This document shows, one piece after another, positions 1-58,569 of a stretch of DNA of 58,569 nucleotides. A program made the translations under genes and the position numbers. Positions within the stretch are counted from its first letter, which is position 1. Each line of letters starts with the position of its first letter. Where the stretch lies: NCBI GenBank assembly GCA_017518975.1, contig JAFWTH010000037.1, positions 1 through 58,569 of the forward strand, read 5' to 3'. The notes beneath the pieces were generated by a model. The model was not told where the DNA came from, did not search any database, and was given only the letters and a program-made list of their open reading frames with translations. The stretch is from Clostridia bacterium (lineage in GTDB: Bacteria > Bacillota > Clostridia > Oscillospirales > CAG-272).

Positions 1-2
1 AC

Positions 3-150
3 GAAGTTTGCACTGCCGTGCAAACTTCCGGAGTTTAACAGATCCCCTGCTTCGTTATCACCCTCGCAGGTAGGAGTCGCTGCCTGCTTCGGGCACTGCC
101 TTGCCGGGACAAAAATCATCTCCGGCAAAACTCTTCGACCCCGAGCGGAT
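3..150 (-). ncRNA. Candidate structured ncRNA (possibly 6S-like 3' part) ending in a strong hairpin
   Basis: No credible ORF. Minus-strand stems GGGGTCG/CGACTCC, TTGCCGG/CCGGCAA and TGCC/GGCA; terminal hairpin GAAGTTTGCAC-N4-GTGCAAACTTC (3-28); TATAAT on the minus strand at 152-157. Identity not established. Confidence 0.3.
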
Positions 151-249
151 GATTATACGGCAGATTTTCGCGCCGAGGACGCCGCCTTATAGACATAAGG
201 CAAGGACGAGAAACGAAAATATGCCGTATAGGCGCCGCTCCGGGCGGGT

Positions 250-287
250 TCGGGTAACTCCTGTTACCTCGGGTAACTCCTGTTACC
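250..287. repeat. 19-bp tandem direct repeat x2, each unit with a GGTAAC-N4-GTTACC palindrome
   Basis: TCGGGTAACTCCTGTTACC at 250-268 and 269-287, just past the aquaporin stop. Confidence 0.9.
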
Positions 288-295
288 CTAGAGAA

Positions 296-964
296 TTATT
301 TCTTCTCGGGAGCGATGATCTTCCAGATCAGCGCCGCGAGAATGCCGCCGACCAACGGAGCGACGATAAAGACCCATACGTTCGAGAACGCCTCGCCGCC
401 TGCGAAGAGCGCAGGGCCGAAGCTTCTGGCGGGGTTGACGGACGTTCCGGTAAAGTGGATACCGAAAATGTGTACGAGCGTAAGCGTAAGACCTATCACG
501 ACTCCCGCGACCGATCCGTTCTCAACCTTGGAGGTGACGCCGAGGATCGCGAGAACGAAGACGCAGGTAAGAACCGTTTCGATTATCAGCGACAGGACGA
601 TGTTGTTATCATATAGACTGTTTGCGCCGAACGAAGCGCTCTTGCCGACGAACGGGATAAGAGCCGCGGCGCCTGCGATCGCGCCTGCAAACTGCGCGGC
701 GACGTATCCGATGAAATCAACGAAGGAGAGTTTTCCGCTCACGAACATCGCGATCGAAACGGCGGGATTGATATGACATCCCGAGACGTTGCCGATCGAA
801 TACGCCATTGCGACGATCACAAGACCGAACGCAAGCGCGGTGAGAAAGTACGCGACGTCGTACTTGCCCTTGTCGCATCCGAGGACCGTCGCGGTGCCGC
901 ACGCAAAGAAAACGAGGACGAACGTTCCGATGAATTCGGAGAAGAATTTCCTGAATGTGCTCAT
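296..964 (-). CDS. aqpZ: Aquaporin (MIP family, AqpZ-like)
   Basis: EFIGTF start, SGCHINPAVS and TGTSVNPARSFG NPA motifs, hydrophobic helices. Confidence 0.93.
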   Translation of the reverse strand: MSTFRKFFSEFIGTFVLVFFACGTATVLGCDKGKYDVAYFLTALAFGLVIVAMAYSIGNVSGCHINPAVSIAMFVSGKLSFVDFIGYVAAQFAGAIAGAAALIPFVGKSASFGANSLYDNNIVLSLIIETVLTCVFVLAILGVTSKVENGSVAGVVIGLTLTLVHIFGIHFTGTSVNPARSFGPALFAGGEAFSNVWVFIVAPLVGGILAALIWKIIAPEKK

Positions 965-1018
965 AAAAGCCTTTCCTTTCTCGCGGCGAATCCCCGCCGC
1001 GCGGGGTTTTTCAAATTG

Positions 1019-1047
1019 ATTTTATCACATATTTTTCCGTTTTTCAA
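1019..1047 (-). promoter_or_regulatory. Sigma-A-type promoter for the aquaporin gene
   Basis: TTGAAA-17 bp-TAAAAT with TG extension on the minus strand. Confidence 0.6.
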
Positions 1048-1071
1048 GTAGAGCGCGGCGTTAATGCATTA

Positions 1072-1100
1072 TTGAATTATTCATTTTTCTTTGATATAAT
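1072..1100 (+). promoter_or_regulatory. Sigma-A-type promoter for the SLH/beta-helix gene
   Basis: TTGAAT (1072-1077)-17 bp-TATAAT (1095-1100), extended TGn. Confidence 0.65.
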
Positions 1101-1141
1101 CAACCTGATATCACCCCATATAATCAACCTGATATCACCCC
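1094..1141. repeat. 24-bp perfect tandem duplication containing the -10 box
   Basis: ATATAATCAACCTGATATCACCCC at 1094-1117 and 1118-1141. Confidence 0.95.
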
Positions 1142-1158
1142 ATTGAGAGGAGATAATA

Positions 1159-3852
1159 ATGAAAAAACTTCTTTCGCTTTTGTTTGCGGTCCTGATGATC
1201 ACGTCGTCAGTCACCGTCGTGACCGCCGCAAAAACCGGCTTTTCGGACGTCGCCGACAGCCGCTGGAGCGCGTCTGCGATCGTCTACGCGGTCACAAAAG
1301 GATATATGAACGGCGTCGGAAACGGTAAGTTCGATCCCACGGGCGCCCTGACCCGTGGAATGGTCGCCACCGTTCTGTGGCGGCGTGAGGGATCCCCCGC
1401 GCCGACCGCCCCGAGCGGATTTGTTGACGTCCCCGCCGGCGCGTGGTACGCCGACGCCGTCGCCTGGGCGAAGGAGACCGGCGTAGTCAACGGGATGACG
1501 GAGACGACGTTCGCTCCGAACGGTTTCATCACCCGCGAGCAGCTCGCGACTATGCTCTTCCGCTTCTCTTCATCCGCGCCGGTATCGGTGCCGGAGCGCG
1601 CGGATCTCTCCCCCTTCGCGGACGACGAGAAAACGTCCGCCTGGGCGAAAGAATCCCTCGAATGGGCTGTCGAAGCGGGACTGATCAACGGCACGGACGG
1701 AAATCACCTCGCGCCGGGTGGCAACGCCACGCGCGAGCAATTCGCCGCGATAATCGAGCGCTACGACGAGTCCTTCAAGTTGACGTATGCAACTCCCGTT
1801 ATCCGCTCCCATTACACCGAAAAGGAATATCCGCTCGTAACGGACGCCGACTTCTACGTCGCGACTGACGGCGACGACGGAGCCGACGGTTCTCTCGCGC
1901 ATCCTTTCAGAACGTGGGAGCGCGCCCGCGACGCAGTCCGCGCCGTGGACAAAACCGGACGCGACAACGTCACCGTGGCGTTCAAAGCAGGCGACTACGG
2001 CGCGATCTCCGTTCCCCTCTCCCCCGAGGACTCCGGCACTCCCGGGTGCCCGGTCGTATACTGCAAATACGGCGACGGAGATGTCGTTTTCAATAACGGT
2101 ATCGACCTGAACGCGGATGATTTTTCCGATCTCTCCGAGGAGGAAAAAACTCACTTCCCGGCAAAATTTGCCGATAAAATCAAGAGGGCGGACGTATCCG
2201 CCGTCATCGACTCCGGCATCGCGGCGCGCGACGTCGTTATGTACTACGACGGCGGTCTCTGCGTCGAGGCAAGATATCCGAATACATACGAGGACGGATC
2301 GGACCATCTCCTGACCGCTGCCGAATACAACGACAAGGAATCGCTCAGGATCGTCAGCCCGCTCCTCACGAAGCGGCTCGCGGCGTATGACGATCTGTCG
2401 TTTTCCACGATGGAAACGTACGGCTACATCATCAGAGGGTACAGAAAAGACTCGTTCATAGTCGGAGGTTACGATCCCGCGACGGGGGTTCTCTCGATCG
2501 CGAACTGGGAAACGTCAGAGTTCGGCGTGATGCGCGACTGGAGGGGAGTCGACGGGATGGGACTCCAGCTCTGTATCACCAATGTTCCCGCCGAGCTCGA
2601 CTTCACTCATGAGTACTGGGTCGATCCCTCCTCGAAAGCGCTGTACGTTTACGCACCGGAGGGTTCTTACCACATTCCCGTCCTCGGCGATATGGTGACG
2701 ATGGACGGCACGAACGACGTGACGTTCCGCGGGCTCACGTTCAAAAACACCTCGGGCAGCTTCATCAAAGGCGAGCTGTGTCACGGGATCACGCTCGAGC
2801 TCTGTACTTTCTCCGGCGTCTCCTCGACCAAGGGCGTATCCTTCAACGATTGCTCGCTTGAACGCGCGATGGATATCACCGTGAACGAGTGTGATTTCTC
2901 GCTCGCCTACGGTTATTCCCTGTATATAAACGGAGGGTGCAGCGGACAATACAGATTCTCAAAGAGATCGAACGTCCTGATCGACAACAATCAGGTCACG
3001 ACGTCCAATCTGGTTTTCGACGACGAATGCGCCGTCTACGTGCCGAACTGCTGCGGTCTTACCGTCAGCCACAACAGATTCGCAAACACCTCCCGCGGAG
3101 CAATAGCCTTTAATCACTCGTACGACGTCATGATCGAGTACAACGAGTTCACCGGCATAATGCAGAACTCCGAGGACGGAGGCGCCGTGTACTCGCACAG
3201 TTCGGCGGACGGATGGAACGTGACCGTCAGGCGCAATTTCTTCGATTACATGCCATCTGAGGGCACGGGAACGTTCGGATATTATGTCGACGACAACTCG
3301 TGCGGCGTTGAGATATGCGAAAACCTGTTCTACGACGCGGCGTCGCCTGTTATGATCCATCTCGGCAGAGACAACACAGTTCACGACAACGTCTTTATCC
3401 ACGGCGGCGTCGGTCTCAGCGTAGGTCAGAGGTACGAGATAGACGAACTCGGGCTCGAAGGGGCGGGAAAAAGCGGCGGAGAATTCAGAAAGACCAGATC
3501 CTGCTGGACCAAAATATTCGATCTCATCGAAACGTATCCCGAGTACCGCGCCGGGATTGAAAAGTGGTGTCCCGAGGTACTTAAATACCATCTTGATTAC
3601 ACACGTATGAACGACCGGTACTTCGTAATGAACCCCGTGAACACCGTCAGGGACAATGTCTATATTAACAGCAGCGGGAACGCGGACACTACGATGAACA
3701 AATACGAACTTGAATACGTCTCCGACACCGGAGGAAGAGGATACACGTTCGAACAAAACCCGATGTTCGTCAACCCGACGAAGGGAGACTACCGGGTGCT
3801 GAACACGGAGGAGTTCCCGAACATCGATTTCGAGCGCATCGGAAGATACTAA
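1159..3852 (+). CDS. Secreted SLH-domain protein with right-handed parallel beta-helix (GH141/lyase-like, putative glycan-active)
   Basis: Signal peptide MKKLL...; three SLH repeats (LTRGM, ITREQ, ATREQ); FYVATDGDDGADGSLAHPFRT motif; Asn-ladder repeats with DGGAVY and GYYVDD. Confidence 0.8.
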   Translation: MKKLLSLLFAVLMITSSVTVVTAAKTGFSDVADSRWSASAIVYAVTKGYMNGVGNGKFDPTGALTRGMVATVLWRREGSPAPTAPSGFVDVPAGAWYADAVAWAKETGVVNGMTETTFAPNGFITREQLATMLFRFSSSAPVSVPERADLSPFADDEKTSAWAKESLEWAVEAGLINGTDGNHLAPGGNATREQFAAIIERYDESFKLTYATPVIRSHYTEKEYPLVTDADFYVATDGDDGADGSLAHPFRTWERARDAVRAVDKTGRDNVTVAFKAGDYGAISVPLSPEDSGTPGCPVVYCKYGDGDVVFNNGIDLNADDFSDLSEEEKTHFPAKFADKIKRADVSAVIDSGIAARDVVMYYDGGLCVEARYPNTYEDGSDHLLTAAEYNDKESLRIVSPLLTKRLAAYDDLSFSTMETYGYIIRGYRKDSFIVGGYDPATGVLSIANWETSEFGVMRDWRGVDGMGLQLCITNVPAELDFTHEYWVDPSSKALYVYAPEGSYHIPVLGDMVTMDGTNDVTFRGLTFKNTSGSFIKGELCHGITLELCTFSGVSSTKGVSFNDCSLERAMDITVNECDFSLAYGYSLYINGGCSGQYRFSKRSNVLIDNNQVTTSNLVFDDECAVYVPNCCGLTVSHNRFANTSRGAIAFNHSYDVMIEYNEFTGIMQNSEDGGAVYSHSSADGWNVTVRRNFFDYMPSEGTGTFGYYVDDNSCGVEICENLFYDAASPVMIHLGRDNTVHDNVFIHGGVGLSVGQRYEIDELGLEGAGKSGGEFRKTRSCWTKIFDLIETYPEYRAGIEKWCPEVLKYHLDYTRMNDRYFVMNPVNTVRDNVYINSSGNADTTMNKYELEYVSDTGGRGYTFEQNPMFVNPTKGDYRVLNTEEFPNIDFERIGRY

Positions 3853-3853
3853 A

Positions 3854-3881
3854 GAAAAAAGCCCCGATACGGGGCTTTTTC
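3854..3881. terminator. Bidirectional intrinsic terminator
   Basis: AAAAAAAGCCCCG-ATA-CGGGGCTTTTT between convergent genes. Confidence 0.85.
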
Positions 3882-4094
3882 TTATCCGTTCACCTTGAAA
3901 CCGAGCGCTTCGACCGTTTCAACCAGTTTTTCCCTCGTTACGGCGGCGGGATATTTTATCTTCGCCGTCCCGTCAGCGAGCGACACGTTCGCGCGGCAGC
4001 CGATCGCCTCGAGAGCGTCTTTGACTCTTGCCGCGCAGCGCTCGCACTGCATCCCTCCGACCGAGAGCGTGATCTCATTCTTTTTTCCGAACAT
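3882..4094 (-). CDS. copZ: Heavy-metal-associated copper chaperone
   Basis: 70 aa with GMQCERC HMA motif, downstream of copA. Confidence 0.85.
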   Translation of the reverse strand: MFGKKNEITLSVGGMQCERCAARVKDALEAIGCRANVSLADGTAKIKYPAAVTREKLVETVEALGFKVNG

Positions 4095-4125
4095 CTTTCA
4101 CCGTACCTCCATATATGACAGATTA

Positions 4126-6447
4126 TCAGTTTTCATAATTATTCAAGATCTTTCTTTCCGCTTTTTCGGGATCCCACCGGGTCAGCCGCAGAGCGTTCGT
4201 CACGACGGTAAGACTCGATACGGACATTGCCGCCGCCGATATCATAGGCGTGAGCGTCACGCCGAGCGGCGCGAGAACTCCCGCCGCGACCGGTATGAGC
4301 AGAACGTTATAGAAGAACGCCCAGACGAGGTTTTGTCTGACGCAGCGCATAACCGCTCTGCCGAGCAGGATCGCCCGCGCGCCGTCCTTCAGCGAATTCT
4401 TCGTCAGGACGACGTCCGCCGACTCGATGGCGACGTCCGTCCCGGCTCCGACCGCGATCCCGACGTCCGCCCTCGCGAGAGACGGAGAATCGTTCACGCC
4501 GTCGCCTATCATCAGGGTGACGTGTCTTTTGCCGTCGCCCGTGCGCTCTCCGCTCATTACGGACGCGACGACGCGGTCCTTTTCCTCCGGCTTTACGGAG
4601 GAGATAACGTGATCCCCGTCTATACCGATCTCGGCGCCGACCGCCTCCGCCGTGATCTTATTGTCGCCCGTAAGCATCACAACTCCGCACCCGAGCGCGC
4701 GAAACGCGGCGACCGCGGCGCGGCTCGTCTTTTTTATCCTGTCGCGTACGGCGATAACGCCGAGGACTCCGTTTTCATCTGAGAGAACGACGGGCGTCCT
4801 GCCCGCGGCGGAGAGAGCGTCGACTTTCTCTGAAAGCTCGCCCGCGCCGCCGGAAAACCCGGGGTTGCCGAGCTTATACTCAACCCCGTCCACCTTTCCG
4901 CGGATACCGCCGCCCGGCTCCGCGAAGAACCCTTCCGTCTTCGGGATCCGGATACCGCGCAGATCCGCTCCGCGGCGGATCGCTTTTCCTATGGGATGCT
5001 CGCTCGACGACTCGAGCGACGCGGCGATCCCGAGTATCTCTTCCTCAGTCCGCTCTCCCGCTGAAACGACGTCGGTGACTTCCATCTCGCCTTCGGTGAG
5101 AGTTCCCGTCTTGTCCGTCAGCACAACGTCCGCTTTTCCGAGCGACTCGATCGCGTCCGCGGATTTGATGAGTATCCCGAGTTTCGCTCCCCTGCCCACT
5201 CCGCACATCACCGCGGTCGGCGTTGCGAGTCCGAGCGCACACGGACACGATATGACGAGAACGCATATCCCGTATCCGAGCGCATCGTGGAACGGGTGTC
5301 CGGTAAACATCCAGACGGCGAACGTCAGAGCGGCGATCGCGACGACGATCGGAACGAAGATCCCGCTGATCTTATCCGCGAGTTTTTGTACCGGCGCCTT
5401 CGTGGACGCCGCTTCCTCGACTAGCGAGGCGATCTGCGCGACCGTAGTCTCGTCGCCGGTTTTTTGCGCCTCCATACGGCAGAAACCGGACACGAAGAGC
5501 GATCCGGCGACGAGTGTGTCGCCCTCCGTCTTTTCGACGGGAACGCTCTCCCCCGTCACGATGCTCTCGTCGGCGGCGCCGGAGCCGGAAACGATAACTC
5601 CGTCGCACGGGACCCTTCCACCCGCGCGAAGCACGACCGTGTCCCCTTTTTCGATAAGATCGGCCGAAACAGTCATGACGGACCCGTCCCTCTCGATCTC
5701 AGCCGTCTCCGGCGTCATAGAGAGGAGCGCGCGAATCGCGCCCGCGGTCTTTCTGTTCTCGCGTCCCTCAAGCGTCTTCCCGAGAGAGATGAGAACGGGG
5801 ATCATCGCGGCGGATTCGTAATACAGGTGACCCGTCAGCCCGTGCGTCTCGCCGCCCGACGCGGCGTCAATAAAGATCCGAACCGTCATATATATCGCAT
5901 AGATATACGACGCGCCCGCGCCCGTCGCGATAAGCGTGTTCATGTTCGCCGCGCCGCGGAACACCGCCTTGAATCCGTCCGTGAAATAGTGACGGTTGAT
6001 AATAAGGATAGGCGTCGCGAGGACGAACTGGATCGCCGCGAATACCGCGGGAGCGTACCCCGCGCCGTGCGGATCCGCAAACGGAGGAACGGGAAGTCCG
6101 ATCATATGACCCATGGTGAAATACATCAGAACAACACAAAGCACCGCAGAAATAATAAGCCGGGTCTTTTTCTTTTTCCATTCGGTATCGTCGCCGTCCG
6201 AAACGCGGGGCGCGCCGACCGACGTAGAGTACCCGGCGCGATCGACCGCGCGGCATATCTCCTCCGCCGGGACGGCGCCCTCGTCGTACGTGACGGCCAT
6301 CGACCCGGTCAGAAGAGAGACCGAAACGTCCGCGACGCCGGGCAGCGCCTCCACCGCCCGCGTCACGGCGGCGGAACAGGCGGAGCAACTCATCCCAGTA
6401 ACCGTAAATTTCTGTTTTGTCAATATAACAAACCCTAGCGCCCGCAA
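4126..6447 (-). CDS. copA: Copper-translocating P1B-type ATPase (start uncertain: TTG at 6447 or 6423)
   Basis: GMSCSAC, TGES, CPCALGLATP, DKTGT, SEHP, GDGVND, YN and MSVSS motifs; GGAAAGGA RBS before TTG 6447. Confidence 0.93.
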   Translation of the reverse strand: MRALGFVILTKQKFTVTGMSCSACSAAVTRAVEALPGVADVSVSLLTGSMAVTYDEGAVPAEEICRAVDRAGYSTSVGAPRVSDGDDTEWKKKKTRLIISAVLCVVLMYFTMGHMIGLPVPPFADPHGAGYAPAVFAAIQFVLATPILIINRHYFTDGFKAVFRGAANMNTLIATGAGASYIYAIYMTVRIFIDAASGGETHGLTGHLYYESAAMIPVLISLGKTLEGRENRKTAGAIRALLSMTPETAEIERDGSVMTVSADLIEKGDTVVLRAGGRVPCDGVIVSGSGAADESIVTGESVPVEKTEGDTLVAGSLFVSGFCRMEAQKTGDETTVAQIASLVEEAASTKAPVQKLADKISGIFVPIVVAIAALTFAVWMFTGHPFHDALGYGICVLVISCPCALGLATPTAVMCGVGRGAKLGILIKSADAIESLGKADVVLTDKTGTLTEGEMEVTDVVSAGERTEEEILGIAASLESSSEHPIGKAIRRGADLRGIRIPKTEGFFAEPGGGIRGKVDGVEYKLGNPGFSGGAGELSEKVDALSAAGRTPVVLSDENGVLGVIAVRDRIKKTSRAAVAAFRALGCGVVMLTGDNKITAEAVGAEIGIDGDHVISSVKPEEKDRVVASVMSGERTGDGKRHVTLMIGDGVNDSPSLARADVGIAVGAGTDVAIESADVVLTKNSLKDGARAILLGRAVMRCVRQNLVWAFFYNVLLIPVAAGVLAPLGVTLTPMISAAAMSVSSLTVVTNALRLTRWDPEKAERKILNNYEN

Positions 6448-6472
6448 GGGAGCGCGTTCCTTTCCGATAAAT

Positions 6473-6501
6473 ATTATAATGCCCGAAATACGCTTTGTCA
6501 A
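6473..6501 (-). promoter_or_regulatory. Consensus sigma-A promoter of copA-copZ
   Basis: TTGACA (6496-6501)-17 bp-TATAAT (6473-6478) on the minus strand. Confidence 0.85.
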
Positions 6502-6508
6502 ACGGCAA

Positions 6509-6546
6509 AACGCATTAGTATTCATTTGAATGAATATTTATTCGCC
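6509..6546. promoter_or_regulatory. Tandem ARG-box-like operators (ArgR/AhrC)
   Basis: aaCGCATTAGTATTCAtt (6509-6526) and aaTGAATATTTATTCGcc (6529-6546) fit TGNAT-W4-ATNCA with few mismatches. Confidence 0.6.
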
Positions 6547-6680
6547 ATTCTCCGCTTTGCGGTTTCTTAGTTCCGGACTTCGCGCGGCTCGCTGTTTTTT
6601 ATGAAAAATGTCCAATAAGTCCCCATATTTAACGTATTAAACCTCAATTTGGACGAATTTGATTTTTTTGCGTCATTTCC

Positions 6681-6728
6681 TTGCATCGGCAGTCCGAGTG
6701 TGCTATAATATGTGCATAATAATTCACC
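6681..6728 (+). promoter_or_regulatory. arg operon promoter with an ARG box at the transcription start
   Basis: TTGCAT (6681)-17 bp-TATAAT (6704) with TGn extension, followed by tgTGCATAATAATTCAcc (6711-6728). Confidence 0.75.
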
Positions 6729-6773
6729 GGGGTGTATTTTTTATTCCTCCCGAACCGAAAGGAAACGAAGAAA

Positions 6774-8000
6774 ATGGATAAATCGAAGATCAAAAAGGTG
6801 GTGCTCGCCTACTCCGGAGGGCTCGACACCTCCATTATCATTCCCTGGCTCAAGGAAAACTACAACAATTGCGAAGTCATAGCCGTTTCGGGCAACGTAG
6901 GCCAGGAGGGCGAACTCGAAGGACTCGAAGAGAAAGCTCTGAAGACGGGCGCGTCGAAACTCTATATCGAGGACCTCACAGACGAATTCGTCGACGACTA
7001 CATTATCCCCACCGTCAAGGCGGGCGCTCTTTACGAGGAATACATGCTCGGCACGTCGTTCGCCCGTCCCGTCATCGCGAAGAGGATGGTCGAGATCGCT
7101 CTCGCCGAGGGAGCCGACGCTATCGCTCACGGCTGCACCGGAAAAGGCAACGACCAGGTCCGCTTCGAACTCGCGATAAAAGCGTTCGCGCCCGACATGC
7201 CCGTCATCGCTCCGTGGCGCGAGTGGAACATAAAGTCCCGTGAGGAGGAGATCGAGTACGCAGAAGCGCACAACATTCCTCTCAAGATCACGCGCGAAAC
7301 GAACTATTCAAAGGATAAGAACCTCTGGCACCTGTCCCACGAGGGACTCGACCTCGAGGACGCCGCAAACGAGCCGCTTTACGAAAAGGAAGGATTCCTC
7401 GAAATGAGCGTCTCCCCGCTCCAGGCGCCGGACGAACCCGAATATATCGAACTCGAATTCGTGAAGGGCGTGCCCGTCGCGCTGAACGGCGAGAAGAAGT
7501 CCGCCAAACAGATCATCCTCGATCTCAACAAGATCGGCGGGGAGAACGGCATCGGTCTGCTCGATATCGTCGAGAACCGCCTTGTGGGCATGAAATGCCG
7601 CGGCGTGTACGAGACCCCCGGAGGCGCGATCCTTTATGCTGCGCACAACTACCTCGAAACGGTCACGCTCGACAAGATGACCGCGCACAAAAAGCAGGAA
7701 CTTTCGATAACGTTCGCCGAACTCGTCTACAACGGCCAGTGGTTCACGCCTCTGCGTGAGGCGCTCTCCGCGTTCGTCGACGAGACGCAGAAGACGGTCA
7801 CGGGAACGGTCCGCCTCAAGCTCTACAAGGGCAATATCATCAAGGCGGGCGTTAAGAGCGACTATTCGCTCTACTCCGAGGAACTCGCTACGTTCGGCGA
7901 GGATCACATCTACAATCAGGCGGATTCCGCGGGCTTCATCAACCTCTACGGTCTTCCGATCGCCGTCAGGGCGCGCCTGAACGAAAAACTCAAAAAATAA
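6774..8000 (+). CDS. argG: Argininosuccinate synthase
   Basis: [42 protein letters not shown]; ATG 6774 after AAAGGA. Confidence 0.97.
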
Positions 8001-8028
8001 AGGTTTCTATTGTAACGGAGATTAAAAG

Positions 8029-9411
8029 ATGGAAAAGTTATGGGCGGGACGTTCGTCGGGATCCGTCGATCCGACGGCTGACGATTTCAACTCGTCGATC
8101 CGCGTCGACTCCCGGATGATCGAAGAGGATATCAAGGGCTCCGTCGCACACGCGGCAATGCTCGGCGCGAAGGGGATAATTCCCGCCGACGACGCGGAAT
8201 CGATCGTCTCGGCGCTCGGCTCGATCCTCGACGATATCAAAAGCGGCGCCCTTGAGATCGACCCCCGCGCGGAGGACGTCCACACGTTCGCGGAGTCCGT
8301 TCTGACGGAGCGGATCGGCGACGCGGGCAAAAAGCTGCACACCGCGAGGAGCCGCAACGATCAGGTGGCGGTCGACACCCGGCTTTATCTGAAAAAGGAA
8401 GCGAAGACCATCCTCGATCTGGTATACGAGCTCATCAGTACCGTCCGCGACCGCGCCGTCGAGAACAAAGAGACGGTTATGCCTGGCTACACGCACCTGC
8501 AGAGGGCGCAGCCGATAAGCTTCGGCCATCATCTTATGGCGTACGCCATGATGCTCACCCGCGACGCGGACAGGATCGCCGACGCCGTGAAGAGGATGGA
8601 CTTCTCTCCGCTCGGCGCGTGCGCACTGGCGGGAACTACGTTCGACACCGACCGCTTTATGACGGCGGAATCGCTCGGATTCACGGCTCCGACCGCGAAC
8701 AGCGTCGACTCCGTCTCCGACCGTGACTTCTGCCTCGAGCTTATGAGCGCGCTTTCGATCCTGATGATGCACCTCTCCCGCTTCTCCGAGGAGATCGTGC
8801 TGTGGTCTTCGTTCGAGTTCCGGTATATCGAACTCGACGACGCCTTCTCGACCGGGAGCAGCATTATGCCGCAGAAAAAGAACCCGGACATGGCCGAGCT
8901 CGTCAGGGGCAAGACGGGGCGCGTTTACGGCGACCTGCTCTCGCTTCTCGTTACGATGAAATCTCTTCCCCTCGCGTACAACAAAGATATGCAGGAGGAC
9001 AAGGAAGCGACGTTCGACGCGTTCGACACCGCAAAAGTCTGCCTCTCCGTCTTCACTCCGATGATAAAGACGATGAAGGTCCGCGCCGACCGGATGCTCG
9101 ACGCCGCGAAGGGCGGATTCATCACCGCCACCGACCTCGCCGACCTGCTTGCCAAAAGCGGCGTCCCGTTCCGCACGGCGTATAAGATCACGGGCGAGAT
9201 CGTATCGTACTGCATCAAGGAAAATATCACGCTTGACGGGATACCGCTTGAAAAATACCGCGAATTCTGCCCGGCGTTCGACGAGTCGCTTTACGCGGTC
9301 ATCGACCCCGCCGAGGCGATGAAAAAGAGAACGTCGTACGGCGGGACGTCGCCCGATTCGGTCGACGCGCAGGCGGAATATATCGACGCGTTCCTCGCGT
9401 CGCGCAAATAA
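8029..9411 (+). CDS. argH: Argininosuccinate lyase
   Basis: KLWAGR, HTARSRNDQ, GYTHLQRAQP, TGSSIMPQKKNPD. Confidence 0.97.
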   Translation: MEKLWAGRSSGSVDPTADDFNSSIRVDSRMIEEDIKGSVAHAAMLGAKGIIPADDAESIVSALGSILDDIKSGALEIDPRAEDVHTFAESVLTERIGDAGKKLHTARSRNDQVAVDTRLYLKKEAKTILDLVYELISTVRDRAVENKETVMPGYTHLQRAQPISFGHHLMAYAMMLTRDADRIADAVKRMDFSPLGACALAGTTFDTDRFMTAESLGFTAPTANSVDSVSDRDFCLELMSALSILMMHLSRFSEEIVLWSSFEFRYIELDDAFSTGSSIMPQKKNPDMAELVRGKTGRVYGDLLSLLVTMKSLPLAYNKDMQEDKEATFDAFDTAKVCLSVFTPMIKTMKVRADRMLDAAKGGFITATDLADLLAKSGVPFRTAYKITGEIVSYCIKENITLDGIPLEKYREFCPAFDESLYAVIDPAEAMKKRTSYGGTSPDSVDAQAEYIDAFLASRK

Positions 9412-9440
9412 CTTCAGACGTTATCAAGGACGGTAACATA

Positions 9441-10379
9441 ATGACAAAAGTATTCGTTGACGGCGGGTCGGGAACGACAGGCCTCCGGATAAAGGAGCGG
9501 CTCGCCGGAATGGACGGGATAAAGACCGTCGTTCTCCCGGACGAAGTCCGCCGCGATCCCGCGAAAAGAGCGGAAGCAGCGAACGACTCCGACGTTGTTT
9601 TCCTCTGCCTGCCCGACGACGCGGCGCGGGAATCGGTCTCGCTGATCGAAAACCCCGATACCGTCGTCATCGACACCTCGACGGCCCACAGGACCGCGGA
9701 CGGATGGGTCTACGGATTCCCGGAGTTGTCGGAGGAGCAGAGAGAACTGATAAAGACCTCGAAAAGGATCGCGAATCCCGGCTGTCACGCGAGCGGCTTC
9801 GTCGCTCTCGTCGCGCCTCTGACCGCCGCAGGGATCATCCCGAAGACCGCGCGTCTCTCGGCGACCTCGGTCACCGGTTACAGCGGCGGCGGCAAAAAGA
9901 TGATAGCGGAATACGAGGCGAAGAGCGCGGATCTGATCGCGCCGAGGATGTACGGCGTCGGGCAGACGCACAAGCACCTGCCCGAGATGAGGAAATACGG
10001 CGGAGTTTACTCCGAGCCGGTCTTCACTCCGATCGTATCGGGCTTTTACTCCGGAATGCTCGTGACCGTACCGCTGTCGTCGGACGATCTGTCCCCCGGC
10101 TTCCGGGCGTCCGATATCATCGACTGCTACCGCGGGAAATACTCGGGGCAGGTGATAAAATACGTCCCGTCCGACTCTCCCCTCTTCCCCGGCGGATTCG
10201 TCTCCGCCGCCGCCCTCTCGGGCTCCGACTCGATGGCGGTCTCCGTCTTCGGGAACGGCGAGCGGACCGTCCTCGCGGCACTTTTCGACAATCTCGGCAA
10301 GGGCGCGTCGGGCGCGGCGATCCAGTGTATGAACATATCGCTCGGAAGAAACGAAACGGACTCTCTTGAGCTTATCTGA
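9441..10379 (+). CDS. argC: N-acetyl-gamma-glutamyl-phosphate reductase (short type-2 form)
   Basis: VFVDGGSGTTGL, IANPGCH, GYSGGGK, DNLGKGASGAA. Confidence 0.95.
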   Translation: MTKVFVDGGSGTTGLRIKERLAGMDGIKTVVLPDEVRRDPAKRAEAANDSDVVFLCLPDDAARESVSLIENPDTVVIDTSTAHRTADGWVYGFPELSEEQRELIKTSKRIANPGCHASGFVALVAPLTAAGIIPKTARLSATSVTGYSGGGKKMIAEYEAKSADLIAPRMYGVGQTHKHLPEMRKYGGVYSEPVFTPIVSGFYSGMLVTVPLSSDDLSPGFRASDIIDCYRGKYSGQVIKYVPSDSPLFPGGFVSAAALSGSDSMAVSVFGNGERTVLAALFDNLGKGASGAAIQCMNISLGRNETDSLELI

Positions 10380-10394
10380 AAGGAAAACGCAACC

Positions 10395-11606
10395 ATGAAA
10401 ATGATCGAAGGCGGCGTCACCGCCGCAAAGGGCTTTACGGCGAACGGGATACATTGCGGGATAAGGAAGAGCAGGACGAAGCGCGATCTTTGCCTGATCC
10501 TCAGCGACCGACCCGCCTCGTCCGCCGCGGTATATACCTCGAACCTCGTTAAAGGCGCGCCGCTTGCCGTGACGAAAAAGAACATTGAAAACGGCGTCGC
10601 GCGAGCCGTGATATGCAACAGCGGAAACGCCAACACCTGCAACGCCGACGGCGTTGAGATCGCGGAAAAAATGTGTTCGCTGACCGCGGACGCTCTCGGG
10701 ATCGACCCGGGCGACGTTATCGTCGCCTCGACCGGGGTCATCGGAGAGCCGCTTTCGGTCGAGCCGATCGCCGCAGGAATGAGTGATCTCGTCGCGGGAC
10801 TCGGCGATCACAACGATTTCGCCGCGGAGGCGATAATGACGACGGACGTGAAGATCAAATCGTTCGCCGTCGAGTTCGATATCGGCGGCGTCACGTGCCG
10901 TCTCGGCGGTATCGCGAAGGGCTCCGGGATGATCCATCCGAACCTCGCCACGATGCTCGTCTTCATCACGACCGACTGTTCCGTCAGCGCGTCCGCGCTC
11001 CAGGCCGCGCTGCGCACCGACGTTCAAAAAACTTTCAACATGATAAGCATCGACGGGGACACCTCGACCAACGATATGGTCGCCGTCCTCGCGAACGGCG
11101 CTTCGGGATCGCCCGAGGTGACCGAGGACAGCGAGTACTTCCCGGAATTCATGAAGGCGCTCAATTCCGTCACCGTCGCTCTCTGCCGCTCCATCGCGGC
11201 TGACGGCGAGGGCGCGACTAAGCTCATCGAGTGCGCCGTGACCGGCGCGCCGGACGAGGCGTGCGCAAAAACCGCGGCGAAAGCCGTCGTCTGCTCGTCG
11301 CTGACGAAAGCGGCGATGTTCGGCGCGGACGCCAACTGGGGGCGCGTCCTCTGCGCGATCGGCTACAGCGGCGCCGCCGTGGATCCCTCAAAAATAGGCG
11401 TCGTCTTCTCGTCCCGGGCGGGCGAGGTGGAAGTCTGCCGGGACGGTTCAGGCGTCCCGTTCTCCGAGGAGATCGCGAAAGCCGTCCTCTCCGAGGACGA
11501 GATCGTGATAAAAGTCGACCTCGGCATCGGCGAAGACACAGCGACCGCGTGGGGCTGCGACCTCACTTACGATTACGTTAAGATCAACGGGGATTACCGG
11601 ACGTGA
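10395..11606 (+). CDS. argJ: Ornithine acetyltransferase / N-acetylglutamate synthase
   Basis: NSGNAN, KGSGMIHPNLATML, DGDTSTND, DGEGATK, YVKINGDYRT. Confidence 0.97.
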   Translation: MKMIEGGVTAAKGFTANGIHCGIRKSRTKRDLCLILSDRPASSAAVYTSNLVKGAPLAVTKKNIENGVARAVICNSGNANTCNADGVEIAEKMCSLTADALGIDPGDVIVASTGVIGEPLSVEPIAAGMSDLVAGLGDHNDFAAEAIMTTDVKIKSFAVEFDIGGVTCRLGGIAKGSGMIHPNLATMLVFITTDCSVSASALQAALRTDVQKTFNMISIDGDTSTNDMVAVLANGASGSPEVTEDSEYFPEFMKALNSVTVALCRSIAADGEGATKLIECAVTGAPDEACAKTAAKAVVCSSLTKAAMFGADANWGRVLCAIGYSGAAVDPSKIGVVFSSRAGEVEVCRDGSGVPFSEEIAKAVLSEDEIVIKVDLGIGEDTATAWGCDLTYDYVKINGDYRT

Positions 11607-11646
11607 CGCGTCCGGTTCCCCGAATTTCGGTTTTTTGGAGGCAGAT

Positions 11647-12516
11647 ATGACGGTTTCATCTCTTTCGAACGCCGACAGGGCGAAGATCCTCGTCGAGGCG
11701 CTCCCCTACATCCGCAAATACGTAAATAAAGTCATCGTCATCAAATACGGCGGAAACGCCATGACGAGCGACGGGCTCAAATCGGACGTGATGGGCGATA
11801 TCGTCCTGCTGACTCTGATCGGAGTCAAGGTCGTCCTCGTCCACGGCGGCGGCCCCGAGATCACCGATATGCTCGCGAAGACGGGCAAGAAGAGCGAATT
11901 CGTCGAAGGGCTCCGCGTTACCGACCGCGAGACCGTCGACATCGTTCAGATGGTCCTCGCCGGAAAGGTGAACAAGGACCTCGTCAACCTGCTCGAGACG
12001 AAGGGCGGCCGCGCCGTCGGTCTGTCCGGCATCGATGGCAGGATGATCATGGCAAAGTCCAAGGACGAGCGGCTCGGATACGTCGGCGAGATCACCAAGG
12101 TCAACCCCGCCCCCGTCTGGGATATGCTCGACCGCGGATACATCCCGGTCATCTCCACCGTCGGATGTGACGAGGAGGGAAACACGTACAACATCAACGC
12201 AGACACGGCGGCGGCGATGATCGCAGGTGCGATAAGGGCGGAGAGCTTCTTCACGCTCACCGACGTACGCGGCATACTTCGCGACAAGGACGATCCCGAG
12301 TCGATCATCCGCACCGTGAGGGCGGACGAGACGGAAGACCTCATTAAAAGCGGCGTCATCAGCGGCGGCATGATCCCGAAAGTAAGAAGCTGCACCGAAG
12401 CGATCAGATGCGGCGTCAAGCGCGTGTTCGTCATCGACGGACGCATACCGCACGCCATCCTGATCGAAATGCTCACCGACGAAGGCGTCGGAACGATGTT
12501 CACGAAAGGGGAGTGA
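11647..12516 (+). CDS. argB: Acetylglutamate kinase
   Basis: IKYGGNAM, VHGGGPEI, GLRVTD, NINAD, GGMIPK; ATG after GGAGG. Confidence 0.97.
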   Translation: MTVSSLSNADRAKILVEALPYIRKYVNKVIVIKYGGNAMTSDGLKSDVMGDIVLLTLIGVKVVLVHGGGPEITDMLAKTGKKSEFVEGLRVTDRETVDIVQMVLAGKVNKDLVNLLETKGGRAVGLSGIDGRMIMAKSKDERLGYVGEITKVNPAPVWDMLDRGYIPVISTVGCDEEGNTYNINADTAAAMIAGAIRAESFFTLTDVRGILRDKDDPESIIRTVRADETEDLIKSGVISGGMIPKVRSCTEAIRCGVKRVFVIDGRIPHAILIEMLTDEGVGTMFTKGE

Positions 12517-12521
12517 CCGCC

Positions 12522-13697
12522 GTGGCTGATACTAAATCTCTGGACAGGGAATATATCGTACCGACTTACAAAAGGTACGACGTCAATATAGTCCGCGGCA
12601 CCGGCGCGCTCCTTTACGACGAGACGGGAAAGGAATACGTCGACATGGGCGCGGGGATCGCGACGAACTCGTTCGGCGCGTGCGACCCCGTCTGGATCGC
12701 CGCGGTCGAAAAACAGCTCGGACGCATCCAGCACGCCTCGAACCTGTACTACACCGACCCTTGCGCAAAACTCGCAGAACTTCTTTGCGAAAAGACCGGA
12801 ATGAAGAAAGTGTTTTTCTGCAACTCCGGCGCGGAAGCGAACGAGTGCGCGATAAAGACGGCGCGCAAATGGGCGGCGGAGAACAAGGGAGAGGAATACT
12901 TCACCGTCGTAACGATGAAGAATTCGTTCCACGGCAGGACGCTCGCCACGCTCGCGGCGACCGGCCAGGACGTTTTTCACAAGGATTTTCTGCCCGTGAC
13001 TCCGGGGTTCGCGTACGCGGAACCCGAGGATATCGACGGGCTCCGTTCGGTTTTTGAAGATCAAAAATGCGCCGCGGTCCTTTTAGAGACCGTTCAGGGC
13101 GAAGGCGGCGTCCGCCCGCTTTCGACGGAATATCTCAAAGCCGTCGCCGCTCTTTGCGGAGAATATAACGTTCTTCTCATGATCGACGAAGTGCAGACCG
13201 GCAACGGCAGATGCGGGTATTTCTATTCGTATATGGAGCACGGGATCGAGCCCGACGCAGTAACGACGGCGAAGGGGCTCGGCGGCGGCCTTCCCGTCGG
13301 CGCGGTCCTCTTCTCGGAGAAGACGGCGGGCGTGCTCACGCCGGGAACTCACGGCTCTACGTTCGGCGGGAATCCCGTCTGCTGCGCGGGCGCCGTAAGC
13401 GTCGTCTCGCGTATCGACGGGGACTTCCTCGCGTCCGTACGCGCAAAATCGGAGAAGATTTTCAAAACGCTCACGGGCAAGCCCGGAATAAAGGGCGTAT
13501 ACGGAAGGGGCCTCCTCGTCGGCGTCGAAGTCGATGGCGAGCCCGCCGAATTCATAAACAAATGTATTGAAAAAGGAGTTCTCGTCCTCGGAGCGAAAGG
13601 CAGAGTGCGCCTCGCGCCTCCGCTCAATATCCCGGACGGGCTTCTTGACCGCGCGCTCTCAACAATAACGGCGATCGCCGCGGGGGAGGAATTATGA
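12522..13697 (+). CDS. argD: Acetylornithine aminotransferase (GTG start; 12513 also possible)
   Basis: [37 protein letters not shown]. Confidence 0.95.
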
Positions 13698-14689
13698 AAA
13701 CGGACCTCAAAGGAAGAGATTTTCTGAAACTGCTCGACTTCACGCCGGAAGAGATCGCGTATCTGCTCGACCTCGCCGCCGACCTGAAGGACAAAAAGAA
13801 AAAGGGGATACCCCACGACGCGCTCAGGGGCAAAAACGTCGCCCTGATCTTCGAGAAGACGAGCACGCGCACGCGCTGTTCGTTCGAGGTGGCGGCGCAT
13901 GACCTCGGAATGGGCGTGACGTACCTCGACCCGTCGGGGTCGCAGATCGGCAAAAAGGAATCGATCGCCGACACCGCCCGCGTCCTGTCGCGGATGTTCG
14001 ACGGAATCGAGTACCGCGGCTTCGGTCAGGAGCGCGTCGAAACGCTGGCAAAATACTCGGACGTCCCCGTGTGGAACGGTCTGACCGACGAGTTCCACCC
14101 GACGCAGATCCTCGCCGATTTCCTCACCGCGCGCGAAAAACTCGGATCGCTGCGCGGCAAAAAACTCGTCTATATGGGCGACGCGCGGTTCAATATGGGC
14201 AACTCGCTGATGGTCGGATGCGCGAAAATGGGGATGGAATTCACCGCCTGCGCCCCGCGCGAGTATTTCCCGAACAAAGGCCTTGTCGCGACCTGCAGGG
14301 AGATCGCCGCTCAGACGGGCGCGGTACTGAATTTTGAAGAGAATCCCGCGGGCGCCGTGCGCGGCGCGGATATCATATACACCGACGTCTGGGTCTCGAT
14401 GGGCGAGCCCGAGGCGGTCTGGGCGGAGCGGATCGCCGCTCTGTCGCCTTACCGCGTCGATTCCGCTCTCATGGCGGCGGCGGGCGAGAACACGATATTC
14501 ATGCACTGCCTGCCCGCTTACCACGACGCGAACACCGAGATAGGACGTAAGGTGGGCGAGGCGTTCGGCCTCGACTCGCTCGAAGTGACCGACGAAGTCT
14601 TCGAGTCGGACCGCTCCGTCGTCTTCGACGAGGCGGAGAACAGGATGCACACGATAAAAGCGGTAATGGCGGCAACTCTTCGTCATTGA
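13694..14689 (+). CDS. argF: Ornithine carbamoyltransferase
   Basis: [32 protein letters not shown]. Confidence 0.97.
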
Positions 14690-14713
14690 TCTGTCTTACG
14701 GCAGATCAATGAC

Positions 14714-14754
14714 GGATAAAATTCCCCTTTGAAATGGGACCCAACCCATTTCAT
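14714..14754. repeat. Dispersed REP-like palindromic element, copy 1
   Basis: GGATAAAATTCC..TGAAATGGGACCCAACCCATTTCAT, near-identical to 58321-58360; preceded by hairpin TCATTGATCTG..CAGATCAATGA. Confidence 0.8.
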
Positions 14755-14846
14755 TTTGCTTCGCAAAAAACAGGGGAATTTTACGCTGAAAATATAATCT
14801 TAATTTTTCGACAAGATCATTTCGGAAAAACCGAAAGGACGGCACA

Positions 14847-15938
14847 ATGAAAAAAAGGTATCTCATACTCGAATCGGGCCGCGTGTTCGAGGGGGTCGGC
14901 TTCGGCGCGGATCCCTCGCCTGACGGTACGGTCGGCGAGCTCGTATTCACGACCGGAATGTGCGGTTATCTCGAATGCATAACCGACCCGTCGTATTACG
15001 GTCAGATAGTGACGCAGACGTTCCCGATGATCGGAAACTACGGCGTGATCTCCTCCGATTTTGAGGGGTGTCCCGCCCTTTTCGGATACGTCGTCAGGGA
15101 GTGGTGTCCCGCGCCGTCGAATTTTCGTTCCGAAGGCGATATCGACTCGTTCCTCAAAGATCGCGGGATCCCCGGGATCTGCGGAGTCGACACGAGGGAG
15201 ATCACGAAACTGATCCGCGACCGCGGCGTCATGAACGCCGTCATCACGGACGGCGAGCCCGATTTTTCGCTTTATTCGCAGGCGCTTTCGTCATATAAGG
15301 TGCGGGGAGCCGTTCCCGCCGTCACCTCGACGCGCCCGAATCTTTTCCCCGCCGACGGAGACGAGAAGTTCCGCGTCGTCCTGATCGACTACGGCGCGAA
15401 AGCGGGGATAACCGCCGCGCTTCGGGCGCGGGAATGCTCCGTTCTCTCCGTCCCCGCGAACACGGACGCCGAGAGTATCCTCGAGATGAAGCCCGACGGC
15501 ATCATGCTCTCGAACGGACCCGGCGACCCGACGGAAAGGCGCGACTGCATAGAGGAACTCAAAAAGATATTCGGCAGAGTCCCGATTTTCGGTATCTGCC
15601 TCGGCCACCAGCTCCTCGCGCTCTCGACCGGCGCGCTGACGGAAAAACTGAAGTTCGGCCACCGAGGCGCGAATCAGCCCGTCCGCGACGTTAAAAGCGG
15701 CAGAACGTATATCACCTCGCAGAACCACGGCTACGCCGTGAGGGTGGGGTCGCTCCGCCGCGGAACGATGAGTTTTACAAACGCGAACGACGGAACCTGC
15801 GAGGGGATCGACTATGAAGCCGATCTCGCCTTCTCCGTTCAGTTCCACCCCGAGGCGAGAAGCGGCCCGCACGACACGGAGTTTCTTTTCGACCGGTTCG
15901 TACGGATGATGGAGGTGAGACGAAATGCCAAAGGATGA
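14847..15938 (+). CDS. carA: Carbamoyl-phosphate synthase small subunit
   Basis: TDPSYYGQI, LSNGPGDP, GICLGHQ, SQNHGY, QFHPE. Confidence 0.97.
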   Translation: MKKRYLILESGRVFEGVGFGADPSPDGTVGELVFTTGMCGYLECITDPSYYGQIVTQTFPMIGNYGVISSDFEGCPALFGYVVREWCPAPSNFRSEGDIDSFLKDRGIPGICGVDTREITKLIRDRGVMNAVITDGEPDFSLYSQALSSYKVRGAVPAVTSTRPNLFPADGDEKFRVVLIDYGAKAGITAALRARECSVLSVPANTDAESILEMKPDGIMLSNGPGDPTERRDCIEELKKIFGRVPIFGICLGHQLLALSTGALTEKLKFGHRGANQPVRDVKSGRTYITSQNHGYAVRVGSLRRGTMSFTNANDGTCEGIDYEADLAFSVQFHPEARSGPHDTEFLFDRFVRMMEVRRNAKG

Positions 15939-18900
15939 ATCGATCCGCAAGGTGATGGTCATCGGCTCCGGTCCGATCGTCATCGGTCAGGCGGCGGAGT
16001 TCGACTACGCCGGAACGCAGGCGTGCCGCGTCCTCGAAGCGGAGGGGATCGAAACGGTCCTCGTCAACTCCAATCCCGCTACCGTTATGACGGACACCGA
16101 CCTCGCGGACGAGGTATACCTCGAACCGCTCACGGTCGAGACCGTGAAAAGGATAATCAAAAAAGAAAAGCCCGACTGTCTTCTCGCCGGACTCGGCGGA
16201 CAGACGGGGCTGACTCTCGCCGTAAAGCTCTTTGAGGACGGTTTCCTCGACGAGAACGGCGTGCGCCTCATCGGCTCGAACGTCGACGCGATAAAGAAAT
16301 CGGAAGACAGACAGCTGTTCAAGGATACGATGGCGGCGATCGGCGAGCCGACGATCCCGTCCGACACCGCGCACGACGTTGAGAAATCTCTGCGGATCGC
16401 CGAAGAGATCGGATATCCCGTCATCGTCCGCCCCGCGTACACGCTCGGCGGAGGCGGGGGCGGCGTCGCAAACTGCCCCGAAGAACTCGAAACGGTCGCA
16501 GCGGCGGGTATCGCCGCGTCGCCGATCGGTCAGATACTCGTCGAAAAATATATCTACGGCTGGAAAGAAATAGAATTTGAGACGATGCGCGACGGCAAGG
16601 GCAACGTGATCGCGGTCTGCTCGATGGAGAACGTCGACCCGGTCGGCGTCCACACCGGCGACTCCGTCGTCGTCGCACCCGCGCTGACGCTCTCTGACAG
16701 GGAGTATCAGACTCTGCGCAGCGCGTCTCTGAACATCATCTCGGCGCTCGGCATTGTCGGCGGGTGCAACTGTCAGTTCGCCCTCGACCCGGAGAGCTTC
16801 GACTACGCCGTCATCGAGGTCAACCCGCGCGTGTCCAGATCGTCCGCTCTAGCCAGCAAGGCGACCGGTTACCCGATAGCGAAGATCACCGCGAAGATCG
16901 CGCTCGGCTACACGCTCGACGAGATCAAAAACGACGTGACCGGAAAGACGTGCGCCTGCTTCGAGCCCGCGCTCGACTACGTAGTCGTCAAACTCCCGAA
17001 ATGGCCGTTCGACAAGCTCCACGGCTCCTCGCGCAAGCTCGGGACGCAGATGAAGGCGACAGGCGAGGTCATGGCTATCGCGACCTCCTTCCCCGCGGCG
17101 CTCATGAAAGCCGTCCGCGGCGCGGAGATCGGAACGGAAACGCTCGGAATACGCTATTTTGAAAACAAGACGGAAGACGAACTGCTCGAAGCGGTCGGCA
17201 GCTGCGACGACAGACGGCTCTTCGCCGTTTTCGCCGCGCTCAAATCCGGGGTCTCCGTCGAAGAGATCTCAAAGATCACGCGCATCGATCCGTTCTTCGT
17301 ATCCCAGATAAAACGGCTCGCCGATTATGAAAACAGAATATCGGGTCTCTCGCTCGACTCAGCCGATTATCTCGAGGGCAAAAAGCTCGGCTACACCGAC
17401 ACGGCGCTCGACGCCCTCTCGGGATATCCGCTCCCGTGCCACCGCGAGGCGGTCTTCAGGATCGTCGACACGTGCGGAGGCGAGTTCGACGCGGAGACTC
17501 CATACTACTATTCCTCGTACGACGAGGACTGCGAGGCGCGTCACGCCGCGCGCGCTCCGGGAAAGACCGTCGTCGTTCTCGGCTCGGGACCGATCCGCAT
17601 CGGTCAGGGGATCGAGTTCGATTACTCCTCCGTCCATTGCGCAACGACGCTCCGCCGTCTCGGCTACGAGGTCGTCATCATAAACAACAACCCCGAAACG
17701 GTCTCGACCGACTACGACACGGCGGACCGGCTCTACTTCGAGCCGCTGACGCCCGAGGACGTTATGAACGTCGTCGCCGTCGAGGAACCGGTCGGCGTCG
17801 TCGTGGCGTTCGGCGGCCAGACGGCAATAAAACTCACTAAATATCTCGACTCGCGCGGAGTCAGAATTCTCGGCACGTCAGCCGAGGGGATCGACACGGC
17901 GGAGGACCGCGAACGGTTCGACTCCCTGCTCGGTTCGCTCGGTATAAAGCGGCCGCAGGGAATGGGCGTCACCGGGACCGACGAGGCGATACGCGCCGCA
18001 AACGAACTCGGATATCCCGTTCTGCTCCGTCCCTCTTACGTCATCGGCGGGCAGAATATGAGGATAGTCTACTCTGACCGCGAGGTGAGGGAGTATATGG
18101 CTCCGATCCTCGAGGCGGGAGTCGACAGTCCCGTCCTCGTCGATAAATATATGAGCGGGATCGAGCTCGAGCTCGACGTCATCTCCGACGGAGAGGACGT
18201 TCTTATCCCCGGCATAATGGAGCACGTCGAACGGGCGGGAGTCCACTCAGGCGATTCGATCGCCGTGATCCCCGCTTATAAACTGAACGACAAAATGACG
18301 TCGGTCGTCATCAGTCAGGCGACGGCGATCTCGCTCGCGCTCGGAACGCGCGGACTCGTCAACATCCAGCTTCTTATATGGCGCGGCGAACCGTACGTGA
18401 TCGAGGTCAACCCTCGCGCATCGCGCACCGTCCCGTATATCAGCAAAGTCACGGGCGTTCCGATGATCGAGCTTGCGACGCGCGTCATGGTGGGCGAAAA
18501 ACTCGCAGACATGGGGTACGGAACCGGTCTTTACAGAACTCCGCCTTACTTTGCCGTCAAAGTCCCCGTCTTCTCGTTTGAAAAACTGCCCGACGCTTTC
18601 TCCGGTCTCGGACCGGAGATGAAGTCGACGGGCGAGGTGCTCGGGATCGGCAAAGACCTCAACGAAGCGCTCTTCAAGGGAATGCGCTCGGCGGGTCTGC
18701 TCCTTCCGTCCTCTCTGCGGCGCGAGGGAGTCGGTTTCTTCCTGCATGCGGACGAAAAAGACGTCCACGAGCTTATCGACCTTGCAAAAAAACTCGACGA
18801 TCTTCATTTCACGCTATACGCGTCGGAGAGCACCGCGGAGATGATATCGAAACTCGGCGTCAGCGTGAAAGTAGTCGATGAAACGTGCGCCGACGGAAAA

Positions 18901-19974
18901 CTCCTCTCTCTTCTTGACGGCGGGGAGATCAGCTACGTCGTCTATTCCGCGCTCGAGGATGCGGACGACGTCAGGAACTTCGATACGATCCACGCCCGCG
19001 CGATCGCGCTCTCCGTGCCGTGCCTCACGTCGCTCGACACCGCGGAAGCGCTCGCCGACATCATTCTGAGCCGGTACGCCGAGCACAACACGGAGCTCGT
19101 CGACATCAACACGATGAGAAAAGAAAGGATGAAGCTTTCGTTCTCGAAGATGGAGGCGACGGGCGCCGACTATATCGTCATCGACGACCGCGACGGGACG
19201 ATCACGTGTCCCGAATCGCTCTGCATAAAACTCTGCGACCGCCACTACGGCGTCGGCGGGTACGGCATCGCCCTGATAGAGAAGCCGGACGACCCGGAGG
19301 CGCACGTCAGAATGCGTCTGTTCAACAGGGACGGAAGCGAGGGCTTCATCGCAGGGACGGGCATCCGCTCCGTCGCAAAATACGTTTACGACCGCGGGAT
19401 CGCGAAGGAGGACGTCGTCCGGATCGAAACGGCGTCCGGGATCCGTCCCGTCAGCGTCTATACCTCCGACGGCAGAGTCACGATGGCGGGAGCCGGGATG
19501 GGGCGCGCGGAATTCGCGCCCGAGAAGATCCCGTGCACTCTCGACGGGGACGAGATCGTCGACCGGAAGATCAAAATCGCGGGCGGCGAATACCGGGTCA
19601 CCTGCCTTTCCGTCGGCAACCCGCACTGCGTGGTGTTCTGCGACAGGATCGACGACCTCGATCTTGAATCGATCGGACCGAAGTTTGAAAACGACCCGAT
19701 CTTCCCGGAGCGCGTCAACACCGAATTCGTCCGCGTCGTCGACCCGACGACGCTCAGGATGCGCGTCTGGGAGCGCGGCAACGGCGAGACGTTCGCCTGC
19801 GGTACGGGCGCCTGCGCGGCAGTCGCCGCGGCGGTGAAAAACGGCGTCTGCCCGAAGGGCGAGGACATCACCGTCAAAGTCATCGGAGGCGACCTGATCG
19901 TAAACTTCACGGATGAGGAGATCACCCTCTCCGGCGACACGAAGCTCGTCTTCGACGGAGTGACTGAATATTGA
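15925..19974 (+). CDS. carB: Carbamoyl-phosphate synthase large subunit fused to a C-terminal DapF-like domain (from ~19129)
   Basis: GSGPIVIGQAAEFDY, two ATP-grasp halves, MGS-like domain, then FSKM..G.DY, DRHYGVGG, SVGNPHCV, FPERVNTEF, VWERGNGETFACGTG, all in one frame. Confidence 0.95.
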   Translation: MPKDESIRKVMVIGSGPIVIGQAAEFDYAGTQACRVLEAEGIETVLVNSNPATVMTDTDLADEVYLEPLTVETVKRIIKKEKPDCLLAGLGGQTGLTLAVKLFEDGFLDENGVRLIGSNVDAIKKSEDRQLFKDTMAAIGEPTIPSDTAHDVEKSLRIAEEIGYPVIVRPAYTLGGGGGGVANCPEELETVAAAGIAASPIGQILVEKYIYGWKEIEFETMRDGKGNVIAVCSMENVDPVGVHTGDSVVVAPALTLSDREYQTLRSASLNIISALGIVGGCNCQFALDPESFDYAVIEVNPRVSRSSALASKATGYPIAKITAKIALGYTLDEIKNDVTGKTCACFEPALDYVVVKLPKWPFDKLHGSSRKLGTQMKATGEVMAIATSFPAALMKAVRGAEIGTETLGIRYFENKTEDELLEAVGSCDDRRLFAVFAALKSGVSVEEISKITRIDPFFVSQIKRLADYENRISGLSLDSADYLEGKKLGYTDTALDALSGYPLPCHREAVFRIVDTCGGEFDAETPYYYSSYDEDCEARHAARAPGKTVVVLGSGPIRIGQGIEFDYSSVHCATTLRRLGYEVVIINNNPETVSTDYDTADRLYFEPLTPEDVMNVVAVEEPVGVVVAFGGQTAIKLTKYLDSRGVRILGTSAEGIDTAEDRERFDSLLGSLGIKRPQGMGVTGTDEAIRAANELGYPVLLRPSYVIGGQNMRIVYSDREVREYMAPILEAGVDSPVLVDKYMSGIELELDVISDGEDVLIPGIMEHVERAGVHSGDSIAVIPAYKLNDKMTSVVISQATAISLALGTRGLVNIQLLIWRGEPYVIEVNPRASRTVPYISKVTGVPMIELATRVMVGEKLADMGYGTGLYRTPPYFAVKVPVFSFEKLPDAFSGLGPEMKSTGEVLGIGKDLNEALFKGMRSAGLLLPSSLRREGVGFFLHADEKDVHELIDLAKKLDDLHFTLYASESTAEMISKLGVSVKVVDETCADGKLLSLLDGGEISYVVYSALEDADDVRNFDTIHARAIALSVPCLTSLDTAEALADIILSRYAEHNTELVDINTMRKERMKLSFSKMEATGADYIVIDDRDGTITCPESLCIKLCDRHYGVGGYGIALIEKPDDPEAHVRMRLFNRDGSEGFIAGTGIRSVAKYVYDRGIAKEDVVRIETASGIRPVSVYTSDGRVTMAGAGMGRAEFAPEKIPCTLDGDEIVDRKIKIAGGEYRVTCLSVGNPHCVVFCDRIDDLDLESIGPKFENDPIFPERVNTEFVRVVDPTTLRMRVWERGNGETFACGTGACAAVAAAVKNGVCPKGEDITVKVIGGDLIVNFTDEEITLSGDTKLVFDGVTEY

Positions 19975-19978
19975 GAGT

Positions 19979-20005
19979 TTATCCCCCCGCAAAACGGGGG
20001 GATAA
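19979..20005 (+). terminator. Hairpin ending the arg-car operon
   Basis: TTATCCCCCCG-CAAAA-CGGGGGGATAA right after the stop. Confidence 0.7.
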
Positions 20006-20127
20006 CTGTGTTTATGCGGTTTCCGCACAACACGCCTTTCACAACAAACAATTATCAATTCGTTGTTTCAAATCCAAGCGTTCATTAGGTTTGAGGATCG
20101 CAAAAACGCGGCGCGATTATCGTCTGC

Positions 20128-20156
20128 TTGACTTTCCCGCGGAGGGATGATAAGAT
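20128..20156 (+). promoter_or_regulatory. Sigma-A-type promoter of the lipoprotein/repeat protein/rSAM operon
   Basis: TTGACT (20128)-17 bp-TAAGAT (20151) with TGn extension; GGGAGG RBS before TTG 20189. Confidence 0.65.
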
Positions 20157-20188
20157 AAAAACATAATAAAACCCGGGAGGAAATCGCT

Positions 20189-20986
20189 TTGAAACCGGAA
20201 AAATCGTATCGCGGGACCGTAAAACGCGCGGCGGGGATCGCCCTGACGGCGCTGGCGCTCGCCGCGGCGGGAGGGATCGTTTTGTTCGGACTGTTCGGAT
20301 GTTTCAAAAAAGCGCCTGAGTACAAAATTGACTTCTCTGGGGAGGAGTCGTGGTACGAGGGGGCAAAAAAAACGTACCGCGAGGGAGAGACGGTCACGCT
20401 GTACTATAATCTCATCGCGACGGACACAGACTACAAATTTCTGCTCGACGGAGAACCGATAAACTTCGGTTACGACGACGAACGCGGCTTCGTGATAACG
20501 TTCGCCATGCCCGCGCACGACGTAAAACTCGAGTGCCAAACGAAGAACTCGATGGAGTACGTTCCCGAAGTCGTCCCGGATATCCTTCTTTTCGATTACT
20601 ATTCCGCGACGACGGGAACGGACGGATACGACAGCAGCACGGAGATCACGCTCTCGACTTACTCGGGCGAATCCCACCGCCTGTCCGTTTTCGAAAAAGC
20701 GTCCCCCGACGCTGAGGAAACGAGGACCGATTATCTCGTCCCCGTCGAGTTGTCCGAAAAGTGTTACCGCGCCGTCTTTGAGTACGGTATGAACGAATGG
20801 GCGGGCCGGGACGACCTCGAGCCGATCGACGGCGCGCTCGTCGTTCTTAAATACAGAGAAGGCGACGATTACGTCCGGCTGTCGTCCGACGCCGCGCCGC
20901 CCGGCGGGATCGCCGAGATGGATTCGATCGGCGTCATGCTGAGAGAATACGCGTCCCCGGATTATCTCGAGGAGGGACGGGAATGA
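20189..20986 (+). CDS. Putative lipoprotein or membrane-anchored protein with a B-repeat-like (beta-grasp) domain
   Basis: Basic N-terminus, hydrophobic stretch and LFGC lipobox-like motif; GETVTL...FAMPAHDVKL resembles InlB-B-type repeats. Confidence 0.6.
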   Translation: MKPEKSYRGTVKRAAGIALTALALAAAGGIVLFGLFGCFKKAPEYKIDFSGEESWYEGAKKTYREGETVTLYYNLIATDTDYKFLLDGEPINFGYDDERGFVITFAMPAHDVKLECQTKNSMEYVPEVVPDILLFDYYSATTGTDGYDSSTEITLSTYSGESHRLSVFEKASPDAEETRTDYLVPVELSEKCYRAVFEYGMNEWAGRDDLEPIDGALVVLKYREGDDYVRLSSDAAPPGGIAEMDSIGVMLREYASPDYLEEGRE

Positions 20987-21480
20987 GAGAGAATAAAAAA
21001 GACGGCGGGAAATACCCGTGGATAAAAAGCGTTTTCAAAAAGAGAAAAAAAGACCCCGTACGCGGAGCGGAAGGGGTTTACGCGGGTCCGGACTATTTCA
21101 GGGACGGACCGGGCGAATCGAAAAAAATCTACGCGGGACCCGAGTTTTATAAAAAGAAAGAAGATCCGTCAGACAACTCCCGCCCGGTCGGGGACGTCTA
21201 CGCGGGGCCTGAATTCTTTGAGGGCGAACCGGACGGCCTTGTGAAGGCGATCTACTCCGCTCCGGTATTCCCGGAAAGACCTCAGGAGCCGCCCGTAATG
21301 TGCGTTTACGCGGGACCCGAGTATTTCTCGCAGCGTCGGGACGGCGCTCCGGTCGGCGTGGCGCAGCCGCAGGAAAAAGACTGCGACGGATCTCCGCGCT
21401 GCGCCTTCTGCGGGACACGGACGCCCGACGGCGCGAAATTCTGCCCGGAATGCGGGACCCGTCTGACGAACGATGAGTGA
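20983..21480 (+). CDS. Putative rSAM substrate: five YAGP-type repeats plus C-terminal zinc ribbon
   Basis: GVYAGPDYF, KIYAGPEFY, DVYAGPEFF, AIYSAPVFP, CVYAGPEYF; CAFCG-x9-FCPECG; ATGA overlap with the upstream gene, GGAGGG RBS. Confidence 0.8.
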   Translation: MRENKKDGGKYPWIKSVFKKRKKDPVRGAEGVYAGPDYFRDGPGESKKIYAGPEFYKKKEDPSDNSRPVGDVYAGPEFFEGEPDGLVKAIYSAPVFPERPQEPPVMCVYAGPEYFSQRRDGAPVGVAQPQEKDCDGSPRCAFCGTRTPDGAKFCPECGTRLTNDE

Positions 21481-22525
21481 CCGGATAAAGGGAAGCGAAT
21501 TCCCGTTCCGCCTTCGCTCCTGCGTGTGGGAGATAACCCTCGCGTGCTGTTTCCGGTGCGCATACTGCGGCTCGCGCGGAGGTGTCGCGAGAGAGAACGA
21601 ACTCTCGACGGAGGAGTGTCTTGACGTCGCCGAACAGCTCGCCGATTTGGGCTGCCGCCGCGTCTCCATGATCGGAGGCGAGGTCTTCATGCGTCCCGAC
21701 TGGGAGCAGATCGTCGGCGCGCTGACGTCCCGCGGCGTTATCACGTGCATCATAACGAACGGATTCCGCATGACGGAACCTGTGATCGCCGCCCTGAAGC
21801 GCGTCGGGATCGAATCGGTCGCCGTCTCGATCGACGGGGTCGCCGAGGTTCACGACAAATACCGCCTGGCGGGCAGTTACGAGAGCGCGATGGCTGCGCT
21901 TGACGTCCTCTCCGAGGCGGGGATACCCGTCTCCGTAATCAGCGCGCTCCGCGCGGACAACGCCCCGCGCCTGTCCGAGCTTTACGAAATACTCAAAACG
22001 AAGAATATCTTCGCGTGGCAGATCCAGGCGTGCTCTCCGATGGGCAACGCCGCGGGCGGATCCGTCGACGTCGGATTCGACGCCTCGGAGGTCATAAAAT
22101 TCGTCGCCGAAAACGCGGGACGCGACCCGTTTTATATCGGGATCGCGGACAATATCGGTTACCACACCCCCGAGGAAGCGAAGATCCGCGGGAGGCGCGG
22201 CCTCGTTTTCGAGGGCTGCTCCGCCGGGCTGACAACGCTCGGGATAGACAGCGTCGGAAACGTCCGCGGCTGCGAGTCGATGTACGACGAACGGTTCAAC
22301 GAGGGCAATCTCAGAGAGAGATCGCTCAGAGACATCTGGTGCGATCCCGACACGTTCGCTTACAACAGGAAATTCACTCCCGATATGCTCGCGGGCGGAT
22401 GCGCGGGATGCCCGAAGGGAGACGTATGCGCGGGCGGATGCCGCTCGTACAACTGGTTCACGACGGGAGGACTCTACGAAAACGCGCTTTGCCCCCGCCG
22501 CGGGATAAATGTGAACAACGAATGA
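21473..22525 (+). CDS. Radical SAM/SPASM peptide or protein maturase (splicease-like)
   Basis: VWEITLA-CxxxCxxC-GSRGG, ELSTEE, IGGE, SIDG, ADNIGY, GCSAG...GNVRGC, CxxCx5CxxxC SPASM cysteines; 8-nt overlap with the repeat gene. Confidence 0.9.
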   Translation: MSDRIKGSEFPFRLRSCVWEITLACCFRCAYCGSRGGVARENELSTEECLDVAEQLADLGCRRVSMIGGEVFMRPDWEQIVGALTSRGVITCIITNGFRMTEPVIAALKRVGIESVAVSIDGVAEVHDKYRLAGSYESAMAALDVLSEAGIPVSVISALRADNAPRLSELYEILKTKNIFAWQIQACSPMGNAAGGSVDVGFDASEVIKFVAENAGRDPFYIGIADNIGYHTPEEAKIRGRRGLVFEGCSAGLTTLGIDSVGNVRGCESMYDERFNEGNLRERSLRDIWCDPDTFAYNRKFTPDMLAGGCAGCPKGDVCAGGCRSYNWFTTGGLYENALCPRRGINVNNE

Positions 22526-22559
22526 GCCGCGCGCCCCGTTTTTTTCGGAATGTTTTCCA

Positions 22560-22630
22560 TTGACCCGCCGAGGGCGGATATGATAGAATTTTATTCGGGA
22601 CGGAGAGGAGATCTCGCCGTCCCGAATAAA
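22560..22630 (+). promoter_or_regulatory. fsa promoter and long 5' hairpin
   Basis: TTGACC-18 bp-TAGAAT with TGn extension, then TTTATTCGGGACGG...CCGTCCCGAATAAA inverted repeat. Confidence 0.55.
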
Positions 22631-22654
22631 CGTTACGAAAGGTCACGGATCAAA

Positions 22655-23353
22655 ATGAACGAACTGATGCTTGACACCGCCAATCTCGAAGAGCTCGAAT
22701 ACGGTCTTTCGATGTGGCCGGTCGTCGGAGTAACCTCGAACCCCAGCATACTCAAAAAAGAAGGCGCGATAGACGTTTACGAACGGCTGAATACGATAAG
22801 ACGGCTCTGCACGAACGGGCGCAGTCTTCACATACAGGTCGTCTCTTCCACTACGAATGAAATAATCGAAGAGGCGAAGACGATAATTTCGAAGATCGGT
22901 CACGATACCTATATCAAGATCCCCGTCAGCGAGGCGGGTCTTCCCGCCATCAAGGCGCTCGCCAAAGAGGGCGTCAACGTGACCGCGACAGGCATATACA
23001 CGACGATGCAGGGCGTCCTCGCGGTCCTCGCGGGCGCCAAGTATATCGCCATCTACTACAACCGCATGGAGGACAACTGCACCGACGCGGACCGCGTCAT
23101 CGAGCAGATCCGCTCCTTCATCGACGAGTCCGGCTCGTCCGCGAAGATCCTCGCCGCAAGCTTCAAGAACGTAGCGGAGATCGTATCCGCTTTCGCCAGC
23201 GGCGCGCACAGCGCGACGGTCAGCTACGGCCTGATCAAAAAGGCGCTCTCGCTCCCGAGCATCGACTCCGCGGTCGACGCTTTCCGCCGCGATTTCGAGG
23301 AACTCCACGGCGAGGGCCAGACGATGGCGACGATCGCCGAAAAAAGCAAATGA
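22655..23353 (+). CDS. fsa: Fructose-6-phosphate aldolase (transaldolase family)
   Basis: LDTAN, GVTSNPS, IKIP (Schiff-base Lys), ILAASFKN; Tyr in AIYYNR favours FSA over transaldolase. Confidence 0.85.
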   Translation: MNELMLDTANLEELEYGLSMWPVVGVTSNPSILKKEGAIDVYERLNTIRRLCTNGRSLHIQVVSSTTNEIIEEAKTIISKIGHDTYIKIPVSEAGLPAIKALAKEGVNVTATGIYTTMQGVLAVLAGAKYIAIYYNRMEDNCTDADRVIEQIRSFIDESGSSAKILAASFKNVAEIVSAFASGAHSATVSYGLIKKALSLPSIDSAVDAFRRDFEELHGEGQTMATIAEKSK

Positions 23354-23360
23354 TCACTAC

Positions 23361-23400
23361 GGCCTCTTTTGCCCGTGCAAAAGAGGTCCTTGCTTTTTTT
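23361..23400 (+). terminator. Intrinsic terminator of fsa
   Basis: GCCTCTTTTGC-CCGT-GCAAAAGAGGT followed by a T-run. Confidence 0.8.
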
Positions 23401-23451
23401 GAGCCCTGTCGTGTATAATGATCTCAAAGATACGGAAAGGGAAAGAGACCG

Positions 23452-23478
23452 ATGACTAAGAATGCAGTTGCCGACTGA
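23452..23478 (+). CDS. Putative leader peptide MTKNAVAD (uORF)
   Basis: Purine-rich RBS (GGAAAGGGAAAGAG), ATG...GCC GAC TGA, downstream of a TTGCTT/TATAAT promoter (23390-23419). Confidence 0.55.
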   Translation: MTKNAVAD

Positions 23479-23632
23479 ACGAATATAGGCGCGCGAACCA
23501 AAGAAAGAGGTACGTCCTCTTTTGTTTTGCCGCGCCGTAACGAGTAACTTTCGGATAGTGGAAACCGCGGGACGCAGCCACAACGGGAGCTGCTTTGCCG
23601 CGGTATTTTTGCGCCCGACCACGTCGGGCGCA
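23479..23632 (+). promoter_or_regulatory. Structured leader / attenuator
   Basis: Three hairpins: GGCGCG..AAAGAGG/CCTCTTT..CGCGCC; ACCGCGG..GCAGC/GCTGC..CCGCGGT plus T-run; GCGCCCGAC/GTCGGGCGC. Confidence 0.6.
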
Positions 23633-23666
23633 ACGAACAAAACGACAATTAAGGAGAATTACCGAT

Positions 23667-25403
23667 ATGCAAATCAAACTCATACCCGTGGACGACTCCA
23701 ACAGGGACGCCGTTCTGGCACTCTCCGTACGCGAGGATCAGCCCTTCGTCGCACCGAACGACGTCTCTCTGGATCAGGCGGACGAGGCGAACGCAGATAA
23801 CCCCGGCTCGGCGCGCCCGTTTGCGATCTGCGCCGACGGCAGACCGGTCGGCTTCTGTATGTTCGCGGTCGACCCGGAAGACGACGACGAAGACGACAGA
23901 TACTACCTCTGGCGTTTCATGATCGATAGGAACGAACAGGGAAAAGGGTACGGTCAGGCGGCTCTCGAACTGATCGTCCGCTATTTCAGAGAACTCGGGG
24001 CGGACCGGATCCTTCTGTCCACGGAACCGGAAAACGAGCTCGGTCTGCACGTGTATCACAAGGCCGGTTTCAGAGAGACCGGCTGCATCAGCGACGGCGA
24101 GGCCGTCCTGAGACTGTGGCTGACGAAGAAAACGAAAAAGGAGCGGGACGCGTTTTTGTGGTTCGGCGTCAACGTAAAGGATGATCTGCGGATCGCGGAT
24201 AAAAACGGATACGGCGTCAGCGCCGCGATCTCGAACGGAGAGGATCTGCAGACGTACTGCGCCGGAAGCGGCAGATACGGCAGCGACTTCCACGTGAACC
24301 CGGATATGCTCTTTCAGGCGGGATCCGTCAGCAAGCCCGCGTTCGCCCTGACTCTGCTCAGGTACGCCGACAAGGGGAAGATTAATCTCGACGCCGATAT
24401 ATCGGGCGTCGTGCCGGAATACGCGAAGATACCGGTAACGTTCTCCGCGCTGCTGTCCCACACGGCGGGATACAACCTCCACGGCTTCCCGGGATACAGA
24501 GCGGATCGCGAGCCGCTCTCGCTCGAGGACGTTCTGAACGGGAAGGGGATCACGCCGAAACTGCGCAGGATCCGCCCTTACGGGAAACAGTTTATGTATT
24601 CCGGCGGCGGGATCACCCTTGCTGAACTTGCTTTCACCCGCATGACGGGAGAGACGCTGCGCGACGCTTTCAGCAAAGAGGTCGCGGAGCCGCTGGAACT
24701 GACTCGAACGGGTTTTTTCCAGCCCCTTGACGAAGAACTCGTCGGGAACGCCGCGTTCGGCGGCAAACTCGGAGAAAAGGAAGATCCGGCTCACGGATAT
24801 CACTATTACCCCGAACATGCGGCGGCGGGCCTCTGGACCACGCCGACGGAGCTCTGCAGGATCGGGATCGCCCTCTCGCGCAGCTACCGCAAAGGAGGAT
24901 TCCTCAAAAAAGAGTCCGCAAGGCGTATGCTGACGCCGGTAATGGATAATTACGACCTCTGCATTTGCAATTATCGCGGCGACGTGGGGTATCACGACGG
25001 TTGGAACGAGGGCTTCCTGACCGAGTGGATGTTCTCCCTGCGCCGCGACCTGTGCGTGGCGAGCACGTTCAACAGGACCACGGACGAACTCGCCGGGAAA
25101 CATTTTGGGGTCGCGCTCGGGTTGTTCCAGAACGCGGAGGAGGAGATCGCCGAAGACGACGGCGTGAAAATCCCGAAAAAAATCTGCGGAAAATACGAAC
25201 AGAACGTCGCTGACTTCCGTCTTGAGGAGGTCTTTATGAAAGACGGAGACCTGTACGCCCGGATCCTTGGCGAGGACGGCCCCTTCACGAGCGCGCTTTA
25301 TCCCATCGAAAAGAACACGTTCGGCAGAAAAGGCGGTTTTGCAAAGATAACCTTCGGCGACGGCTTCCTCACCGTCAACGGGATCAAGTGTAAGAAGCTG
25401 TAA
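23667..25403 (+). CDS. Fusion of GNAT N-acetyltransferase and serine hydrolase (beta-lactamase class C-like fold)
   Basis: N-terminal WRFMID..EQGKGYG and YHKAGF; C-terminal FQAGSVSK (SxxK), LLSHTAG, YSG, AAAGLWTT, HDG; AAGGAG RBS. Confidence 0.85.
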   Translation: MQIKLIPVDDSNRDAVLALSVREDQPFVAPNDVSLDQADEANADNPGSARPFAICADGRPVGFCMFAVDPEDDDEDDRYYLWRFMIDRNEQGKGYGQAALELIVRYFRELGADRILLSTEPENELGLHVYHKAGFRETGCISDGEAVLRLWLTKKTKKERDAFLWFGVNVKDDLRIADKNGYGVSAAISNGEDLQTYCAGSGRYGSDFHVNPDMLFQAGSVSKPAFALTLLRYADKGKINLDADISGVVPEYAKIPVTFSALLSHTAGYNLHGFPGYRADREPLSLEDVLNGKGITPKLRRIRPYGKQFMYSGGGITLAELAFTRMTGETLRDAFSKEVAEPLELTRTGFFQPLDEELVGNAAFGGKLGEKEDPAHGYHYYPEHAAAGLWTTPTELCRIGIALSRSYRKGGFLKKESARRMLTPVMDNYDLCICNYRGDVGYHDGWNEGFLTEWMFSLRRDLCVASTFNRTTDELAGKHFGVALGLFQNAEEEIAEDDGVKIPKKICGKYEQNVADFRLEEVFMKDGDLYARILGEDGPFTSALYPIEKNTFGRKGGFAKITFGDGFLTVNGIKCKKL

Positions 25404-25435
25404 ACCGGCAGATCCGCTCTGTCCGCAAAAAAGTG

Positions 25436-25464
25436 TTGACAATGATTTGCCGCCGTGATAGAAT
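25436..25464 (+). promoter_or_regulatory. tRNA promoter
   Basis: TTGACA-17 bp-TAGAAT with TGn extension and GC-rich discriminator. Confidence 0.8.
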
Positions 25465-25480
25465 ATAACGGCGGCGAAAA

Positions 25481-25554
25481 GGGCCATTAGCTCAGTTGGT
25501 TAGAGCATCCGGCTCATAACCGGACGGTCCGGGGTTCGAGTCCCTGATGGCCCA
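25481..25554 (+). tRNA. tRNA with CAT anticodon, most likely tRNA-Ile2 (lysidine); CCA not encoded
   Basis: Acceptor GGGCCAT/ATGGCCC-A, D-arm AGCTCAGTTGGTTAGAGC, anticodon arm TCCGG-CTCATAA-CCGGA, T-loop GTTCGAGTC. Confidence 0.93.
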
Positions 25555-25559
25555 CACAT

Positions 25560-25598
25560 AAAAGGATTGCTGTCTTGACAAAGACAGCAACCCTTTTA
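25560..25598 (+). terminator. Terminator after the tRNA
   Basis: AAAAGGATTGCTGTCTT-GAC-AAAGACAGCAACCCTTTT. Confidence 0.8.
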
Positions 25599-25629
25599 TC
25601 TACTTTACGCGAAAGGATTCATTCTCAAT

Positions 25630-25977
25630 ATGAAAAGAAGACACTTAATATGTTTTACTCTTCTTGCATTTCTAATAGTCATGTTATGCGCAGGCTGTGC
25701 AAATCAGAGACCGCGAGATGAATTAATATCATCGATTACTTCTCCGGATGGGATTCATATTATGAATATTTACAGGAATAACGGTGGAGCTACAGTCGAT
25801 TGGTCTACGACCATCTCTATTCAAAAAGTCGGAGCTTCGACGGAAAGAAACATATATTTCCATTACCATGAAGAGAATCCATATGAGGCAGTATGGGTAG
25901 ACAATGACACGGTCAGGGTCAATGGATTGGAATTGAATATTTACAAAGACTATTATGAATCATTCAACCGCAAATAA
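25630..25977 (+). CDS. Small AT-rich lipoprotein, DUF5412-like
   Basis: Signal peptide ending CAGC; SPDG, NGGAT, RNIYF, VWVDNDTVRVNG motifs. Confidence 0.7.
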   Translation: MKRRHLICFTLLAFLIVMLCAGCANQRPRDELISSITSPDGIHIMNIYRNNGGATVDWSTTISIQKVGASTERNIYFHYHEENPYEAVWVDNDTVRVNGLELNIYKDYYESFNRK

Positions 25978-26122
25978 TAATTGGATGCTCGGCTCATAAT
26001 ACCGAATAAAGATACTGCCGATTTTTTCCCTTGTGCAGATAAACTACAATCTTCGGAAGAAACATGCAGACGTTACGAAATTTAACGATAGTCCCCTTTT
26101 TGTTGAAATAGCAATCTTTAGC

Positions 26123-26415
26123 CATAGAGAAAAGCACCCAATGGGTGCTTTTCTCTATGTGTGCGTCGCTGCCGCGACGAGAACCCGCGCATTTCACTTT
26201 GCTGAAAGTTCGTTTTTCTTCATAAATGCGCCGTAGAGAAATTGTTTTCCCCGAAAACAATTTCTCTATCCTTGTTGCGGTACGGTGTGTAAAAAACACA
26301 CTCAATTAAACCGCAACAAGACGAGTCCCGGATGGCGCCGCCGGCGCGCTTCCTTTTCTCTTCTCTTTTCACTCTTCTCTCTTCACTCAAAAAGCGGAAC
26401 CGCAGAGTTCCGCTT
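26123..26415. repeat. Palindrome-dense intergenic region with heptamer-like pyrimidine repeats
   Basis: Inverted repeats CATAGAGAAAAGCACCC/GGGTGCTTTTCTCTATG, TAGAGAAATTGTTTTC/GAAAACAATTTCTCTA, TTGTTGCGGT/ACCGCAACAA; TCTCTTC/TTCACTC tract; AAAAGCGGAAC/GTTCCGCTTTT terminator. Confidence 0.75.
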
Positions 26416-26420
26416 TTCTT

Positions 26421-26963
26421 TTATTCTCTTTCCAGCACTCTTTCTATCTCTCCCACGTACATTTTGTGGAATCCGCTGCTTTCGTAATGTGTGAGGCATT
26501 CTCTGTCAACAAAAGCGCGCTCTTCTATCGGTACGGCGTACAGTTTTTTCAGGGTCAGAACGAGAGCCGCCTCGCTGAAGTACACCGACGTGCCGCCGTC
26601 CTCCTCCGTGAATACCGGAGTGAGCGAACACTCAAGAGCTTTGTCGACGTCCCTGCCGCTCTTCGAGCCGCAGAACGCGAGCTCCGGTCTTTTGTCTTCT
26701 CCGAAAAACGAGAGCGTCATATAGTCGGACGCCTCGGCGAACGAATAGGTGTGCCGTTCCGGGCGGATGAAGACGAACGCGACGGGCTTTCCCCAGAGGA
26801 CCCCGACGCCGCCCCAGCTCGCCGTCATCGTATTGTACGTGGAACCGCACGCGTCGCCCTTTCTCGAACCGTCCTTCGCCGCGGTGACGAGCATCCATTC
26901 GCGCCCGATGCGGTCAATCATGTTCCCGCGGATCTCCGCGGGCGATATCTCACGAAATCCCAT
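26421..26963 (-). CDS. Flavin reductase-like protein
   Basis: WMLVTA, NTMTASWGGVG, FIRPERHT, CGSKSGRDVDK, HKMYVGEI. Confidence 0.88.
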   Translation of the reverse strand: MGFREISPAEIRGNMIDRIGREWMLVTAAKDGSRKGDACGSTYNTMTASWGGVGVLWGKPVAFVFIRPERHTYSFAEASDYMTLSFFGEDKRPELAFCGSKSGRDVDKALECSLTPVFTEEDGGTSVYFSEAALVLTLKKLYAVPIEERAFVDRECLTHYESSGFHKMYVGEIERVLERE

Positions 26964-26974
26964 CTTCCCCTCCG

Positions 26975-27310
26975 TCAGAAGTTCGAGCCCGACCAGCCCC
27001 ACGTGCCGGTCTCCTCGTATTTGACGTAAACTCTGCTCTCGGGCGCGCCGGTCGCCTCAGACAGCGCGCGGCAGAGCTCCGCGGTCAGTTTGTCGTAAGC
27101 GTCGCGGGACGCCGCGCCGAAGAGGGAGACCTCCGCCATAACGCAGAGTTCCTCCGATCCGGCAAACGCCATTTTCGCGCCGTCCTCGACCTTCGTCATA
27201 AGCCATCTCTCGGTTTTTCCTGGAATGAGGGCGATCGCCTCGCCAAGCTTCTTTTCAAGTTTTCCCGCATCCACGCCGGATGCGTTCGTCGTAACTTTGA
27301 TATAAGGCAT
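26975..27310 (-). CDS. MIF/tautomerase-family protein
   Basis: N-terminal MP (catalytic Pro-1), IPGKTERWLM, RVYVKY, WGWSGSNF. Confidence 0.85.
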   Translation of the reverse strand: MPYIKVTTNASGVDAGKLEKKLGEAIALIPGKTERWLMTKVEDGAKMAFAGSEELCVMAEVSLFGAASRDAYDKLTAELCRALSEATGAPESRVYVKYEETGTWGWSGSNF

Positions 27311-27312
27311 TT

Positions 27313-27708
27313 TTATTCTCCTTCCTTGTTCTCCCGCGGGAAAGCCGTGTCGAACAGCTCCGCGGCCCGTTTGGTCTGATCCGTGAGGAACAGATATCCG
27401 AAAAGGGACTCAAGTCCCGTCGCCCGCCTGTATTCCGCGGGTCTGGCGCTCTTCGGAACGCCCGTGTGAACGTCGTTCCGTCCTCTTCTGAGAACGTCCT
27501 TTTCCTCCCCGGTGAGCAGCGGCTCCAATCTGTCCGCCGCCGCGCTCTGCGCCGCCGCCGTGACGTATTCAAGCGACTTCACGCTCGGCGATTTCACGCC
27601 CTCTTTCACGAGGCGTTCCCTTACGAACACCTCGAAAACGGCGTCGCCGAGATAAGCGAGGTGCGCCGAGGAGACAGTCCTGATCAACGCGTCCGTTTTT
27701 TCGCTCAC
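27313..27708 (-). CDS. mrnC: Mini-ribonuclease III
   Basis: LAYLGDAVFE, V.AAAQ, RRGRN, YRRATGLESLFGYL; GTGA overlap with the upstream gene. Confidence 0.9.
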   Translation of the reverse strand: MSEKTDALIRTVSSAHLAYLGDAVFEVFVRERLVKEGVKSPSVKSLEYVTAAAQSAAADRLEPLLTGEEKDVLRRGRNDVHTGVPKSARPAEYRRATGLESLFGYLFLTDQTKRAAELFDTAFPRENKEGE

Positions 27709-28394
27709 AGTCCGCCGCCCCCTTCCGCGCCGAAGCCGCATGCGGCGAAGACCTCCTCCGCGATCTCCTCCTTCGGGCGCATCGCGCCGTCTTTCGCGCA
27801 TTCTATGCGGCGCCATCCGAGATAGTCGGCGAGAAAAACCGAGTTGTCGTATACTTTCTTCAGAAAACCGCCGTCCGACTCGTGTATGTCGCCGTCTATC
27901 ACGCCTTCGCCTCCGCGTGAGGCGCGAAGCGTACGCGAGACGTCCGGCGGGACGTGCAGAAATATCACGGCGTCCGGCTTGCCGACGCCGAGCTTTTCGT
28001 ATTCGTAATCGCTGACGTAGCGGATGAATTCTTTCTTTTCCGCGGGATCTTCTATCAAAGCGGACTGATAGATCAGACTCGACGTGACGTATCTGTCGAG
28101 TATGAGCGTCTTGCCCTCTCCGACGAGCTTTTTCAGACCGCTGTGCCACGATATGGCGCGGTCGAGCGCGTACAGATTGTTGATGAAGTACGGCGAAAGG
28201 GATTCGGGAGGACCGAACGCGCCGCTGAGATATTCCGAGACGGGAGCGCCCTGTACCGTACCGTACGACGGGAAGTGATGACAGACGTACGGCTCCCCCG
28301 CCGCGTCGAGCTTTTTCGTCAGCAGTCGGACCTGCGTCGACTTGCCGATGCCGTCGCCCGAGCCCTCTATCACTATGAGCTTGCCTTTTTGCAT
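27705..28394 (-). CDS. tmk: Thymidylate / deoxynucleoside monophosphate kinase family
   Basis: IVIEGSGDGIGKSTQ P-loop, FP.Y, YALDR, LDRY.TS...YQ, DIHE. Confidence 0.8.
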   Translation of the reverse strand: MQKGKLIVIEGSGDGIGKSTQVRLLTKKLDAAGEPYVCHHFPSYGTVQGAPVSEYLSGAFGPPESLSPYFINNLYALDRAISWHSGLKKLVGEGKTLILDRYVTSSLIYQSALIEDPAEKKEFIRYVSDYEYEKLGVGKPDAVIFLHVPPDVSRTLRASRGGEGVIDGDIHESDGGFLKKVYDNSVFLADYLGWRRIECAKDGAMRPKEEIAEEVFAACGFGAEGGGGL

Positions 28395-28548
28395 ACGCTT
28401 CACCTCCCTCCTTAATATTACCATATCGTCCCGCCGTTTTCAAGTGCCGCGCGCCCTATAAAAAAACTATGTACAAAAACAATATTATATGTTATAATGT
28501 AGTTTGTATAGTTATGTTTATACCCGTTTTACTTGGAAAGAGTGGGAA

Positions 28549-29337
28549 ATGGATCAAAGGAAATACAGCCGTCCCGCCCCCCGCGAGGACGTCACGGCGG
28601 GAAGGAACGCGGTGAGAGAACTGCTTCTCTCCGGTAAAAGCGTCGACCGCGTCTTCGCCGCGCGCGGAGACGGAAAACTCGGCGAGATCGTCGCTCTTGC
28701 GAAAGAGGCGGGAGTCCCCGTGATCGACACGGAACGGGCAAAACTCGACGCGATGTGCCCGGGCATCCCCCATCAGGGCGTCGCGGCGGTCGCCGCCGCA
28801 CACGAATTCTCCTCTCTCGAGGACGTATTCGCCCTCGCCGAAAAGCGCGGCGAAAAACCGCTCATTGCGATATGCGACGGAGTCGAGGATCCCCACAATC
28901 TCGGCGCGATCATAAGATGCGCGGAATGCTCCGGTGCTCACGGCGTCGTGATCCCGAAAAGACGCAGCGTCGGTCTCAACGCGACCGTCGCAAAAGCGTC
29001 CGCCGGCGCGATCGAATACGTGCCGGTCGTTAGAGTAGGCAATATTCCCGAAACCATAGAAAAACTCAAAAAAAAGGGCGTATGGGTATACGCCGCCGAG
29101 GCGGGCGGCTCCACGTATTACGACGTCGATCTCGACCGGCCGGTCGCGATCGTTTTCGGAAGCGAGGGGCGCGGAGTTTCCGACCTTTCGAAGAAAAGGT
29201 GCGACGGAGTGATATCCATCCCGTTGTTCGGCAAGATTAATTCCCTGAACGTATCCGCCGCAGCGGCAGTTCTGCTCTGCCACGCGGCGGTATCCCAAAG
29301 AGAAGGCGGTGTTGACAATGCCAAGAAGATCAGATGA
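28549..29337 (+). CDS. rlmB: 23S rRNA Gm2251 methyltransferase (SPOUT)
   Basis: GRNAVRELL, HQGV, DGVEDPHNLGAIIR, GSEGRG, SLNVS. Confidence 0.93.
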   Translation: MDQRKYSRPAPREDVTAGRNAVRELLLSGKSVDRVFAARGDGKLGEIVALAKEAGVPVIDTERAKLDAMCPGIPHQGVAAVAAAHEFSSLEDVFALAEKRGEKPLIAICDGVEDPHNLGAIIRCAECSGAHGVVIPKRRSVGLNATVAKASAGAIEYVPVVRVGNIPETIEKLKKKGVWVYAAEAGGSTYYDVDLDRPVAIVFGSEGRGVSDLSKKRCDGVISIPLFGKINSLNVSAAAAVLLCHAAVSQREGGVDNAKKIR

Positions 29338-31843
29338 CAGAAAACACAAGCGCGGAAACGGAGGATTCTTCAAGCGTCGTTTCGACCCCGAGACGGACGG
29401 CAATTTCTCCTCCGAATTCGATTTCGAAGAAGAAAACGCAAACGAAGAGTCCGAAGAGGAGTCTTCGTTCGCTTCCGCTTTCAGCGATTTCTCTCCCGAG
29501 TTTTCGATCGCCGAAGAGGACGGGTCTGAAAAAAATCCGGAAGGCGCCGGGATCGGAGCCGGAGACCCGCCCGAAGAATTCGATCTTTCGGACATCGCGG
29601 AAGACGCCGAGGTCGAAGATACGGCTGAAGAGTTTGAACTTGAAGATATCCTTGTAGTTCCCGAAGCCGAAGAGATCCCCGACGTGACTGCGTCTGAAGA
29701 GGACGTCGGTGGATCCGGATCTGAAGATATCCCGGAGGACGCCGAAGTCGAAGAGGTCCCCGGTGAGGCGGAAGCCGCGGAGCCGGAGAACGACGACGAC
29801 GACGAGATCGACGTTCTGCCTGAACTCCTGACCGAGGAATTCGTGGTTCCCGACGAAGCCGACGGCGACGAGAACGAGCCGGAGATCCCCGAAGAGGAAA
29901 CCGAGGCGCCGGAAGAAGCCCACTTCGAGAAAGAGGAAACGCCCGGAGAATCTTCGACCGGACCGATGGGGTCCACCGACATGAATCTCCGCATCGCGTT
30001 CGGCCTTGAGGAGGAAGGGGAAGACGCCGTCAGCGAAAAGGTCAAGCGGCTCGGCGACCAGATGGAGTCGGACGTGAGAAAGAGCAAACCGGTCAGACTC
30101 ACGTGCCCCGAGTACACGGACCCCATGCAGGCAAAGAGCATCGCGGCGGCGTACAAGAGATCGTCGAAGCTTTATAACTTCCGTCTTCTTATTTCCGCGA
30201 TCCTCACTCTCGTTCTTTTGATCTATGAAAACATCCCCGCGATAACAACGCTTTTCGGCGGTCGCGCGAAGCAGTTCTCCGGAGTGCTCGATCCCGCCGC
30301 TTACCCGGTAGTATACACGATGGTAAGTCTGCAGATCCTGTTTATCGTTTGCGCGATCGGCTTCAAAGAGATCAAGTCCGGGGTAAGATCCCTGTTTCTC
30401 GGCGCACCCGATGCGCTCTCCCTTACGATACTTCCGGTCTTCATATGTACCGTTCACTCGGTGATAACGTCCTTCGTGGCGTCCTCGCGTTTCGAGCCCG
30501 TACTCTTCAATTCCGTCGGCGCTCTTGCGGTAACGCTCGCAATCATGAGCGCGCGGCTGAACAACAAGCGTGAAATGATGACGTTCTTCGTCGTCGGCTC
30601 GCGCCGAGATAAATACGCGATGTGCCGCTTCTCAGACGACGAACTGATCGACGATATCGAGGCGTTCGACGGAGACGAGGACGTAGGCGACCTCATGAAG
30701 ATCGAAAAAACGCACTTCATCGACTCGTTCTTTGCAAGAACTCAGGCGCCTAATCTCACAGCGCGCGTGTTCATTATGTCAATGATGGGTATTTCCCTCG
30801 TCCTCGCGATACTCGCGGGCGTTTACCACTTCGTCAACTCCGGGAAACCGAACGAAGCGCTTACGCTCGGCGCACTGATCGCAGGCACCGTCGTTCCGAT
30901 GTCCGCGTTCGTCACCTACAGTTACCCCTTTTACCGCGCCGCTAAAGCGGCGAAATCGGTCGATTCCGCGATAATCGGAGACGTTTCTCTCGACGAGTAC
31001 GCCGGAGCGTCCGTCGTGGCGTTCGACGACACGAACGTGTTCCCGTCCGTCGGGGTCAAGGTCCAGAACATCAGGATCTACAATAACGCGAGGATTGACA
31101 GAGTCCTCTACTACGCGGCGAGCGCGTTCTCACGTGCGGGAGGCCCGCTTGAGGACATATTCGAGATCGCGACGATGGATATGAACAAGTCGGACTCCGT
31201 CGAGATAATCGACGCCGCGGACGGCTACCTTGCGACGAAGATCGACGGTATCAACATTACGTTCGGCAGTTATGAAGAACTCCGTCTCAGGGGTTTTGCG
31301 ATCGACGAGGAGGTCGCCGTCGACGACGTCGACTTCTCAGGCGAGATGTGCATTATGTATATGATCCGCGAGGACAAACTCGTATCCAAACTCTACATAA
31401 AATACGAGATCGACACCGATATCGAACCGATCCTCAGACAGTTCAACGACGGCGGCGTTTATATGTGCGTCAGAACGTACGATCCCAACATCAACGAGGA
31501 TATGATCGCCTCAAAACTTGAAATGAAGAACCCGCCTGTCAAGGTAGTCCGCTTCCGCGAGGAAGGCGAGGTCGGAGAAGTGACCGAGAGAGCCGACAGC
31601 GGCATCGTCACAACCGGATCTCCCAAATCGCTGCTCCAGCTCATCCCGTACTGCGACAACACCTCCCGTACGAAGAGGGATTGCATGGCGCTCGGCATCG
31701 TCGCGTCGGTCATCGCCGCGATAATCGTCCTGCTTATCTTCATATCGGGCGGGATCTCGCGCGTGGGATCGCTGCTTCCGGCGATCTACCAGCTTGCCTG
31801 GCTGCTTCCGGCGTTCCTTATATCGAAGATCTTTGTAAGATAA
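29318..31843 (+). CDS. Membrane protein with a long acidic N-terminal region and a degenerate P-type ATPase-like C-terminus
   Basis: About 200 aa of E/D-rich low complexity, multiple TM helices, VVAFDDTNVFP where DKTGT is expected, two final TM helices. Confidence 0.65.
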   Translation: MPRRSDDRKHKRGNGGFFKRRFDPETDGNFSSEFDFEEENANEESEEESSFASAFSDFSPEFSIAEEDGSEKNPEGAGIGAGDPPEEFDLSDIAEDAEVEDTAEEFELEDILVVPEAEEIPDVTASEEDVGGSGSEDIPEDAEVEEVPGEAEAAEPENDDDDEIDVLPELLTEEFVVPDEADGDENEPEIPEEETEAPEEAHFEKEETPGESSTGPMGSTDMNLRIAFGLEEEGEDAVSEKVKRLGDQMESDVRKSKPVRLTCPEYTDPMQAKSIAAAYKRSSKLYNFRLLISAILTLVLLIYENIPAITTLFGGRAKQFSGVLDPAAYPVVYTMVSLQILFIVCAIGFKEIKSGVRSLFLGAPDALSLTILPVFICTVHSVITSFVASSRFEPVLFNSVGALAVTLAIMSARLNNKREMMTFFVVGSRRDKYAMCRFSDDELIDDIEAFDGDEDVGDLMKIEKTHFIDSFFARTQAPNLTARVFIMSMMGISLVLAILAGVYHFVNSGKPNEALTLGALIAGTVVPMSAFVTYSYPFYRAAKAAKSVDSAIIGDVSLDEYAGASVVAFDDTNVFPSVGVKVQNIRIYNNARIDRVLYYAASAFSRAGGPLEDIFEIATMDMNKSDSVEIIDAADGYLATKIDGINITFGSYEELRLRGFAIDEEVAVDDVDFSGEMCIMYMIREDKLVSKLYIKYEIDTDIEPILRQFNDGGVYMCVRTYDPNINEDMIASKLEMKNPPVKVVRFREEGEVGEVTERADSGIVTTGSPKSLLQLIPYCDNTSRTKRDCMALGIVASVIAAIIVLLIFISGGISRVGSLLPAIYQLAWLLPAFLISKIFVR

Positions 31844-31985
31844 CGAAAGGGGAGAGATCCGGAGACCCGGGTTTCTCCCCGTGATTTAGAATCGCAGGCG
31901 CGAGACGCCCAGCCCGCCCCCGGGCGTCCGCAGCGCCGCTCTTTTTCGGATCTTTCGCCGCCAGATTTTCAAAAACGGAGCCCTT

Positions 31986-34589
31986 ATGAGAGAAGACGTA
32001 AAAAAGTTCATATCGTCCGTATCGCGCCCCGGAAGATATACCGGAGGCGAGAGAGGAACCGTTCTGAAGGACAAGAACGCGGTCGATCTCCGCGTGGCTT
32101 TCTGTTTCCCGGACAGCTACGAGATCGGGATGTCAAATCTCGGCATGAGGATCCTCTGCGCGGTCCTGAACGACATGGACCGCGTGCTCTGCGAGCGCGT
32201 CTATGCTCCGTGGCCCGATATGGAAGAAAAGATGAGAGAGGCGGGCGTCCCGCTTTTCACTCTCGACAGTGGGGACGCGGTCGGAGAATTCGACATCGTT
32301 GCGTTCACGATGCAGTACGAGCTCTGCTACACGAACGTGCTCAATATGCTCTCCCTCTCGGGTATCCCGTTCCGCTCCGCCGACAGGAGCGAAGACGATC
32401 CGGTCATAATCGCGGGCGGACCGTGCTCCTATAATCCCGAGCCGATGGCTCCTTTCGTCGATATCTTTTCAATAGGCGAGGGCGAGGACGCCCTGCCCGA
32501 GCTCGCCGCCCTTTATCTCAGAATGAAGGACGACGGGACGTATACGAAAGAAAAATTCCTCCGTGCGGCGGCGACTGAGCTCGACGGGTTTTACGTGCCG
32601 TCGCTCTACGAGCCGTCGTATAACGAAGACGGAACGCTCGCCTCGTTCGAGCCGCTGTTCCCAGACGTGCCGAGAACGATCACGAAGCGCGTGATCGCCG
32701 ACCTCGACGCGGCGAGAGTGCCGCTCGAGCCGGTCATGCCGTTCGTCGAGACCGTCCACGACAGAGTCACTCTGGAGGTCTTCCGCGGGTGTATCCGCGG
32801 ATGCCGCTTCTGCCAGGCGGGTTTCGTCTGCCGCCCTGTGCGCGAAAGGTCGCCCGAGGTCCTCTCTGAACAGGCAAAGGCAATGTGCGCCTGGAGCGGA
32901 TACGACGAGATCTCCCTCTCGTCCCTCTCGATCAGCGACTACTCGAAGATAGGGACGCTTACCGACCGTCTGCTCACCTGGACGGATGAAGAAAAGATAA
33001 ATCTGTCTCTGCCGTCGCTCCGTGCGGACAGTTTCACCCCCGAACTCATGGAAAAAGTGTCGTCTGTACGGACGAGCGCCGTAACGTTCGCCCCCGAGGC
33101 GGGCTCGCAGCGCCTCCGCGACGTTATAAACAAAAACGTCACCGAGGAAGAGATCCTGTCGGCGGCGGGCGTCGCGTACAACGCCGGGAAGAGCAAGATA
33201 AAACTGTACTTTATGAACGGTCTGCCGGGCGAGACGTACGACGACATCGCCGGGATCGCCGACCTCGCTCACAAAGTCGTCGACAAATACTACCGCAGCG
33301 AGAACAGGAACCGGCGGCAGCAGCCGCAGGTGACGCTCTCCGTCGCTTGCTTCATACCGAAGCCGCACACCCCCTTCCAGTGGGAGGGTCAGAACACGTT
33401 TGAAGAACTTGAGGACAAGCAGAGATTTCTGCTCTCAAAGATCACCGACAGAAAGGTGAGATACAATTACCACGACGCGAAGGTCTCCCATATCGAGGCG
33501 GTCTTCGCCCGCGGCGACCGCCGCCTTGCCGACGCGATCGAAACGGCTGTAAAACGCGGTATGAAATTTGACGCGTGGGATGAGTTTTTCGACTTCGACG
33601 GATGGCTTGACGTCTTTCGCGAATGTTCGCTCGACCCCGCGTTCTACGCCTGCCGCACCATCCCGGACGAAGAACTTCTCCCTTGGGATATGATCGACTC
33701 GGGCGTTTCCAAGTCATTCCTTCTGAGAGAACGTCACAAGGCGTACGAGGCGGCGACGACTCCGTCGTGCCGTGAAAAGTGCTCGGGATGCGGCGTCAAT
33801 TCCCTCGTCCCTGCGGAGTACTGCCGCTGGTGTCCCGGACACGGCGGAGGAGAAGACGCCGAGGATATCGTCACGGGAGAAGAGCTCCCGCGGCGCGCGA
33901 AAGAGGAGAGGGGACATCTCGACCCCGTGCGTTCCGTCAGAATCCGCTTCTCTAAGGGAGGCGCGACGCTTTACGTATCGCACCTCGACCTCGCAAAAAC
34001 GATGACCCGCGCGATACGGAGATCGGGGATCCCGGTCTGGTTCAGCGAGGGCTTCAATCCGATACCGCGCCTCGTCTTCGCCTCCTCGCTCTCCGTCGGA
34101 TGCGCCGGGGAAAGAGAAGTGCTCGATATCAAGATCACTGAGGAAATGAGCGACGGCGAAATAAAAGAGCGGCTTTCCGCCGCCGTTCCGCCCGGGATAG
34201 AGATACTCGACGTTTACACGAAGGAGAGAAAACTCACCGACGTCAAGTGGGCGGAAAACGAAATCTCGTTCTTCTCGTGCCGTATCGATCCCGACCTGCC
34301 CGGAAAGATCGCGGAGCTGTTCCGCGGTCCTGTCGTTATTATGAAAAGATCGAAAAGCGGCGAGCGCGAGGTCGATATCTCCCCTCTCGTCAGATCTCTT
34401 TCCGCGTCGGTCGACGGGGAAGTTCTCCGCATCCGCGCCGTGACCGGGGCGTCCGATTCCGCGTACCTCAACCCGGAGCTGATCGCCCGCGCAATCGAGC
34501 GTGAATTCTCGGTGGAGGGAACTGCCGGATACCATACGGTCACCAGAAAAATGCTCCTTCTGGACGACGGCGAAACAGAGTTCAGATAA
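31986..34589 (+). CDS. TIGR03960-type B12-binding radical SAM protein fused to a TIGR03936/DUF2344-like domain
   Basis: PGRYTGGE, FPDSYEIGMSNLG, RGCIRGCRFCQAG, TFAPEAG, PKPHTPFQW; C-terminal YVSHLD...FSEGFNPIP. Confidence 0.9.
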   Translation: MREDVKKFISSVSRPGRYTGGERGTVLKDKNAVDLRVAFCFPDSYEIGMSNLGMRILCAVLNDMDRVLCERVYAPWPDMEEKMREAGVPLFTLDSGDAVGEFDIVAFTMQYELCYTNVLNMLSLSGIPFRSADRSEDDPVIIAGGPCSYNPEPMAPFVDIFSIGEGEDALPELAALYLRMKDDGTYTKEKFLRAAATELDGFYVPSLYEPSYNEDGTLASFEPLFPDVPRTITKRVIADLDAARVPLEPVMPFVETVHDRVTLEVFRGCIRGCRFCQAGFVCRPVRERSPEVLSEQAKAMCAWSGYDEISLSSLSISDYSKIGTLTDRLLTWTDEEKINLSLPSLRADSFTPELMEKVSSVRTSAVTFAPEAGSQRLRDVINKNVTEEEILSAAGVAYNAGKSKIKLYFMNGLPGETYDDIAGIADLAHKVVDKYYRSENRNRRQQPQVTLSVACFIPKPHTPFQWEGQNTFEELEDKQRFLLSKITDRKVRYNYHDAKVSHIEAVFARGDRRLADAIETAVKRGMKFDAWDEFFDFDGWLDVFRECSLDPAFYACRTIPDEELLPWDMIDSGVSKSFLLRERHKAYEAATTPSCREKCSGCGVNSLVPAEYCRWCPGHGGGEDAEDIVTGEELPRRAKEERGHLDPVRSVRIRFSKGGATLYVSHLDLAKTMTRAIRRSGIPVWFSEGFNPIPRLVFASSLSVGCAGEREVLDIKITEEMSDGEIKERLSAAVPPGIEILDVYTKERKLTDVKWAENEISFFSCRIDPDLPGKIAELFRGPVVIMKRSKSGEREVDISPLVRSLSASVDGEVLRIRAVTGASDSAYLNPELIARAIEREFSVEGTAGYHTVTRKMLLLDDGETEFR

Positions 34590-34648
34590 CTTGATTTTAC
34601 AGTGACATTCGTCATATAATATATGAAAAAGAAAGGAACGGTGATATC

Positions 34649-34912
34649 ATGAATCCCAAAACAGAAAAAGATAAGACGATCACCTTTTCCCTCCGCGAAG
34701 ACGACCGCGAACGCGAGCGTCACGCAATGCTCCGCGCCGTATACGACGCGCTGAGCGAACGCGGATATAACCCTCTCGTTCAGATAGTGGGCTATATCCT
34801 GACGGAGGATCCCACCTATATCACCAACCACAAGAACGCGCGCGCCATAATGAGCAAGATCGACAGAGACGACCTCATGTTCGCTCTTCTCAAGGAATAT
34901 CTCGACATCTGA
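34649..34912 (+). CDS. ireB: IreB/ReoM (DUF965) regulatory phosphoprotein
   Basis: DKTITF, VYDALSERGYNPLVQIVGYILTEDPTYIT, IDRDD. Confidence 0.92.
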   Translation: MNPKTEKDKTITFSLREDDRERERHAMLRAVYDALSERGYNPLVQIVGYILTEDPTYITNHKNARAIMSKIDRDDLMFALLKEYLDI

Positions 34913-34920
34913 GGGAGAAA

Positions 34921-35898
34921 ATGGTCTTTTATCGTCTCCCGGAGTGTGAACCGGTCGACGGCACGCCGCGCGGCGCCGTCGCCGTGCTTGGGTTTTTCGA
35001 CGGAGTCCACCGCGGCCACCGCGAACTGTTCTCTGTCGCCGCCCGGTATGGGAAGCCCGTCGTTGCCTGGACTTTTTTCTCGGGGGACAGGACGGATCTT
35101 CTGACCGATGACTCCTCTCGTTTCCGTCTTTTGTCCGAAGCGGGCGCCGGATTTGTTGCCGCCGCCGATTTCAACTCGATCCGGGATACGGACGGCGAGG
35201 CGTTTGTCAAAGACGTGCTCGCAGGGCGTCTCGGAGTCAGCCGGGTCGTGTCGGGCGAATCGTTCCGGTTCGGTAAAAACGCCGCATGGAACTCGGACGA
35301 TCTTTCATCTTTTTGCCGCGAGGCGGGTATCCCCGCCGAAGTCGTTCCGACGGTGACCGTCGACGGAACGCCTGTCTCTTCCTCCGCGACGCGTTCGCTG
35401 ATCGCCTCGGGCGACGTCGAGGGCGCGGCGCGTCTGCTCGGCAGAGAGCATTTTTACCATCTCCCCGTCGTGAGAGGGAAAATGCTCGGACGCCGTCTCG
35501 GTTTTCCTACGGCGAATCAGATAATCCCGAAGTCTCTCATAACCCCCTCCCGCGGAGTCTACGTCTGCCGCGCCTCGTTCGAGGAGGCGGGCGCGGAAGT
35601 CCGGTTCCCCGGAGTGCTCAACGTCGGCGTCTGCCCGACACTCGGGCGTGAGGAACTCGCCGCCTTCCGCAAAGAGAATCCCGATTACCGAGCTCCCGAC
35701 GAGTCGATCCTCGGAAGAGAAGTCATGGAGACGCACGTTATCGGATACGACGGAGATCTGTACGGCAGGACGCTTCGCGTCGAACTGTGCCGCAAACTGA
35801 GAGATGAAAAAAAGTTCTCCACGCTCGGGGAACTTACGGATCAGATCCGCGCGGACGAGCGGTCCGCGCTTGAATACTTCAAAAATAACATACTTTAA
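34921..35898 (+). CDS. ribF: Bifunctional riboflavin kinase / FAD synthetase
   Basis: GFFDGVHRGH, FRFG, VSSS, GFPTAN, NVGVCPT, ETHVIGYDGDLYG. Confidence 0.92.
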   Translation: MVFYRLPECEPVDGTPRGAVAVLGFFDGVHRGHRELFSVAARYGKPVVAWTFFSGDRTDLLTDDSSRFRLLSEAGAGFVAAADFNSIRDTDGEAFVKDVLAGRLGVSRVVSGESFRFGKNAAWNSDDLSSFCREAGIPAEVVPTVTVDGTPVSSSATRSLIASGDVEGAARLLGREHFYHLPVVRGKMLGRRLGFPTANQIIPKSLITPSRGVYVCRASFEEAGAEVRFPGVLNVGVCPTLGREELAAFRKENPDYRAPDESILGREVMETHVIGYDGDLYGRTLRVELCRKLRDEKKFSTLGELTDQIRADERSALEYFKNNIL

Positions 35899-35921
35899 GA
35901 TTTCGAAAGGAGATCCGCGCC

Positions 35922-37268
35922 ATGGCGAGGAAAATCACAAGAGATCGCGTTCGCCGCGCGGTTTCCTTTTTTGTGTCGGCGGTCCTTCTGCTGTCCCTTT
36001 CGGCGCTTTTCGTTCACGCCGAACCGGATCCGCCGCTTCTCGAAAAAGTCGGTTCCGCGTGCCTTTATAACGTCGAGAGCAACGACGTCCTCTTTGAACT
36101 GAACCCCGACGCCGAGATCTATCCGACGTCGACCGTCAAGATAATGACGGGTATCGTCGCGCTCGAAAACTCGCCCGATCTCAAAAAGCAGATCACGGTC
36201 ACCGACCAAATGCTTGAAAGCGTCCGCGGAAACGCGATCGGTTTTATGCCGGGCGAGGTCGTCACCGTCGAGCAGGCGCTGTACTGTCTGCTCGTAAACA
36301 ACGCCAACGACGCGGCGATGATCCTCGCGTACGCCGTCGCGGGAAGCGAGGCGGCGTTCGTTGACATGATGAACGAAAAAGCAAGAGAACTCTCCGCGTT
36401 GAAAACTCATTACACGAACTGTACGGGAATGCATGACGACGCCTCCGTAACTACTGCGTCGGACACGCTCAAAATAGCGAAATACGCGTACTCTCTCGAT
36501 CGCTTTATCGAGATTACGTCGACGGGTCACTACGTCGTCGACGCAACGAACCTCAGCGAGGCGCGCGACGTATACAACCGGAACTGTCTCGTGTCGAAAT
36601 ACTACAAAGACGAGTACTATTACGAGGGCGTAGTCGGACTCAACGCCGGCTCGACCCCGCAGGGCGGCTACTGCGCCGTCACTGTCGCTCACGACGCGGA
36701 GGCCACCGTGACGTACATCTCGGTCGTAATGAACGCCGAGAGCGACGAGGAAACCATGTACAATTACAAAGGAACGGCAGACCTGCTCGACTGGGCGTTC
36801 TCCTCATTTGGATTCCGCGAGGTTCTCGGTAAGAAGCAGGTCGTCTGCGAGATCCCCGTCAAACTCGCGCAGACCGTCGACTACGTGACGCTCGTTCCAG
36901 CCGAATCGCTTACCGTGTTTCTCCCCGCCGATGCGGATATCGAGCGGGACGTAACGATAAGCTGCCGCACGGAGAGCGATTATCTCGAGGCGCCTGTCAA
37001 ACTCGGTCAGCGCGCAGGAGTCGCCATGGTCTCGTACGGAGATAAGATGCTCGGAACGGTCGAACTCGTGACCACGTCCGACGTGAGCCGGAGCGAACTG
37101 CTCTACAATATGGAACGGATCAAAGAATTTACGAAGGGCCCGTTCTTTATCGCAACCGTCGTCTCTCTCGTTGGTTTCAGCCTCCTTTATATCCTCATAA
37201 AAGCGCGTTACAACCAGAAAAAACTCCGTTCCCGCGTCCCCGCGACAAGAGGAAGACGCTTCAAATAA
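35922..37268 (+). CDS. D-Ala-D-Ala carboxypeptidase (peptidase S11) family protein with degenerate motifs
   Basis: Signal peptide, PTSTVKIMT, AFVDMMNEKA, PBP5-type C-domain, C-terminal TM; SxN appears as NAN and KTG as NAG. Confidence 0.85.
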   Translation: MARKITRDRVRRAVSFFVSAVLLLSLSALFVHAEPDPPLLEKVGSACLYNVESNDVLFELNPDAEIYPTSTVKIMTGIVALENSPDLKKQITVTDQMLESVRGNAIGFMPGEVVTVEQALYCLLVNNANDAAMILAYAVAGSEAAFVDMMNEKARELSALKTHYTNCTGMHDDASVTTASDTLKIAKYAYSLDRFIEITSTGHYVVDATNLSEARDVYNRNCLVSKYYKDEYYYEGVVGLNAGSTPQGGYCAVTVAHDAEATVTYISVVMNAESDEETMYNYKGTADLLDWAFSSFGFREVLGKKQVVCEIPVKLAQTVDYVTLVPAESLTVFLPADADIERDVTISCRTESDYLEAPVKLGQRAGVAMVSYGDKMLGTVELVTTSDVSRSELLYNMERIKEFTKGPFFIATVVSLVGFSLLYILIKARYNQKKLRSRVPATRGRRFK

Positions 37269-37470
37269 AGTAAATAAGTACGAAAATGAAAAAAGAAATC
37301 CCGTAAAAATCCGCGGTTCCGGCAAAGCCGGCAAGAACTTTTTCAAATATTTCAGAAACGTCACAGGATCCGCCGTAAAGTTTTCTTGAAATGGGTCATC
37401 CCATTCAAGAAAACTTTATCCTGCTTGCAAAGCAAGCAGAAGGATCAGATAACAGATCCCGAAAGGAATT

Positions 37471-39483
37471 ATGAATATGGCAAAAAAGGGTCCCTCCGCT
37501 AAATATAACGATCAATCGATAACCGCCCTCAAAGGCGCCGACAGAGTAAGAAAAAGACCCGCGGTCATCTTCGGCTCGGACGGACTTGAGGGATGCGAAC
37601 ACTCCGTTTTCGAGATCCTCTCCAACTCGGTCGACGAGGCGAGAGAGGGCTACGGCAGCAAGATCGTGATAACGGCTTTTACCGATAAATCGATAAAAAT
37701 AGAAGACTTCGGACGCGGCGTTCCGCTCGGTTGGAACAAGGCGGAAAACCGCTTCAACTGGGAACTCATCTACTGCGAGCTTTACGCGGGCGGGAAATAC
37801 GACAACAACAGCGAGGACTCCGCGTACGAGTTCTCCCTCGGTCTCAACGGACTCGGCGCCTGCGCCACCCAGTATTCGAGCGAATATTTCTTCGTCGACT
37901 CGTACGACGGGGAGAACGTCAGCTCGATGGAATTCCGCCGCGGCGATCCGGTAGGCGAACTCAAGGTCCGTCCTCTCGAGAAGAAAGAAAGACGCGTAGG
38001 TACGGTCCAGCACTGGAAACCCGACCTCGACGTATTCACCGAAATCGATATCCCGAAGGAGTATTATGAAGATATGCTCCGCCGTCAGGCGGTCGTCAAC
38101 GCGGGTATCCGCTTCATCTTCCGCTGGCAGGAAGAGAGCGGTAAATTCACGGAATCGGAATATTTCTACGAGCGCGGCATCGTCGATTACATCGAGGAGA
38201 TCGCGGGCGGCTCCGCGGAGACTAAAATAACCGAATGGCACCTTGAGACGAAGGGCCGCGACCGCGAGGACATGAACGACTACAAGCTCAAGGTCGACGT
38301 CGCGTTCTGTATGTCGAAGACCGTTCAAGCGCTCGAATACTACCACTGCGCGTCGTATCTCGAGCACGGCGGCTCTCCGGACAAGGCGGTGCGCACGGCG
38401 TTCACCTACGCCGTGGACAAAAAGCTCCGCGCCGCGAACAAGTACAACAAAAACGAGAGCAAGATCTCGTTCGGTGACATCGAGGACTGTCTTATCCTCG
38501 TATCCAACAGCGTCTCGACGCAGACGTCTTACGCGAACCAGACGAAAAAGGCGATCACCAACTCGTTCATCGCCGAAGCGATGACGAATTTCCTCAAAGA
38601 ACAGCTCGAGATCTACTTTCTCGAGAACCCCGCCGACACGGAACGCTTCCTCAACCAGGTCCTGATAAACAAAAGATCCCGCGAACAGGCGGAATCGGCG
38701 AGGATCAACCTCAAAAAGAAACTCTCCGGATCGACGGAGGGCGTGAACAGGATCGAAAAATTCGTGTCCTGCAACTCGAAAGATCCGGAAAAGCGGGAAC
38801 TTTACATCGTCGAGGGCGACTCGGCTCTCACGTCGTGTAAGCTCGGACGCGACGCGGACTTCCAGGCGATCATCCCGGTCCGCGGCAAAACGCTCAACTG
38901 CCTCAAAGCATCGTACGACGCGATCTTCAAGAGCGATATCATAGTCGACCTCCTCCGCATCCTCGGATGCGGCGTCGAGTTGTCCGGCAAGGTCAAGGGG
39001 AGCATGGTCGAGTTCGATCTGTCCGCTCTCCGCTGGGCGAAGATCATCATCTGCACCGACGCGGACGAGGACGGCTTCCAGATAAGAACGCTCATCCTTA
39101 CGATGTTTTACCGTCTTCTCCCCACCCTCATAAACGAGGGGCGCGTCTATATCGCCGAATCGCCTCTGTACGAGATCAAGGTAAAGGACAAATCTCTCTT
39201 CGCTTATAACGAGCCGGAAAAGGCGAACATCGTCCGTAGTCTCGACGAGTCCGGGACGAAATACGTCCTTCAGCGCTCAAAGGGTCTCGGCGAGAACGAG
39301 CCCGATATGATGTGGGAAACGACGATGAACCCGGAGACGAGACGGCTCATCCGCGTTTCGCGCGCGGACGCCGAACAGACGGCGTATATCTTCGAGACGC
39401 TTCTGGGCGACGATCTGCCGGCAAGAAAGGAATTCATCGCCGCGCACGGGTCGGAATACCTGAACGACGTCGACGCGTATTGA
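37471..39483 (+). CDS. Type IIA topoisomerase B subunit (ParE/GyrB-like)
   Basis: VRKRP, EILSNSVDE, DFGRGVP, AGGKY, GLNGLG, VEGDSA, PVRGK, TDADEDG, KGLGE. Confidence 0.92.
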   Translation: MNMAKKGPSAKYNDQSITALKGADRVRKRPAVIFGSDGLEGCEHSVFEILSNSVDEAREGYGSKIVITAFTDKSIKIEDFGRGVPLGWNKAENRFNWELIYCELYAGGKYDNNSEDSAYEFSLGLNGLGACATQYSSEYFFVDSYDGENVSSMEFRRGDPVGELKVRPLEKKERRVGTVQHWKPDLDVFTEIDIPKEYYEDMLRRQAVVNAGIRFIFRWQEESGKFTESEYFYERGIVDYIEEIAGGSAETKITEWHLETKGRDREDMNDYKLKVDVAFCMSKTVQALEYYHCASYLEHGGSPDKAVRTAFTYAVDKKLRAANKYNKNESKISFGDIEDCLILVSNSVSTQTSYANQTKKAITNSFIAEAMTNFLKEQLEIYFLENPADTERFLNQVLINKRSREQAESARINLKKKLSGSTEGVNRIEKFVSCNSKDPEKRELYIVEGDSALTSCKLGRDADFQAIIPVRGKTLNCLKASYDAIFKSDIIVDLLRILGCGVELSGKVKGSMVEFDLSALRWAKIIICTDADEDGFQIRTLILTMFYRLLPTLINEGRVYIAESPLYEIKVKDKSLFAYNEPEKANIVRSLDESGTKYVLQRSKGLGENEPDMMWETTMNPETRRLIRVSRADAEQTAYIFETLLGDDLPARKEFIAAHGSEYLNDVDAY

Positions 39484-39494
39484 GGACGACGGAT

Positions 39495-40298
39495 ATGAGA
39501 CCGGAAGAAATGTACGGGTTCAGAAAGGGCGAGCTTCCTCTCGAAAGGACCGTTCAGGACGGCGGCTTCTGCGGTATCTTCCGCCGGATCGGCTGTATCG
39601 GCGACTCGCTCTCGGCGGGTGAGTTCGAATCGAGGCGCGCGGACGGCACCACCGGCTTCCACGATATGTACGAATACTCGTGGGGATCGTATATCGGACG
39701 GGATACCGGCGCCGATATCGTGAATATGGGAAGGGATCTGATGACGGCGGAGGAATTCGTCACGTCTTACGCCGACCTGATGCACTTTTTCGATCCCGCG
39801 CTCGCCTGTCAGGCGTATATAATCGCGCTCGGTGTCAACGATCTGTTCACGAAGAACGGACCGCTCGGCACGATCGCCGACGTTCATCCCGACGCCCCGG
39901 AGAAGAACGCTCCGACCTTCGCGGGATATCTCGGGCGGATATTATCCCGCTTCAAGAAGATATCTCCGCGCTGCCGCTTTTTCCTCGTGTCGATGCCGCA
40001 TCAGGAGTGCGAGGGGCGCTGGAACCCGACGGTCGAGGCGCACCGCGATCTGCTTTTTGAGATGGCGGAGCTTTACTCACACACCTACGTTCTGGATCTG
40101 TGCGAGTATTTCCCCCGGCAGAACGACGAGATCCGCTCTCTCATCTACATGGGAGGCCATTTCAATCCGATGGGCTATCTGTATATAGCGCGGTGTTTTG
40201 AAAGTTACATAGACTGGTATATCAGGCGCTCCCCGCGCGACTTTGCGGAGGTCCCGTTCATCGGGACGGATAAGCGCTTTTACGAGGTGATAAAATGA
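39495..40298 (+). CDS. SGNH/GDSL hydrolase, paralog 1
   Basis: CIGDSL, LGVND, C-terminal GHFNPMGY; ATG 39495 after GAGGA. Confidence 0.85.
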   Translation: MRPEEMYGFRKGELPLERTVQDGGFCGIFRRIGCIGDSLSAGEFESRRADGTTGFHDMYEYSWGSYIGRDTGADIVNMGRDLMTAEEFVTSYADLMHFFDPALACQAYIIALGVNDLFTKNGPLGTIADVHPDAPEKNAPTFAGYLGRILSRFKKISPRCRFFLVSMPHQECEGRWNPTVEAHRDLLFEMAELYSHTYVLDLCEYFPRQNDEIRSLIYMGGHFNPMGYLYIARCFESYIDWYIRRSPRDFAEVPFIGTDKRFYEVIK

Positions 40299-41089
40299 GA
40301 CCCGAAGAGATGTATGAGTTCGATCCGAACGAAAAACCGCTCGACCGACTGGCTCCGGGAGGCGGCTTCTGCGGGATCTTCCGCTCGATCGGCTGCGTCG
40401 GCGACTCTCTCGCCTCCGGCGAGTTTGAATCTAAACTCGACGACGGAGAGGGCAGAAACGTCGATATGTTCGATTACTCGTGGGGGCAATATATCGCCCG
40501 CGACACCGGCGCCGTCGTCCGCAACTTCTCCCGTGGCGGGATGACTGCGAAGGAATACTGGAACTCATTCGCCGAGGATATGGGGTACTGGGACCCCGCT
40601 CTCGCGTGCCAGGCGTATATAATCGCGCTGGGCGTGAACGACCTTTACTACTGCAAGTGGGAGATCGGCTCGACGGACGACGTTCACCCCGACGAGCCGG
40701 AAAAGAACGCCGATAATTTCGCGGGATACTACGGAAAGATAATCTCCCGTCTGCGCTCGATCCAGCCGAGAGCGAGGTTTTTCCTGATGTCGATGCCGAG
40801 CGAACCGGACGGCGAGAATGAGATGCGCCGCGCCGCCCGCGATCTGCTCGACGGGATGACGAAATTATACCCGAGGACGTATCTGCTCGACTTTTACGAG
40901 TATTTCCCCGAGCAGACGGACGAGTTCAAGCGTTTCTTCTACACGGGAACGCACCTTGATCCCATGGGTTATCTCTTCACCGCGCGCTGCGTGGAAAGCT
41001 ACATAGACTGGCATATCCGCCGCGACCCGCGCGCGTTCGCCGAAGTACCCTTCATCGGCACCGACCTGAGATATTACGAGAAAATATAA
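40295..41089 (+). CDS. SGNH/GDSL hydrolase, paralog 2
   Basis: CVGDSL, SRGG, LGVND, THLDPMGY; colinear with paralog 1, ATGA overlap. Confidence 0.85.
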   Translation: MRPEEMYEFDPNEKPLDRLAPGGGFCGIFRSIGCVGDSLASGEFESKLDDGEGRNVDMFDYSWGQYIARDTGAVVRNFSRGGMTAKEYWNSFAEDMGYWDPALACQAYIIALGVNDLYYCKWEIGSTDDVHPDEPEKNADNFAGYYGKIISRLRSIQPRARFFLMSMPSEPDGENEMRRAARDLLDGMTKLYPRTYLLDFYEYFPEQTDEFKRFFYTGTHLDPMGYLFTARCVESYIDWHIRRDPRAFAEVPFIGTDLRYYEKI

Positions 41090-41219
41090 TGCGCCGAAGG
41101 CGCAATTCATGATTTTACGCACAGCGGAAAATCAATTCATGACGGCTGCGCCGTCAATTCACGAACCCCGCGCTAAAAAAGCGCGGGGTTCAATTCATTC
41201 GTCCTCATGGCGCATTATT
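41086..41219. repeat. Hairpin array with four CAATTCA(T/C) linkers
   Basis: Linkers at 41103, 41133, 41155 and 41191, each preceded by a different hairpin; outer ATAATGCGCC/GGCGCATTAT. Confidence 0.85.
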
Positions 41220-41592
41220 AAATGTGTTCTCTTACCCACGCGAGAAGCGCTTCGTAATCCATCGTGCCCGCTGCGACGGCGAGTCCGACCTCGGCGACTT
41301 CCTCGTTCGTACACTCGACGCGAAGTCCGTTGACTTCGAGAAACGTCAGCATGACGTACATCCCGATCCGCTTGTTTCCGTCGACGAAAGCGTGGTTCGA
41401 GATCAGCGTGTATCCGAGCCGAGCTCCTTTTTCTTCTTTCGTGGGGTAAAACTCCCTCTCTCCGAATCCGGCGAACGCCCCCTCGAGCGCGGACTCGAGA
41501 AGCGCCTCGTCGCGGACGCCTATACTTCCGCCGGTCTCTTCCGCGATCAGTTTGTGGAGCAGCAGGACCTTGTCTTTTGAGAATTTTATCAT
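41218..41592 (-). CDS. doc: Doc-family (Fic) toxin
   Basis: GVRDEALLESAL, HAFVDGNKRIG Fic/Doc motif. Confidence 0.92.
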   Translation of the reverse strand: MIKFSKDKVLLLHKLIAEETGGSIGVRDEALLESALEGAFAGFGEREFYPTKEEKGARLGYTLISNHAFVDGNKRIGMYVMLTFLEVNGLRVECTNEEVAEVGLAVAAGTMDYEALLAWVREHI

Positions 41593-41831
41593 TTCGCAAG
41601 CTCCCTGAACGCCGGAAGGAACCGTTTCAGGATCCTCGCGGCGACGACGTCGATCTTTTCGTCGTCCGTCAAACCGATGTCCGGCTCGAGATCGAGATTC
41701 ACGAGCTTGTACGCCGGTCTGTTGTTTTTGAAAACGATCGCTTCGCCGTGCTCGTCGGCGATCCGTGTGGCGCGGCTGAAATTCCGGTTTGCCTCGGTCA
41801 CGCTGATGATGCGCTCGGTGTCGATGATCAT
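41589..41831 (-). CDS. phd: Phd/YefM-family antitoxin
   Basis: IISVTEANRNFS...IVFKNNRP; AAGGAGG RBS; ATGA overlap with doc. Confidence 0.88.
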   Translation of the reverse strand: MIIDTERIISVTEANRNFSRATRIADEHGEAIVFKNNRPAYKLVNLDLEPDIGLTDDEKIDVVAARILKRFLPAFRELAK

Positions 41832-41847
41832 TGGTTTCGCCTCCTTG

Positions 41848-41893
41848 TAGGTATTATTGTACCTATTATAATATGTATTATTCTCAAAGTCAA
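41848..41893 (-). promoter_or_regulatory. TA promoter with palindromic operator
   Basis: TTGACT-17 bp-TATAAT; TAGGTA-N6-TACCTA (41848-41865) spanning the predicted +1. Confidence 0.75.
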
Positions 41894-42018
41894 GCATTTT
41901 TGTGCTTTTGGACCCGGCGAGTCCAAACCCGTCGGCTTTTTCCCGAAGACGGTAGTTTTTTTTACATATTTGTGTTAAGATATGAATAGTTGCCAAGTTA
42001 TGAACCGAGGGACAAAAA

Positions 42019-42444
42019 ATGATCAAACTATATCATTATACGTTAAAAGAAAACCTTGAAAAAATATTGAGTGAAGGTTTAAAACCAACCTCGCACTATG
42101 AAGAATTCACCGATCTGCGCCGAGGCGTCGTGTTCTGTTGGCTTTCGCCGGATGATCAAAAGATATTTAATGATAATATAGTCTGCCTTGAAATAGAAGT
42201 CGAAGAAGACCGCTGTATGGTTGCCGAAATGGATTACATAAGCTTTGCTATGATGTACAAATACGGCGGCGCAAATTTTGGCGGCAAGAATCTTCCGATC
42301 AATCCGGACGCGTCCAACCTTTTTGTTAAACTCTATGAGGTGACCGCAACAAAAATCGACAACTGCGAAAAAAACAATTTTTTCACTCCCGAGGTTTTGG
42401 TAAAAGGAGAGATACGCGCAAATCATATTAAAATTCTTAATTGA
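42019..42444 (+). CDS. Hypothetical protein with ADP-ribosyltransferase-like motifs
   Basis: LYHYT..ENLEKILSEGLKP N-terminus, VFCWLS strand, PEVLVKGEI C-terminus; AT-rich. Confidence 0.55.
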   Translation: MIKLYHYTLKENLEKILSEGLKPTSHYEEFTDLRRGVVFCWLSPDDQKIFNDNIVCLEIEVEEDRCMVAEMDYISFAMMYKYGGANFGGKNLPINPDASNLFVKLYEVTATKIDNCEKNNFFTPEVLVKGEIRANHIKILN

Positions 42445-42447
42445 ATA

Positions 42448-42504
42448 ATGAATTGCGAAGGTGCCGCATGAATTGAGCCCCGCGACGATTTGCCGCGGGG
42501 CTCT
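42448..42504. repeat. Inverted partial copy of the CAATTCAT hairpin array
   Basis: ATGAATTG at 42448 and 42468, then GAGCCCCGCG..CGCGGGGCTC mirroring 41163-41198. Confidence 0.75.
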
Positions 42505-42508
42505 TCCT

Positions 42509-42602
42509 TAATACGCCGAAGGCGTATATCATCCCGCGAAGCGGGATATCATACCCCGACAGGGGTATATCATCAGACCACTCGGGGGCTGATATCATTC
42601 GC
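42509..42602. repeat. Hairpin array with four ATATCAT linkers
   Basis: ATATCAT at 42526, 42546, 42567 and 42592, separated by hairpins; begins with TACGCCGAAGGCGTA. Confidence 0.85.
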
Positions 42603-42616
42603 GCCCTTCCTGCGCG

Positions 42617-45600
42617 TTATCTTTTCTCACCGCAAACGGAGCAGCGCCATACCGCTTTCCCGTCCTCGCCTTTCTCGGCGACCCAGACGTGACCGTACGT
42701 CGCGTGCAGGACCGCGCCGCACTCGGTGCAGGTCTGCGCCGACGTGCACGTCGGCTCCGCGCCGGGCGTGTGGATATGGTGCTCGCGCTCGACTATCGTA
42801 TACGCAATGCCGAAATCGCGGCAGATCTTCTCGTAGGGCGAGCCCGCCTCGACCTCGACTCCCGCGTTGAAATCCCAGTAATCGGGCAGGAAGTTGACCG
42901 TAGGCGGCATGTAGATCGGCGTGTTCATGTGGATGCTTCCGACGCTGACGACGCCGTACGGCACGTCGAGGCGCGTCAGCGGGCAGTTCGTGAACGCGTT
43001 GTTTCCGATCGAGCGCAGACTGTTCGGCAGAACGACCTCGGAGAGGGAGCGGTCGTCGACGAACGCCCTCTCGGCGATGCTGAGAACGGAATTCGGCAAC
43101 ACGACGCGCTCGATGTTCGGGCATTCGCGGAAAGCGTTGTACATTATCTCCGTCACCCCGTACGGGATCTCGAGCGTGCCCGAGACGGATGCTTTCCAGA
43201 ACGCGCCCGAACCGATATACCGCAGACCCGACGGGAACTCGACCGACTCGAGCGACGAGCACCCGTAGAACGCGTATTTCCCTATCTCGTACAGCCCCGC
43301 GGGGAACCCGACGGACGTGAGCGACGAGCAGAGCGCGAACGTTCTGCCGCCAATCTTCTCCACCGCGTCGGGAATATCTATCGACCTCAGCGACCTGCAG
43401 TCGTAGAACGCGCTGTCGCCGATCTCGCGAACTCCCGGGATCGAGACGCCCTCGAGCGAGAAGCACCTGAAAAACGCGTATTCCGGCAGAGCCGTAACGC
43501 TCTCAGGCAGAGCGACGGACTTAACGGCGGGGGAGGACGAGGTGAACGCGAATCCGCAGATCCCCGTCACGGGCGCGCCGCCCAGCGTCTCCGGCACCGT
43601 CACTTCGGTCCCGCCGCCAGCGTAGCGGACTACGGTCGCCTCGCCGTTCGATACGAAAAATTCAAATCCGTCCTCGACCGCGTGAGCCGGGACGTCGGGC
43701 GCCGTCGTCGGTTCGGGATCGTCCGCGTCGAGTTCGAGAAGGAGCGTCACGTCGCGCTCGAGCGTGACCGTCTGCCCGTAACGGTCTCCCGTTCTCAGAT
43801 CCTTCGAGGACGGAACGGGAACTCCGTCGAGGACGATCTTCACTTCAAGAGGTTCATCGCAACCCATCGACCAAAGGGTGACGAGCGTCTTTCCGTCATA
43901 GTCTGCGCTCAGCCACTCGGTCGCTTCCCCGACCGGCTCGCCGGTCGCGGCGTCCGTGACCCAGATCCTCTGCATTTCGTTCGCCCGGAACCACTCGGCG
44001 AGAACTTTTCTGTATTCCTCCGCCGAGGTGCGGACGCCGTAGATATCCGCCGCCGCTTTGATCCTGTCGGGAAGAGCGGACGAAGTCGGCTCGTTCAGTT
44101 CGTTCCTCGTCAGCGAATCGAAGCCGAAGATCACGACTTTGCCGCCCCGGGCGACGAACGCGTCGATCGCCTCGAGCGTCTTTTCGCAAACGTTCACGCT
44201 CTCGGGGATTATGAGCAATTTTATCTTGTCCGATCCGAGCTTTTCGATCTGTTCCTCGGACAGTACGCGGACCTTCTTGCCGCATTCCAGCGCGCCGAGG
44301 TACGCTCCGTTCATCGTCTCCGTCGAGGATCCCGTCGTAAACTGGCGCGACGGGTACGAGTACAGGATCGCGACGTCGGGCTCCTCCGAGACGATCGCGT
44401 CGACCTCGCAGGAGAGGCGGTTCAGATCCATCGTGACCGCGCCGACCCTGTATCTGCCGAGCGGACGGTACGCCGAGTTGCCGAACGAGAAATGCTCGGT
44501 GTACCCCGGCCAGTAATCGTCGGAAAAGAAGTTGCCGATGCCGAGATGGTGCATCATCCCGCGCCAGATTATCCGCTCCGTCAGCACGTCCATGCCGTAG
44601 GTGAACGCGGTGTCGCGGCTGTCGTGGTAGATATGCACCTCGGAGTCGACGACGGGCGCCTCCTCCGCGTACGCGATGTGGTCGTAGTACATAACGTCCT
44701 CGCGGACGTCGTCGCATCCGCCGAGATCCTGGAAGTCAGCCCAGTCCTCGGGACGAAGACCGTACTGCTGCATCGAGCGGTCGAACTCGATCGACTTGAG
44801 TTTCGTGCTTATCGGGATATCGGGCGCCATTTCGTGAACGATCCCGGCGACCCACCTGAACCAGTCGGAGTGGACCTTCGTCGCGAACTCCTGATTGTCG
44901 AGCGACAGCTGATCCCTCTCGATCAGGATATCGCGGTCGGCGAGCGGGACGTCTTCGAACTTCGCGTAAAGCGCGCCGTACACCTCGTTCAGCCGGTCGA
45001 TACCGCCGTATTTATCCCTCAAAAATTCCGCCCACATCGGGATATAGTAATCGCCGTGCTCCGACGGCTTGAACGCCGGCTCGTTGGAGATAACGAAGCT
45101 GTTGACGCACTTGTATTTCGTGACGAGCGGGACGACGGCGCGAAGGAACGCCTCGATTACCTCGCGCCCCTTGGGATGGTTGAGGTTGATGCCGACCTGA
45201 CCGCCCTCGGAGCCCTCGATCCGGGCGAGTTCGGGATAGATCTCGCATATCGAATCCGCGCCGATAACGAGCATGAACGAGACCGCCTGATCCCCGTCGT
45301 TCAGATCGGAGAAATAGTGCAGATCGCGCTCAACGTCGGACGTGTCGATCACGTATTTCCCGTCCGCGCTCACGCCCTCCGTATCGGACGGCGTCGCGGC
45401 GCGCACTACGCGCGCTACGGACAGAGCGTAATAGTGGAACGCGTTGCTGCCGAGATCCGAATAGTATTTCGCGTACGTCCACGGGTACTCCCCGCCGTCG
45501 CCGTAGCCGAAGAAGTAAACGGGCCTGTTCTCGAAATTGCCGTAGCTGTCGACCGTGTTCGCGCGAAGCGTGAAACCGTCGACCTCGATCGGACTCGTGA

Positions 45601-47236
45601 CGTACTTCGGCACGTTTTTCGGCTCTTTCGCGCCGGAGAGATATCCCTCGAGGTTTGCCTTCGCCTCTTCGTATATCCGGTCGGTCGATCTTCTCAGATA
45701 AAGCTCGCGCGAAAAATCGGGGATCGCGATATAGTCGTCTATATGTTCCTCGAGGTAGATGCCGAGGACCGACAGCGCCGCGTATTCGTAGTCGGTCGGG
45801 ATCCCCGCCGCCTCGCAGTCGCCTATCAGACGGTCAAGCTCCTCCATCTGCGCGGACAGCCGCGCCTTCAGAGCCTCGAACTTTTCGACGCACTGCGCGC
45901 GGTTCATCACCCGGAGCGTAAGCGTCTTTTCTTCCGATCTGATACCGAGTTTGTTATTGTACAGCGTCGCCGTGACCGTGACTTCGCCGCCCGCGTCGCG
46001 CGCGGCGAGGACGTTTTCGAAGTCCTCAGCGGTCACCTCGAGCTTATAGGACCCGTTGTCCTGTCCGAGCCCGTGGTCGTCGTCGAGAGCGAGAAGGATC
46101 CGGGTGAAATATTCCGACAGATCGGCGCCCGTGCCGCAGAGATTATACGGAACGGGGATCTTCCCGTCGTCGTCGAAAACGTACAGACCGTCAAGTCCGT
46201 TCCAGACGGAATCCATCTTTTCGTCCCGCGCGGTATTCGGGCAGACGCCCACCGTGTCGCAGTCTTTTGTCATATCGAAACCGATCATGACGTTGACCGA
46301 CTTTTTGTCCGTCGACTCACCCGTTTTGACGTTCTTTATGCTGACTTTCGACTGGATGATCTGCATATCGTACGTCTGCGGGAACAGATAGTGCATCTCC
46401 TCGAACAAGGCGGGGACGACCGGCTCGACCGCGACGGCGTACGTCTCGGGGTCGAGCCCGAGGGCGTCCCTGATCCCCGCGCCTATCCTGGAGAGCGATA
46501 TATCCGCGGTCTCCGCCTCGACGGGCGATCTGCCCGCGATATAGTGAACGCTCCTGTGCGACGCGCACCTCATCGAAGTAAGCGTCTCGAGCGCGTCGTA
46601 CATCGGGTCCGCGGGCGTCATCGAGACGAATCTGTCCGTGACCGTCGCGATCTCCGCGCGCGTCATTTTGGCGCCCGGATTGTATTTGCCCGCATCGTCG
46701 CCCTTGACGAGCCCCGTTCTGTGGAGCGTCTCGATATCCTCCGCCGCCCAGTCAGGGAACTTGTCCGGGAACGGCGTTACCGTCGCCTCGGGGAAGGAGA
46801 TCCCCTTGTATCTCATATATCTGACGAAGAACGCCGCGAACTCCTGACGCAGAACGGGCGTCTCGGGCTCAAACGCCGTCTCGCTCATTCCCTTGGCGAT
46901 GCCGTTTTTGACGGCCCATCCGATCGGGTCGGCGTAATACTCCGCTCTGTTCACGTCCCTAAAGCTCATCTCGGACGCCATCCCCGCGACTTCGTCGCCC
47001 GACATCCTCGAGAGGATCGTGACGATCTGACCGCGGGTCATCGGGCTCTGCGGTCCGAACGTCACGGCTGACGTGCCCTTCATGATCCCCGCTTCGTAAA
47101 CGGCCTTGACGGGTTCGTAGAACCACTCGTTTTCGGGCACGTCGCGGAACGGCAGCGCGGCCGCCGAGGCGGGAAAGGCGGAGAGCAACGCGAAAACGAA
47201 AGAAAGCGACAGAAGCACGGCTATCAGTTTTTTCAT
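42617..47236 (-). CDS. Secreted multidomain protein: 3 SLH, GH42-like (clan GH-A) catalytic domain, BspA-type LRRs, Cys/His-rich tail
   Basis: Signal peptide; SLH motifs MTRGQ, VLRQE, MTRAE; ISNEP, FLRDKYGGIDRLNEVYG, VVDSEVH, VAILYS; xIGxxAFxxCxxL repeats; PTCT..QTCTECG and CSVCG. Confidence 0.8.
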   Translation of the reverse strand: MKKLIAVLLSLSFVFALLSAFPASAAALPFRDVPENEWFYEPVKAVYEAGIMKGTSAVTFGPQSPMTRGQIVTILSRMSGDEVAGMASEMSFRDVNRAEYYADPIGWAVKNGIAKGMSETAFEPETPVLRQEFAAFFVRYMRYKGISFPEATVTPFPDKFPDWAAEDIETLHRTGLVKGDDAGKYNPGAKMTRAEIATVTDRFVSMTPADPMYDALETLTSMRCASHRSVHYIAGRSPVEAETADISLSRIGAGIRDALGLDPETYAVAVEPVVPALFEEMHYLFPQTYDMQIIQSKVSIKNVKTGESTDKKSVNVMIGFDMTKDCDTVGVCPNTARDEKMDSVWNGLDGLYVFDDDGKIPVPYNLCGTGADLSEYFTRILLALDDDHGLGQDNGSYKLEVTAEDFENVLAARDAGGEVTVTATLYNNKLGIRSEEKTLTLRVMNRAQCVEKFEALKARLSAQMEELDRLIGDCEAAGIPTDYEYAALSVLGIYLEEHIDDYIAIPDFSRELYLRRSTDRIYEEAKANLEGYLSGAKEPKNVPKYVTSPIEVDGFTLRANTVDSYGNFENRPVYFFGYGDGGEYPWTYAKYYSDLGSNAFHYYALSVARVVRAATPSDTEGVSADGKYVIDTSDVERDLHYFSDLNDGDQAVSFMLVIGADSICEIYPELARIEGSEGGQVGINLNHPKGREVIEAFLRAVVPLVTKYKCVNSFVISNEPAFKPSEHGDYYIPMWAEFLRDKYGGIDRLNEVYGALYAKFEDVPLADRDILIERDQLSLDNQEFATKVHSDWFRWVAGIVHEMAPDIPISTKLKSIEFDRSMQQYGLRPEDWADFQDLGGCDDVREDVMYYDHIAYAEEAPVVDSEVHIYHDSRDTAFTYGMDVLTERIIWRGMMHHLGIGNFFSDDYWPGYTEHFSFGNSAYRPLGRYRVGAVTMDLNRLSCEVDAIVSEEPDVAILYSYPSRQFTTGSSTETMNGAYLGALECGKKVRVLSEEQIEKLGSDKIKLLIIPESVNVCEKTLEAIDAFVARGGKVVIFGFDSLTRNELNEPTSSALPDRIKAAADIYGVRTSAEEYRKVLAEWFRANEMQRIWVTDAATGEPVGEATEWLSADYDGKTLVTLWSMGCDEPLEVKIVLDGVPVPSSKDLRTGDRYGQTVTLERDVTLLLELDADDPEPTTAPDVPAHAVEDGFEFFVSNGEATVVRYAGGGTEVTVPETLGGAPVTGICGFAFTSSSPAVKSVALPESVTALPEYAFFRCFSLEGVSIPGVREIGDSAFYDCRSLRSIDIPDAVEKIGGRTFALCSSLTSVGFPAGLYEIGKYAFYGCSSLESVEFPSGLRYIGSGAFWKASVSGTLEIPYGVTEIMYNAFRECPNIERVVLPNSVLSIAERAFVDDRSLSEVVLPNSLRSIGNNAFTNCPLTRLDVPYGVVSVGSIHMNTPIYMPPTVNFLPDYWDFNAGVEVEAGSPYEKICRDFGIAYTIVEREHHIHTPGAEPTCTSAQTCTECGAVLHATYGHVWVAEKGEDGKAVWRCSVCGEKR

Positions 47237-47284
47237 CTGTAAAATACGTCTCCGTTATTCTATATGTATAAACTCTGTGGTCTC

Positions 47285-47313
47285 ATTGTACCATACCGAT
47301 ATGGAAAAGACAA
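47285..47313 (-). promoter_or_regulatory. Promoter for the SLH-GH42-like gene
   Basis: TTGTCT-17 bp-TACAAT with TGn extension. Confidence 0.6.
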
Positions 47314-47406
47314 GTCAGCGACGCCGGGATAATCTCCGATGCCGCTGACTGTTTTATTGTTTTTCCTGCAGACGCAGAACTGTCTGCTGTCTTTCTGATC
47401 CATCTG

Positions 47407-48453
47407 TCACAATGCTAAGTATTGAATAGTTTTCAAATCATTGCGCCAGATGGATTGTGCTTTGTCTTTGATTGCCTTTTTTTCCTTTAAGGTAATTGTA
47501 CGAAAACATATTATTTCTAGTTTTTTGTTTTTTCTCTTCCAGCGTCCGGCAATACTTCCGTTTAGCAAAAGCCCGGGCATGACGATACCTGCAAGATTAA
47601 AAATACCGCGAAGGTATTCCTGCGGCAAATACTTGCTGTGCTTTTTTTCATAGCCAAGCATCAACTGATCAAAACCGGCGAGAAATACGCAACCCGGTAT
47701 CGGGGGATAATTCCCGTTTAACTCGCCCATGTAAAAATACTCTGCACCATCTAAAGAAAAACTCTGAACGGGAAGTGTTTGCAGAATTTGTTTGACATAC
47801 GTCTGCGAACAGCCGAAAAAATATGCGATATCTCGCAATGTCGCAGGTGCGATGTGAGTAAGGTAACGCCGCATCTGTTCTGTAAGCGCTTCCTTTTTGG
47901 GCATAGGGACATATTCGGGTGCTATCGCAAACGCTTTTTTCTCCTGAACCTTATATGTAAGAAAGCCGCGTTCACATAAAGGACGAAGTAACCCGCCCCA
48001 CCCGTTAAAGATAAAGGATTCTTCCGTCAGCGTCATACCTACCGAACGGCATGCATTTCGTAAATCATCTCTTGTTTCTATGCCGGCTGCAACACTTTGA
48101 ACGATATAATCCGCAAAAAATCGTTCCCGCTGCGGCGACACCCACGGGCGACCGTGATCGGTTACGCCCAGCCACCGTTCGCTTCGATAAAATCCGTCGT
48201 CATACTTAAAAAGAGGTAAGTCTTCTTCCGCAAAAACGTGGACGGTTCCACGTAATGACCAGTTTTTTACAAGGCCTTCCCCCCAACAATCGGGATCCGG
48301 ATCATCTGCACACCGAATACGGAGAGAATGATATGCGTTTGCCATGAACTGGCATTGCAGTCCGCATAAGTCCCGTACGACAGTGATTTTATCTGCAGGC
48401 ATACTTAAATGTTGCCTGTATAATTGAATTCGTTTTAATTCTTCAATCGTCAT
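47407..48453 (-). CDS. AlkZ/YcaQ (HTH_42) family DNA glycosylase-like protein
   Basis: GLQCQ (QxQ), WSLRGTVH, RRYL..IAPAT.RD.AYF.G, FLAGFDQLMLGY, G.IAGRW; AT-richer than flanks. Confidence 0.82.
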   Translation of the reverse strand: MTIEELKRIQLYRQHLSMPADKITVVRDLCGLQCQFMANAYHSLRIRCADDPDPDCWGEGLVKNWSLRGTVHVFAEEDLPLFKYDDGFYRSERWLGVTDHGRPWVSPQRERFFADYIVQSVAAGIETRDDLRNACRSVGMTLTEESFIFNGWGGLLRPLCERGFLTYKVQEKKAFAIAPEYVPMPKKEALTEQMRRYLTHIAPATLRDIAYFFGCSQTYVKQILQTLPVQSFSLDGAEYFYMGELNGNYPPIPGCVFLAGFDQLMLGYEKKHSKYLPQEYLRGIFNLAGIVMPGLLLNGSIAGRWKRKNKKLEIICFRTITLKEKKAIKDKAQSIWRNDLKTIQYLAL

Positions 48454-49490
48454 AATGTGTCTTCCTCTGACAGAGCGGCGATCTGAGCGAGTATTCCTTC
48501 AAAGTACTTGGGGTTTAGACGGTAAAAGACCGTTCTTCCCGAAACGCGCGTCTTCAACATCCCCGCCTTGAGCATCATCGTCACGTGATAATACGCGGTA
48601 GAGCCGGTAAAGTTTAAATTCTTTTCAAGATCCTTCGCGGTGACTTCGCCGCGTTCCTTTATCAGTTCAATGATCGACAGACGGTTCGGCTCGGACAGTA
48701 TCTCGCCGAAATCTCTGAGGCCGGGAATCGGTACACCCTTGTCCTTCGGCGCGTCGAGGTCGTAAAGATAACCGAGGATCACCGCCTCAAGCGTGTCCTC
48801 CCCTAAAGCATACAGAACATGCCTGTTCAGAAGACAAACGCTCCAGTATACGACGTCGGGTGTGGGAGCGGTCCCCAGACCGCCCACTCTGCCGCATATC
48901 TTTTTGAAAAAATCATCCGGATCGCTCGTAATACTCTGCGCCTCAACGATTTTTTGATATTCCTCTTTGTAATAATCGTCGAGCCTTTTTTCTTTGTCCT
49001 TCAGTTCGCAGACGAGGGAGTTTATCTTTCCGTCCGGGTCTACGAGAAACGAATACAGTTCTCTTTTTGTTCTCTCATCGTAATCCGAAGCGTCGATGAG
49101 AGGGGAGACGGAGCGGAGCAGGTCTTTCGCTTCGCCCTGAACGTCGTATTCGGGAAAGTAAAAACGGACGAGCTTATTTGTAAATTCAACGCGGTTTCCG
49201 AGCCGTTTAATGATCTCTCCGACGCTCAGTTTTTCTCTCGGACCGTCAAATCCCGCGAAATAGCATTGGGACATAAAAGATCTGCCGTGTTTTTTCAGAC
49301 GAAAAAAGAGATGAAGATCGTCGGGGATCGGTGAAAACCTATCGATCACCGATCTCACGTGCGCAGCGGCTTCCTCCGCGGAAGAAGCCGTCGATTCTGC
49401 TTCGATCCTTATCTCTTCATTGAAACGGCAGACAAAAATATAAAAAAGGTCGTAAAGGAACCCCGGGGCTTGTACGTACGTTATTTTCAT
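48450..49490 (-). CDS. ArsR-family regulator with C-terminal winged HTH
   Basis: LSEPNRLSIIELI...STAYYHVTMMLKAGML...GRTVFYRLN; GGAG RBS. Confidence 0.82.
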   Translation of the reverse strand: MKITYVQAPGFLYDLFYIFVCRFNEEIRIEAESTASSAEEAAAHVRSVIDRFSPIPDDLHLFFRLKKHGRSFMSQCYFAGFDGPREKLSVGEIIKRLGNRVEFTNKLVRFYFPEYDVQGEAKDLLRSVSPLIDASDYDERTKRELYSFLVDPDGKINSLVCELKDKEKRLDDYYKEEYQKIVEAQSITSDPDDFFKKICGRVGGLGTAPTPDVVYWSVCLLNRHVLYALGEDTLEAVILGYLYDLDAPKDKGVPIPGLRDFGEILSEPNRLSIIELIKERGEVTAKDLEKNLNFTGSTAYYHVTMMLKAGMLKTRVSGRTVFYRLNPKYFEGILAQIAALSEEDTL

Positions 49491-49525
49491 CCTTATCTCC
49501 AATGTTTTTGATATCAAGATAATTA

Positions 49526-49728
49526 ATTATACCACATTTTCAGAAAAATGTCAAGCGGCAGGACATAATTCGGCTTTGCAGGAACAACACATTTTACCCG
49601 CTATAACTCAGCATTTATCAAAAGAGGAGTTTTACGGTCGTCGATTCCCAAAGTTGAGTATTATTTAATTACTTTAATAGTAAATAAACTGATAGTTGAT
49701 TGACATTCCGTTATCCCCGTGATACAAT
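49526..49728. promoter_or_regulatory. Divergent sigma-A promoters (ArsR leftward, ABC rightward)
   Basis: Minus strand: TTGACA (49549-49554)-17-TATAAT (49526-49531). Plus strand: TTGACA (49700)-17-TACAAT (49723). Imperfect AT-rich inverted repeat at ~49664-49688. Confidence 0.75.
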
Positions 49729-49798
49729 TATCAAACTACAAAGGGCGGTTTCGAAAAAACGCCGGGTTTTTCCCGCCTGTACGGAAAGGGGTATGTAA

Positions 49799-51601
49799 AT
49801 GAGAAAGACGTTATGGATACTGAAAACGACGTTCCGTTTCTGCTTTCCGTCAATTTTTATGATGGTACTGCTGAATCTGACAAATCCCATAATTCGCGTA
49901 TCGATAAATCTTTTTAACCGGAGTATGGTCAACTCCGTCGCCGAGAGCGCGGGGAGCGGCGCGCTGCCGGCTTTATTCGTATGGTTTGCCGGGGCGTATC
50001 TCATTATGTACCTTGTAAATACCGCGGTCGGCAGACTCCGCGCGGCGGGATGGTACAACTTTGCGTTCAGGATCAACCGCTTTTTCAGGAAAGTATTTCT
50101 GTACAAAAGCTACAGGATGAAAAGCGAACTGCTTCTTGACAGCGAGTATCTTGATAAATACTTTTTCATAAGCGAAAATCTCGGTTCCGTGTCCGGTTAT
50201 CTCAATGCGTATCTCTCGATTATCTTCGGCATAGGAGGAGTGATCGGTTCGTCCGTGTGGATTTTCGCCGTATACGAGCCGTTTCTTATTTTGTACATAA
50301 TCCCCGTGTCCGCGCTTATGATCTATCTTTACATCCGATCCGTGAAAAAAAGATATGAGCTTGACGAAAAACAGGCGCACGGGAAGAGGGTTTCCGGGTA
50401 TTACGGCGGTATTCTCACAAGTTACGCAACCGCGAAAGAAATGAGGATATTCGGTTACCGCGATCCCGTATTCGGTCGGTACATAGGACTTGCCGATCAG
50501 TTGAGGCGTGATGAACTCGACGTGGAGATCAAAAATCAGAAGATGTGGAATCTTTACCGGGTCGTAAGAGTACTCAGCAGAGCGGCGGCGGTTTTAATCC
50601 TTCTCTTCGGCGTCAAAAACGGAAGGTACGACATCGGTACGTTCGTCATGCTGTTCGGCATGATCGAGCCGAGTATGAACTCGATCGAAGCTCTCGCGGG
50701 CTGGATCGTTCACGGCGCGTTCAGGCACGGAAAATATCTGTCCGGTTTCTATGATTTCATCAATCCGACGACGACCGAAGAACTCAAAATGATCAACTCG
50801 AAGGCGGAGTATGAGGATATGACGCCTCCGTTCGGCGCGTTCTCGTCTCTTGAAGTCGACGACGTGAGTTATACGTACCCGACCGGGAACGTCCCGGCTG
50901 TATCTCACGCGTCGCTCACCGTGCGCCGCGGAGAGATAATCAGTATCCTCGGCTATAACGGCAGCGGAAAAACGACGCTCTCGAAGCTTCTCAGCGGGTC
51001 ATACAAGCCGCAGAAAGGTAAAGTGAGGATCAACGGCGTCGAAGTGACGGAGGAAAACAGGGACGGGGCGTTTCTGTATTTCGGTTTCGCGCCGCAGGAG
51101 TTCTCACGGTTCTCCGTTTCGATCAGGGATTTCATCGGACTCGGACGATCGGACAAAAAAGACGACCGCGACGAGCTTGAGGCGGCGTACGCGAAAGCGG
51201 GGATCCACTCGTTTATCGACAAATATCAGGCGGGCGAGGATACGGTCATCGGGAAGGCGTACGACGACCGAGGCGTCGACCTGTCCGGCGACGAGTGGCA
51301 GCGCCTCGTTATCGGATCGGCGTATATGGGTACTCCTGAGATTTTGCTTATGGACGAGCCGACCGCGTCGATCGACCCGCTCAAAGAAATGGACCTGATC
51401 GCCAACTTCCGCGAAAACCTGAGAGGGAAAACGGCGATCCTCATCTCTCACCGCATCGGATTCGCGCGTCTCGCCGACCGGATCGTAATGATGGACGGCG
51501 GAGAGATCACCGAGGTCGGCACGCACGACGAGCTCCTCTCGCGCGGCGGATATTACGCCCGTCTGTTCAGCGAGCAGAAAAAGCTTTACGAGGAGGATTG
51601 A
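49799..51601 (+). CDS. ABC exporter, fused permease/ATPase subunit 1
   Basis: TM domain, AKEMRIFG, GYNGSGKTT, LSGDEWQR, LMDEPT, ISHR. Confidence 0.92.
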   Translation: MRKTLWILKTTFRFCFPSIFMMVLLNLTNPIIRVSINLFNRSMVNSVAESAGSGALPALFVWFAGAYLIMYLVNTAVGRLRAAGWYNFAFRINRFFRKVFLYKSYRMKSELLLDSEYLDKYFFISENLGSVSGYLNAYLSIIFGIGGVIGSSVWIFAVYEPFLILYIIPVSALMIYLYIRSVKKRYELDEKQAHGKRVSGYYGGILTSYATAKEMRIFGYRDPVFGRYIGLADQLRRDELDVEIKNQKMWNLYRVVRVLSRAAAVLILLFGVKNGRYDIGTFVMLFGMIEPSMNSIEALAGWIVHGAFRHGKYLSGFYDFINPTTTEELKMINSKAEYEDMTPPFGAFSSLEVDDVSYTYPTGNVPAVSHASLTVRRGEIISILGYNGSGKTTLSKLLSGSYKPQKGKVRINGVEVTEENRDGAFLYFGFAPQEFSRFSVSIRDFIGLGRSDKKDDRDELEAAYAKAGIHSFIDKYQAGEDTVIGKAYDDRGVDLSGDEWQRLVIGSAYMGTPEILLMDEPTASIDPLKEMDLIANFRENLRGKTAILISHRIGFARLADRIVMMDGGEITEVGTHDELLSRGGYYARLFSEQKKLYEED

Positions 51602-51602
51602 C

Positions 51603-53357
51603 ATGGAAAAAGAAAAAGTCACTTTCTCTGAGTTTTTCAGAGTTCAGGTCTCGGTATTCCGCGAGCTTTTCACGAAATACCGTACAAAGTCCGCCGTACT
51701 GACGTTTCTGTCACTCGTTACGATCGCCTGGTCCCTGATCGAATTGAAATTCGTCGAATATATAACGAACGCCGTCGCCGGGTACTTTGAAGGAACGGTC
51801 ACGTTTTCTTCGCTGTTGATCACGGTCTCTCTTTTCCTCGCGTCTCTCCTTTTGATTGTGATCCTGTCAAACCTTCGGGAGAAGATCACGCTGAGATATC
51901 AAAGCGATATCGGCTTTGACGTCGGGTGTAAGATCACAAAAAAATTGTCGGAAATTCCGTATGAATACTATGAATACAGCGCTTTTTACGATAAGATCAA
52001 CCACGCGAGAGAGGCGTCGGAGGCGTATTCTCAGGCGGTATACGGCTCCACGACTATAATCAGCACGGTTTTCCAGATTGCGGTTTACGGGGTACTTCTG
52101 TCCCGTATAAGTCCCTTGTATCTGCTCGTTATCGCGGTCGCGATCGTTCTCAGCGTAATAATATCGTTCAAAGTGACGGAAAAACGGATGATCAACAAAT
52201 ACAAGATCCTCTCTCCCAACGACAGGCGAAGCGCGTATTTCGGCTGTATCATGAGCGACAGGGTCAATCATCAGAACATACAGACCACAAGAAACTATCC
52301 GTTTTTCTCAAACGCATACGGAAAATTCAACGAACTCACCAGAAAAGCCGGGGTCAGGGAAAACGTTATGTCTTTCGCCAGCGAGGGCGCGGTAGTGCTG
52401 ATGTTCGCCGCTTCGTTTTTCGTAACGGTTATCGTCGTCGGACGCGGAGTGGCGCAGGGTTCGTTTACGCTCGGATATTTTACGATGGTGACGGCGCTTT
52501 TGGGCTATCTGTTTGTCAACGTAAGGGAGTTTTCCTATACCGTGATAAATCACACCGGGTACGCCAAAGCGGTCGGCGCGTATTTTGAAATTATGGAAAT
52601 CGGTTCCGAGGAAGAGAAAGAAAAGGAAGAAGGCGACGGATCGGTTTCGGTGAAAGACCTGAAATATAAGTATCCTCAATCAGAGCGGTACGCGCTTGAC
52701 GGGGTGACTCTTTCCTTCAAAAAAGGTGAAAAGGTCGCCGTCGTCGGTCACAACGGAAGCGGAAAGACGACTCTGATGGCGATCGTCGCCCGGCTTTTGC
52801 GAAGTTACGAGGGTGAGCTTCACGAAGGAGGAGCCGTCGTCTCCGCCGTTATGCAGGACTTCGTTCACTATCAGATGACGGTAAAGGAGTCGATCGAACT
52901 CGGCTGCGGGGGGCGTGAACTGTCGGAGGAGAAGATATTTGAAATACTGAAAAAAGTCGAGCTATACGATTTTATCATGAGCAAACCGAAGGGCATCCGA
53001 ACGAATATCGGGCAGCTCGAAGAGGACGGCGTGGAGCTGTCAAAAGGGCAGTATCAGCGTCTTGCGATCGCCCGGCTGCTCGCAAACGAGGATTCAAACG
53101 TCTGGATTCTCGACGAACCGACTGCGTTTCTCGATCCCATCGCGGAGATCGAGACGTACAGACATATCTTCGACCTTGCGGGAGACAGACTTGTGTTCTT
53201 TATCTCGCACAGACTCGGTTTCGCCAAGCACGCCGACAGGATCATTGTGACGGAGGACGGGCGCATAGTCGAGGACGGTTCTCACTCCGAACTGATCGCA
53301 CGGGAGAACAGCGTGTACAAGAAAATGTTTGAGTCACAGAAGGAATGGTACAGTTAG
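51603..53357 (+). CDS. ABC exporter, fused permease/ATPase subunit 2
   Basis: TM domain, GHNGSGKTT, LSKGQYQR, ILDEPT, ISHR. Confidence 0.92.
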   Translation: MEKEKVTFSEFFRVQVSVFRELFTKYRTKSAVLTFLSLVTIAWSLIELKFVEYITNAVAGYFEGTVTFSSLLITVSLFLASLLLIVILSNLREKITLRYQSDIGFDVGCKITKKLSEIPYEYYEYSAFYDKINHAREASEAYSQAVYGSTTIISTVFQIAVYGVLLSRISPLYLLVIAVAIVLSVIISFKVTEKRMINKYKILSPNDRRSAYFGCIMSDRVNHQNIQTTRNYPFFSNAYGKFNELTRKAGVRENVMSFASEGAVVLMFAASFFVTVIVVGRGVAQGSFTLGYFTMVTALLGYLFVNVREFSYTVINHTGYAKAVGAYFEIMEIGSEEEKEKEEGDGSVSVKDLKYKYPQSERYALDGVTLSFKKGEKVAVVGHNGSGKTTLMAIVARLLRSYEGELHEGGAVVSAVMQDFVHYQMTVKESIELGCGGRELSEEKIFEILKKVELYDFIMSKPKGIRTNIGQLEEDGVELSKGQYQRLAIARLLANEDSNVWILDEPTAFLDPIAEIETYRHIFDLAGDRLVFFISHRLGFAKHADRIIVTEDGRIVEDGSHSELIARENSVYKKMFESQKEWYS

Positions 53358-53410
53358 ACGGTAAGGATCTGTCCGCGCGGAAAGACCGCGCGGGATTGAA
53401 AGGAAGGAAA

Positions 53411-54064
53411 ATGTATAAGAACTCAATAGCGATTTGTTTGTCTTTTATCTTCGCGGGCGGACTGATGATCCCGGCCCTCGGAGTCCCGGATATTCTGTTT
53501 GACGCGATTTACGGCGCTGCGGCGTTGATTTTGGCAGCATTTTTGATAGGGTTGCGGATTCACGCGAAGAAAAAAGGACTGATCGATTATCACAACAGTT
53601 ATTTCTGGCTTTACAATAAAAAAAGGAGCGGCGGACTTACCGCGCTGTTGACCGCGGCGAATGCCGCCGCCGTCGTCTCTTTCGTTATACTGGTCTTAAT
53701 TACGCGCGGCGGAATCAGAACAGACTCGTGTCTCATCGCCGTTGTCGTATTCGGATTTCAGGCGTTTGATATTATTAAAACGTGGCTCGCTGTCTCAGGA
53801 AAAGCCGGCAAAAAAAGACGCGGTTCACGCAGGGAAGGTATGTCGGATTACGAACTGACGGCTCTTAATAAGTCCGCGAACGTCTTTTTGACGGTCGGTA
53901 TTTTACCGCTTATCATCTGTATCTTATACGGAGATTTCTGGTATAAGGTGATCGGACCGCTTGCGATATTTGTCTTTTCTCACCTCGTAAGCTATTTTTA
54001 CGCTTTATTCTGGAGACGCAGGGGAAAAGGAGAATGGGAGTGGTCGGATGAAGGAAAAGGATGA
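53411..54064 (+). CDS. Hypothetical integral membrane protein (~6 TM)
   Basis: Hydrophobic segments; AAGGAAGG RBS before ATG 53411. Confidence 0.7.
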   Translation: MYKNSIAICLSFIFAGGLMIPALGVPDILFDAIYGAAALILAAFLIGLRIHAKKKGLIDYHNSYFWLYNKKRSGGLTALLTAANAAAVVSFVILVLITRGGIRTDSCLIAVVVFGFQAFDIIKTWLAVSGKAGKKRRGSRREGMSDYELTALNKSANVFLTVGILPLIICILYGDFWYKVIGPLAIFVFSHLVSYFYALFWRRRGKGEWEWSDEGKG

Positions 54065-54263
54065 AATCGCAAAGAGACTCGGCGCAAATATCGCGAACGC
54101 GAGGCGTGCGCGGGGATTGACGCAGGCGCAGGTGGCGAAGAGCGTATTCGTTACGGCGCAGGCGGTCAGCAAATGGGAATCCGGAAAGTCACAGCCCGAC
54201 GTCGGCACGCTTTTTGCCCTGTCGCAGCTTTTGGGTGTGACGACAGACGAATTGCTGAAATAG
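54048..54263 (+). CDS. XRE-family HTH regulator
   Basis: RGLTQAQVA..VFVTAQAVSKWESGKSQPD. Confidence 0.9.
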   Translation: MKEKDEIAKRLGANIANARRARGLTQAQVAKSVFVTAQAVSKWESGKSQPDVGTLFALSQLLGVTTDELLK

Positions 54264-54327
54264 GATCCCCCGCAAAGATCGGTCGTTTTTTGCAAAAAGT
54301 GTAATTAAATAGGAAGAGGTATTTGAT

Positions 54328-54357
54328 ATGAAGCGAGAACTCGGAATAGCGCGTTGA
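54328..54357 (+). pseudogene. Truncated 5' relic (MKRELGIAR*) of a paralog of the 54916 gene
   Basis: Same 9 aa with synonymous differences, GAGGT RBS, then TGA where the intact copy has TGT. Confidence 0.7.
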
Positions 54358-54490
54358 TCGGCAGCGCTGGCACGATGGACGACGGCTCACTGATCGGATT
54401 GGAGATGTGCGAAAAAGTGGGACTTGTCAAAGTCGCAGAATGCAAATGTATCAACTACACCCGTAAAGGAAAATTAAAAGGATAAAAAAT

Positions 54491-54919
54491 ATGGAAGTAA
54501 AGTTTTATGATTCGGTAGATGATAGTCTGCTCAAATTTGTTGTCATTATTGCCAAATCCAACGGCAAGTGGGTGTTTTGCAAACACAAAGAGCGCAATAC
54601 ATACGAATGTCCCGGCGGACATAGAGAAACAGGAGAGAATATTGACGATACCGCCAAGCGTGAATTGTACGAGGAAACGGGAGCAATAGACTATACGATT
54701 CAGCCTGTCTGCATTTATTCCGTAACAGCTCCTGATAACTTTGATGGTCAGGAAACCTTTGGCAAGCTCTTTTACGCAGAGATAAAGAGCTTTGAAGGTG
54801 AACTGCACAGCGAAATCGAAAAAGTTGAATTGTTCAAGGATTTACCGACAAATTGGACTTATCCGCAGATTCAACCATTGCTGCTGAAAGAGATCGAAAG
54901 GAAGATTGTAAATACATGA
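54491..54919 (+). CDS. NUDIX hydrolase
   Basis: Nudix box PGGHRETGENIDDTAKRELYEETG. Confidence 0.92.
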   Translation: MEVKFYDSVDDSLLKFVVIIAKSNGKWVFCKHKERNTYECPGGHRETGENIDDTAKRELYEETGAIDYTIQPVCIYSVTAPDNFDGQETFGKLFYAEIKSFEGELHSEIEKVELFKDLPTNWTYPQIQPLLLKEIERKIVNT

Positions 54920-55289
54920 AGAGAGAATTAGGAATCGCTCGCTGTGGACTTGCTTGCTGCCTGTGCAGCGAAAACGAGTACTGCCGTGGCTGTAATTCTG
55001 CGGATTGTCGGGACAAGGATTGGTGCGAAAACAGAAAATGTTCCTTAGAAAAAAATATCAGTCATTGCTATAACTGCGATCCGGATTGCAGAAAAGGATT
55101 GCTTTCTGAAATCAAACCGTATGGTTTTTCTCTGTTTGTTAAGAGGTACGGAGAAGAAGAACTGTTGAATTGCCTTGAAAAGAACGAGAAGAACGGGATC
55201 GTATATCACCGTGACGGAATAATGGTGATTACGATGACTTTGATGATGTAGAAACGTTGATCCGCTTTATCAAAAACGGGAAAAGATAA
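54916..55289 (+). pseudogene. Cys-rich (DUF3795-like) protein with a probable 1-nt frameshift near 55222
   Basis: CGLACCLC, CRGC, CYNC motifs; the in-frame tail MVITMTLMM looks spurious, while the shifted frame reads GDYDDFDDVETLIRFIKNGKR*. Confidence 0.65.
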
Positions 55290-55322
55290 CCTCATGTAAA
55301 ACTCTCACCGTTGGCGAGAGAA

Positions 55323-55385
55323 ATCGAGAGGGAAGACCGCGTGTACATGAAAGTGTTCGAGTCGCAAAAAGAGAGGTTTGAATAG
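55323..55385 (+). pseudogene. Diverged relic of an ABC transporter 3' end
   Basis: IEREDRVYMKVFESQKERFE* versus IARENSVYKKMFESQKEWYS* (53295-53357); 44/63 nt identical by hand count. Confidence 0.7.
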
Positions 55386-55478
55386 ATCGCATAAAGAAAG
55401 CGGAAAGGGCTCCGCGCAAAACTTTCCCCAAAAATGAAAAATTTTCGATTTTGGGGAATTTAAAAAGCTTTGGAGTTC

Positions 55479-55524
55479 AAAAAAACAGGACAGTGACCGT
55501 TTTGATCACTGCCCTGATTTTTAT
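55479..55524. terminator. Bidirectional terminator
   Basis: A-run CAGGACAGTGA..TCACTGCCCTG T-run. Confidence 0.7.
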
Positions 55525-55540
55525 TTCCTTCGCGATGTCC

Positions 55541-56938
55541 TCAGCAAAGGTTGGCGGAGCCGCCCTTTGAAAGAGTGCGCGCCACTTCGACGCCGTCGAG
55601 CTGCTGCACGGTCTTGTTCCCGTCGACAGCGAGATACGCGGCGACGCCCGCCGCCTCTCCGATCTGATTGAGGTTGACCATGACGCGCAGAGCGCCGAAC
55701 GCTTCCTGCGTCGCGTTGATCATTCTGCCCGCGGCGATGATGTTCTCATACTTCTCCTGAACGAGAACGCCGAACGGCAGAGAATAATAAGTAGGCATCG
55801 GGCCGTCGGTCGGCAGACCCATATCTTTGCGCCAGTTGGTGACGACGCGCGTGCCGTCGGTGTATTCCGTCGTGCACTCGCCGTTCAGTCTCATGAACTG
55901 GATGCCGGAATCAGCCTGATGGACGTCGATATCGTACGTTCCGTTGAGGATCGCGTCGTCGTATCTCTTGCCCAGAAGCAGATCCATATGCTCCGCGCGC
56001 TGTTTCGTCTTGAAATGATACGTGTCGCGGATGCCGATATACGAGCAGATGTTGACGAGCGTGTAGACCTCGTCGGCGTTTCCGTATTTTCTCATCATAC
56101 GGACGACTTTTCTCATCTTTTCGCGGCCGATGATCTCCGCCTCGGTCAGCTCGTCCGCGTGCGCGCAGTTGAGGTTGAAGACGTGAGTGTCAGCGCGGAA
56201 ATGGATATTGTAGATGCCGGGTATGTAGGTGTCCCAGCCCCAGTCGGGTTCGAGGCCGAATTCCTTGCCGAACCGCTGGATCATGGGCGGGACGACGTCC
56301 TCGTTGAACTTGATGCCGTATTCTCTTTTTCTCTCGTCGTCCTTCGTCCCCTGCATCATGTAGACCGCGGAGGGCGGCTGGACGTTGGGATTGAGGTACG
56401 ACTCGACGCCGAGGTCGCGGCAAAGGTCGCCGTCGCCCGTCGCGTCGATGAAGAATTTCGCCTTGATCGCCCCTCTGCCGTCCTTGTTCTCGACGAAGAT
56501 ATTCGTGATCCTGTCGCCGTCGCAGGAAAGACCCGCGTACATCGTGTGCAGATAGATCTTGACTCCCGCCTCTTTCAGAATGGCGTCGAGCTCTATTTTG
56601 AGCTCGTTGGGGTTGAAGAAATGCGAGGAGCCGGGACCCTGCCTGTAGTCGATCTCCGACATACGGCAAAGAACTTCCTCGGACAGACCCGCTATGATCT
56701 GCTTGTTTCTGCCCTCGTCGTAGAACGTGTGCCAAAGGCTGACGAGGCCGTTCGTGGCGACGCCGCCGAAGCTGTTCTGACACTCGACGATGACGACTTT
56801 CGCGCCGAGACGCGCCGCGCGGACCGCGGCGAAAACGCCGGTCGCCGATCCGCCGACCACGCAGACGTCCGCCTCGTGGATAACGGGGATCCTTTTCTCC
56901 GGCTCGATAACGTACGAATCAAATTTTCTTTCTCTCAT
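55541..56938 (-). CDS. FAD-dependent oxidoreductase
   Basis: DVCVVGGSATG..AAVRAARLG, FGGVATNG, FIDATGDGD, AAGRMI, ALRVM, GEAAGVAA. Confidence 0.88.
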   Translation of the reverse strand: MRERKFDSYVIEPEKRIPVIHEADVCVVGGSATGVFAAVRAARLGAKVVIVECQNSFGGVATNGLVSLWHTFYDEGRNKQIIAGLSEEVLCRMSEIDYRQGPGSSHFFNPNELKIELDAILKEAGVKIYLHTMYAGLSCDGDRITNIFVENKDGRGAIKAKFFIDATGDGDLCRDLGVESYLNPNVQPPSAVYMMQGTKDDERKREYGIKFNEDVVPPMIQRFGKEFGLEPDWGWDTYIPGIYNIHFRADTHVFNLNCAHADELTEAEIIGREKMRKVVRMMRKYGNADEVYTLVNICSYIGIRDTYHFKTKQRAEHMDLLLGKRYDDAILNGTYDIDVHQADSGIQFMRLNGECTTEYTDGTRVVTNWRKDMGLPTDGPMPTYYSLPFGVLVQEKYENIIAAGRMINATQEAFGALRVMVNLNQIGEAAGVAAYLAVDGNKTVQQLDGVEVARTLSKGGSANLC

Positions 56939-57172
56939 GAGGACACCTCCCGGCTTTTTTCGGAAATGATTAAACTTTTTCCCGAAAACGCTTTACACGG
57001 CGATTTTTTGTTTGTAAAATATATGAGAAGGGACTCGTCGCGGACCCGTTTCCCGAACGACCTCATTTTATCATATCGCCGCTTTCATTGTCAAGTGGCG
57101 GGGCACCGCCGGGGCGCCTCAGAAGCCCGGTTTGCAAAAAATATTCAATTTTTTCACATAAAGGAGAACGGT

Positions 57173-57748
57173 ATGAAAACGATCAAAGACAAGGAACTGC
57201 TCGTTGCGGCGGATATCGCCGGTTTTGAACTCAAAGAGGCGATCGTGAAGCACCTCGAAGCGAAGGGCTGGAAGATCACCGATATCGGCGTCCGTTCCGC
57301 GGACGATCCGCATCCCGAGATGTTCCATCGCATCGGCCTGATGGTCGGCGCGAAGATCGCGGAGCGTGAATTTGAGCGCGCGCTGATCTTCTGCGGCACC
57401 GGAATGGGCATCCACATCGCGGCGAGCAAGTGCCCGCACGTTCACGCCGCCGTCGTCGAGTCGGTCATGTCCGCGAAGCGCGCCATCACGGGCAACAACG
57501 TGAATGTCCTCGCAATGGGCGGTCACTGGATAGGCCACAATATGGGAATCGAGATCGCCGACGCGTATCTCAGTCTGTCGATGGGACAGGGCTACGAGTG
57601 GTGGCCGAACTTCTACGAATTCCACAAGCTCGCGTACGACGAGCTCGAGGCGTTCAACTACGAGGAGTTCAAGGCAAACGGCTTCAAGCTCAAGCACCTC
57701 GGCGAGGTCGATCTCCCTGGTTGCGCGAAACCGAATGATGTAGAATAG
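57173..57748 (+). CDS. rpiB: RpiB/LacAB-family sugar-phosphate isomerase
   Basis: AADIAGFELKE, FCGTGMGIHIAASK, NNVNVLAMG; AAGGAG RBS. Confidence 0.82.
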   Translation: MKTIKDKELLVAADIAGFELKEAIVKHLEAKGWKITDIGVRSADDPHPEMFHRIGLMVGAKIAEREFERALIFCGTGMGIHIAASKCPHVHAAVVESVMSAKRAITGNNVNVLAMGGHWIGHNMGIEIADAYLSLSMGQGYEWWPNFYEFHKLAYDELEAFNYEEFKANGFKLKHLGEVDLPGCAKPNDVE

Positions 57749-57838
57749 CGCTTCCTTTGTAATCAGGTTGTAATCCCACCTGAACTGCCCAACTGCTCCG
57801 CAACCAGAGCGAATACCATAAAGCGACCTGTTTGTCAT

Positions 57839-57864
57839 ACCCCGTCCGAAAGGGCGGGGTTTTA
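57839..57864. terminator. Intrinsic terminator
   Basis: ACCCCGTCC-GAAA-GGGCGGGGT-TTTT. Confidence 0.8.
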
Positions 57865-58065
57865 TTCTTCCCGCAGCGCGACTATCTGATCTATTATCAG
57901 CGCCATCGGAAAGCGCAATGATTTCCGTACTCTGTAGACCGGGTCGACGCCGTTTTCAAGGTATTCGCGCAGCGCGTCGAACGCCTCGTCCTGTTCACTC
58001 GGCTTCAGATATTTTTTGATGAGCTTGTACCACGAGAAGCATATACGGAACAAATCTTCGTCCAC
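57862..58065 (-). CDS. Small hypothetical protein
   Basis: GTG after AGGGGG RBS; upstream TTGACA (58134-58139)-17-TATACT (58111-58116) promoter. Confidence 0.55.
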   Translation of the reverse strand: MDEDLFRICFSWYKLIKKYLKPSEQDEAFDALREYLENGVDPVYRVRKSLRFPMALIIDQIVALREE

Positions 58066-58320
58066 TTGTTTTCCCCCTGCTATGTTCTAACTTTGTTAGT
58101 CTTTGACAAGAGTATACACTAACCTTTCTCGCTTGTCAACCCGTTTATTCTAATTTTATTGAATTATTTAGAAACGCCGTAAACCCGTTCGATTTGCGGG
58201 TGTTATTCTTTCATCCCCTCGCGGTGGTATATGTTGAAGCGCATAAACTCCGTTCGTGAGGTGTAAAGTATGGATAGCGGTTCTGTCTGTTTGCTTCCTT
58301 TGCTTCGCAAAGAGCAAACA

Positions 58321-58360
58321 GGATAAAATTCCGCTTGAAATGGGACCCAACCCATTTCAT
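58321..58360. repeat. Dispersed REP-like palindromic element, copy 2
   Basis: GGATAAAATTCCGCTTGAAATGGGACCCAACCCATTTCAT matches 14714-14754. Confidence 0.8.
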
Positions 58361-58569
58361 CCGGCTGCGCCGGAACCGCAGAATTTTACCACGACTTCCG
58401 TGAATAAATCGTATCTTTCTTGTTTTGCACTCTTTTTTTCTCTAGAGAAAAAAAGCCTGCGCTGAAAAAAAGAGTCGCTCGGGGGCGGGAGGAGGTTTCG
58501 CGTAGGGCTGCAGGAGCAGCCCAGCTCAAACCCTCCCTCCCCCGAAACCTCCCCCTCCCTCCCACGCGG

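Follow-up and report, generated by a model that had tools for sequence, protein, structure and literature searches.

A carbamoyl-phosphate synthase large subunit from Clostridia with a fused DapF-derived domain that lacks the first catalytic cysteine

The window analysed here, a stretch of 58,569 nucleotides from a Clostridia bacterium of the order Oscillospirales (contig JAFWTH010000037.1), carries a single plus-strand open reading frame at 15925-19974 that joins a carbamoyl-phosphate synthase (CPS) large subunit, CarB, to a DapF-derived domain (Table 1). As the initial annotation had proposed, the frame runs uninterrupted from one part into the other. It translates into 1349 amino acids without an internal stop codon, and the positions reported earlier are all correct against the DNA. 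Residues 1-1049 match CarB (NF003671, 1385 bits, cut-off 599; TIGR01369, 1358 bits, cut-off 1027), and this part is complete, with the Pfam D1, D2, D3 and MGS domains all found. Residues 1072-1347 match DapF (TIGR00652, cut-off 114.65) with 241.7 bits when the whole protein is searched and 246.9 bits for the domain alone, whose alignment covers profile positions 2-268 of 270; the PF01678 match to the same domain is split into two stretches. Residue numbers are based on codon positions and on alignment A2 (74 fusions). The fused carB, whose start is overlapped by the 3′ end of carA, closes an arginine operon in the order argG, H, C, J, B, D, F, carA, carB, and a G+C-rich inverted repeat behind it is a possible operon end.

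Table 1. Features of the arginine operon and of the fused carB gene in the window.
Feature	Position	Strand	Basis
argG	6732-8000	+	NCBIfam match above cut-off
argH	8029-9411	+	NCBIfam match above cut-off
argC	9441-10379	+	NCBIfam match above cut-off
argJ	10395-11606	+	NCBIfam match above cut-off
argB	11635-12516	+	NCBIfam match above cut-off
argD	12408-13697	+	NCBIfam match above cut-off
argF	13694-14689	+	NCBIfam match above cut-off
carA, small subunit	14847-15938	+	NF009475 420.9 bits, TIGR01368 404.8 bits
CarB part of fused ORF (residues 1-1054)	15925-19086	+	NF003671, TIGR01369
MGS-like allosteric domain (residues 949-1035)	18769-19029	+	Pfam PF02142
Junction NTELVDINTMRKER (residues 1055-1068), stop-free	19087-19128	+	alignment A2
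DapF-derived domain (residues 1069-1349)	19129-19971	+	TIGR00652
Ala1081 replacing Asn (N11 of H. influenzae DapF)	19165-19167	+	sequence, alignments
Far (non-reacting) L-end residues: N1134 (19324), N1232 (19618), N1265 (19717), E1283-R1284 (19771-19776)	span 19324-19776	+	alignments
Ala1143-Gly1144-Thr1145 replacing Cys73-Gly74-Asn75	19351-19359	+	sequence, alignments
Cys1292-Gly1293-Thr1294, second Cys motif, unbroken	19798-19806	+	sequence
Stop codon of fused ORF	19972-19974	+	sequence
Inverted repeat, G+C-rich (CCCCCCG ... CGGGGGG), just 3′ of stop	19983-20001	+	read directly from sequence

At the junction, N1055, T1056, E1057 and L1058 are invariant in A2, and conservation reaches at least 90% at V1059-N1062 and R1065. 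Contigs from three separate DNA studies span this region without insertions or deletions. A contig from an RNA library covers 19099-19281; such libraries can hold DNA, and hence it is no proof of transcription. Two same-genus genomes have Ser in place of the start-like Met1069, which argues that the DapF-derived domain is not translated separately there. Frame and junction are shared by genomes of the same genus. Fusions occur in at least 64 of the 151 sampled genomes of the order, most of which showed none, and the junction motif recurs in other families of the class, where all 20 fetched fusions have the same frame and junction. Because this arrangement is found in the same genus, order and class and in contigs of three studies, it goes beyond chance or assembly error: the fusion is neither an error nor peculiar to the window's genome. 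All of the order's 64 fusions, the 20 from elsewhere in the class and 120 database fusions were free of stop codons and frameshifts. One same-genus genome (G151) has a frame break within the domain, which could stem from misassembly or could indicate that loss of the domain is tolerated. Public records, where they name the fusions, call them 'carbamoyl-phosphate synthase large subunit', and a literature search, mostly outside subscription journals, found no description of either fusion form or of a DapF pseudoenzyme.

The genome holding the window also has a separate dapF, the presence of which had been named as something to check; its product is canonical and has its two cysteines. This dapF lies on another contig and adjoins dapL (TIGR03542, 477.5 bits); Ddh was not found in the genome. 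The DapF-derived domain shares 45% identity with the genome's own DapF. A second, unfused CarB is encoded as well. Contrary to what the initial annotation implied, the fused synthetase is not in every case an arginine-specific paralogue: 21 of the 33 fusion genomes checked have no other CarB.

The domain departs from canonical DapF in one catalytic cysteine and in reacting-end residues of the pocket. Ala1143 (codon 19351-19353, GCA) takes the position of the first catalytic cysteine, Cys73 of H. influenzae DapF; the surrounding motif is FNRDGSEGFIAGTGIRS, corresponding to FNADGSEGKMCGNGIRC in the genome's own DapF, and with Thr1145 (19357-19359, ACG) the canonical CGNG becomes AGTG. GND is changed to GAD by Ala1081 (codon GCC). 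In H. influenzae DapF the replaced residue, N11, contacts the reacting amino group of DAP, and N11, G74, N75, G218 and S/T219 are the reacting-end residues, according to PMC8225329. G1144, G1293 and T1294 are retained from this set. From the catalytic pair Cys73 and Cys217, only the second is present, as Cys1292 (19798-19800, TGC) within an unbroken ACGTG. In A2, Cys1292 and Gly1293 are invariant and Thr1294 is at least 90% conserved. The alanine codon, the GAD and the unbroken second motif had been noticed before and were all verified from the DNA. The residues for the far L-end of DAP, given in the same source (PMC8225329) as N64, N157, N190, E208 and R209, are all present as N1134, N1232, N1265, E1283 and R1284. 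Their equivalents are invariant in A2 and retained in 64/64 fusions of the order, even in the four Cys-less ones without the second cysteine. In the window's clade, the pocket is altered beyond that of other Cys-less fusions (N75 to Thr). The residue three after the lost cysteine was considered as its substitute and rejected: it is Cys in many relatives (AGNC), Ser, Ala, Asn or Gly in others, and Gly in the window (residue 1146); among strains of the species it alternates between Gly and Cys.

Of the order's 64 fusions, 11 retain Cys73, as do 14 of the 20 from elsewhere in the class. Its replacements in the order are Ala (31), Gly (13), Ser (6), Thr, Phe and Tyr (1 each), and counting minimum changes on the tree, it was lost at least four times. 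The question whether the loss is clade-wide thus has a divided answer: the best 120 database fusions nearest to the window all lack the residue, whereas more distant fusions keep it. In a search for free-standing Cys-less DapF proteins, 118 of the best 120 short proteins lack the first cysteine; many of the 120 carry PF02142 or sit on contigs of about 1-3 kb and look like fusion fragments, and a few of 272-284 amino acids on longer contigs could be real free-standing proteins or gene calls from internal starts. The second cysteine is retained in 59/64 fusions of the order, including 49 of the 53 Cys-less ones. It was also lost in at least three lineages (G035; G036 and G102; G109), which retain the domain and the far-end site.

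Loss of Cys73 tracks redundancy. In 58 of the 59 Cys-less fusions examined, the genome has another route to meso-DAP, a separate dapF or Ddh: among the 53 of the order, 38 are accompanied by a two-cysteine standalone DapF and 14 by Ddh, with neither found for one, and the six from elsewhere in the class comprise two in genomes with a second DapF match and four with Ddh. The fusions that form the sole meso-DAP route found keep Cys73. Four of the 11 Cys73-keeping fusions of the order are in genomes without another DapF match and without Ddh, and for 13 of the 14 from other parts of the class the genome has no further DapF match. Since both cysteines are present in many fusions that are also the sole DapF match of their genome, a bifunctional CarB-DapF was probably the ancestral state. 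The comparison indicates that the fusion is old and that the loss of the cysteine is secondary and recurrent. Comparison, through the separate dapF and the link between loss and redundancy, lends good support to the earlier claim that another protein has replaced the domain as the cell's epimerase, and we infer that the window's domain no longer epimerises DAP.

Purifying selection acts on the dead domain as strongly as on neighbouring CarB. In 10 same-genus pairs, dN/dS is 0.04-0.22 for the domain and 0.05-0.29 for the adjacent CarB part, which contradicts neutral evolution, an outcome the initial annotation had listed against its own reading. Sites conserved to at least 90% number 74 in Cys-less fusions versus 75 in standalone DapF, the relaxed ones concentrating on the reacting-end side of the N-lobe. 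At the position of N11, the contact of the reacting amino group, Cys-less fusions have Asn (34), Asp (17), Ala (1) or Ser (1). No residue is newly fixed exclusively in Cys-less fusions, the residues at the five newly fixed sites being already in the majority in Cys-keeping ones; the conservation pattern thus gives no sign of new chemistry. On the tree, the end-branches of fused domains are similar in length to those of standalone DapF, and a clade of 50 sampled Cys-less fusions retains the domain.

An AF2 model of the allosteric and DapF-like domains (mean pLDDT 88, pTM 0.68) has the two-lobed DapF fold, with DapF 9mro_A as best Foldseek match (TM 0.92, rmsd 1.6). The linker is its least confident part (pLDDT 55-78), and a fixed docking is not predicted. 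A complex prediction of CarB 553-1062 with the domain (1069-1349), from their own alignments and with no controls, gave no answer (score 0.00, mark 0.32) and speaks neither for nor against a contact. Matches to 6r76 and 4k7g ranked 27 and 34, at 15-16% identity.

Canonical DapF, diaminopimelate (DAP) epimerase (EC 5.1.1.7; TIGR00652, PF01678; PDB 2otn, 9mro, 1gqz/2gke) has the fold, the second cysteine motif and the far-end DAP residues in common with the window's domain, which shares 36% identity with 2otn over the structural alignment. The window's domain differs from it in having Ala for the first cysteine, Ala for N11 and Thr for N75, in being fused to CarB and in not being the genome's housekeeping epimerase. 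The two-cysteine CarB-DapF fusions of the order and class resemble the window's protein in architecture, junction motif and clade of the DapF tree and differ in keeping Cys73 and N11; they are probably truly bifunctional. Among engineered proteins, the H. influenzae DapF mutants C73S and C217S (PDB 2q9h, 2q9j) include a change at the very position of the natural Ala1143, but in a free enzyme instead of a fused variant. In trans-3-hydroxy-L-proline dehydratase, a member of the proline racemase family, one cysteine of a two-cysteine scaffold is replaced and the enzyme carries out a one-base reaction. This enzyme (PDB 6r76, 4k7g) has the superfold of the window's domain, but belongs to another family with another substrate and has a specific replacement, whereas that in the fusions is variable and points to no new reaction. 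A precedent of another kind is E. coli DapF, which binds and activates RppH by contact (PDB 6d13; PMC6061791). There a DapF fold modulates an unrelated enzyme through protein contact, apart from its epimerase chemistry, although that DapF is free and catalytically active and its partner is an RNA pyrophosphohydrolase. The window's domain, in contrast, is covalently joined to CPS and is one catalytic cysteine short, and a contact with CarB is hypothetical.

Several readings of the retained domain have to be weighed. That it is still a working DAP epimerase, with another residue or water as second acid/base, is hardly credible. The family score lies far above the cut-off, and many relatives have the nearby cysteine of the AGNC motif, with Gly/Cys variation at residue 1146 among strains. 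This residue is Gly in the window, though, and takes five identities among relatives; Cys-to-Ser mutants of DapF-type enzymes are reported to retain less than 0.1% activity (PMC8225329); and the distribution of Cys73 follows the need for a meso-DAP route. A decaying relic, redundant, functionless and drifting towards loss, would fit the redundancy, the additional loss of the second cysteine in some lineages and the frame break in G151, but is very improbable: it is largely refuted by dN/dS values equal to those of adjacent essential CarB sequence, and the intact frames of the fusions of the order, class and database and end-branches like those of standalone DapF also count against it. A single stop codon would delete the domain, yet the clade of 50 Cys-less fusions keeps it.

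Two further readings accept a function. A one-base enzyme, in which Cys1292 alone abstracts a proton from one face of a DAP-like substrate, for example in a beta-elimination or dehydration, appears quite unlikely. It would account for the purifying selection, for the unbroken far-end substrate site and for the retention of Cys1292 with ERGxGET..CGTG, seen in 49/53 of the order's Cys-less fusions and in every one of the 120 nearest fusions in the database, and single-cysteine relatives of the fold appear among the PDB matches (6r76, 4k7g). A one-cysteine enzyme should combine a specific, conserved replacement with an adapted pocket; here the replacing residue and the Asn for the reacting amino group both vary, nothing is newly fixed solely in Cys-less fusions, and the likeness to 6r76 is at the level of the fold (15% identity). 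Moreover, the lineages without the second cysteine still keep the domain and far-end site, and the arginine operon suggests no candidate substrate. Structural entrenchment, by which the synthetase has come to need a ligand-free domain in order to fold, stay soluble or assemble, a DapF-type dimer contact being one conceivable means, is likewise unlikely. The domain outlives its catalytic death in several independent lineages, purifying selection acts domain-wide on 74 conserved sites, the linker is conserved, and damage would be costly where the fused CarB is the sole one, as in the 21 genomes mentioned above. However, the far-end polar pocket is invariant while the reacting-end pocket drifts, a split that a scaffold alone does not predict, and unfused CarB proteins, including that of the window's genome, fold and work.

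That the domain and half of its pocket stay so strongly conserved argues for a second function on the synthetase. The initial annotation put forward an amino-acid sensor and a one-base enzyme as candidate roles; the conservation pattern points, short of proof, to non-catalytic binding or regulation rather than to new enzymatic activity. We see a roughly even chance that the epimerase-dead domain has been retained because it serves the synthetase in some way other than epimerisation, with ligand binding or regulation as the likeliest. Under this proposal, the domain would have held its second role already in the bifunctional ancestor. In this lineage, which has a separate dapF beside dapL, the fused copy has lost its first cysteine and two reacting-end residues. 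The two-lobed clamp may still bind DAP or a DAP-like L-amino acid, with lysine, ornithine and arginine as candidates, and would act through the short conserved linker on the allosteric domain, so that the synthetase is stabilised or tuned. A more specific form, tentative and rather doubtful, is that of a clamp-type amino-acid sensor since the time of the bifunctional fusion, in which closure of the lobes on DAP or a DAP-like amino acid such as lysine would be relayed through the conserved linker, taken to be rigid, to the allosteric domain of CPS. Against the binding or regulatory role, CPS functions without the domain, as seen from the unfused CarB in the same genome and from most sampled genomes of the order, which show no fusion. 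A pure binding module has no obvious need for the Cys1292 that 49 of the 53 Cys-less fusions keep. The low confidence of the linker in the AF2 model, the further change of the pocket in the window's clade (N75 to Thr) and the frame break in G151 also count against it.

CPS is a standard example of allosteric control, and DapF, an antibiotic target, is the textbook case of an epimerase with two cysteines. Their covalent union is common in gut Clostridia, and the recurrent loss of the epimerase, almost only where another meso-DAP route exists, is informative. Since Cys-less domains score as DapF, they could be miscounted as epimerases in pathway reconstructions. If the domain is a sensor, carbamoyl-phosphate and arginine synthesis would be tied to the lysine and cell-wall precursor pool, and repeated epimerase death with an intact binding half-site would be a natural experiment that uncovers hidden regulation. 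More generally, a second function, if true, would add a new regulatory input to the supply of arginine and pyrimidine precursors in abundant rumen and gut bacteria and would provide a clean natural case of an enzyme domain turned into a pseudoenzyme module.

The fused gene carB-dapF* is a single frame matched by both family profiles, as the initial annotation had proposed when it described an uninterrupted passage from CarB into a DapF fold. It closes a nine-gene run on one strand, and a G+C-rich inverted repeat, read by eye from the sequence, lies 3′ of its stop codon. No stop or frameshift was found at the junction, which contigs of three different DNA studies (sequencing runs X1, X4 and X5) cross without insertion or deletion; the X1 contig, possibly from the source sample itself, had 0 differences from the window. 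An RNA-library contig covers 19099-19281, a weak hint of expression. Sequence near-identical to the window occurs in gut metagenome runs of 13 studies with labels including sheep, goat and bovine gut, which suggests a ruminant-gut organism; contigs of four of these runs (X1, X4, X5 and X17) were compared with the window. Downstream of the fused gene, a 165-aa ORF lies directly upstream of, and overlaps, the gene of a radical SAM/SPASM protein, and the pair may encode a precursor peptide with its maturase.

Features of the fused gene and of neighbouring frames in the window
Feature	Position	Strand	Remarks
Nine-gene run	6732-19974	+	argG, argH, argC, argJ, argB, argD, argF, carA, carB-dapF*
carB-dapF*	15925..19974	+	1349 aa, translation stop-free
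CarB, complete	residues 1-1049	+	NF003671 1385 bits, TIGR01369 1358 bits; all usual Pfam domains
MGS-like allosteric domain	residues 949-1035	+	Pfam
DapF-family domain, complete	residues 1072-1347	+	TIGR00652 246.9 bits (domain alone; cut-off 114.65), PF01678 in two stretches
Ala1081	codon 19165 GCC	+	replaces Asn of GND
Ala1143	codon 19351 GCA	+	position of DapF first catalytic Cys
Thr1145	codon 19357 ACG	+	replaces Asn of CGNG
Cys1292	codon 19798 TGC	+	within intact ACGTG
165-aa ORF	20983-21480		four YAGP(D/E)(Y/F)(F/Y) repeats, two CxxC pairs at C-terminal end
Radical SAM/SPASM protein	21473-22525		best match TIGR04103, 243 bits, under its cut-off of 725

The architecture is widespread. Nearly all of the best 120 database matches to residues 1040-1349 are proteins of 1333-1381 aa with CarB and DapF Pfam domains together, two being shorter partial records (798 and 1001 aa), and the records of this architecture, where named, read 'carbamoyl-phosphate synthase large subunit'. 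DapF was matched in 123 of 151 sampled genomes of the same order, and at least 64 among the 150 matches listed (23 further matches exist) are open frames of 625-1547 aa running on from CarB. For other families of the class, long frames account for 27 among 150 matches listed, with 71 further matches beyond these, and the junction motif was present in all 20 of the 27 that were fetched. Across 74 aligned fusions the junction NTELVDINxMRxxR shows little or no variation; Met1069, a possible separate start, is Ser in two genomes of the same genus. In another relative of that genus (G151:C107:29662-30503, locus L096) the DapF-like domain is in two pieces with a frame change at about its residue 226-228, which reflects a genuine break or an error of assembly. 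Literature searches found no paper on a CarB-DapF fusion or on a DapF domain devoid of the first cysteine.

By sequence and fold, the domain is a member of the DapF family. Its nearest solved chains by sequence are DapF (2otn, 1e-59), followed by O-ureidoserine racemase (6e-36). An AF2 model of residues 922-1349, built from an alignment of 64 fusions, had a mean pLDDT of 88 and a pTM of 0.68, the DapF-like part being mostly above 90 and the linker weakest (55-78). Foldseek placed DapF structures first, and with a TM of 0.92 and an rmsd of 1.6 the model resembles 9mro_A, a DapF structure that contains a bound DAP analogue. Modelling gave no confident docking of the domain onto CarB. The residues named in the initial annotation (Ala for the first Cys, GAD for GND, the second Cys intact) and their coordinates all agreed with the DNA sequence. 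In the account of the H. influenzae structure cited by PMC8225329, N11 holds the reacting amino group of DAP and G74, N75, G218 and S219 its reacting carboxylate, while the far carboxylate is bound by N64, N157, N190 and R209 and the far amino group by E208. Aligned to these roles, the window domain is damaged at the reacting end on the N-lobe side and intact at the far end (N1134, N1232, N1265, E1283 and R1284 of the fused protein). It lacks the Cys pair that defines the catalytic activity and some of the substrate-site residues, so that annotation as a functional diaminopimelate epimerase should be avoided. We regard persistent DAP epimerisation as the least credible of all readings. Residue 1146 (19360), three after the lost Cys, is Gly in the window and Cys (G>T) in other strains, namely genome G153 and the strains behind contigs from runs X5 and X17; many more distant fusions read AGNC, with Cys at this position.

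The idea that loss of the first cysteine (Cys73 of H. influenzae DapF) is clade-wide held for the 120 nearest database fusions, all of which lack it (115 Ala, 5 Gly) and keep the second, but not beyond them: 11 of the 64 fusions of the order and 14 of 20 fetched outside it (absent in 6) retain it. In the nearest 120, the GND position reads GDD or SDD in 104, GND in 13 and GAD in 2, one being unaligned. The 53 Cys-less fusions of the order carry Ala (31), Gly (13), Ser (6), Thr, Phe or Tyr (1 each) instead. Among all 64, the second Cys is kept in 59 and is Ser in five (G005, G035, G036, G102 and G109), the equivalents of N64, N157, N190, E208 and R209 are present in every one and H159 in 63, and both cysteines occur in all standalone DapF examined (27, and later 29 more).

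In a maximum-likelihood tree of 91 DapF domains (IQ-TREE, LG+G4, quick search without bootstraps), the 64 fused domains lie on one side, where two standalone sequences branch off at the base with weak support, and 25 standalone DapF lie on the other. Fifty of the Cys-less fusions group together (SH-aLRT 85); their sister group comprises 12 fusions, nine Cys-keeping and three Cys-less, and the Cys-less state needs at least four changes. In the sub-group to which the window belongs, N11 changed to Asp, and then to Ala in the window's genus. Cys-less fusions do not have longer end branches than standalone DapF. This pattern argues that the fusion is older than the loss of the cysteine, had a working epimerase at first, and lost the cysteine more than once. 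At locus L012 (G089:C29:2121-5942), a fusion with both cysteines immediately adjoins a standalone dapF, which may show the duplicated state as it stood before catalysis was lost.

The separate dapF sought in the window's own genome (2.51 Mb, 96% complete) was present on another contig (286.5 bits) with GND, CGNG and ACGTG all intact and 45% identity to the fused domain. It is directly followed by a gene for DapL, the LL-DAP aminotransferase (TIGR03542, 477.5 bits; cut-off 364.7); thus LL-DAP is made in this cell, and a normal epimerase is available to act on it. A search of this genome for Ddh found none. Ddh, the meso-DAP dehydrogenase, makes meso-DAP without an epimerase. Among the 53 Cys-less fusions of the order, 38 genomes carry a standalone DapF with both cysteines (11 + 27 verified), and Ddh was found above the TIGR01921 cut-off in 14 of the remaining 15, the search having covered only a minority of genomes with standalone DapF. 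The exception is G033 (97% complete, 130 contigs), in which neither was found. Of the six Cys-less fusions outside the order, four have Ddh and two a second DapF match, counted by the match alone (G296, G276), so that another route is present for 58 of 59. Eleven fusions of the order keep the first Cys: five of them have Ddh, one (G089) has the adjoining standalone dapF, and four (G001, G057, G080 and G119) have no other DapF or Ddh, the fusion being the only meso-DAP route found there. In G005 (locus L085, G005:C37; 90% complete) the first Cys is kept, the second is Ser, and neither other DapF nor Ddh was found; G005 and G033 are the two cases off the pattern. Judged by gene content, Cys loss tracks the presence of another meso-DAP route, the counts being raw, uncorrected for phylogeny, and not independent trials because the genomes are related.

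A second CarB in the window's genome (1058 aa; G000:C31:16002-19127; locus L103, 3997-7173) is unfused and shares 47% identity with the fused protein; the ORF directly preceding it gave no NCBIfam match at 1e-10, and its carA partner was not located. In 33 other fusion genomes the fused gene is the sole CarB found in 21, with an unfused CarB also present in 12, and fusion is thus not tied to an arginine-specific paralogue.

Neutral evolution, a possibility raised by the initial annotation, finds little room here. In ten Nei-Gojobori pairs of the window and four genomes of its genus (78-91% protein identity in the domain), dN/dS was 0.04-0.22 for the DapF-derived domain and 0.05-0.29 for the adjacent 179-500 CarB codons. 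Sites at least 90% conserved number 74 in Cys-less fusions and 75 in standalone DapF, with 53 in common. Low dN/dS and conserved sites make neutral decay very unlikely, and we consider a neutral relic highly improbable. Several sites conserved in standalone DapF and relaxed in Cys-less fusions surround the reacting end in the N-lobe (HG before GND, N11, Met before Cys, Cys itself and Cys of IRC). At five sites that seem newly fixed in Cys-less fusions, the same residue already prevails in Cys-keeping ones; these sites are a signature of the fusion clade rather than of a new activity, and no newly evolved catalytic site is visible among the conserved sites. A one-base enzyme using Cys1292 would fit the retention of this residue in 49 of 53 Cys-less fusions, but the first Cys is replaced by various residues, and both cysteines are gone in at least three lineages that nonetheless kept the domain, which leaves this reading improbable. 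A purely structural, entrenched domain is a somewhat better prospect, though still an unlikely one.

What remains is a strongly constrained domain, redundant for DAP epimerisation, that lacks one of the two cysteines needed for this chemistry and retains the half-pocket recognising the L-amino-acid end of DAP. Drawing on these sequence comparisons, we hold with about even confidence that it no longer epimerises but would still close on DAP or a similar L-amino acid. Its effect would pass along the short, conserved linker into the allosteric domain and stabilise or adjust the synthetase. Candidate ligands, because they share the L-amino-acid end with DAP, are lysine, ornithine, arginine and citrulline. 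On this reading such a second role must already have been present in the ancestral bifunctional protein, as the domain would otherwise have been lost once its chemistry became dispensable. E. coli DapF, reported in PMC6061791 to activate RppH by contact, sets a precedent for action of a DapF fold on a different enzyme. Catalysis has been lost repeatedly where it was redundant, yet the domain has been retained in full, which points to a second, so far undescribed function of DapF, exerted on CPS.

Follow-up and report, generated by a model that had tools for sequence, protein, structure and literature searches.

What does a radical SAM (rSAM)/SPASM enzyme do when the gene directly before its own encodes a protein that repeats a tyrosine-centered motif? 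This question is raised by a locus in a 58,569-nucleotide stretch of clostridial DNA, the whole of which is called the window here. Three coupled ORFs are read from its + strand, orf1 (20189-20986), orf2 (20983-21480), and orf3 (21473-22525), and the set is placed between a carB-dapF fusion on one side and fsa on the other. The first two ORFs share a 4-nt overlap, ATGA, and the last two an 8-nt overlap, ATGAGTGA. A sequence-only reading of this DNA had described three ORFs coupled by overlaps of these lengths between carB and fsa; the ORF calls agree, and the observation of a three-ORF locus with a Tyr-repeat gene and an rSAM gene is confirmed.

The locus and its flanks

The upstream flank encodes CarB (1385 bits) fused with DapF (241.7 bits, residues 1072-1347), and the downstream flank is a fructose-6-phosphate aldolase that scores 260.5 bits against a cut-off of 214. 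A hairpin with a T-run at 19979-20005, which is a consensus match only, corresponds to the end of the upstream gene. A promoter-like site (TTGACT-17-TAAGAT, 20128-20156, + strand) stands before orf1; it is sigma-70-like, with 9 of 12 consensus matches and a TG before the -10 element, and is recognized by pattern match only. The GC content of the locus, 0.55-0.64, matches that of the flanks, and a foreign origin was rejected on this basis. The host is a rumen bacterium. Signs of expression are weak and consist of a few 151-nt contigs on orf1 in two poly-A RNA libraries of a single study, in which DNA carry-over is possible; one identical contig (20926-21076), subject to the same reservation, crosses the orf1/orf2 junction.

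The first ORF encodes 265 aa from a TTG start and carries an N-terminal hydrophobic segment with an L-F-G-C lipobox-like site. It has no match in Pfam, NCBIfam, or PADLOC, and its clusters in the Atlas are labelled "hypothetical protein" only. The lipoprotein gene had been read as part of the system, but tblastn recovered a homologue in just 5 of 80 related loci, and in one of the 5 this was only a 27-aa fragment. Orf1 is a lineage-specific neighbor outside the conserved core, and the core unit is made up of two genes, not three.

A conserved two-gene pair

Among genome contigs, 80 loci with orf3 were found, 79 of which include upstream DNA. In 76 of these 79 loci the ORF upstream on the same strand contains the motif Y[ASG][GAPS]P once or more, and in 73 it contains the motif at least twice. 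Among 604 background ORFs of at least 90 aa, other than the partner, none has two or more motifs and 8 have one. Because the neighboring gene carries the motif in nearly all relatives, its recurrence goes beyond chance. A 400-genome sample of the class holds an orf3 orthologue in four genomes (57-66% identity); the same four and the window's own genome, G000, are alone in having profile matches across the repeats (E<=1e-10), and in those four each such match adjoins the rSAM gene. The check proposed earlier, whether rSAM homologues are flanked by YAGP-repeat genes, was borne out, and orf3 forms a conserved pair with the gene for the Tyr-repeat protein.

Beyond the pair, no further neighbor is conserved in more than 8 of 81 loci. 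Across these loci there is no conserved carrier or further tailoring gene, nor are heme, cofactor, or mft-type genes conserved nearby. The earlier remark that no separate RRE, peptidase, or exporter is adjacent also holds across the family, as none is conserved beside the pair.

The Tyr-repeat partner

The orf2 product is a 165-aa protein rich in Pro, Gly, Lys, and Glu. An N-terminal K-Y-P-W element is followed in it by five V/I-Y-A-G-P modules and then by a zinc ribbon, all encoded on the + strand. In the Y-P-W portion of the first element (residues 11-13, 21013-21021), P12 is invariant, and Y11, W13, and K6 are conserved at 90% or more in close homologues. The modules are VYAGPDYF (21076-21099), IYAGPEFY (21127-21150), VYAGPEFF (21196-21219), a degenerate fourth, IYSAPVFP (21250-21273), and VYAGPEYF (21304-21327), the last being the best conserved, with Y-A-G-P invariant in alignment A2. 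They fit the pattern [VI]-Y-[AS]-[GA]-P, four with an exact YAGP and one with the degenerate YSAP, and the earlier count of five Tyr-centered motifs is upheld with that one qualification. The C-terminal zinc ribbon (CxxC-x10-CxxC, residues 140-161, 21400-21453) matches PF13240 with an E value of 1.3e-7 and recurs in 68 of the 77 partners. Orf2 has no Nif11 or NHLP match in NCBIfam or Pfam and no DUF1843 match in Pfam.

Partner proteins carry 1 to 10 modules each. In 330 modules, whose Tyr is invariant by the search pattern, Val is at -1 in 295, Ala is at +1 in 319 and Gly in 10, and Gly is at +2 in 292. The V-Y-G-G-P modules (10 of 330, and also seen in locus L136) are canonical X-Y-G sites. 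The site had been given as X-Y-A-G-P; its Tyr, Gly, and Pro stand, while the first position is narrowed to Val and the Ala is opened, so that it now reads V-Y-x-G-P-(E/D/Q)-(Y/F)-(F/Y) and is joined by the second, Y-P element. Variants from the human gut are peptides of about 53 aa with a single C-terminal module, and six longer relatives of orf2 merely add repeats and zinc ribbons.

The enzyme and its family

Orf3 encodes a radical SAM/SPASM protein of 350 aa without an N-terminal RRE domain. The CxxxCxxC motif for the radical-SAM [4Fe-4S] cluster (residues 25-32, 21545-21568, + strand) has C25, C29, and C32 invariant in alignment A1. The SPASM motif CxxCx5Cx3C (residues 310-323, 22400-22441, + strand) contains C310, C313, C319, and C323, which together with C249, C267, and C340 make up a seven-Cys SPASM set. 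Scores of 91.2 bits against Radical_SAM (PF04055, cut-off 29.5) and 31.1 bits against SPASM (PF13186, cut-off 21.5) are above the cut-offs; both motifs that had been described for the last gene, the CxxxCxxC and the full SPASM cysteine set, are found, and orf3 is a member of the radical SAM/SPASM superfamily. No rSAM-substrate fusions occur among the long orf3 representatives, which include a double rSAM and what looks like a chimeric piece of ABC-ATPase and rSAM. A role in a defense system was considered and rejected; PADLOC gives orf3 a weak, generic likeness to viperin (54 bits) and no match for orf1 or orf2.

The best NCBIfam model for orf3 is that of the spliceases, TIGR04103, with 242.9 bits (243.4 in a whole-genome search) against a cut-off of 725, and the second best is TIGR03913, with 218.8 bits against 591.75. 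The HMM scoring suggested earlier hence places these two nearest and well ahead of NirJ and Ahb; the next models are MftC (130 bits) and NirJ (123), and AhbD (119) and PqqE (94) also score. The TIGR04133 model "rSAM_w_lipo" gives 121.8 bits, below its cut-off of 425, and the heme d1 and heme b models (NirJ, AhbC/D) give 98-123 bits against cut-offs of 500-650. Within the radiation, about 150 representatives lie similarly far from the TIGR04103 and TIGR03913 models (about 200-310 bits), and for this reason HMM rank alone says little about chemistry.

In trees made with FastTree and IQ-TREE (quick), a clade with an SH-like support of 100 unites the Nostoc TIGR04103 and Azospirillum TIGR03913 proteins and leaves out the orf3 family; the TIGR04103 family is represented there by one PGAP-labelled Nostoc protein, not by PlpX. 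The resemblance to the PlpX/PcpX group that had been suggested does not extend to membership, as orf3 reaches one third of the cut-off and lies in a separate clade. Neither does it group with Ahb/NirJ, the other placement that had been raised, as NirJ is a long outgroup branch without the signature motifs of the clade. Those signatures, WE(I/L)TL, HCGS, IGGE, WQxQ, PMGNA, (D/N)N(I/V)GY, and GCxAG, are common to orf3 and the Nostoc TIGR04103 and Azospirillum TIGR03913 proteins. The signature cited in the sequence-only reading (VWEITL..C...C..CGS, IGGE, and (D/N)NIGY) is likewise present in the Nostoc TIGR04103 and TIGR03913 proteins, and it is absent from NirJ.

We propose a V-Y-x-G-P-associated rSAM/SPASM clade that is monophyletic (23 rows, SH-aLRT 95) and has motif neighbors in 34 of 41 loci (2 of the 34 doubtful) in addition to the 76 of 79 above. 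Members of a sister clade adjoin proteins with V-Y-F/Y-G-P or L-Y-G-P-P-D-F modules, in which the residue after Tyr is given as Phe or Tyr; the partner in genome G081 contains L-Y-G-P-P-D-F and I-Y-G-P-P-D-F. Y-P-x-x elements are also present in sister-clade partners, some of which are lipoproteins; their formats include lipoprotein signals and helical domains.

Comparison with known systems

According to PMC11002830, TIGR04103 equals IPR026482, the family that holds PlpX, the first characterized splicease. TIGR04103 systems resemble the pair in rSAM/SPASM architecture, shared signatures, and several sites per substrate, and in a Tyr-centered site with a hydrophobic residue before it and small residues and Pro after it. 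The precursor of the Nostoc TIGR04103 protein ends in L-Y-G-L-P-P-E-L-F and the PlpA splice tag is given as P-L-Y-G-L-P-I (PMC10533398), so that Pro at Y+3 is common to both and to the modules here. Orf3, however, shows about 36% identity, and the site is mostly V-Y-A-G-P instead of X-Y-G. The candidate substrate, unlike those of TIGR04103 systems, combines repeats with a zinc ribbon in one protein, and the pair is hosted by Clostridia of the rumen and gut. The C-terminal third also differs, with CAGGCRSYN.F in the orf3 family versus CRGGCTWTAHVFF..NNPYCHHR in the reference proteins, whose C-terminal extension of 60-160 aa is missing in orf3. The pair is without a Nif11/NHLP leader and without the small PqqD-like Y protein, for which neither a PqqD match in the three ORFs nor a conserved third gene was found. 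The latter absence does not exclude splicing because binary spliceases without a Y protein, as well as leader-independent protein splicing, are described in PMC11414181.

The TIGR03913 enzymes, named "GDL motif peptide-associated radical SAM/SPASM maturase", are likewise binary and have precursor genes directly upstream. Their partners, unlike orf2, are single-site helical peptides of the DUF1843 type, and their hosts are Proteobacteria and Bacteroidota; orf3 is outside the clade that they form with TIGR04103. Close to the N-terminus of the DUF1843 partners stands x-Y-G, x-Y-A, or x-Y-M, and since x-Y-A is among these, Ala after Tyr occurs naturally beside the splicease clade.

Three further systems offer looser parallels. 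MftC (TIGR03962) is a SPASM enzyme that acts on the Val-Tyr pair of MftA, which is C-terminal and decarboxylated, and it requires a C-terminal Tyr. It is the third-best model for orf3, although its 130 bits are below the cut-off of 265, the sites here are internal and repeated, and no mft-type neighbors accompany them. TIGR04133 enzymes are linked with a lipoprotein by the name of their model; here the lipoprotein-like orf1 lies upstream, and the putative substrates in the sister clade are themselves lipoproteins. Finally, the anaerobic sulfatase-maturing enzyme (anSME), also of the SPASM type, modifies a short motif within complete proteins and works without a leader or genes for export. It is an analogy only, as it is not among the best 25 NCBIfam matches of orf3 and both its motif and its chemistry are different.

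Proposed mechanism

Gene pairing and motif conservation make orf2 the probable substrate of orf3, with the Tyr of each module as the presumed target. We tentatively propose that the two form an enzyme-substrate pair, a self-contained, tag-directed two-gene protein-modification cassette that works by splicease-type tyramine excision. Confidence in this chemistry is somewhat less than even; it leads, with another Tyr-centered radical reaction close behind.

As orf3 has no RRE domain, it would probably bind the partner protein via the short Y-P element, the modules, or both. SAM would then be reductively cleaved at the CxxxCxxC cluster to give a 5'-deoxyadenosyl radical, which would attack the invariant Tyr of each V-Y-x-G-P module. 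Most likely a tyramine equivalent (C8H9NO, -135.07 Da) would be excised and the Val carbonyl joined to the former Tyr carbonyl, producing alpha-keto-beta-valine, a ketoamide, in an intact protein at as many as five positions. With no leader to be cleaved and no export gene coupled, the product would stay a protein. It is expected in the cytoplasm where the carrier is a zinc-ribbon protein, as in this locus; the lipoproteins of the sister clade would be fixed by a lipid anchor on the outside of the cell. A role as a multivalent electrophilic or protease-trapping protein is plausible.

Speaking against splicing, the +1 residue is Ala, not Gly, in nearly all modules (319 of 330). Known spliceases also tolerate a varied X before Tyr, and the near-invariant Val of the modules is unlike this tolerance; it would fit a Val-requiring reaction equally well.

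Alternative explanations

The strongest rival keeps the same pair and assigns another radical chemistry to the module, namely cross-linking, epimerization, or Tyr C-alpha/C-beta cleavage. We regard it as a serious contender, perhaps half as probable as its negation. A cross-link could be C-C or C-O (-2.016 Da per site), for example one that links Tyr with Pro(+3) over the Y-x-G-P turn, or Val C-beta with Tyr, and epimerization would bring no mass change. Cross-link formation is the usual outcome for most characterized SPASM peptide maturases. Conservation at V(-1), G(+2), and P(+3) of the module equals that of the Tyr, with variation (A, G, F, Y) at +1, and this would suit a turn-forming macrocycle or a Val-dependent step. 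The position of orf3 outside the splicease clade also favors such chemistry, as does the third-place score of the Val-Tyr enzyme MftC. A search by sequence for solved relatives of orf3 found no splicease structure among them, and the best, thioether-forming SkfB (E 6.7e-21), points the same way. Against this, the splicease model and its sister lead by about 110 bits, and canonical X-Y-G sites occur in the family and the sister clade. Gly(+2) has no C-beta and is unfit for the three-residue cyclophane pattern, and the C-terminal Tyr that MftC requires is not what these internal sites provide.

Orf2 might instead supply several precursor copies for a small molecule derived from Tyr, a cofactor or signal, with each V-Y module being modified and then freed by housekeeping peptidases much as in PQQ or mycofactocin biogenesis. 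The SPASM enzymes PqqE and MftC have peptides with a Tyr as their substrates, and both models register with orf3 at the scores given above; the spread from 1 to 10 modules per protein is what a precursor would be expected to show, and the short human-gut variants end in one module. We nevertheless consider this improbable, as no peptidase, carrier, or tailoring gene is conserved beside the pair, the modules are on structured carriers (zinc ribbons, lipoprotein signals, helical domains), and the flanking P-E-Y-F, which a small excised product would not need, is also conserved. Least probable, by a small margin, is that orf2 is a scaffold, regulator, or metal-binding partner of an rSAM that acts on a tetrapyrrole (Ahb/NirJ-like) or other metabolite: adjacency and translational coupling are no proof of a substrate relation and the NirJ and AhbD models do score, but they reach only half of the top scores and a quarter of their own cut-offs (515 and 500), NirJ is the outgroup, no heme or cofactor genes are conserved nearby, and the short Tyr module is the only partner feature conserved in both clades, whatever the carrier domain.

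Distribution and significance

In a protein collection at 90% identity, orf3 has 1442 relatives at E<=0.001, and the best 120 of the 1442 are 66-100% identical to it. The named sources among the matches listed are ruminant or human gut material, and one carrier, L070, is a cultured isolate, Ruminococcaceae bacterium P7. In databases the enzyme is called "radical SAM protein" and the partner "hypothetical" or "zinc ribbon domain-containing protein". Literature searches for YAGP-type motif strings and for spliceotides in Firmicutes gave no relevant paper, as judged by title or abstract. Scott et al. 2022 (Chem 8:2659), said by citing papers to cover 27 characterized and 939 predicted splicease systems, may list the family. 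The pair is uncharacterized and, judged from its sequences, related to, yet separate from, the tyrosine-excising enzymes.

Returning to tyramine excision, a bolder version, which we think rather doubtful, is that Y-P and V-Y-x-G-P together form a natural leader-independent "splice tag" on unrelated carriers, with which a stand-alone rSAM rewrites the backbone at many sites to give alpha-keto-beta-valine-studded proteins; with another chemistry, the pair would represent a new Tyr-centered radical modification aimed at proteins and not at peptides. The carriers in such a scheme would be zinc-ribbon proteins, surface lipoproteins, and helical proteins in gut and rumen anaerobes.

The enzyme family is large. 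If splicing is true, the installation of backbone beta-amino acids would extend from peptide natural products to the multi-site modification of whole proteins in anaerobes, and the range of accepted sites would grow beyond X-Y-G to take in V-Y-x-G-P. It would also give protein engineers a compact, single-enzyme tag system. If the chemistry is another one, the pair would amount to a new protein-level radical modification.

An enzyme and repeat-protein pair

The three ORFs on the forward strand are orf1, a lipoprotein-like ORF (20189-20986), orf2, a repeat protein (20983-21480), and orf3, a radical SAM (rSAM)/SPASM enzyme (21473-22525), which overlap at ATGA and ATGAGTGA. The enzyme has 350 residues (Pfam Radical_SAM 91.2 bits, SPASM 31.1 bits), with CxxxCxxC at residues 25-32, CxxCx5Cx3C at residues 310-323, and additional cysteines C249, C267, and C340. 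Its radical SAM core begins at about residue 18 and therefore leaves no space for an RRE domain. The 165-residue, Pro/Gly/Lys/Glu-rich orf2 is made up of an N-terminal K-Y-P-W element, five Tyr-centered modules (VYAGPDYF, IYAGPEFY, VYAGPEFF, IYSAPVFP, and VYAGPEYF), and a C-terminal zinc ribbon, CxxC-x10-CxxC (PF13240, E 1.3e-7). The hydrophobic N-terminus of orf1 carries a lipobox-like L-F-G-C site, and no family match to orf1 was found in NCBIfam, Pfam, or PADLOC, its Atlas clusters being labeled only 'hypothetical protein'.

The ORFs are flanked by a CarB-DapF fusion and fructose-6-phosphate aldolase. The fusion, a single 1349-residue forward-strand ORF (15925-19974), is an unusual joining of a pyrimidine/arginine enzyme, the carbamoyl-phosphate synthase large subunit CarB (1385 bits), with a lysine/peptidoglycan enzyme, a complete diaminopimelate epimerase at residues 1072-1347 (DapF, 241.7 bits). 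A hairpin with a T-run at the end of this upstream gene (19979-20005) and a promoter-like TTGACT-17-TAAGAT (20128-20156) are pattern matches only, and RNA evidence speaks weakly for expression of the locus. Further along, GC is 0.42 at 25400-25999 versus 0.55-0.64 across the preceding 10 kb, which may mark the edge of a foreign segment.

A scan with orf3 over one genome per species matched 119 stretches, 81 of them coding for a relative; the top 80 of the 81 served as loci. Nearly all are from rumen or gut Clostridia (58-92% identity), with one Chlorobium outlier at 41%. The partner at each locus was the motif-richest same-strand ORF ending between 400 nt upstream of and 80 nt inside the rSAM start; 79 loci could be assessed, the remaining one beginning with the rSAM gene. 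The Y[ASG][GAPS]P motif occurs once or more in the partner at 76 of the 79 loci and twice or more at 73, versus 0/604 with at least two and 8/604 with one among other ORFs of at least 90 residues at the same loci. The association of rSAM homologues with YAGP-repeat genes, anticipated by the sequence-only reading, is thus borne out. The exceptions are L009, a short ORF with K-K-Y-P-F-N and a single V-Y-N-G-P, L068, where ORFs upstream of the rSAM gene lack any such motif, and the Chlorobium locus, L076.

The same reading had included the lipoprotein in a three-gene system, which does not hold up, as orf1 is present at just 5 of 80 loci by tblastn (one match being a 27-residue fragment and another lying downstream on the opposite strand). 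Clustering of 729 ORFs from 81 loci found no gene other than the rSAM and repeat protein common to more than 8 loci. The rSAM itself split into clusters of 67 and 13 loci, the latter apparently because greedy ORF picking chose a longer antisense frame over the gene. The conserved unit is two genes, rSAM and repeat protein, and orf1 is incidental or accessory.

At the genome level, an orf3 search of a 400-genome class sample found matches at E<=1e-80 in 6 of 399 scored genomes, so the cassette is patchy; these are the window's own genome, four orthologues (57-66% identity), and one 42% relative (genome G081). A profile of repeat-protein homologues matched 17/400 genomes at E<=1e-6. Besides the window's own genome, matches at E<=1e-10 covering the repeat part occur only in the four orthologue genomes, each adjoining the rSAM gene. 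The 12 remaining genomes match at E 1e-7 to 1e-8, and in 11 of these the match is confined to the model's zinc-ribbon end; in the exception, G256, both matches extend into the repeat part, and the one of the two inspected is motif-free. Motif proteins lie on both sides of the enzyme in two of the four orthologue genomes. Loci L091 (G278) and L094 (G172) show a single rSAM gene between two motif proteins, one with a zinc ribbon and the other acidic-tailed or cut by the contig end.

Placement of the enzyme

TIGR04103, which we take to be IPR026482, is the splicease model, and TIGR03913 describes GDL motif/DUF1843-associated maturases. PlpX belongs to IPR026482 according to PMC11002830. Against NirJ (123.1 bits, NCBIfam cut-off 515.45), MftC (129.8, 265), TIGR04133 (121.8, 425), and AhbD (118.9, 500), as against TIGR04103 (242.9, 725) and TIGR03913 (218.8, 591.75), orf3 was scored with the cut-offs shown. 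An exhaustive HMMER search with orf3 gave 417 cluster representatives at E<=1e-30; of 10 scanned, eight score ~210-311 bits on TIGR04103 and/or TIGR03913, two are below E 1e-60 with either model, and not one of the 10 passes a cut-off. These relatives form a wide, mostly unnamed radiation.

Among labeled references taken from plasmid records, orf3 is 35.6% identical to a Nostoc 'nif11-class peptide radical SAM maturase 3', ~34% to Azospirillum 'GDL motif peptide-associated' maturases, and 25.7% to a NirJ. Two trees were built, one with FastTree (161 rows; 13 of 150 representatives left out at <320 residues) and one by IQ-TREE quick search (59 hand-picked rows, 350 columns, LG+C20+F+G4), and they agree in placing the window's family in its own 14-row clade (SH-aLRT 99). 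An 8-row clade (99) is sister to it, the two joining in a 23-row clade (95), and the next clade out, including the Chlorobium protein, has 28 rows (95). In both trees the labeled TIGR04103 and TIGR03913 proteins group apart, in a clade elsewhere (support 100), and with 242.9 bits against a cut-off of 725, the proposed membership of orf3 in the PlpX/PcpX splicease group falls away. The rSAM signature remarked on earlier is nevertheless common to both sides: WE(I/L)TL, HCGS, IGGE, WQxQ, PMGNA, (D/N)N(I/V)GY, and GCxAG align between the window's family and the TIGR04103/TIGR03913 references and are absent from NirJ. The C-terminal third differs, the references having a C-terminal extension that orf3 lacks. 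On an Agathobacter rectalis plasmid record (L084, 3007-5438), an MFS transporter comes after an rSAM that belongs to another clade (36.7% identity), and no motif-bearing small ORF was seen within the 480-nt gap upstream of that rSAM.

The tyrosine module and its relatives

Across 330 modules from 77 partner proteins, with Tyr and Pro(+3) set by the search pattern, Val occupies position -1 in 295, Ala position +1 in 319 with Gly there in another 10, and Gly position +2 in 292; past the Pro come E/D/P, then Y/F/M, then F/M. Partners carry 1 to 10 modules (median 4), a zinc ribbon in 68/77, and a Y-P element in 73/77, with K-K-Y-P-W-N-K nearly invariant within the close subfamily. Given the enzyme-partner pairing and the invariant Tyr, it is quite probable that orf2 is the substrate and the module Tyr the target.

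Within the sister clade, the G081 enzyme shares 49-50% identity with representatives P0127 and P0126. Of the two proteins that come after it, one carries A-Y-P-E-N-Y and two C-terminal L/I-Y-G-P-P-D-F modules, and the other carries D-Y-P-E-N-F and terminates in I-Y-G-T-A-L. When metagenomes were scanned with the sister clade, 260 stretches matched, giving 41 loci; with a broader pattern, 34/41 have a module in an adjacent same-strand ORF versus 17/1321 non-adjacent ORFs, although two of the 34 are doubtful (in L108 the match sits in a 570-residue enzyme-like ORF, an 89-residue downstream ORF being the better candidate, and in L133 it is ~1 kb away). Partners include small lipoproteins with Q-Y-P-S-T-A-E and V-Y-F-G-P-Q-Y-F, zinc-ribbon peptides carrying V-Y-F-G-P-Q, proteins with V-Y-Y-G-P-D-Y-Y, ~53-residue human-gut peptides ending in M-A-V-Y-A-A-P, and, paired with an enzyme that nests within the window's family, a zinc-ribbon protein with V-Y-G-G-P-D-Y-F. 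The Y-P element plus V-Y-x-G-P, the common denominator of the different carriers, seems to behave like a portable tag on proteins that are otherwise unrelated.

Lipoprotein-type signals such as L-S-F-G-K-C and T-V-A-G-C are seen on sister-clade partners (L109 3299-3493, L111 2582-2773, L116 2999-3490, L118 3107-3490, and L112 1506-1868), and modified modules would therefore reach the cell surface. In the window, by contrast, the lipoprotein-like gene is separate and upstream of the predicted substrate. One clade further out, the enzymes (from Chlorobium and metagenomes) lie behind proteins with a different Tyr-centered repeat, ~(I/F)-Y-L-T-(S/D)-(W/E)-Q, that terminate in G-x-I-x-F-(H/E) (L076 4485-4793, L120 39-179, and L144 2908-3285). 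The Tyr motif seems to be specific to each clade of the radiation. Eight of eight DUF1843 'GDL motif' peptides encoded ahead of TIGR03913-type enzymes place a Tyr among their first ~20 residues, as x-Y-G, x-Y-A, or x-Y-M (L083 2281-2736, L087 1647-2360, and L088 525-1240), which suggests that the same Tyr-directed chemistry may operate there.

Predicted chemistry and role

Splicease-type excision at the module Tyr by orf3 is the leading candidate reaction. It is favored because the splicease model and its sister score highest for orf3, because active-site-region signatures are common to orf3 and the splicease references, and because canonical X-Y-G sites occur in the sister clade as well as in the family itself. 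The x-Y-A and x-Y-M contexts in DUF1843 partners point the same way, as does the Pro at Y+3 that the window-family modules have in common with the core of the Nostoc precursor (L-Y-G-L-P-P-E-L-F) and with the PlpA tag (P-L-Y-G-L-P-I, PMC10533398). Counting against excision, orf3 lies outside the validated clade, and most sites here have Ala, Phe, or Tyr after the Tyr rather than Gly. The Val before the Tyr is nearly invariant, too, and a reaction that depends on Val, or a turn closed by a cross-link, would account for this equally well. For excision, the missing RRE would be no obstacle, since PMC11414181 reports both binary spliceases that lack Y and protein splicing that needs no leader. Ketoamide spliceotides act as inhibitors of serine and cysteine proteases (PMC11626197), and on this basis the modified protein could have an electrophilic, protease-trapping role.

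Of the earlier proposal of a splicease relative acting on X-Y-A-G-P, the conserved rSAM/Tyr-repeat pairing stands (76/79 loci) and splicease-clade membership does not in either tree. The orf3/orf2 pair is a real, strongly conserved, unnamed predicted enzyme-substrate pair, in a family that may already figure in Scott et al. 2022, and orf3 is a putative SPASM maturase of a splicease-related radiation, with a new predicted site and substrates predicted at the level of whole proteins.

Follow-up and report, generated by a model that had tools for sequence, protein, structure and literature searches.

The DNA analyzed here, a 58,569-nt contig of a Clostridia bacterium that we call the window, contains an open reading frame for a 165-aa protein in which a short tyrosine motif recurs five times, followed directly by a gene for a radical SAM (rSAM) enzyme (Table 1). 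The locus raises the question of whether the repeat protein is the substrate of that enzyme and, if so, which reaction takes place at the motif. A sequence-only reading of the same DNA had proposed that the protein resembles a precursor with several sites for the adjacent rSAM enzyme, possibly for ketoamide-type modifications; the overlap of the two genes at 21473 was absent from it.

Table 1. Features of the locus (positions are those of the window)
Feature	Position	Strand	Remarks
Putative substrate gene ("A protein")	20983..21480, including stop codon	+	165 aa, ATG start
N-terminal element KYPWIKSVF, residues 10-18	21010..21036	+	Conservation in homologs
Repeat 1, VYAGPDYF (Tyr33)	21076..21099	+	DNA, family motif count, six-frame pattern search
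Repeat 2, IYAGPEFY (Tyr50)	21127..21150	+	LYEGP at the same place in nearest relatives
Repeat 3, VYAGPEFF (Tyr73), "EDVYAGPEFFE" copy	21196..21219	+	V72-E77 invariant in A1 (precursor)
Repeat 4, IYSAPVFP (Tyr91), degenerate	21250..21273	+	LYAAP here in relatives
Repeat 5, (VMC)VYAGPEYF (Tyr109), "MMCVYAGPEYF" copy	21304..21327	+	Y109-P112 invariant in A1 (precursor)
C-terminal zinc ribbon C140-x2-C143-x10-C154-x2-C157	21400..21465	+	PF13240, AF2 pLDDT >90
Radical SAM/SPASM gene, 350 aa	21473..22525	+	Start overlaps the precursor's stop codon
CX3CX2C radical-SAM cluster motif, C25/C29/C32	21545..21568	+	Cys invariant in 57 sequences
SPASM region, C249, C267, C310, C313, C319, C323, C340	22217..22492	+	Seven Cys invariant, 57 sequences

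The motif protein and its radical SAM neighbor

Homologs of the repeat protein keep the motif at identities down to 27% (166 homologs at E ≤ 1e-3). In a count over 181 family proteins, 726 of the 804 motifs read YAGP and 25 read YGGP, the latter being a literal XYG; Val occupied position −1 in 92% of the copies, Ala position +1 in 96%, and Gly position +2 in 94%, with Pro at +3 fixed by the search pattern. Each protein carries 1 to 10 copies, and the residues tolerated after Tyr are A, F, Y, and G, with E, M, and N in degenerate copies. When the window was compared with loci L035 and L038, the rSAM enzymes were 88–92% identical and the precursors only 55–57%, with many indels in the spacers. 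As judged from these alignments, selection maintains the motif and does not act on the spacers. The sequence-only reading depended on a motif conserved in homologs, and on its not occurring mostly in genomes that lack the enzyme; the counts above bear out the first point, and the second follows from the loci described below. A profile search with the precursor across 301 genomes of the order gave 183 "matches", but this tally was discarded as noise, since all but three of the genomes (G000, G202, and G284) match the ribbon part only (profile positions ~100–183).

An rSAM homolog lies beside the motif precursor in 64 of the 70 genome loci. In 62 of these 64, more than 300 aa of the enzyme could be aligned, at 58–92% identity to the window enzyme; of the other two, L051 aligned over 235 aa and L067 has its rSAM gene truncated where the contig ends. 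In three of the six loci without an adjoining rSAM gene, the sequence stops within ~540 nt of the precursor. For 57 of 59 loci, the extrapolated rSAM start lay between −40 and +60 nt from the precursor stop. Motif genes without a local rSAM gene also occur in mid-contig (L091–L093) and at a contig end (L085), and all four of the genomes checked for these hold an rSAM gene elsewhere, 60–70% identical and each with its own adjoining precursor. The precursor and the rSAM enzyme (65/70 and 63/70) are the only gene families that recur across the loci: protease, transporter, and RRE genes do not recur across the 70, and neither do mftB-, mftD-, mftE-, or mftF-like genes. A role for the 265-aa gene upstream and for the aldolase downstream was considered and set aside, since their conservation is limited to the nearest relatives.

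The enzyme itself has both a radical SAM core (PF04055, 1.1e-25) and a full SPASM domain (PF13186, 3e-7), as spliceases do. Since its CX3CX2C motif starts at residue 25, there is no N-terminal RRE domain ahead of it, and its alignments to StsB and SkfB begin past the first ~95–100 residues of those proteins. The best NCBIfam family is the PlpX tyramine-splicease model TIGR04103, which it matches with 242.9 bits (cut-off 725) over profile positions 3–348 of 412; the enzyme is ~60 residues shorter than this model. Second is TIGR03913, the GDL motif peptide-associated maturase (218.8 bits against 591.75), and third is MftC (TIGR03962; 129.8 bits against 265, E 1.3e-37), with StsB, WgkB, SkfB, and DynA among the weaker matches. 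Among the 108 nearest rSAM representatives, 95 match TIGR04103 and TIGR03913 best, and 13 have no family at E ≤ 1e-60. A sequence search of the PDB placed SkfB nearest (E 6.7e-21), with nothing nearer than SkfB and PqqE.

Relatives of the enzyme at 34–41% identity adjoin leader-bearing precursors with XYG cores, namely an NHLP-like leader with AYG (L105–L107) and a double-Gly leader with three copies of [FL]YGI (L113–L115), and the clade of the window enzyme is well separated from them. The neighbors in a sister clade (SH-like support 96) are small proteins with LYGPPDF, VYGGPD[YF]F, VYFGPQ, or VYYGP, which share the frame Y-x-[GP]-P-[DEQ]-[FY]. Since the precursor is nearly always found ahead of an rSAM gene related to tyrosine-excising enzymes, it is very probably the substrate of that enzyme. 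Linkage and motif conservation support the proposal of a multi-site, precursor-like substrate.

Candidate reactions at the motif tyrosine

The best explanation as a whole, to which we give about an even chance, is that the overlapping genes form a self-contained two-gene cassette of a substrate and a splicease-like maturase. The disordered protein would offer as many as five V-Y-A-G-P-[DE]-[YF]-[YF] motifs to the enzyme. With neither an RRE domain nor a partner protein, the enzyme would dock on the N-terminal KKYPW[IN]KSIF segment, on each motif, or on both, and its 5'-deoxyadenosyl radical would modify the invariant Val-Tyr position, with the motif Tyr as the presumed site of modification. 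The likeliest chemistry would be of the splicease type, as in the nearest named relatives, although here Ala and not Gly follows Tyr. The product is probably a modified cytoplasmic protein and not a cleaved, secreted peptide, because the pair has no linked protease or exporter and the repeat protein shows no signal peptide. Taken alone, splicing falls somewhat short of an even chance: we infer it from kinship, since the motif is V-Y-x-G-P and not XYG. The defining XYG feature is absent because YG occurs nowhere in the 165-aa protein and the family tolerates varied residues after Tyr. The proposed ketoamide chemistry would fit the nearest named family and the XYG-linked relatives, but not the VYAGP motif or a score far below the splicease cut-off.

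According to PMC11414181 and PMC9811515, spliceases excise tyramine at XYG, and binary splicease systems do without the Y protein and have a leader helix in its place. We compared the window pair with PlpA/PlpX(Y) of Pleurocapsa and with the binary RhaA/RhaX and RcsA/RcsX, as described in PMC11414181, PMC11626197, and PMC9811515. As in these spliceotides, the gene of an rSAM enzyme containing a complete SPASM domain adjoins that of its putative substrate, the conserved site has small residues after a Tyr, a substrate can have more than one site, and TIGR04103 is the top-scoring named family; as in the binary systems, a Y/RRE protein is lacking. In contrast, the window motif V-Y-A-G-P offers no X-Y-G splice site, the enzyme scores far below the PlpX-type cut-off and is shorter than the model, and the substrate lacks a leader of the Nif11, NHLP, or double-Gly type (the 165-aa protein gave no Pfam or NCBIfam match to a leader family) but is a disordered zinc-ribbon protein, with no peptidase or exporter linked to the pair. 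The hosts differ as well, being rumen and gut Clostridia here and Cyanobacteria or Proteobacteria for the spliceotides. Unlike TIGR03913 systems, the window enzyme lies below that family's cut-off and has no GDL-motif peptide partner, there being no GDL in the 165-aa protein. We regard the pair as a spliceotide-like system of a new form. It may already be listed by Scott et al. 2022 (Chem 8:2659), which reportedly classifies splicease types; searches of other literature found nothing relevant on the family motif, on the sister-clade motifs, or on rumen SPASM precursor peptides.

The sister-clade cassettes (L112, L123–L133, and L136–L150, with rSAM enzymes 38–54% identical to that of L112) extend this comparison. 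The small neighbors of these enzymes carry VYFGPQ, VYYGP, VYGGP, LYGPPDF, or VYAAP. Like the window system, they show the common frame preceded by a [KQN]YP element, zinc ribbons in some members (L128, L131, L150, and L122), and enzymes of the same short form (~350–360 aa). Unlike the window protein, most of them have one or two motifs, several (L123, L125, L130, and L132) start with lipoprotein-like signal sequences, and F, Y, or G instead of A follows Tyr.

A tentative alternative retains the same enzyme-substrate pair and assigns it a reaction other than ketoamide formation at or near Tyr, such as a C-C or C-O cross-link from Tyr to Pro at +3 or to an aromatic residue at +5 or +6, a mycofactocin-type reaction on Val-Tyr, or epimerization. 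The motif speaks for it, since it reads V-Y-x-G-P instead of X-Y-G: any of A, F, Y, or G can follow Tyr, while Val at −1 and Gly at +2 are kept, as is Pro at +3 in nearly all sister-clade copies examined. The separation of the clade from its XYG-linked relatives points the same way, as do its scores far below both named cut-offs. SPASM enzymes are known for many cross-links, and further peptide-maturase families (StsB, WgkB, SkfB, and DynA) are among the weaker matches. However, every relative with a readable neighbor has Tyr-Gly or Tyr-x-Gly sites, and splicing is the sole named chemistry in this enzyme neighborhood. The three-residue cyclophane chemistry requires a C-beta at +2, where the motif has Gly. 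The near-invariant Val-Tyr pair resembles the substrate of mycofactocin maturation, in which the rSAM/SPASM enzyme MftC acts on the Val-Tyr pair of MftA, and MftC, at 130 bits (cut-off 265), ranks third among the named families. MftA ends in Gly-Val-Tyr and its free C-terminus is required, whereas the motif Tyr is internal and the Val-Tyr pair is repeated, and no mft genes recur at the loci.

It is also possible, though less likely than not, that the V-Y-x-G-P clade of short rSAM/SPASM enzymes catalyzes an undescribed backbone or side-chain reaction on Tyr, be it splicing independent of a following Gly or a cross-link of a new type. The targets would be whole disordered cytoplasmic zinc-ribbon proteins, or lipoprotein-like proteins in the sister clade, with up to ten sites, and the cassette would serve rumen and gut Clostridia for the post-translational modification of proteins and not for making a secreted RiPP. 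The cassette is widespread in Clostridia of the ruminant gut, and the sister family is found in human-gut contigs. If the enzyme splices at V-Y-A, the X-Y-G requirement of spliceases would be widened, and protein engineers would gain a second short tag that places ketoamides without a leader; with a different chemistry, the enzyme would represent a new rSAM reaction whose natural substrates number in the hundreds. The protease-inhibitor role suggested for the repeat protein is purely conjectural, but since the products would carry 1–10 modified sites per chain, a role as an electrophilic protein, such as a multivalent protease inhibitor, is testable.

Candidate recognition elements and the nature of the repeat protein

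Two parts of the repeat protein other than the motif are shared within the family. The first is the N-terminal element: in A1, P12 never varies, and conservation reaches 90% or more at Y11 and K15. Of 120 homologs, 108 have a [YF]P element within their first 30 aa, with the consensus KKYPW[IN]KSIF, and this conservation makes it a candidate recognition or activating segment and a better candidate than the ribbon. The Lys-rich N-terminus of the sequence-only reading is real, with 8 Lys and 3 Arg in residues 1–30; the conserved KYPWIKSVF element within it was absent from that reading.

The second part is the C-terminal CxxC-x10-CxxC ribbon, which was described correctly: PF13240 (Zn_Ribbon_1) matches residues 140–161 with E 1.3e-7 and 31.7 bits, above the gathering threshold of 25. 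CxxC..CxxC pairs occur in 160 of 181 family proteins and are thus near-universal, yet their number and position vary. Precursors have 0 to 3 ribbons, which are internal in L071 and L084 and N-terminal in the sister-clade locus L122, and four precursors that directly adjoin the enzyme (L094, L110, L120, and L121) have none. The suggestion that the ribbon is a follower or recognition module consequently finds little support. Fusions of the precursor to other domains were also looked for, and the longer homologs carry ribbons only. In the AF2 model of the repeat protein (mean pLDDT 63.6), the ribbon is the sole confident part, and the chain is predicted to be mostly disordered outside it.

The repeat protein might instead be a partner, scaffold, or regulator of the enzyme, whose substrate would then be some other molecule. 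Its modification is itself deduced from sequence, it is long for a RiPP precursor, and it carries a zinc ribbon and has no linked cleavage or export genes. We consider this quite improbable, because the tight, same-strand, overlapping linkage persists across enzymes of 58–92% identity, the conserved parts are short linear motifs only, in a disordered chain, the 1 to 10 copies per protein are typical of multi-site substrates, and the relatives of the enzyme adjoin classical precursor peptides. Complex predictions of the enzyme with the precursor (ipSAE 0.01 and 0.00) carry no weight for or against binding. Transcription of the locus is hinted at by three 151-nt contigs that match it, two of them exactly, although DNA carry-over is possible; these data are assembled contigs from four RNA-labeled runs, in which most of the locus is uncovered and carries no information.

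That the repeats reflect chance or low complexity in a spurious frame, in a window of 56% G+C full of long shadow ORFs, or are a product of DNA slippage, can be regarded as refuted by the homologs that keep the motif down to 27% identity, by the pattern [VI]Y[AS][GA]P, whose five matches in a six-frame search of the whole window (117,134 residues) all fall inside this ORF, and by the make-up of the copies themselves. The ATG-initiated frame was in the ORF list, its DNA was read, and 20983..21480 is a real gene. The DNA and its translation place Tyr at residues 33, 50, 73, 91 (degenerate), and 109, as the sequence-only reading had it. Tandem Repeats Finder reported no tandem repeat, and since the motif copies are only 70–95% identical as DNA and irregularly spaced (51, 69, 54, and 54 nt), slippage is excluded, in agreement with the proposed selection on the peptide. 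The third codon positions vary as had been described, with Gly encoded by GGT/GGA/GGG/GGA and Pro by CCG/CCC/CCT/CCG/CCC across the copies.

Conserved elements of the precursor and its family

The sequence-only reading had described a multi-repeat ORF (Table of genes, below) with a Lys-rich N-terminus and a terminal ribbon, and this description is borne out. Its Tyr residues 33, 50, 73, 91, and 109 lie in VYAGPDYF, IYAGPEFY, VYAGPEFF, IYSAPVFP, and VYAGPEYF, respectively; residues 1-30 hold eight Lys and three Arg, and the C-terminus, C140-x2-C-x10-C-x2-C157, matches Zn_Ribbon_1 (PF13240, E = 1.3e-7, 31.7 bits; Pfam cut-off, 25 bits). Translating the 58.6-kb window in all six frames (117,134 residues) gives five matches to [VI]Y[AS][GA]P, every one of them inside this ORF. 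Therefore, the ORF features and the pattern matches together confirm the observation far beyond chance. At the DNA level, the motif copies are 70-95% identical across 19-40 nt and irregularly spaced, the third positions of their Gly and Pro codons vary from copy to copy, and Tandem Repeats Finder reported no repeats. The repeat part has no model in NCBIfam or Pfam.

Genes of the window discussed in this part
Gene	Position	Strand	Length	Features
carA	14847-15938			directly upstream of the CarB-DapF ORF
CarB-DapF ORF	15925-19974	+	1349 aa	
upstream gene	20189-20986	+	265 aa	4-nt overlap with the precursor start codon
precursor ORF	20983-21480	+	165 aa	
rSAM/SPASM gene	21473-22525	+	350 aa	PF04055, 1.1e-25; PF13186 (SPASM), 3e-7
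acetyltransferase/beta-lactamase-fold ORF	23595-25403	+	602 aa	

Judged by its homologs, the precursor gene is real and a member of a family. Among 5.8 billion proteins searched, 166 of 90-289 aa are homologous at E ≤ 1e-3, and those with a named source are labelled as MAGs of Clostridia, Lachnospiraceae, or Eubacteriales. When 24 members were aligned (A1), four conserved blocks stood out, namely an N-terminal KKYPWIKSIF, the motif copy EDVYAGPEFFE, the last motif copy MMCVYAGPEYF, and the zinc ribbon, linked by variable spacers rich in Pro and acidic residues. The first of these, which the sequence-only reading had not singled out, has the consensus K-K-Y-P-W-[IN]-K-S-I-F, lies at about residues 6-15, and occurs in 108 of the 120 homologs listed. 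An AlphaFold2 run on A1 gave a mean pLDDT of 63.6, with the ribbon alone above 90 and the remainder as coil; in six longer homologs (333-378 aa, E ≤ 1e-6), ribbons are the sole Pfam domains.

The 181 distinct family proteins carry 804 Y[AGS][AGS]P motifs (726 YAGP, 47 YAAP, 25 YGGP, and 6 others), ranging from 1 to 10 per protein and most commonly 4, and 160 of the proteins have CxxC...CxxC. Numbering from the Tyr, the motifs have Val at -1 (92%), Ala at +1 (96%), Gly at +2 (94%), Glu or Asp at +4 (68%), and aromatic residues at +5/+6.

Comparison with the close relatives L035 and L038 shows that the precursor changes much faster than the genes beside it. Relative to the window, their enzymes are 92% and 88% identical, respectively, and their aldolases 95% and 93%, whereas precursor identity drops to 55-57% in the columns that align, and the spacers have many indels. 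The N-terminal element survives this divergence, as do the motifs and the ribbon; what selection maintains are therefore short linear elements, as would be expected for enzyme recognition and modification sites. At repeat 2, the window has IYAGP and both relatives have LYEGP.

Linkage of precursor and enzyme

The rSAM gene starts 8 nt before the precursor gene ends. Motif patterns run against 185,579 species genomes yielded 70 loci, nearly all from rumen or gut MAGs (sheep, goat, yak, buffalo, cattle, reindeer), with one isolate, Ruminococcaceae bacterium P7. By tblastn with the window's proteins, an rSAM homolog adjoins the precursor in 64/70 loci; in 62 of these the alignment exceeds 300 aa at 58-92% identity to the window enzyme, that of L051 spans 235 aa, and the rSAM of L067 is interrupted by the contig end. 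At L047, L082, and L085, where no rSAM homolog was found, the contig stops at most about 540 nt past the precursor; at L091-L093, the enzyme is absent from kilobases of surrounding sequence. The genomes of L085 and L091-L093 encode a 60-70% identical rSAM elsewhere, each with its own adjoining precursor, and none was found elsewhere in the genome of L047.

The extrapolated enzyme start lies -40 to +60 nt from the precursor stop in 57/59 loci. When ORFs of at least 90 aa from all 70 loci were clustered, only two real families recurred, the precursor (65 loci) and the enzyme (63 loci), the next-largest clusters being shadow ORFs within the enzyme gene. Altogether, the two proteins are very probably an enzyme-substrate pair.

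The 265-aa upstream gene and the downstream aldolase are common to the closest relatives only. The former, which matches no Pfam or NCBIfam family and looks lipoprotein-like (a hydrophobic N-terminal stretch running to ...LFGC), was found only in L035, L038, and L098, and in L081 downstream on the opposite strand; therefore, it lies outside the conserved cassette. At four loci (L094, L109-L111), the enzyme is flanked by two precursors, the upstream one short and ribbon-less, the downstream one with VYGGP or VYAGP copies and a ribbon. The cassette is sparse, occurring in 3/301 genomes of the order sample (full-length matches only), 5/399 scored genomes of the class sample (identity at least 57%), and 1/401 genomes of the phylum sample.

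Enzyme relatives and the proposed Tyr-directed reaction

The enzyme's CX3CX2C motif begins at residue 25, and the enzyme therefore has no N-terminal RRE domain; in agreement, its matches to StsB and SkfB start past the first 93-100 residues of those proteins. Its top NCBIfam match is TIGR04103, "nif11-class peptide radical SAM maturase 3" (E = 4.5e-72; 243 bits against a cut-off of 725), followed by TIGR03913 (219 bits; cut-off, 592), with the MftC, NirJ, and StsB families far behind. We take the TIGR04103 model to represent PlpX, which is assigned to subclass IPR026482. Among 417 relatives at E ≤ 1e-30 (1.84 billion representatives searched), 108 were scanned. At E ≤ 1e-60, the best family was TIGR04103 or TIGR03913 for 95 of them, and no family matched the other 13; none reaches a cut-off.

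In FastTree trees built with a thinned selection from the 57 family enzymes (20 in one tree, 15 in another), these and the relatives P0121 and P0122 form one clade (SH-like support 94-97), joined by a sister group of P0126, P0127, and L112 (support 96). Downstream of the L112 enzyme (42% identical) lies a 197-aa protein that ends in ...RELYGPPDFDDDF...TIYGPPDFDDDF. Scanning metagenomes with an alignment of the sister clade (A3) yielded 41 loci; in 17 of the 22 inspected, a small neighbouring protein encoded on the same strand carries a related motif.

Motif-bearing neighbours at sister-clade loci
Loci	Neighbour
L123, L125	...QYPSTAEPEGDVYFGPQYFEGDENDE behind a lipoprotein-like signal
L126	VYYGPQYY and LYAGPDYF
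L128, L131	VYFGPQ and ribbon
L129	NYPDEIE...VYYGPD, two copies
L133	VYFGPEFF
L150	VYGGPD[YF]F, two copies, and three ribbons
L136-L149 (gut contigs)	...GYPQEDP...IMAVYAAPV
L122, L127, L130, L132	further motif variants

L136-L149 are near-identical gut metagenome loci (rSAM 43% identical) whose upstream ORF, ending ...KQSGYPQEDP...KEPPIMAVYAAPVIKEEK, has one VYAAP site and is ribbon-less. The tiny motif proteins of L123, L125, L126, L129, L130, and L132 (63-163 aa) have signal- or lipoprotein-like starts and repeat a unit [QN]YP-x8-10-VY[FY]GP. This build suggests that the modification target also comes in exported or surface-anchored forms.

Further out, relatives of about 510 aa at 34-41% identity adjoin classical leader-bearing precursors with XYG cores: an NHLP-like leader ending ...DVAGG and one AYG in L105-L107, and a double-Gly leader and three [FL]YGI[KE]P in L113-L115. 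L116 and L117 adjoin a candidate C39-peptidase/ABC exporter ORF, assigned from its N-terminal sequence alone. L105-L107 and L113-L117 are spliceotide-like loci of other Bacillota. With Tyr-Gly sites beside these relatives, the wider enzyme radiation is Tyr-Gly centred, and the window clade has a derived frame, V-Y-x-G-P-[DEQ]-[YF]-[YF]. A [KQN]-Y-P element precedes this frame, in which x is A in the window family; the sister clade has F, Y, or G there.

By analogy with PlpX-type enzymes, we tentatively read the reaction as splicing, at somewhat below an even chance. In binary systems, which do without a Y protein, a leader helix binds instead and activates the enzyme (PMC11414181), and multiple sites are tolerated (PMC5995677). 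The KKYPW[IN]KSIF segment would, by analogy with these systems, take the role of the leader helix, and each V-Y-A-G-P would, as in spliceotides, be a site of Val-derived ketoamide formation; spliceotides inhibit proteases (PMC11626197). Since the defining splice feature, XYG, is absent from the motif, the residue after Tyr varies freely, and the enzyme scores far under the TIGR04103 cut-off, a different Tyr-directed reaction is nearly as likely as splicing. A modified cytoplasmic protein is the expected product, given that no export or cleavage genes recur across the loci and that the YAGP proteins have no signal sequence.

Earlier surveys, transcription, and other genes of the window

The motif strings were not found in the relevant sense in the literature searched. 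According to a review (PMC10849128), the key survey, Scott et al. 2022, covered 189 genera and looked there for YG-rich neighbours of enzymes resembling PlpX. The window clade may or may not be in that survey; a YG-frequency filter would tend to overlook YAGP.

Four RNA-labelled runs contain small pieces of the locus as assembled contigs. Run X17 has an exact 151-nt contig across the upstream-gene/precursor junction (20926-21076) and a second just upstream (20796-20946, two differences), and run X20 has an exact contig inside the enzyme gene (21715-21865). Because DNA carry-over is possible and uncontrolled, these are only a weak hint of transcription.

Elsewhere in the window, the 1349-aa ORF is an unusual CarB-DapF fusion, in which the complete large chain of carbamoyl-phosphate synthase is followed at the C-terminus, over about residues 1080-1340, by a diaminopimelate epimerase domain (PF01678, E = 8.4e-53). 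The 602-aa ORF combines an N-terminal GNAT acetyltransferase with a beta-lactamase-fold domain (PF00144).
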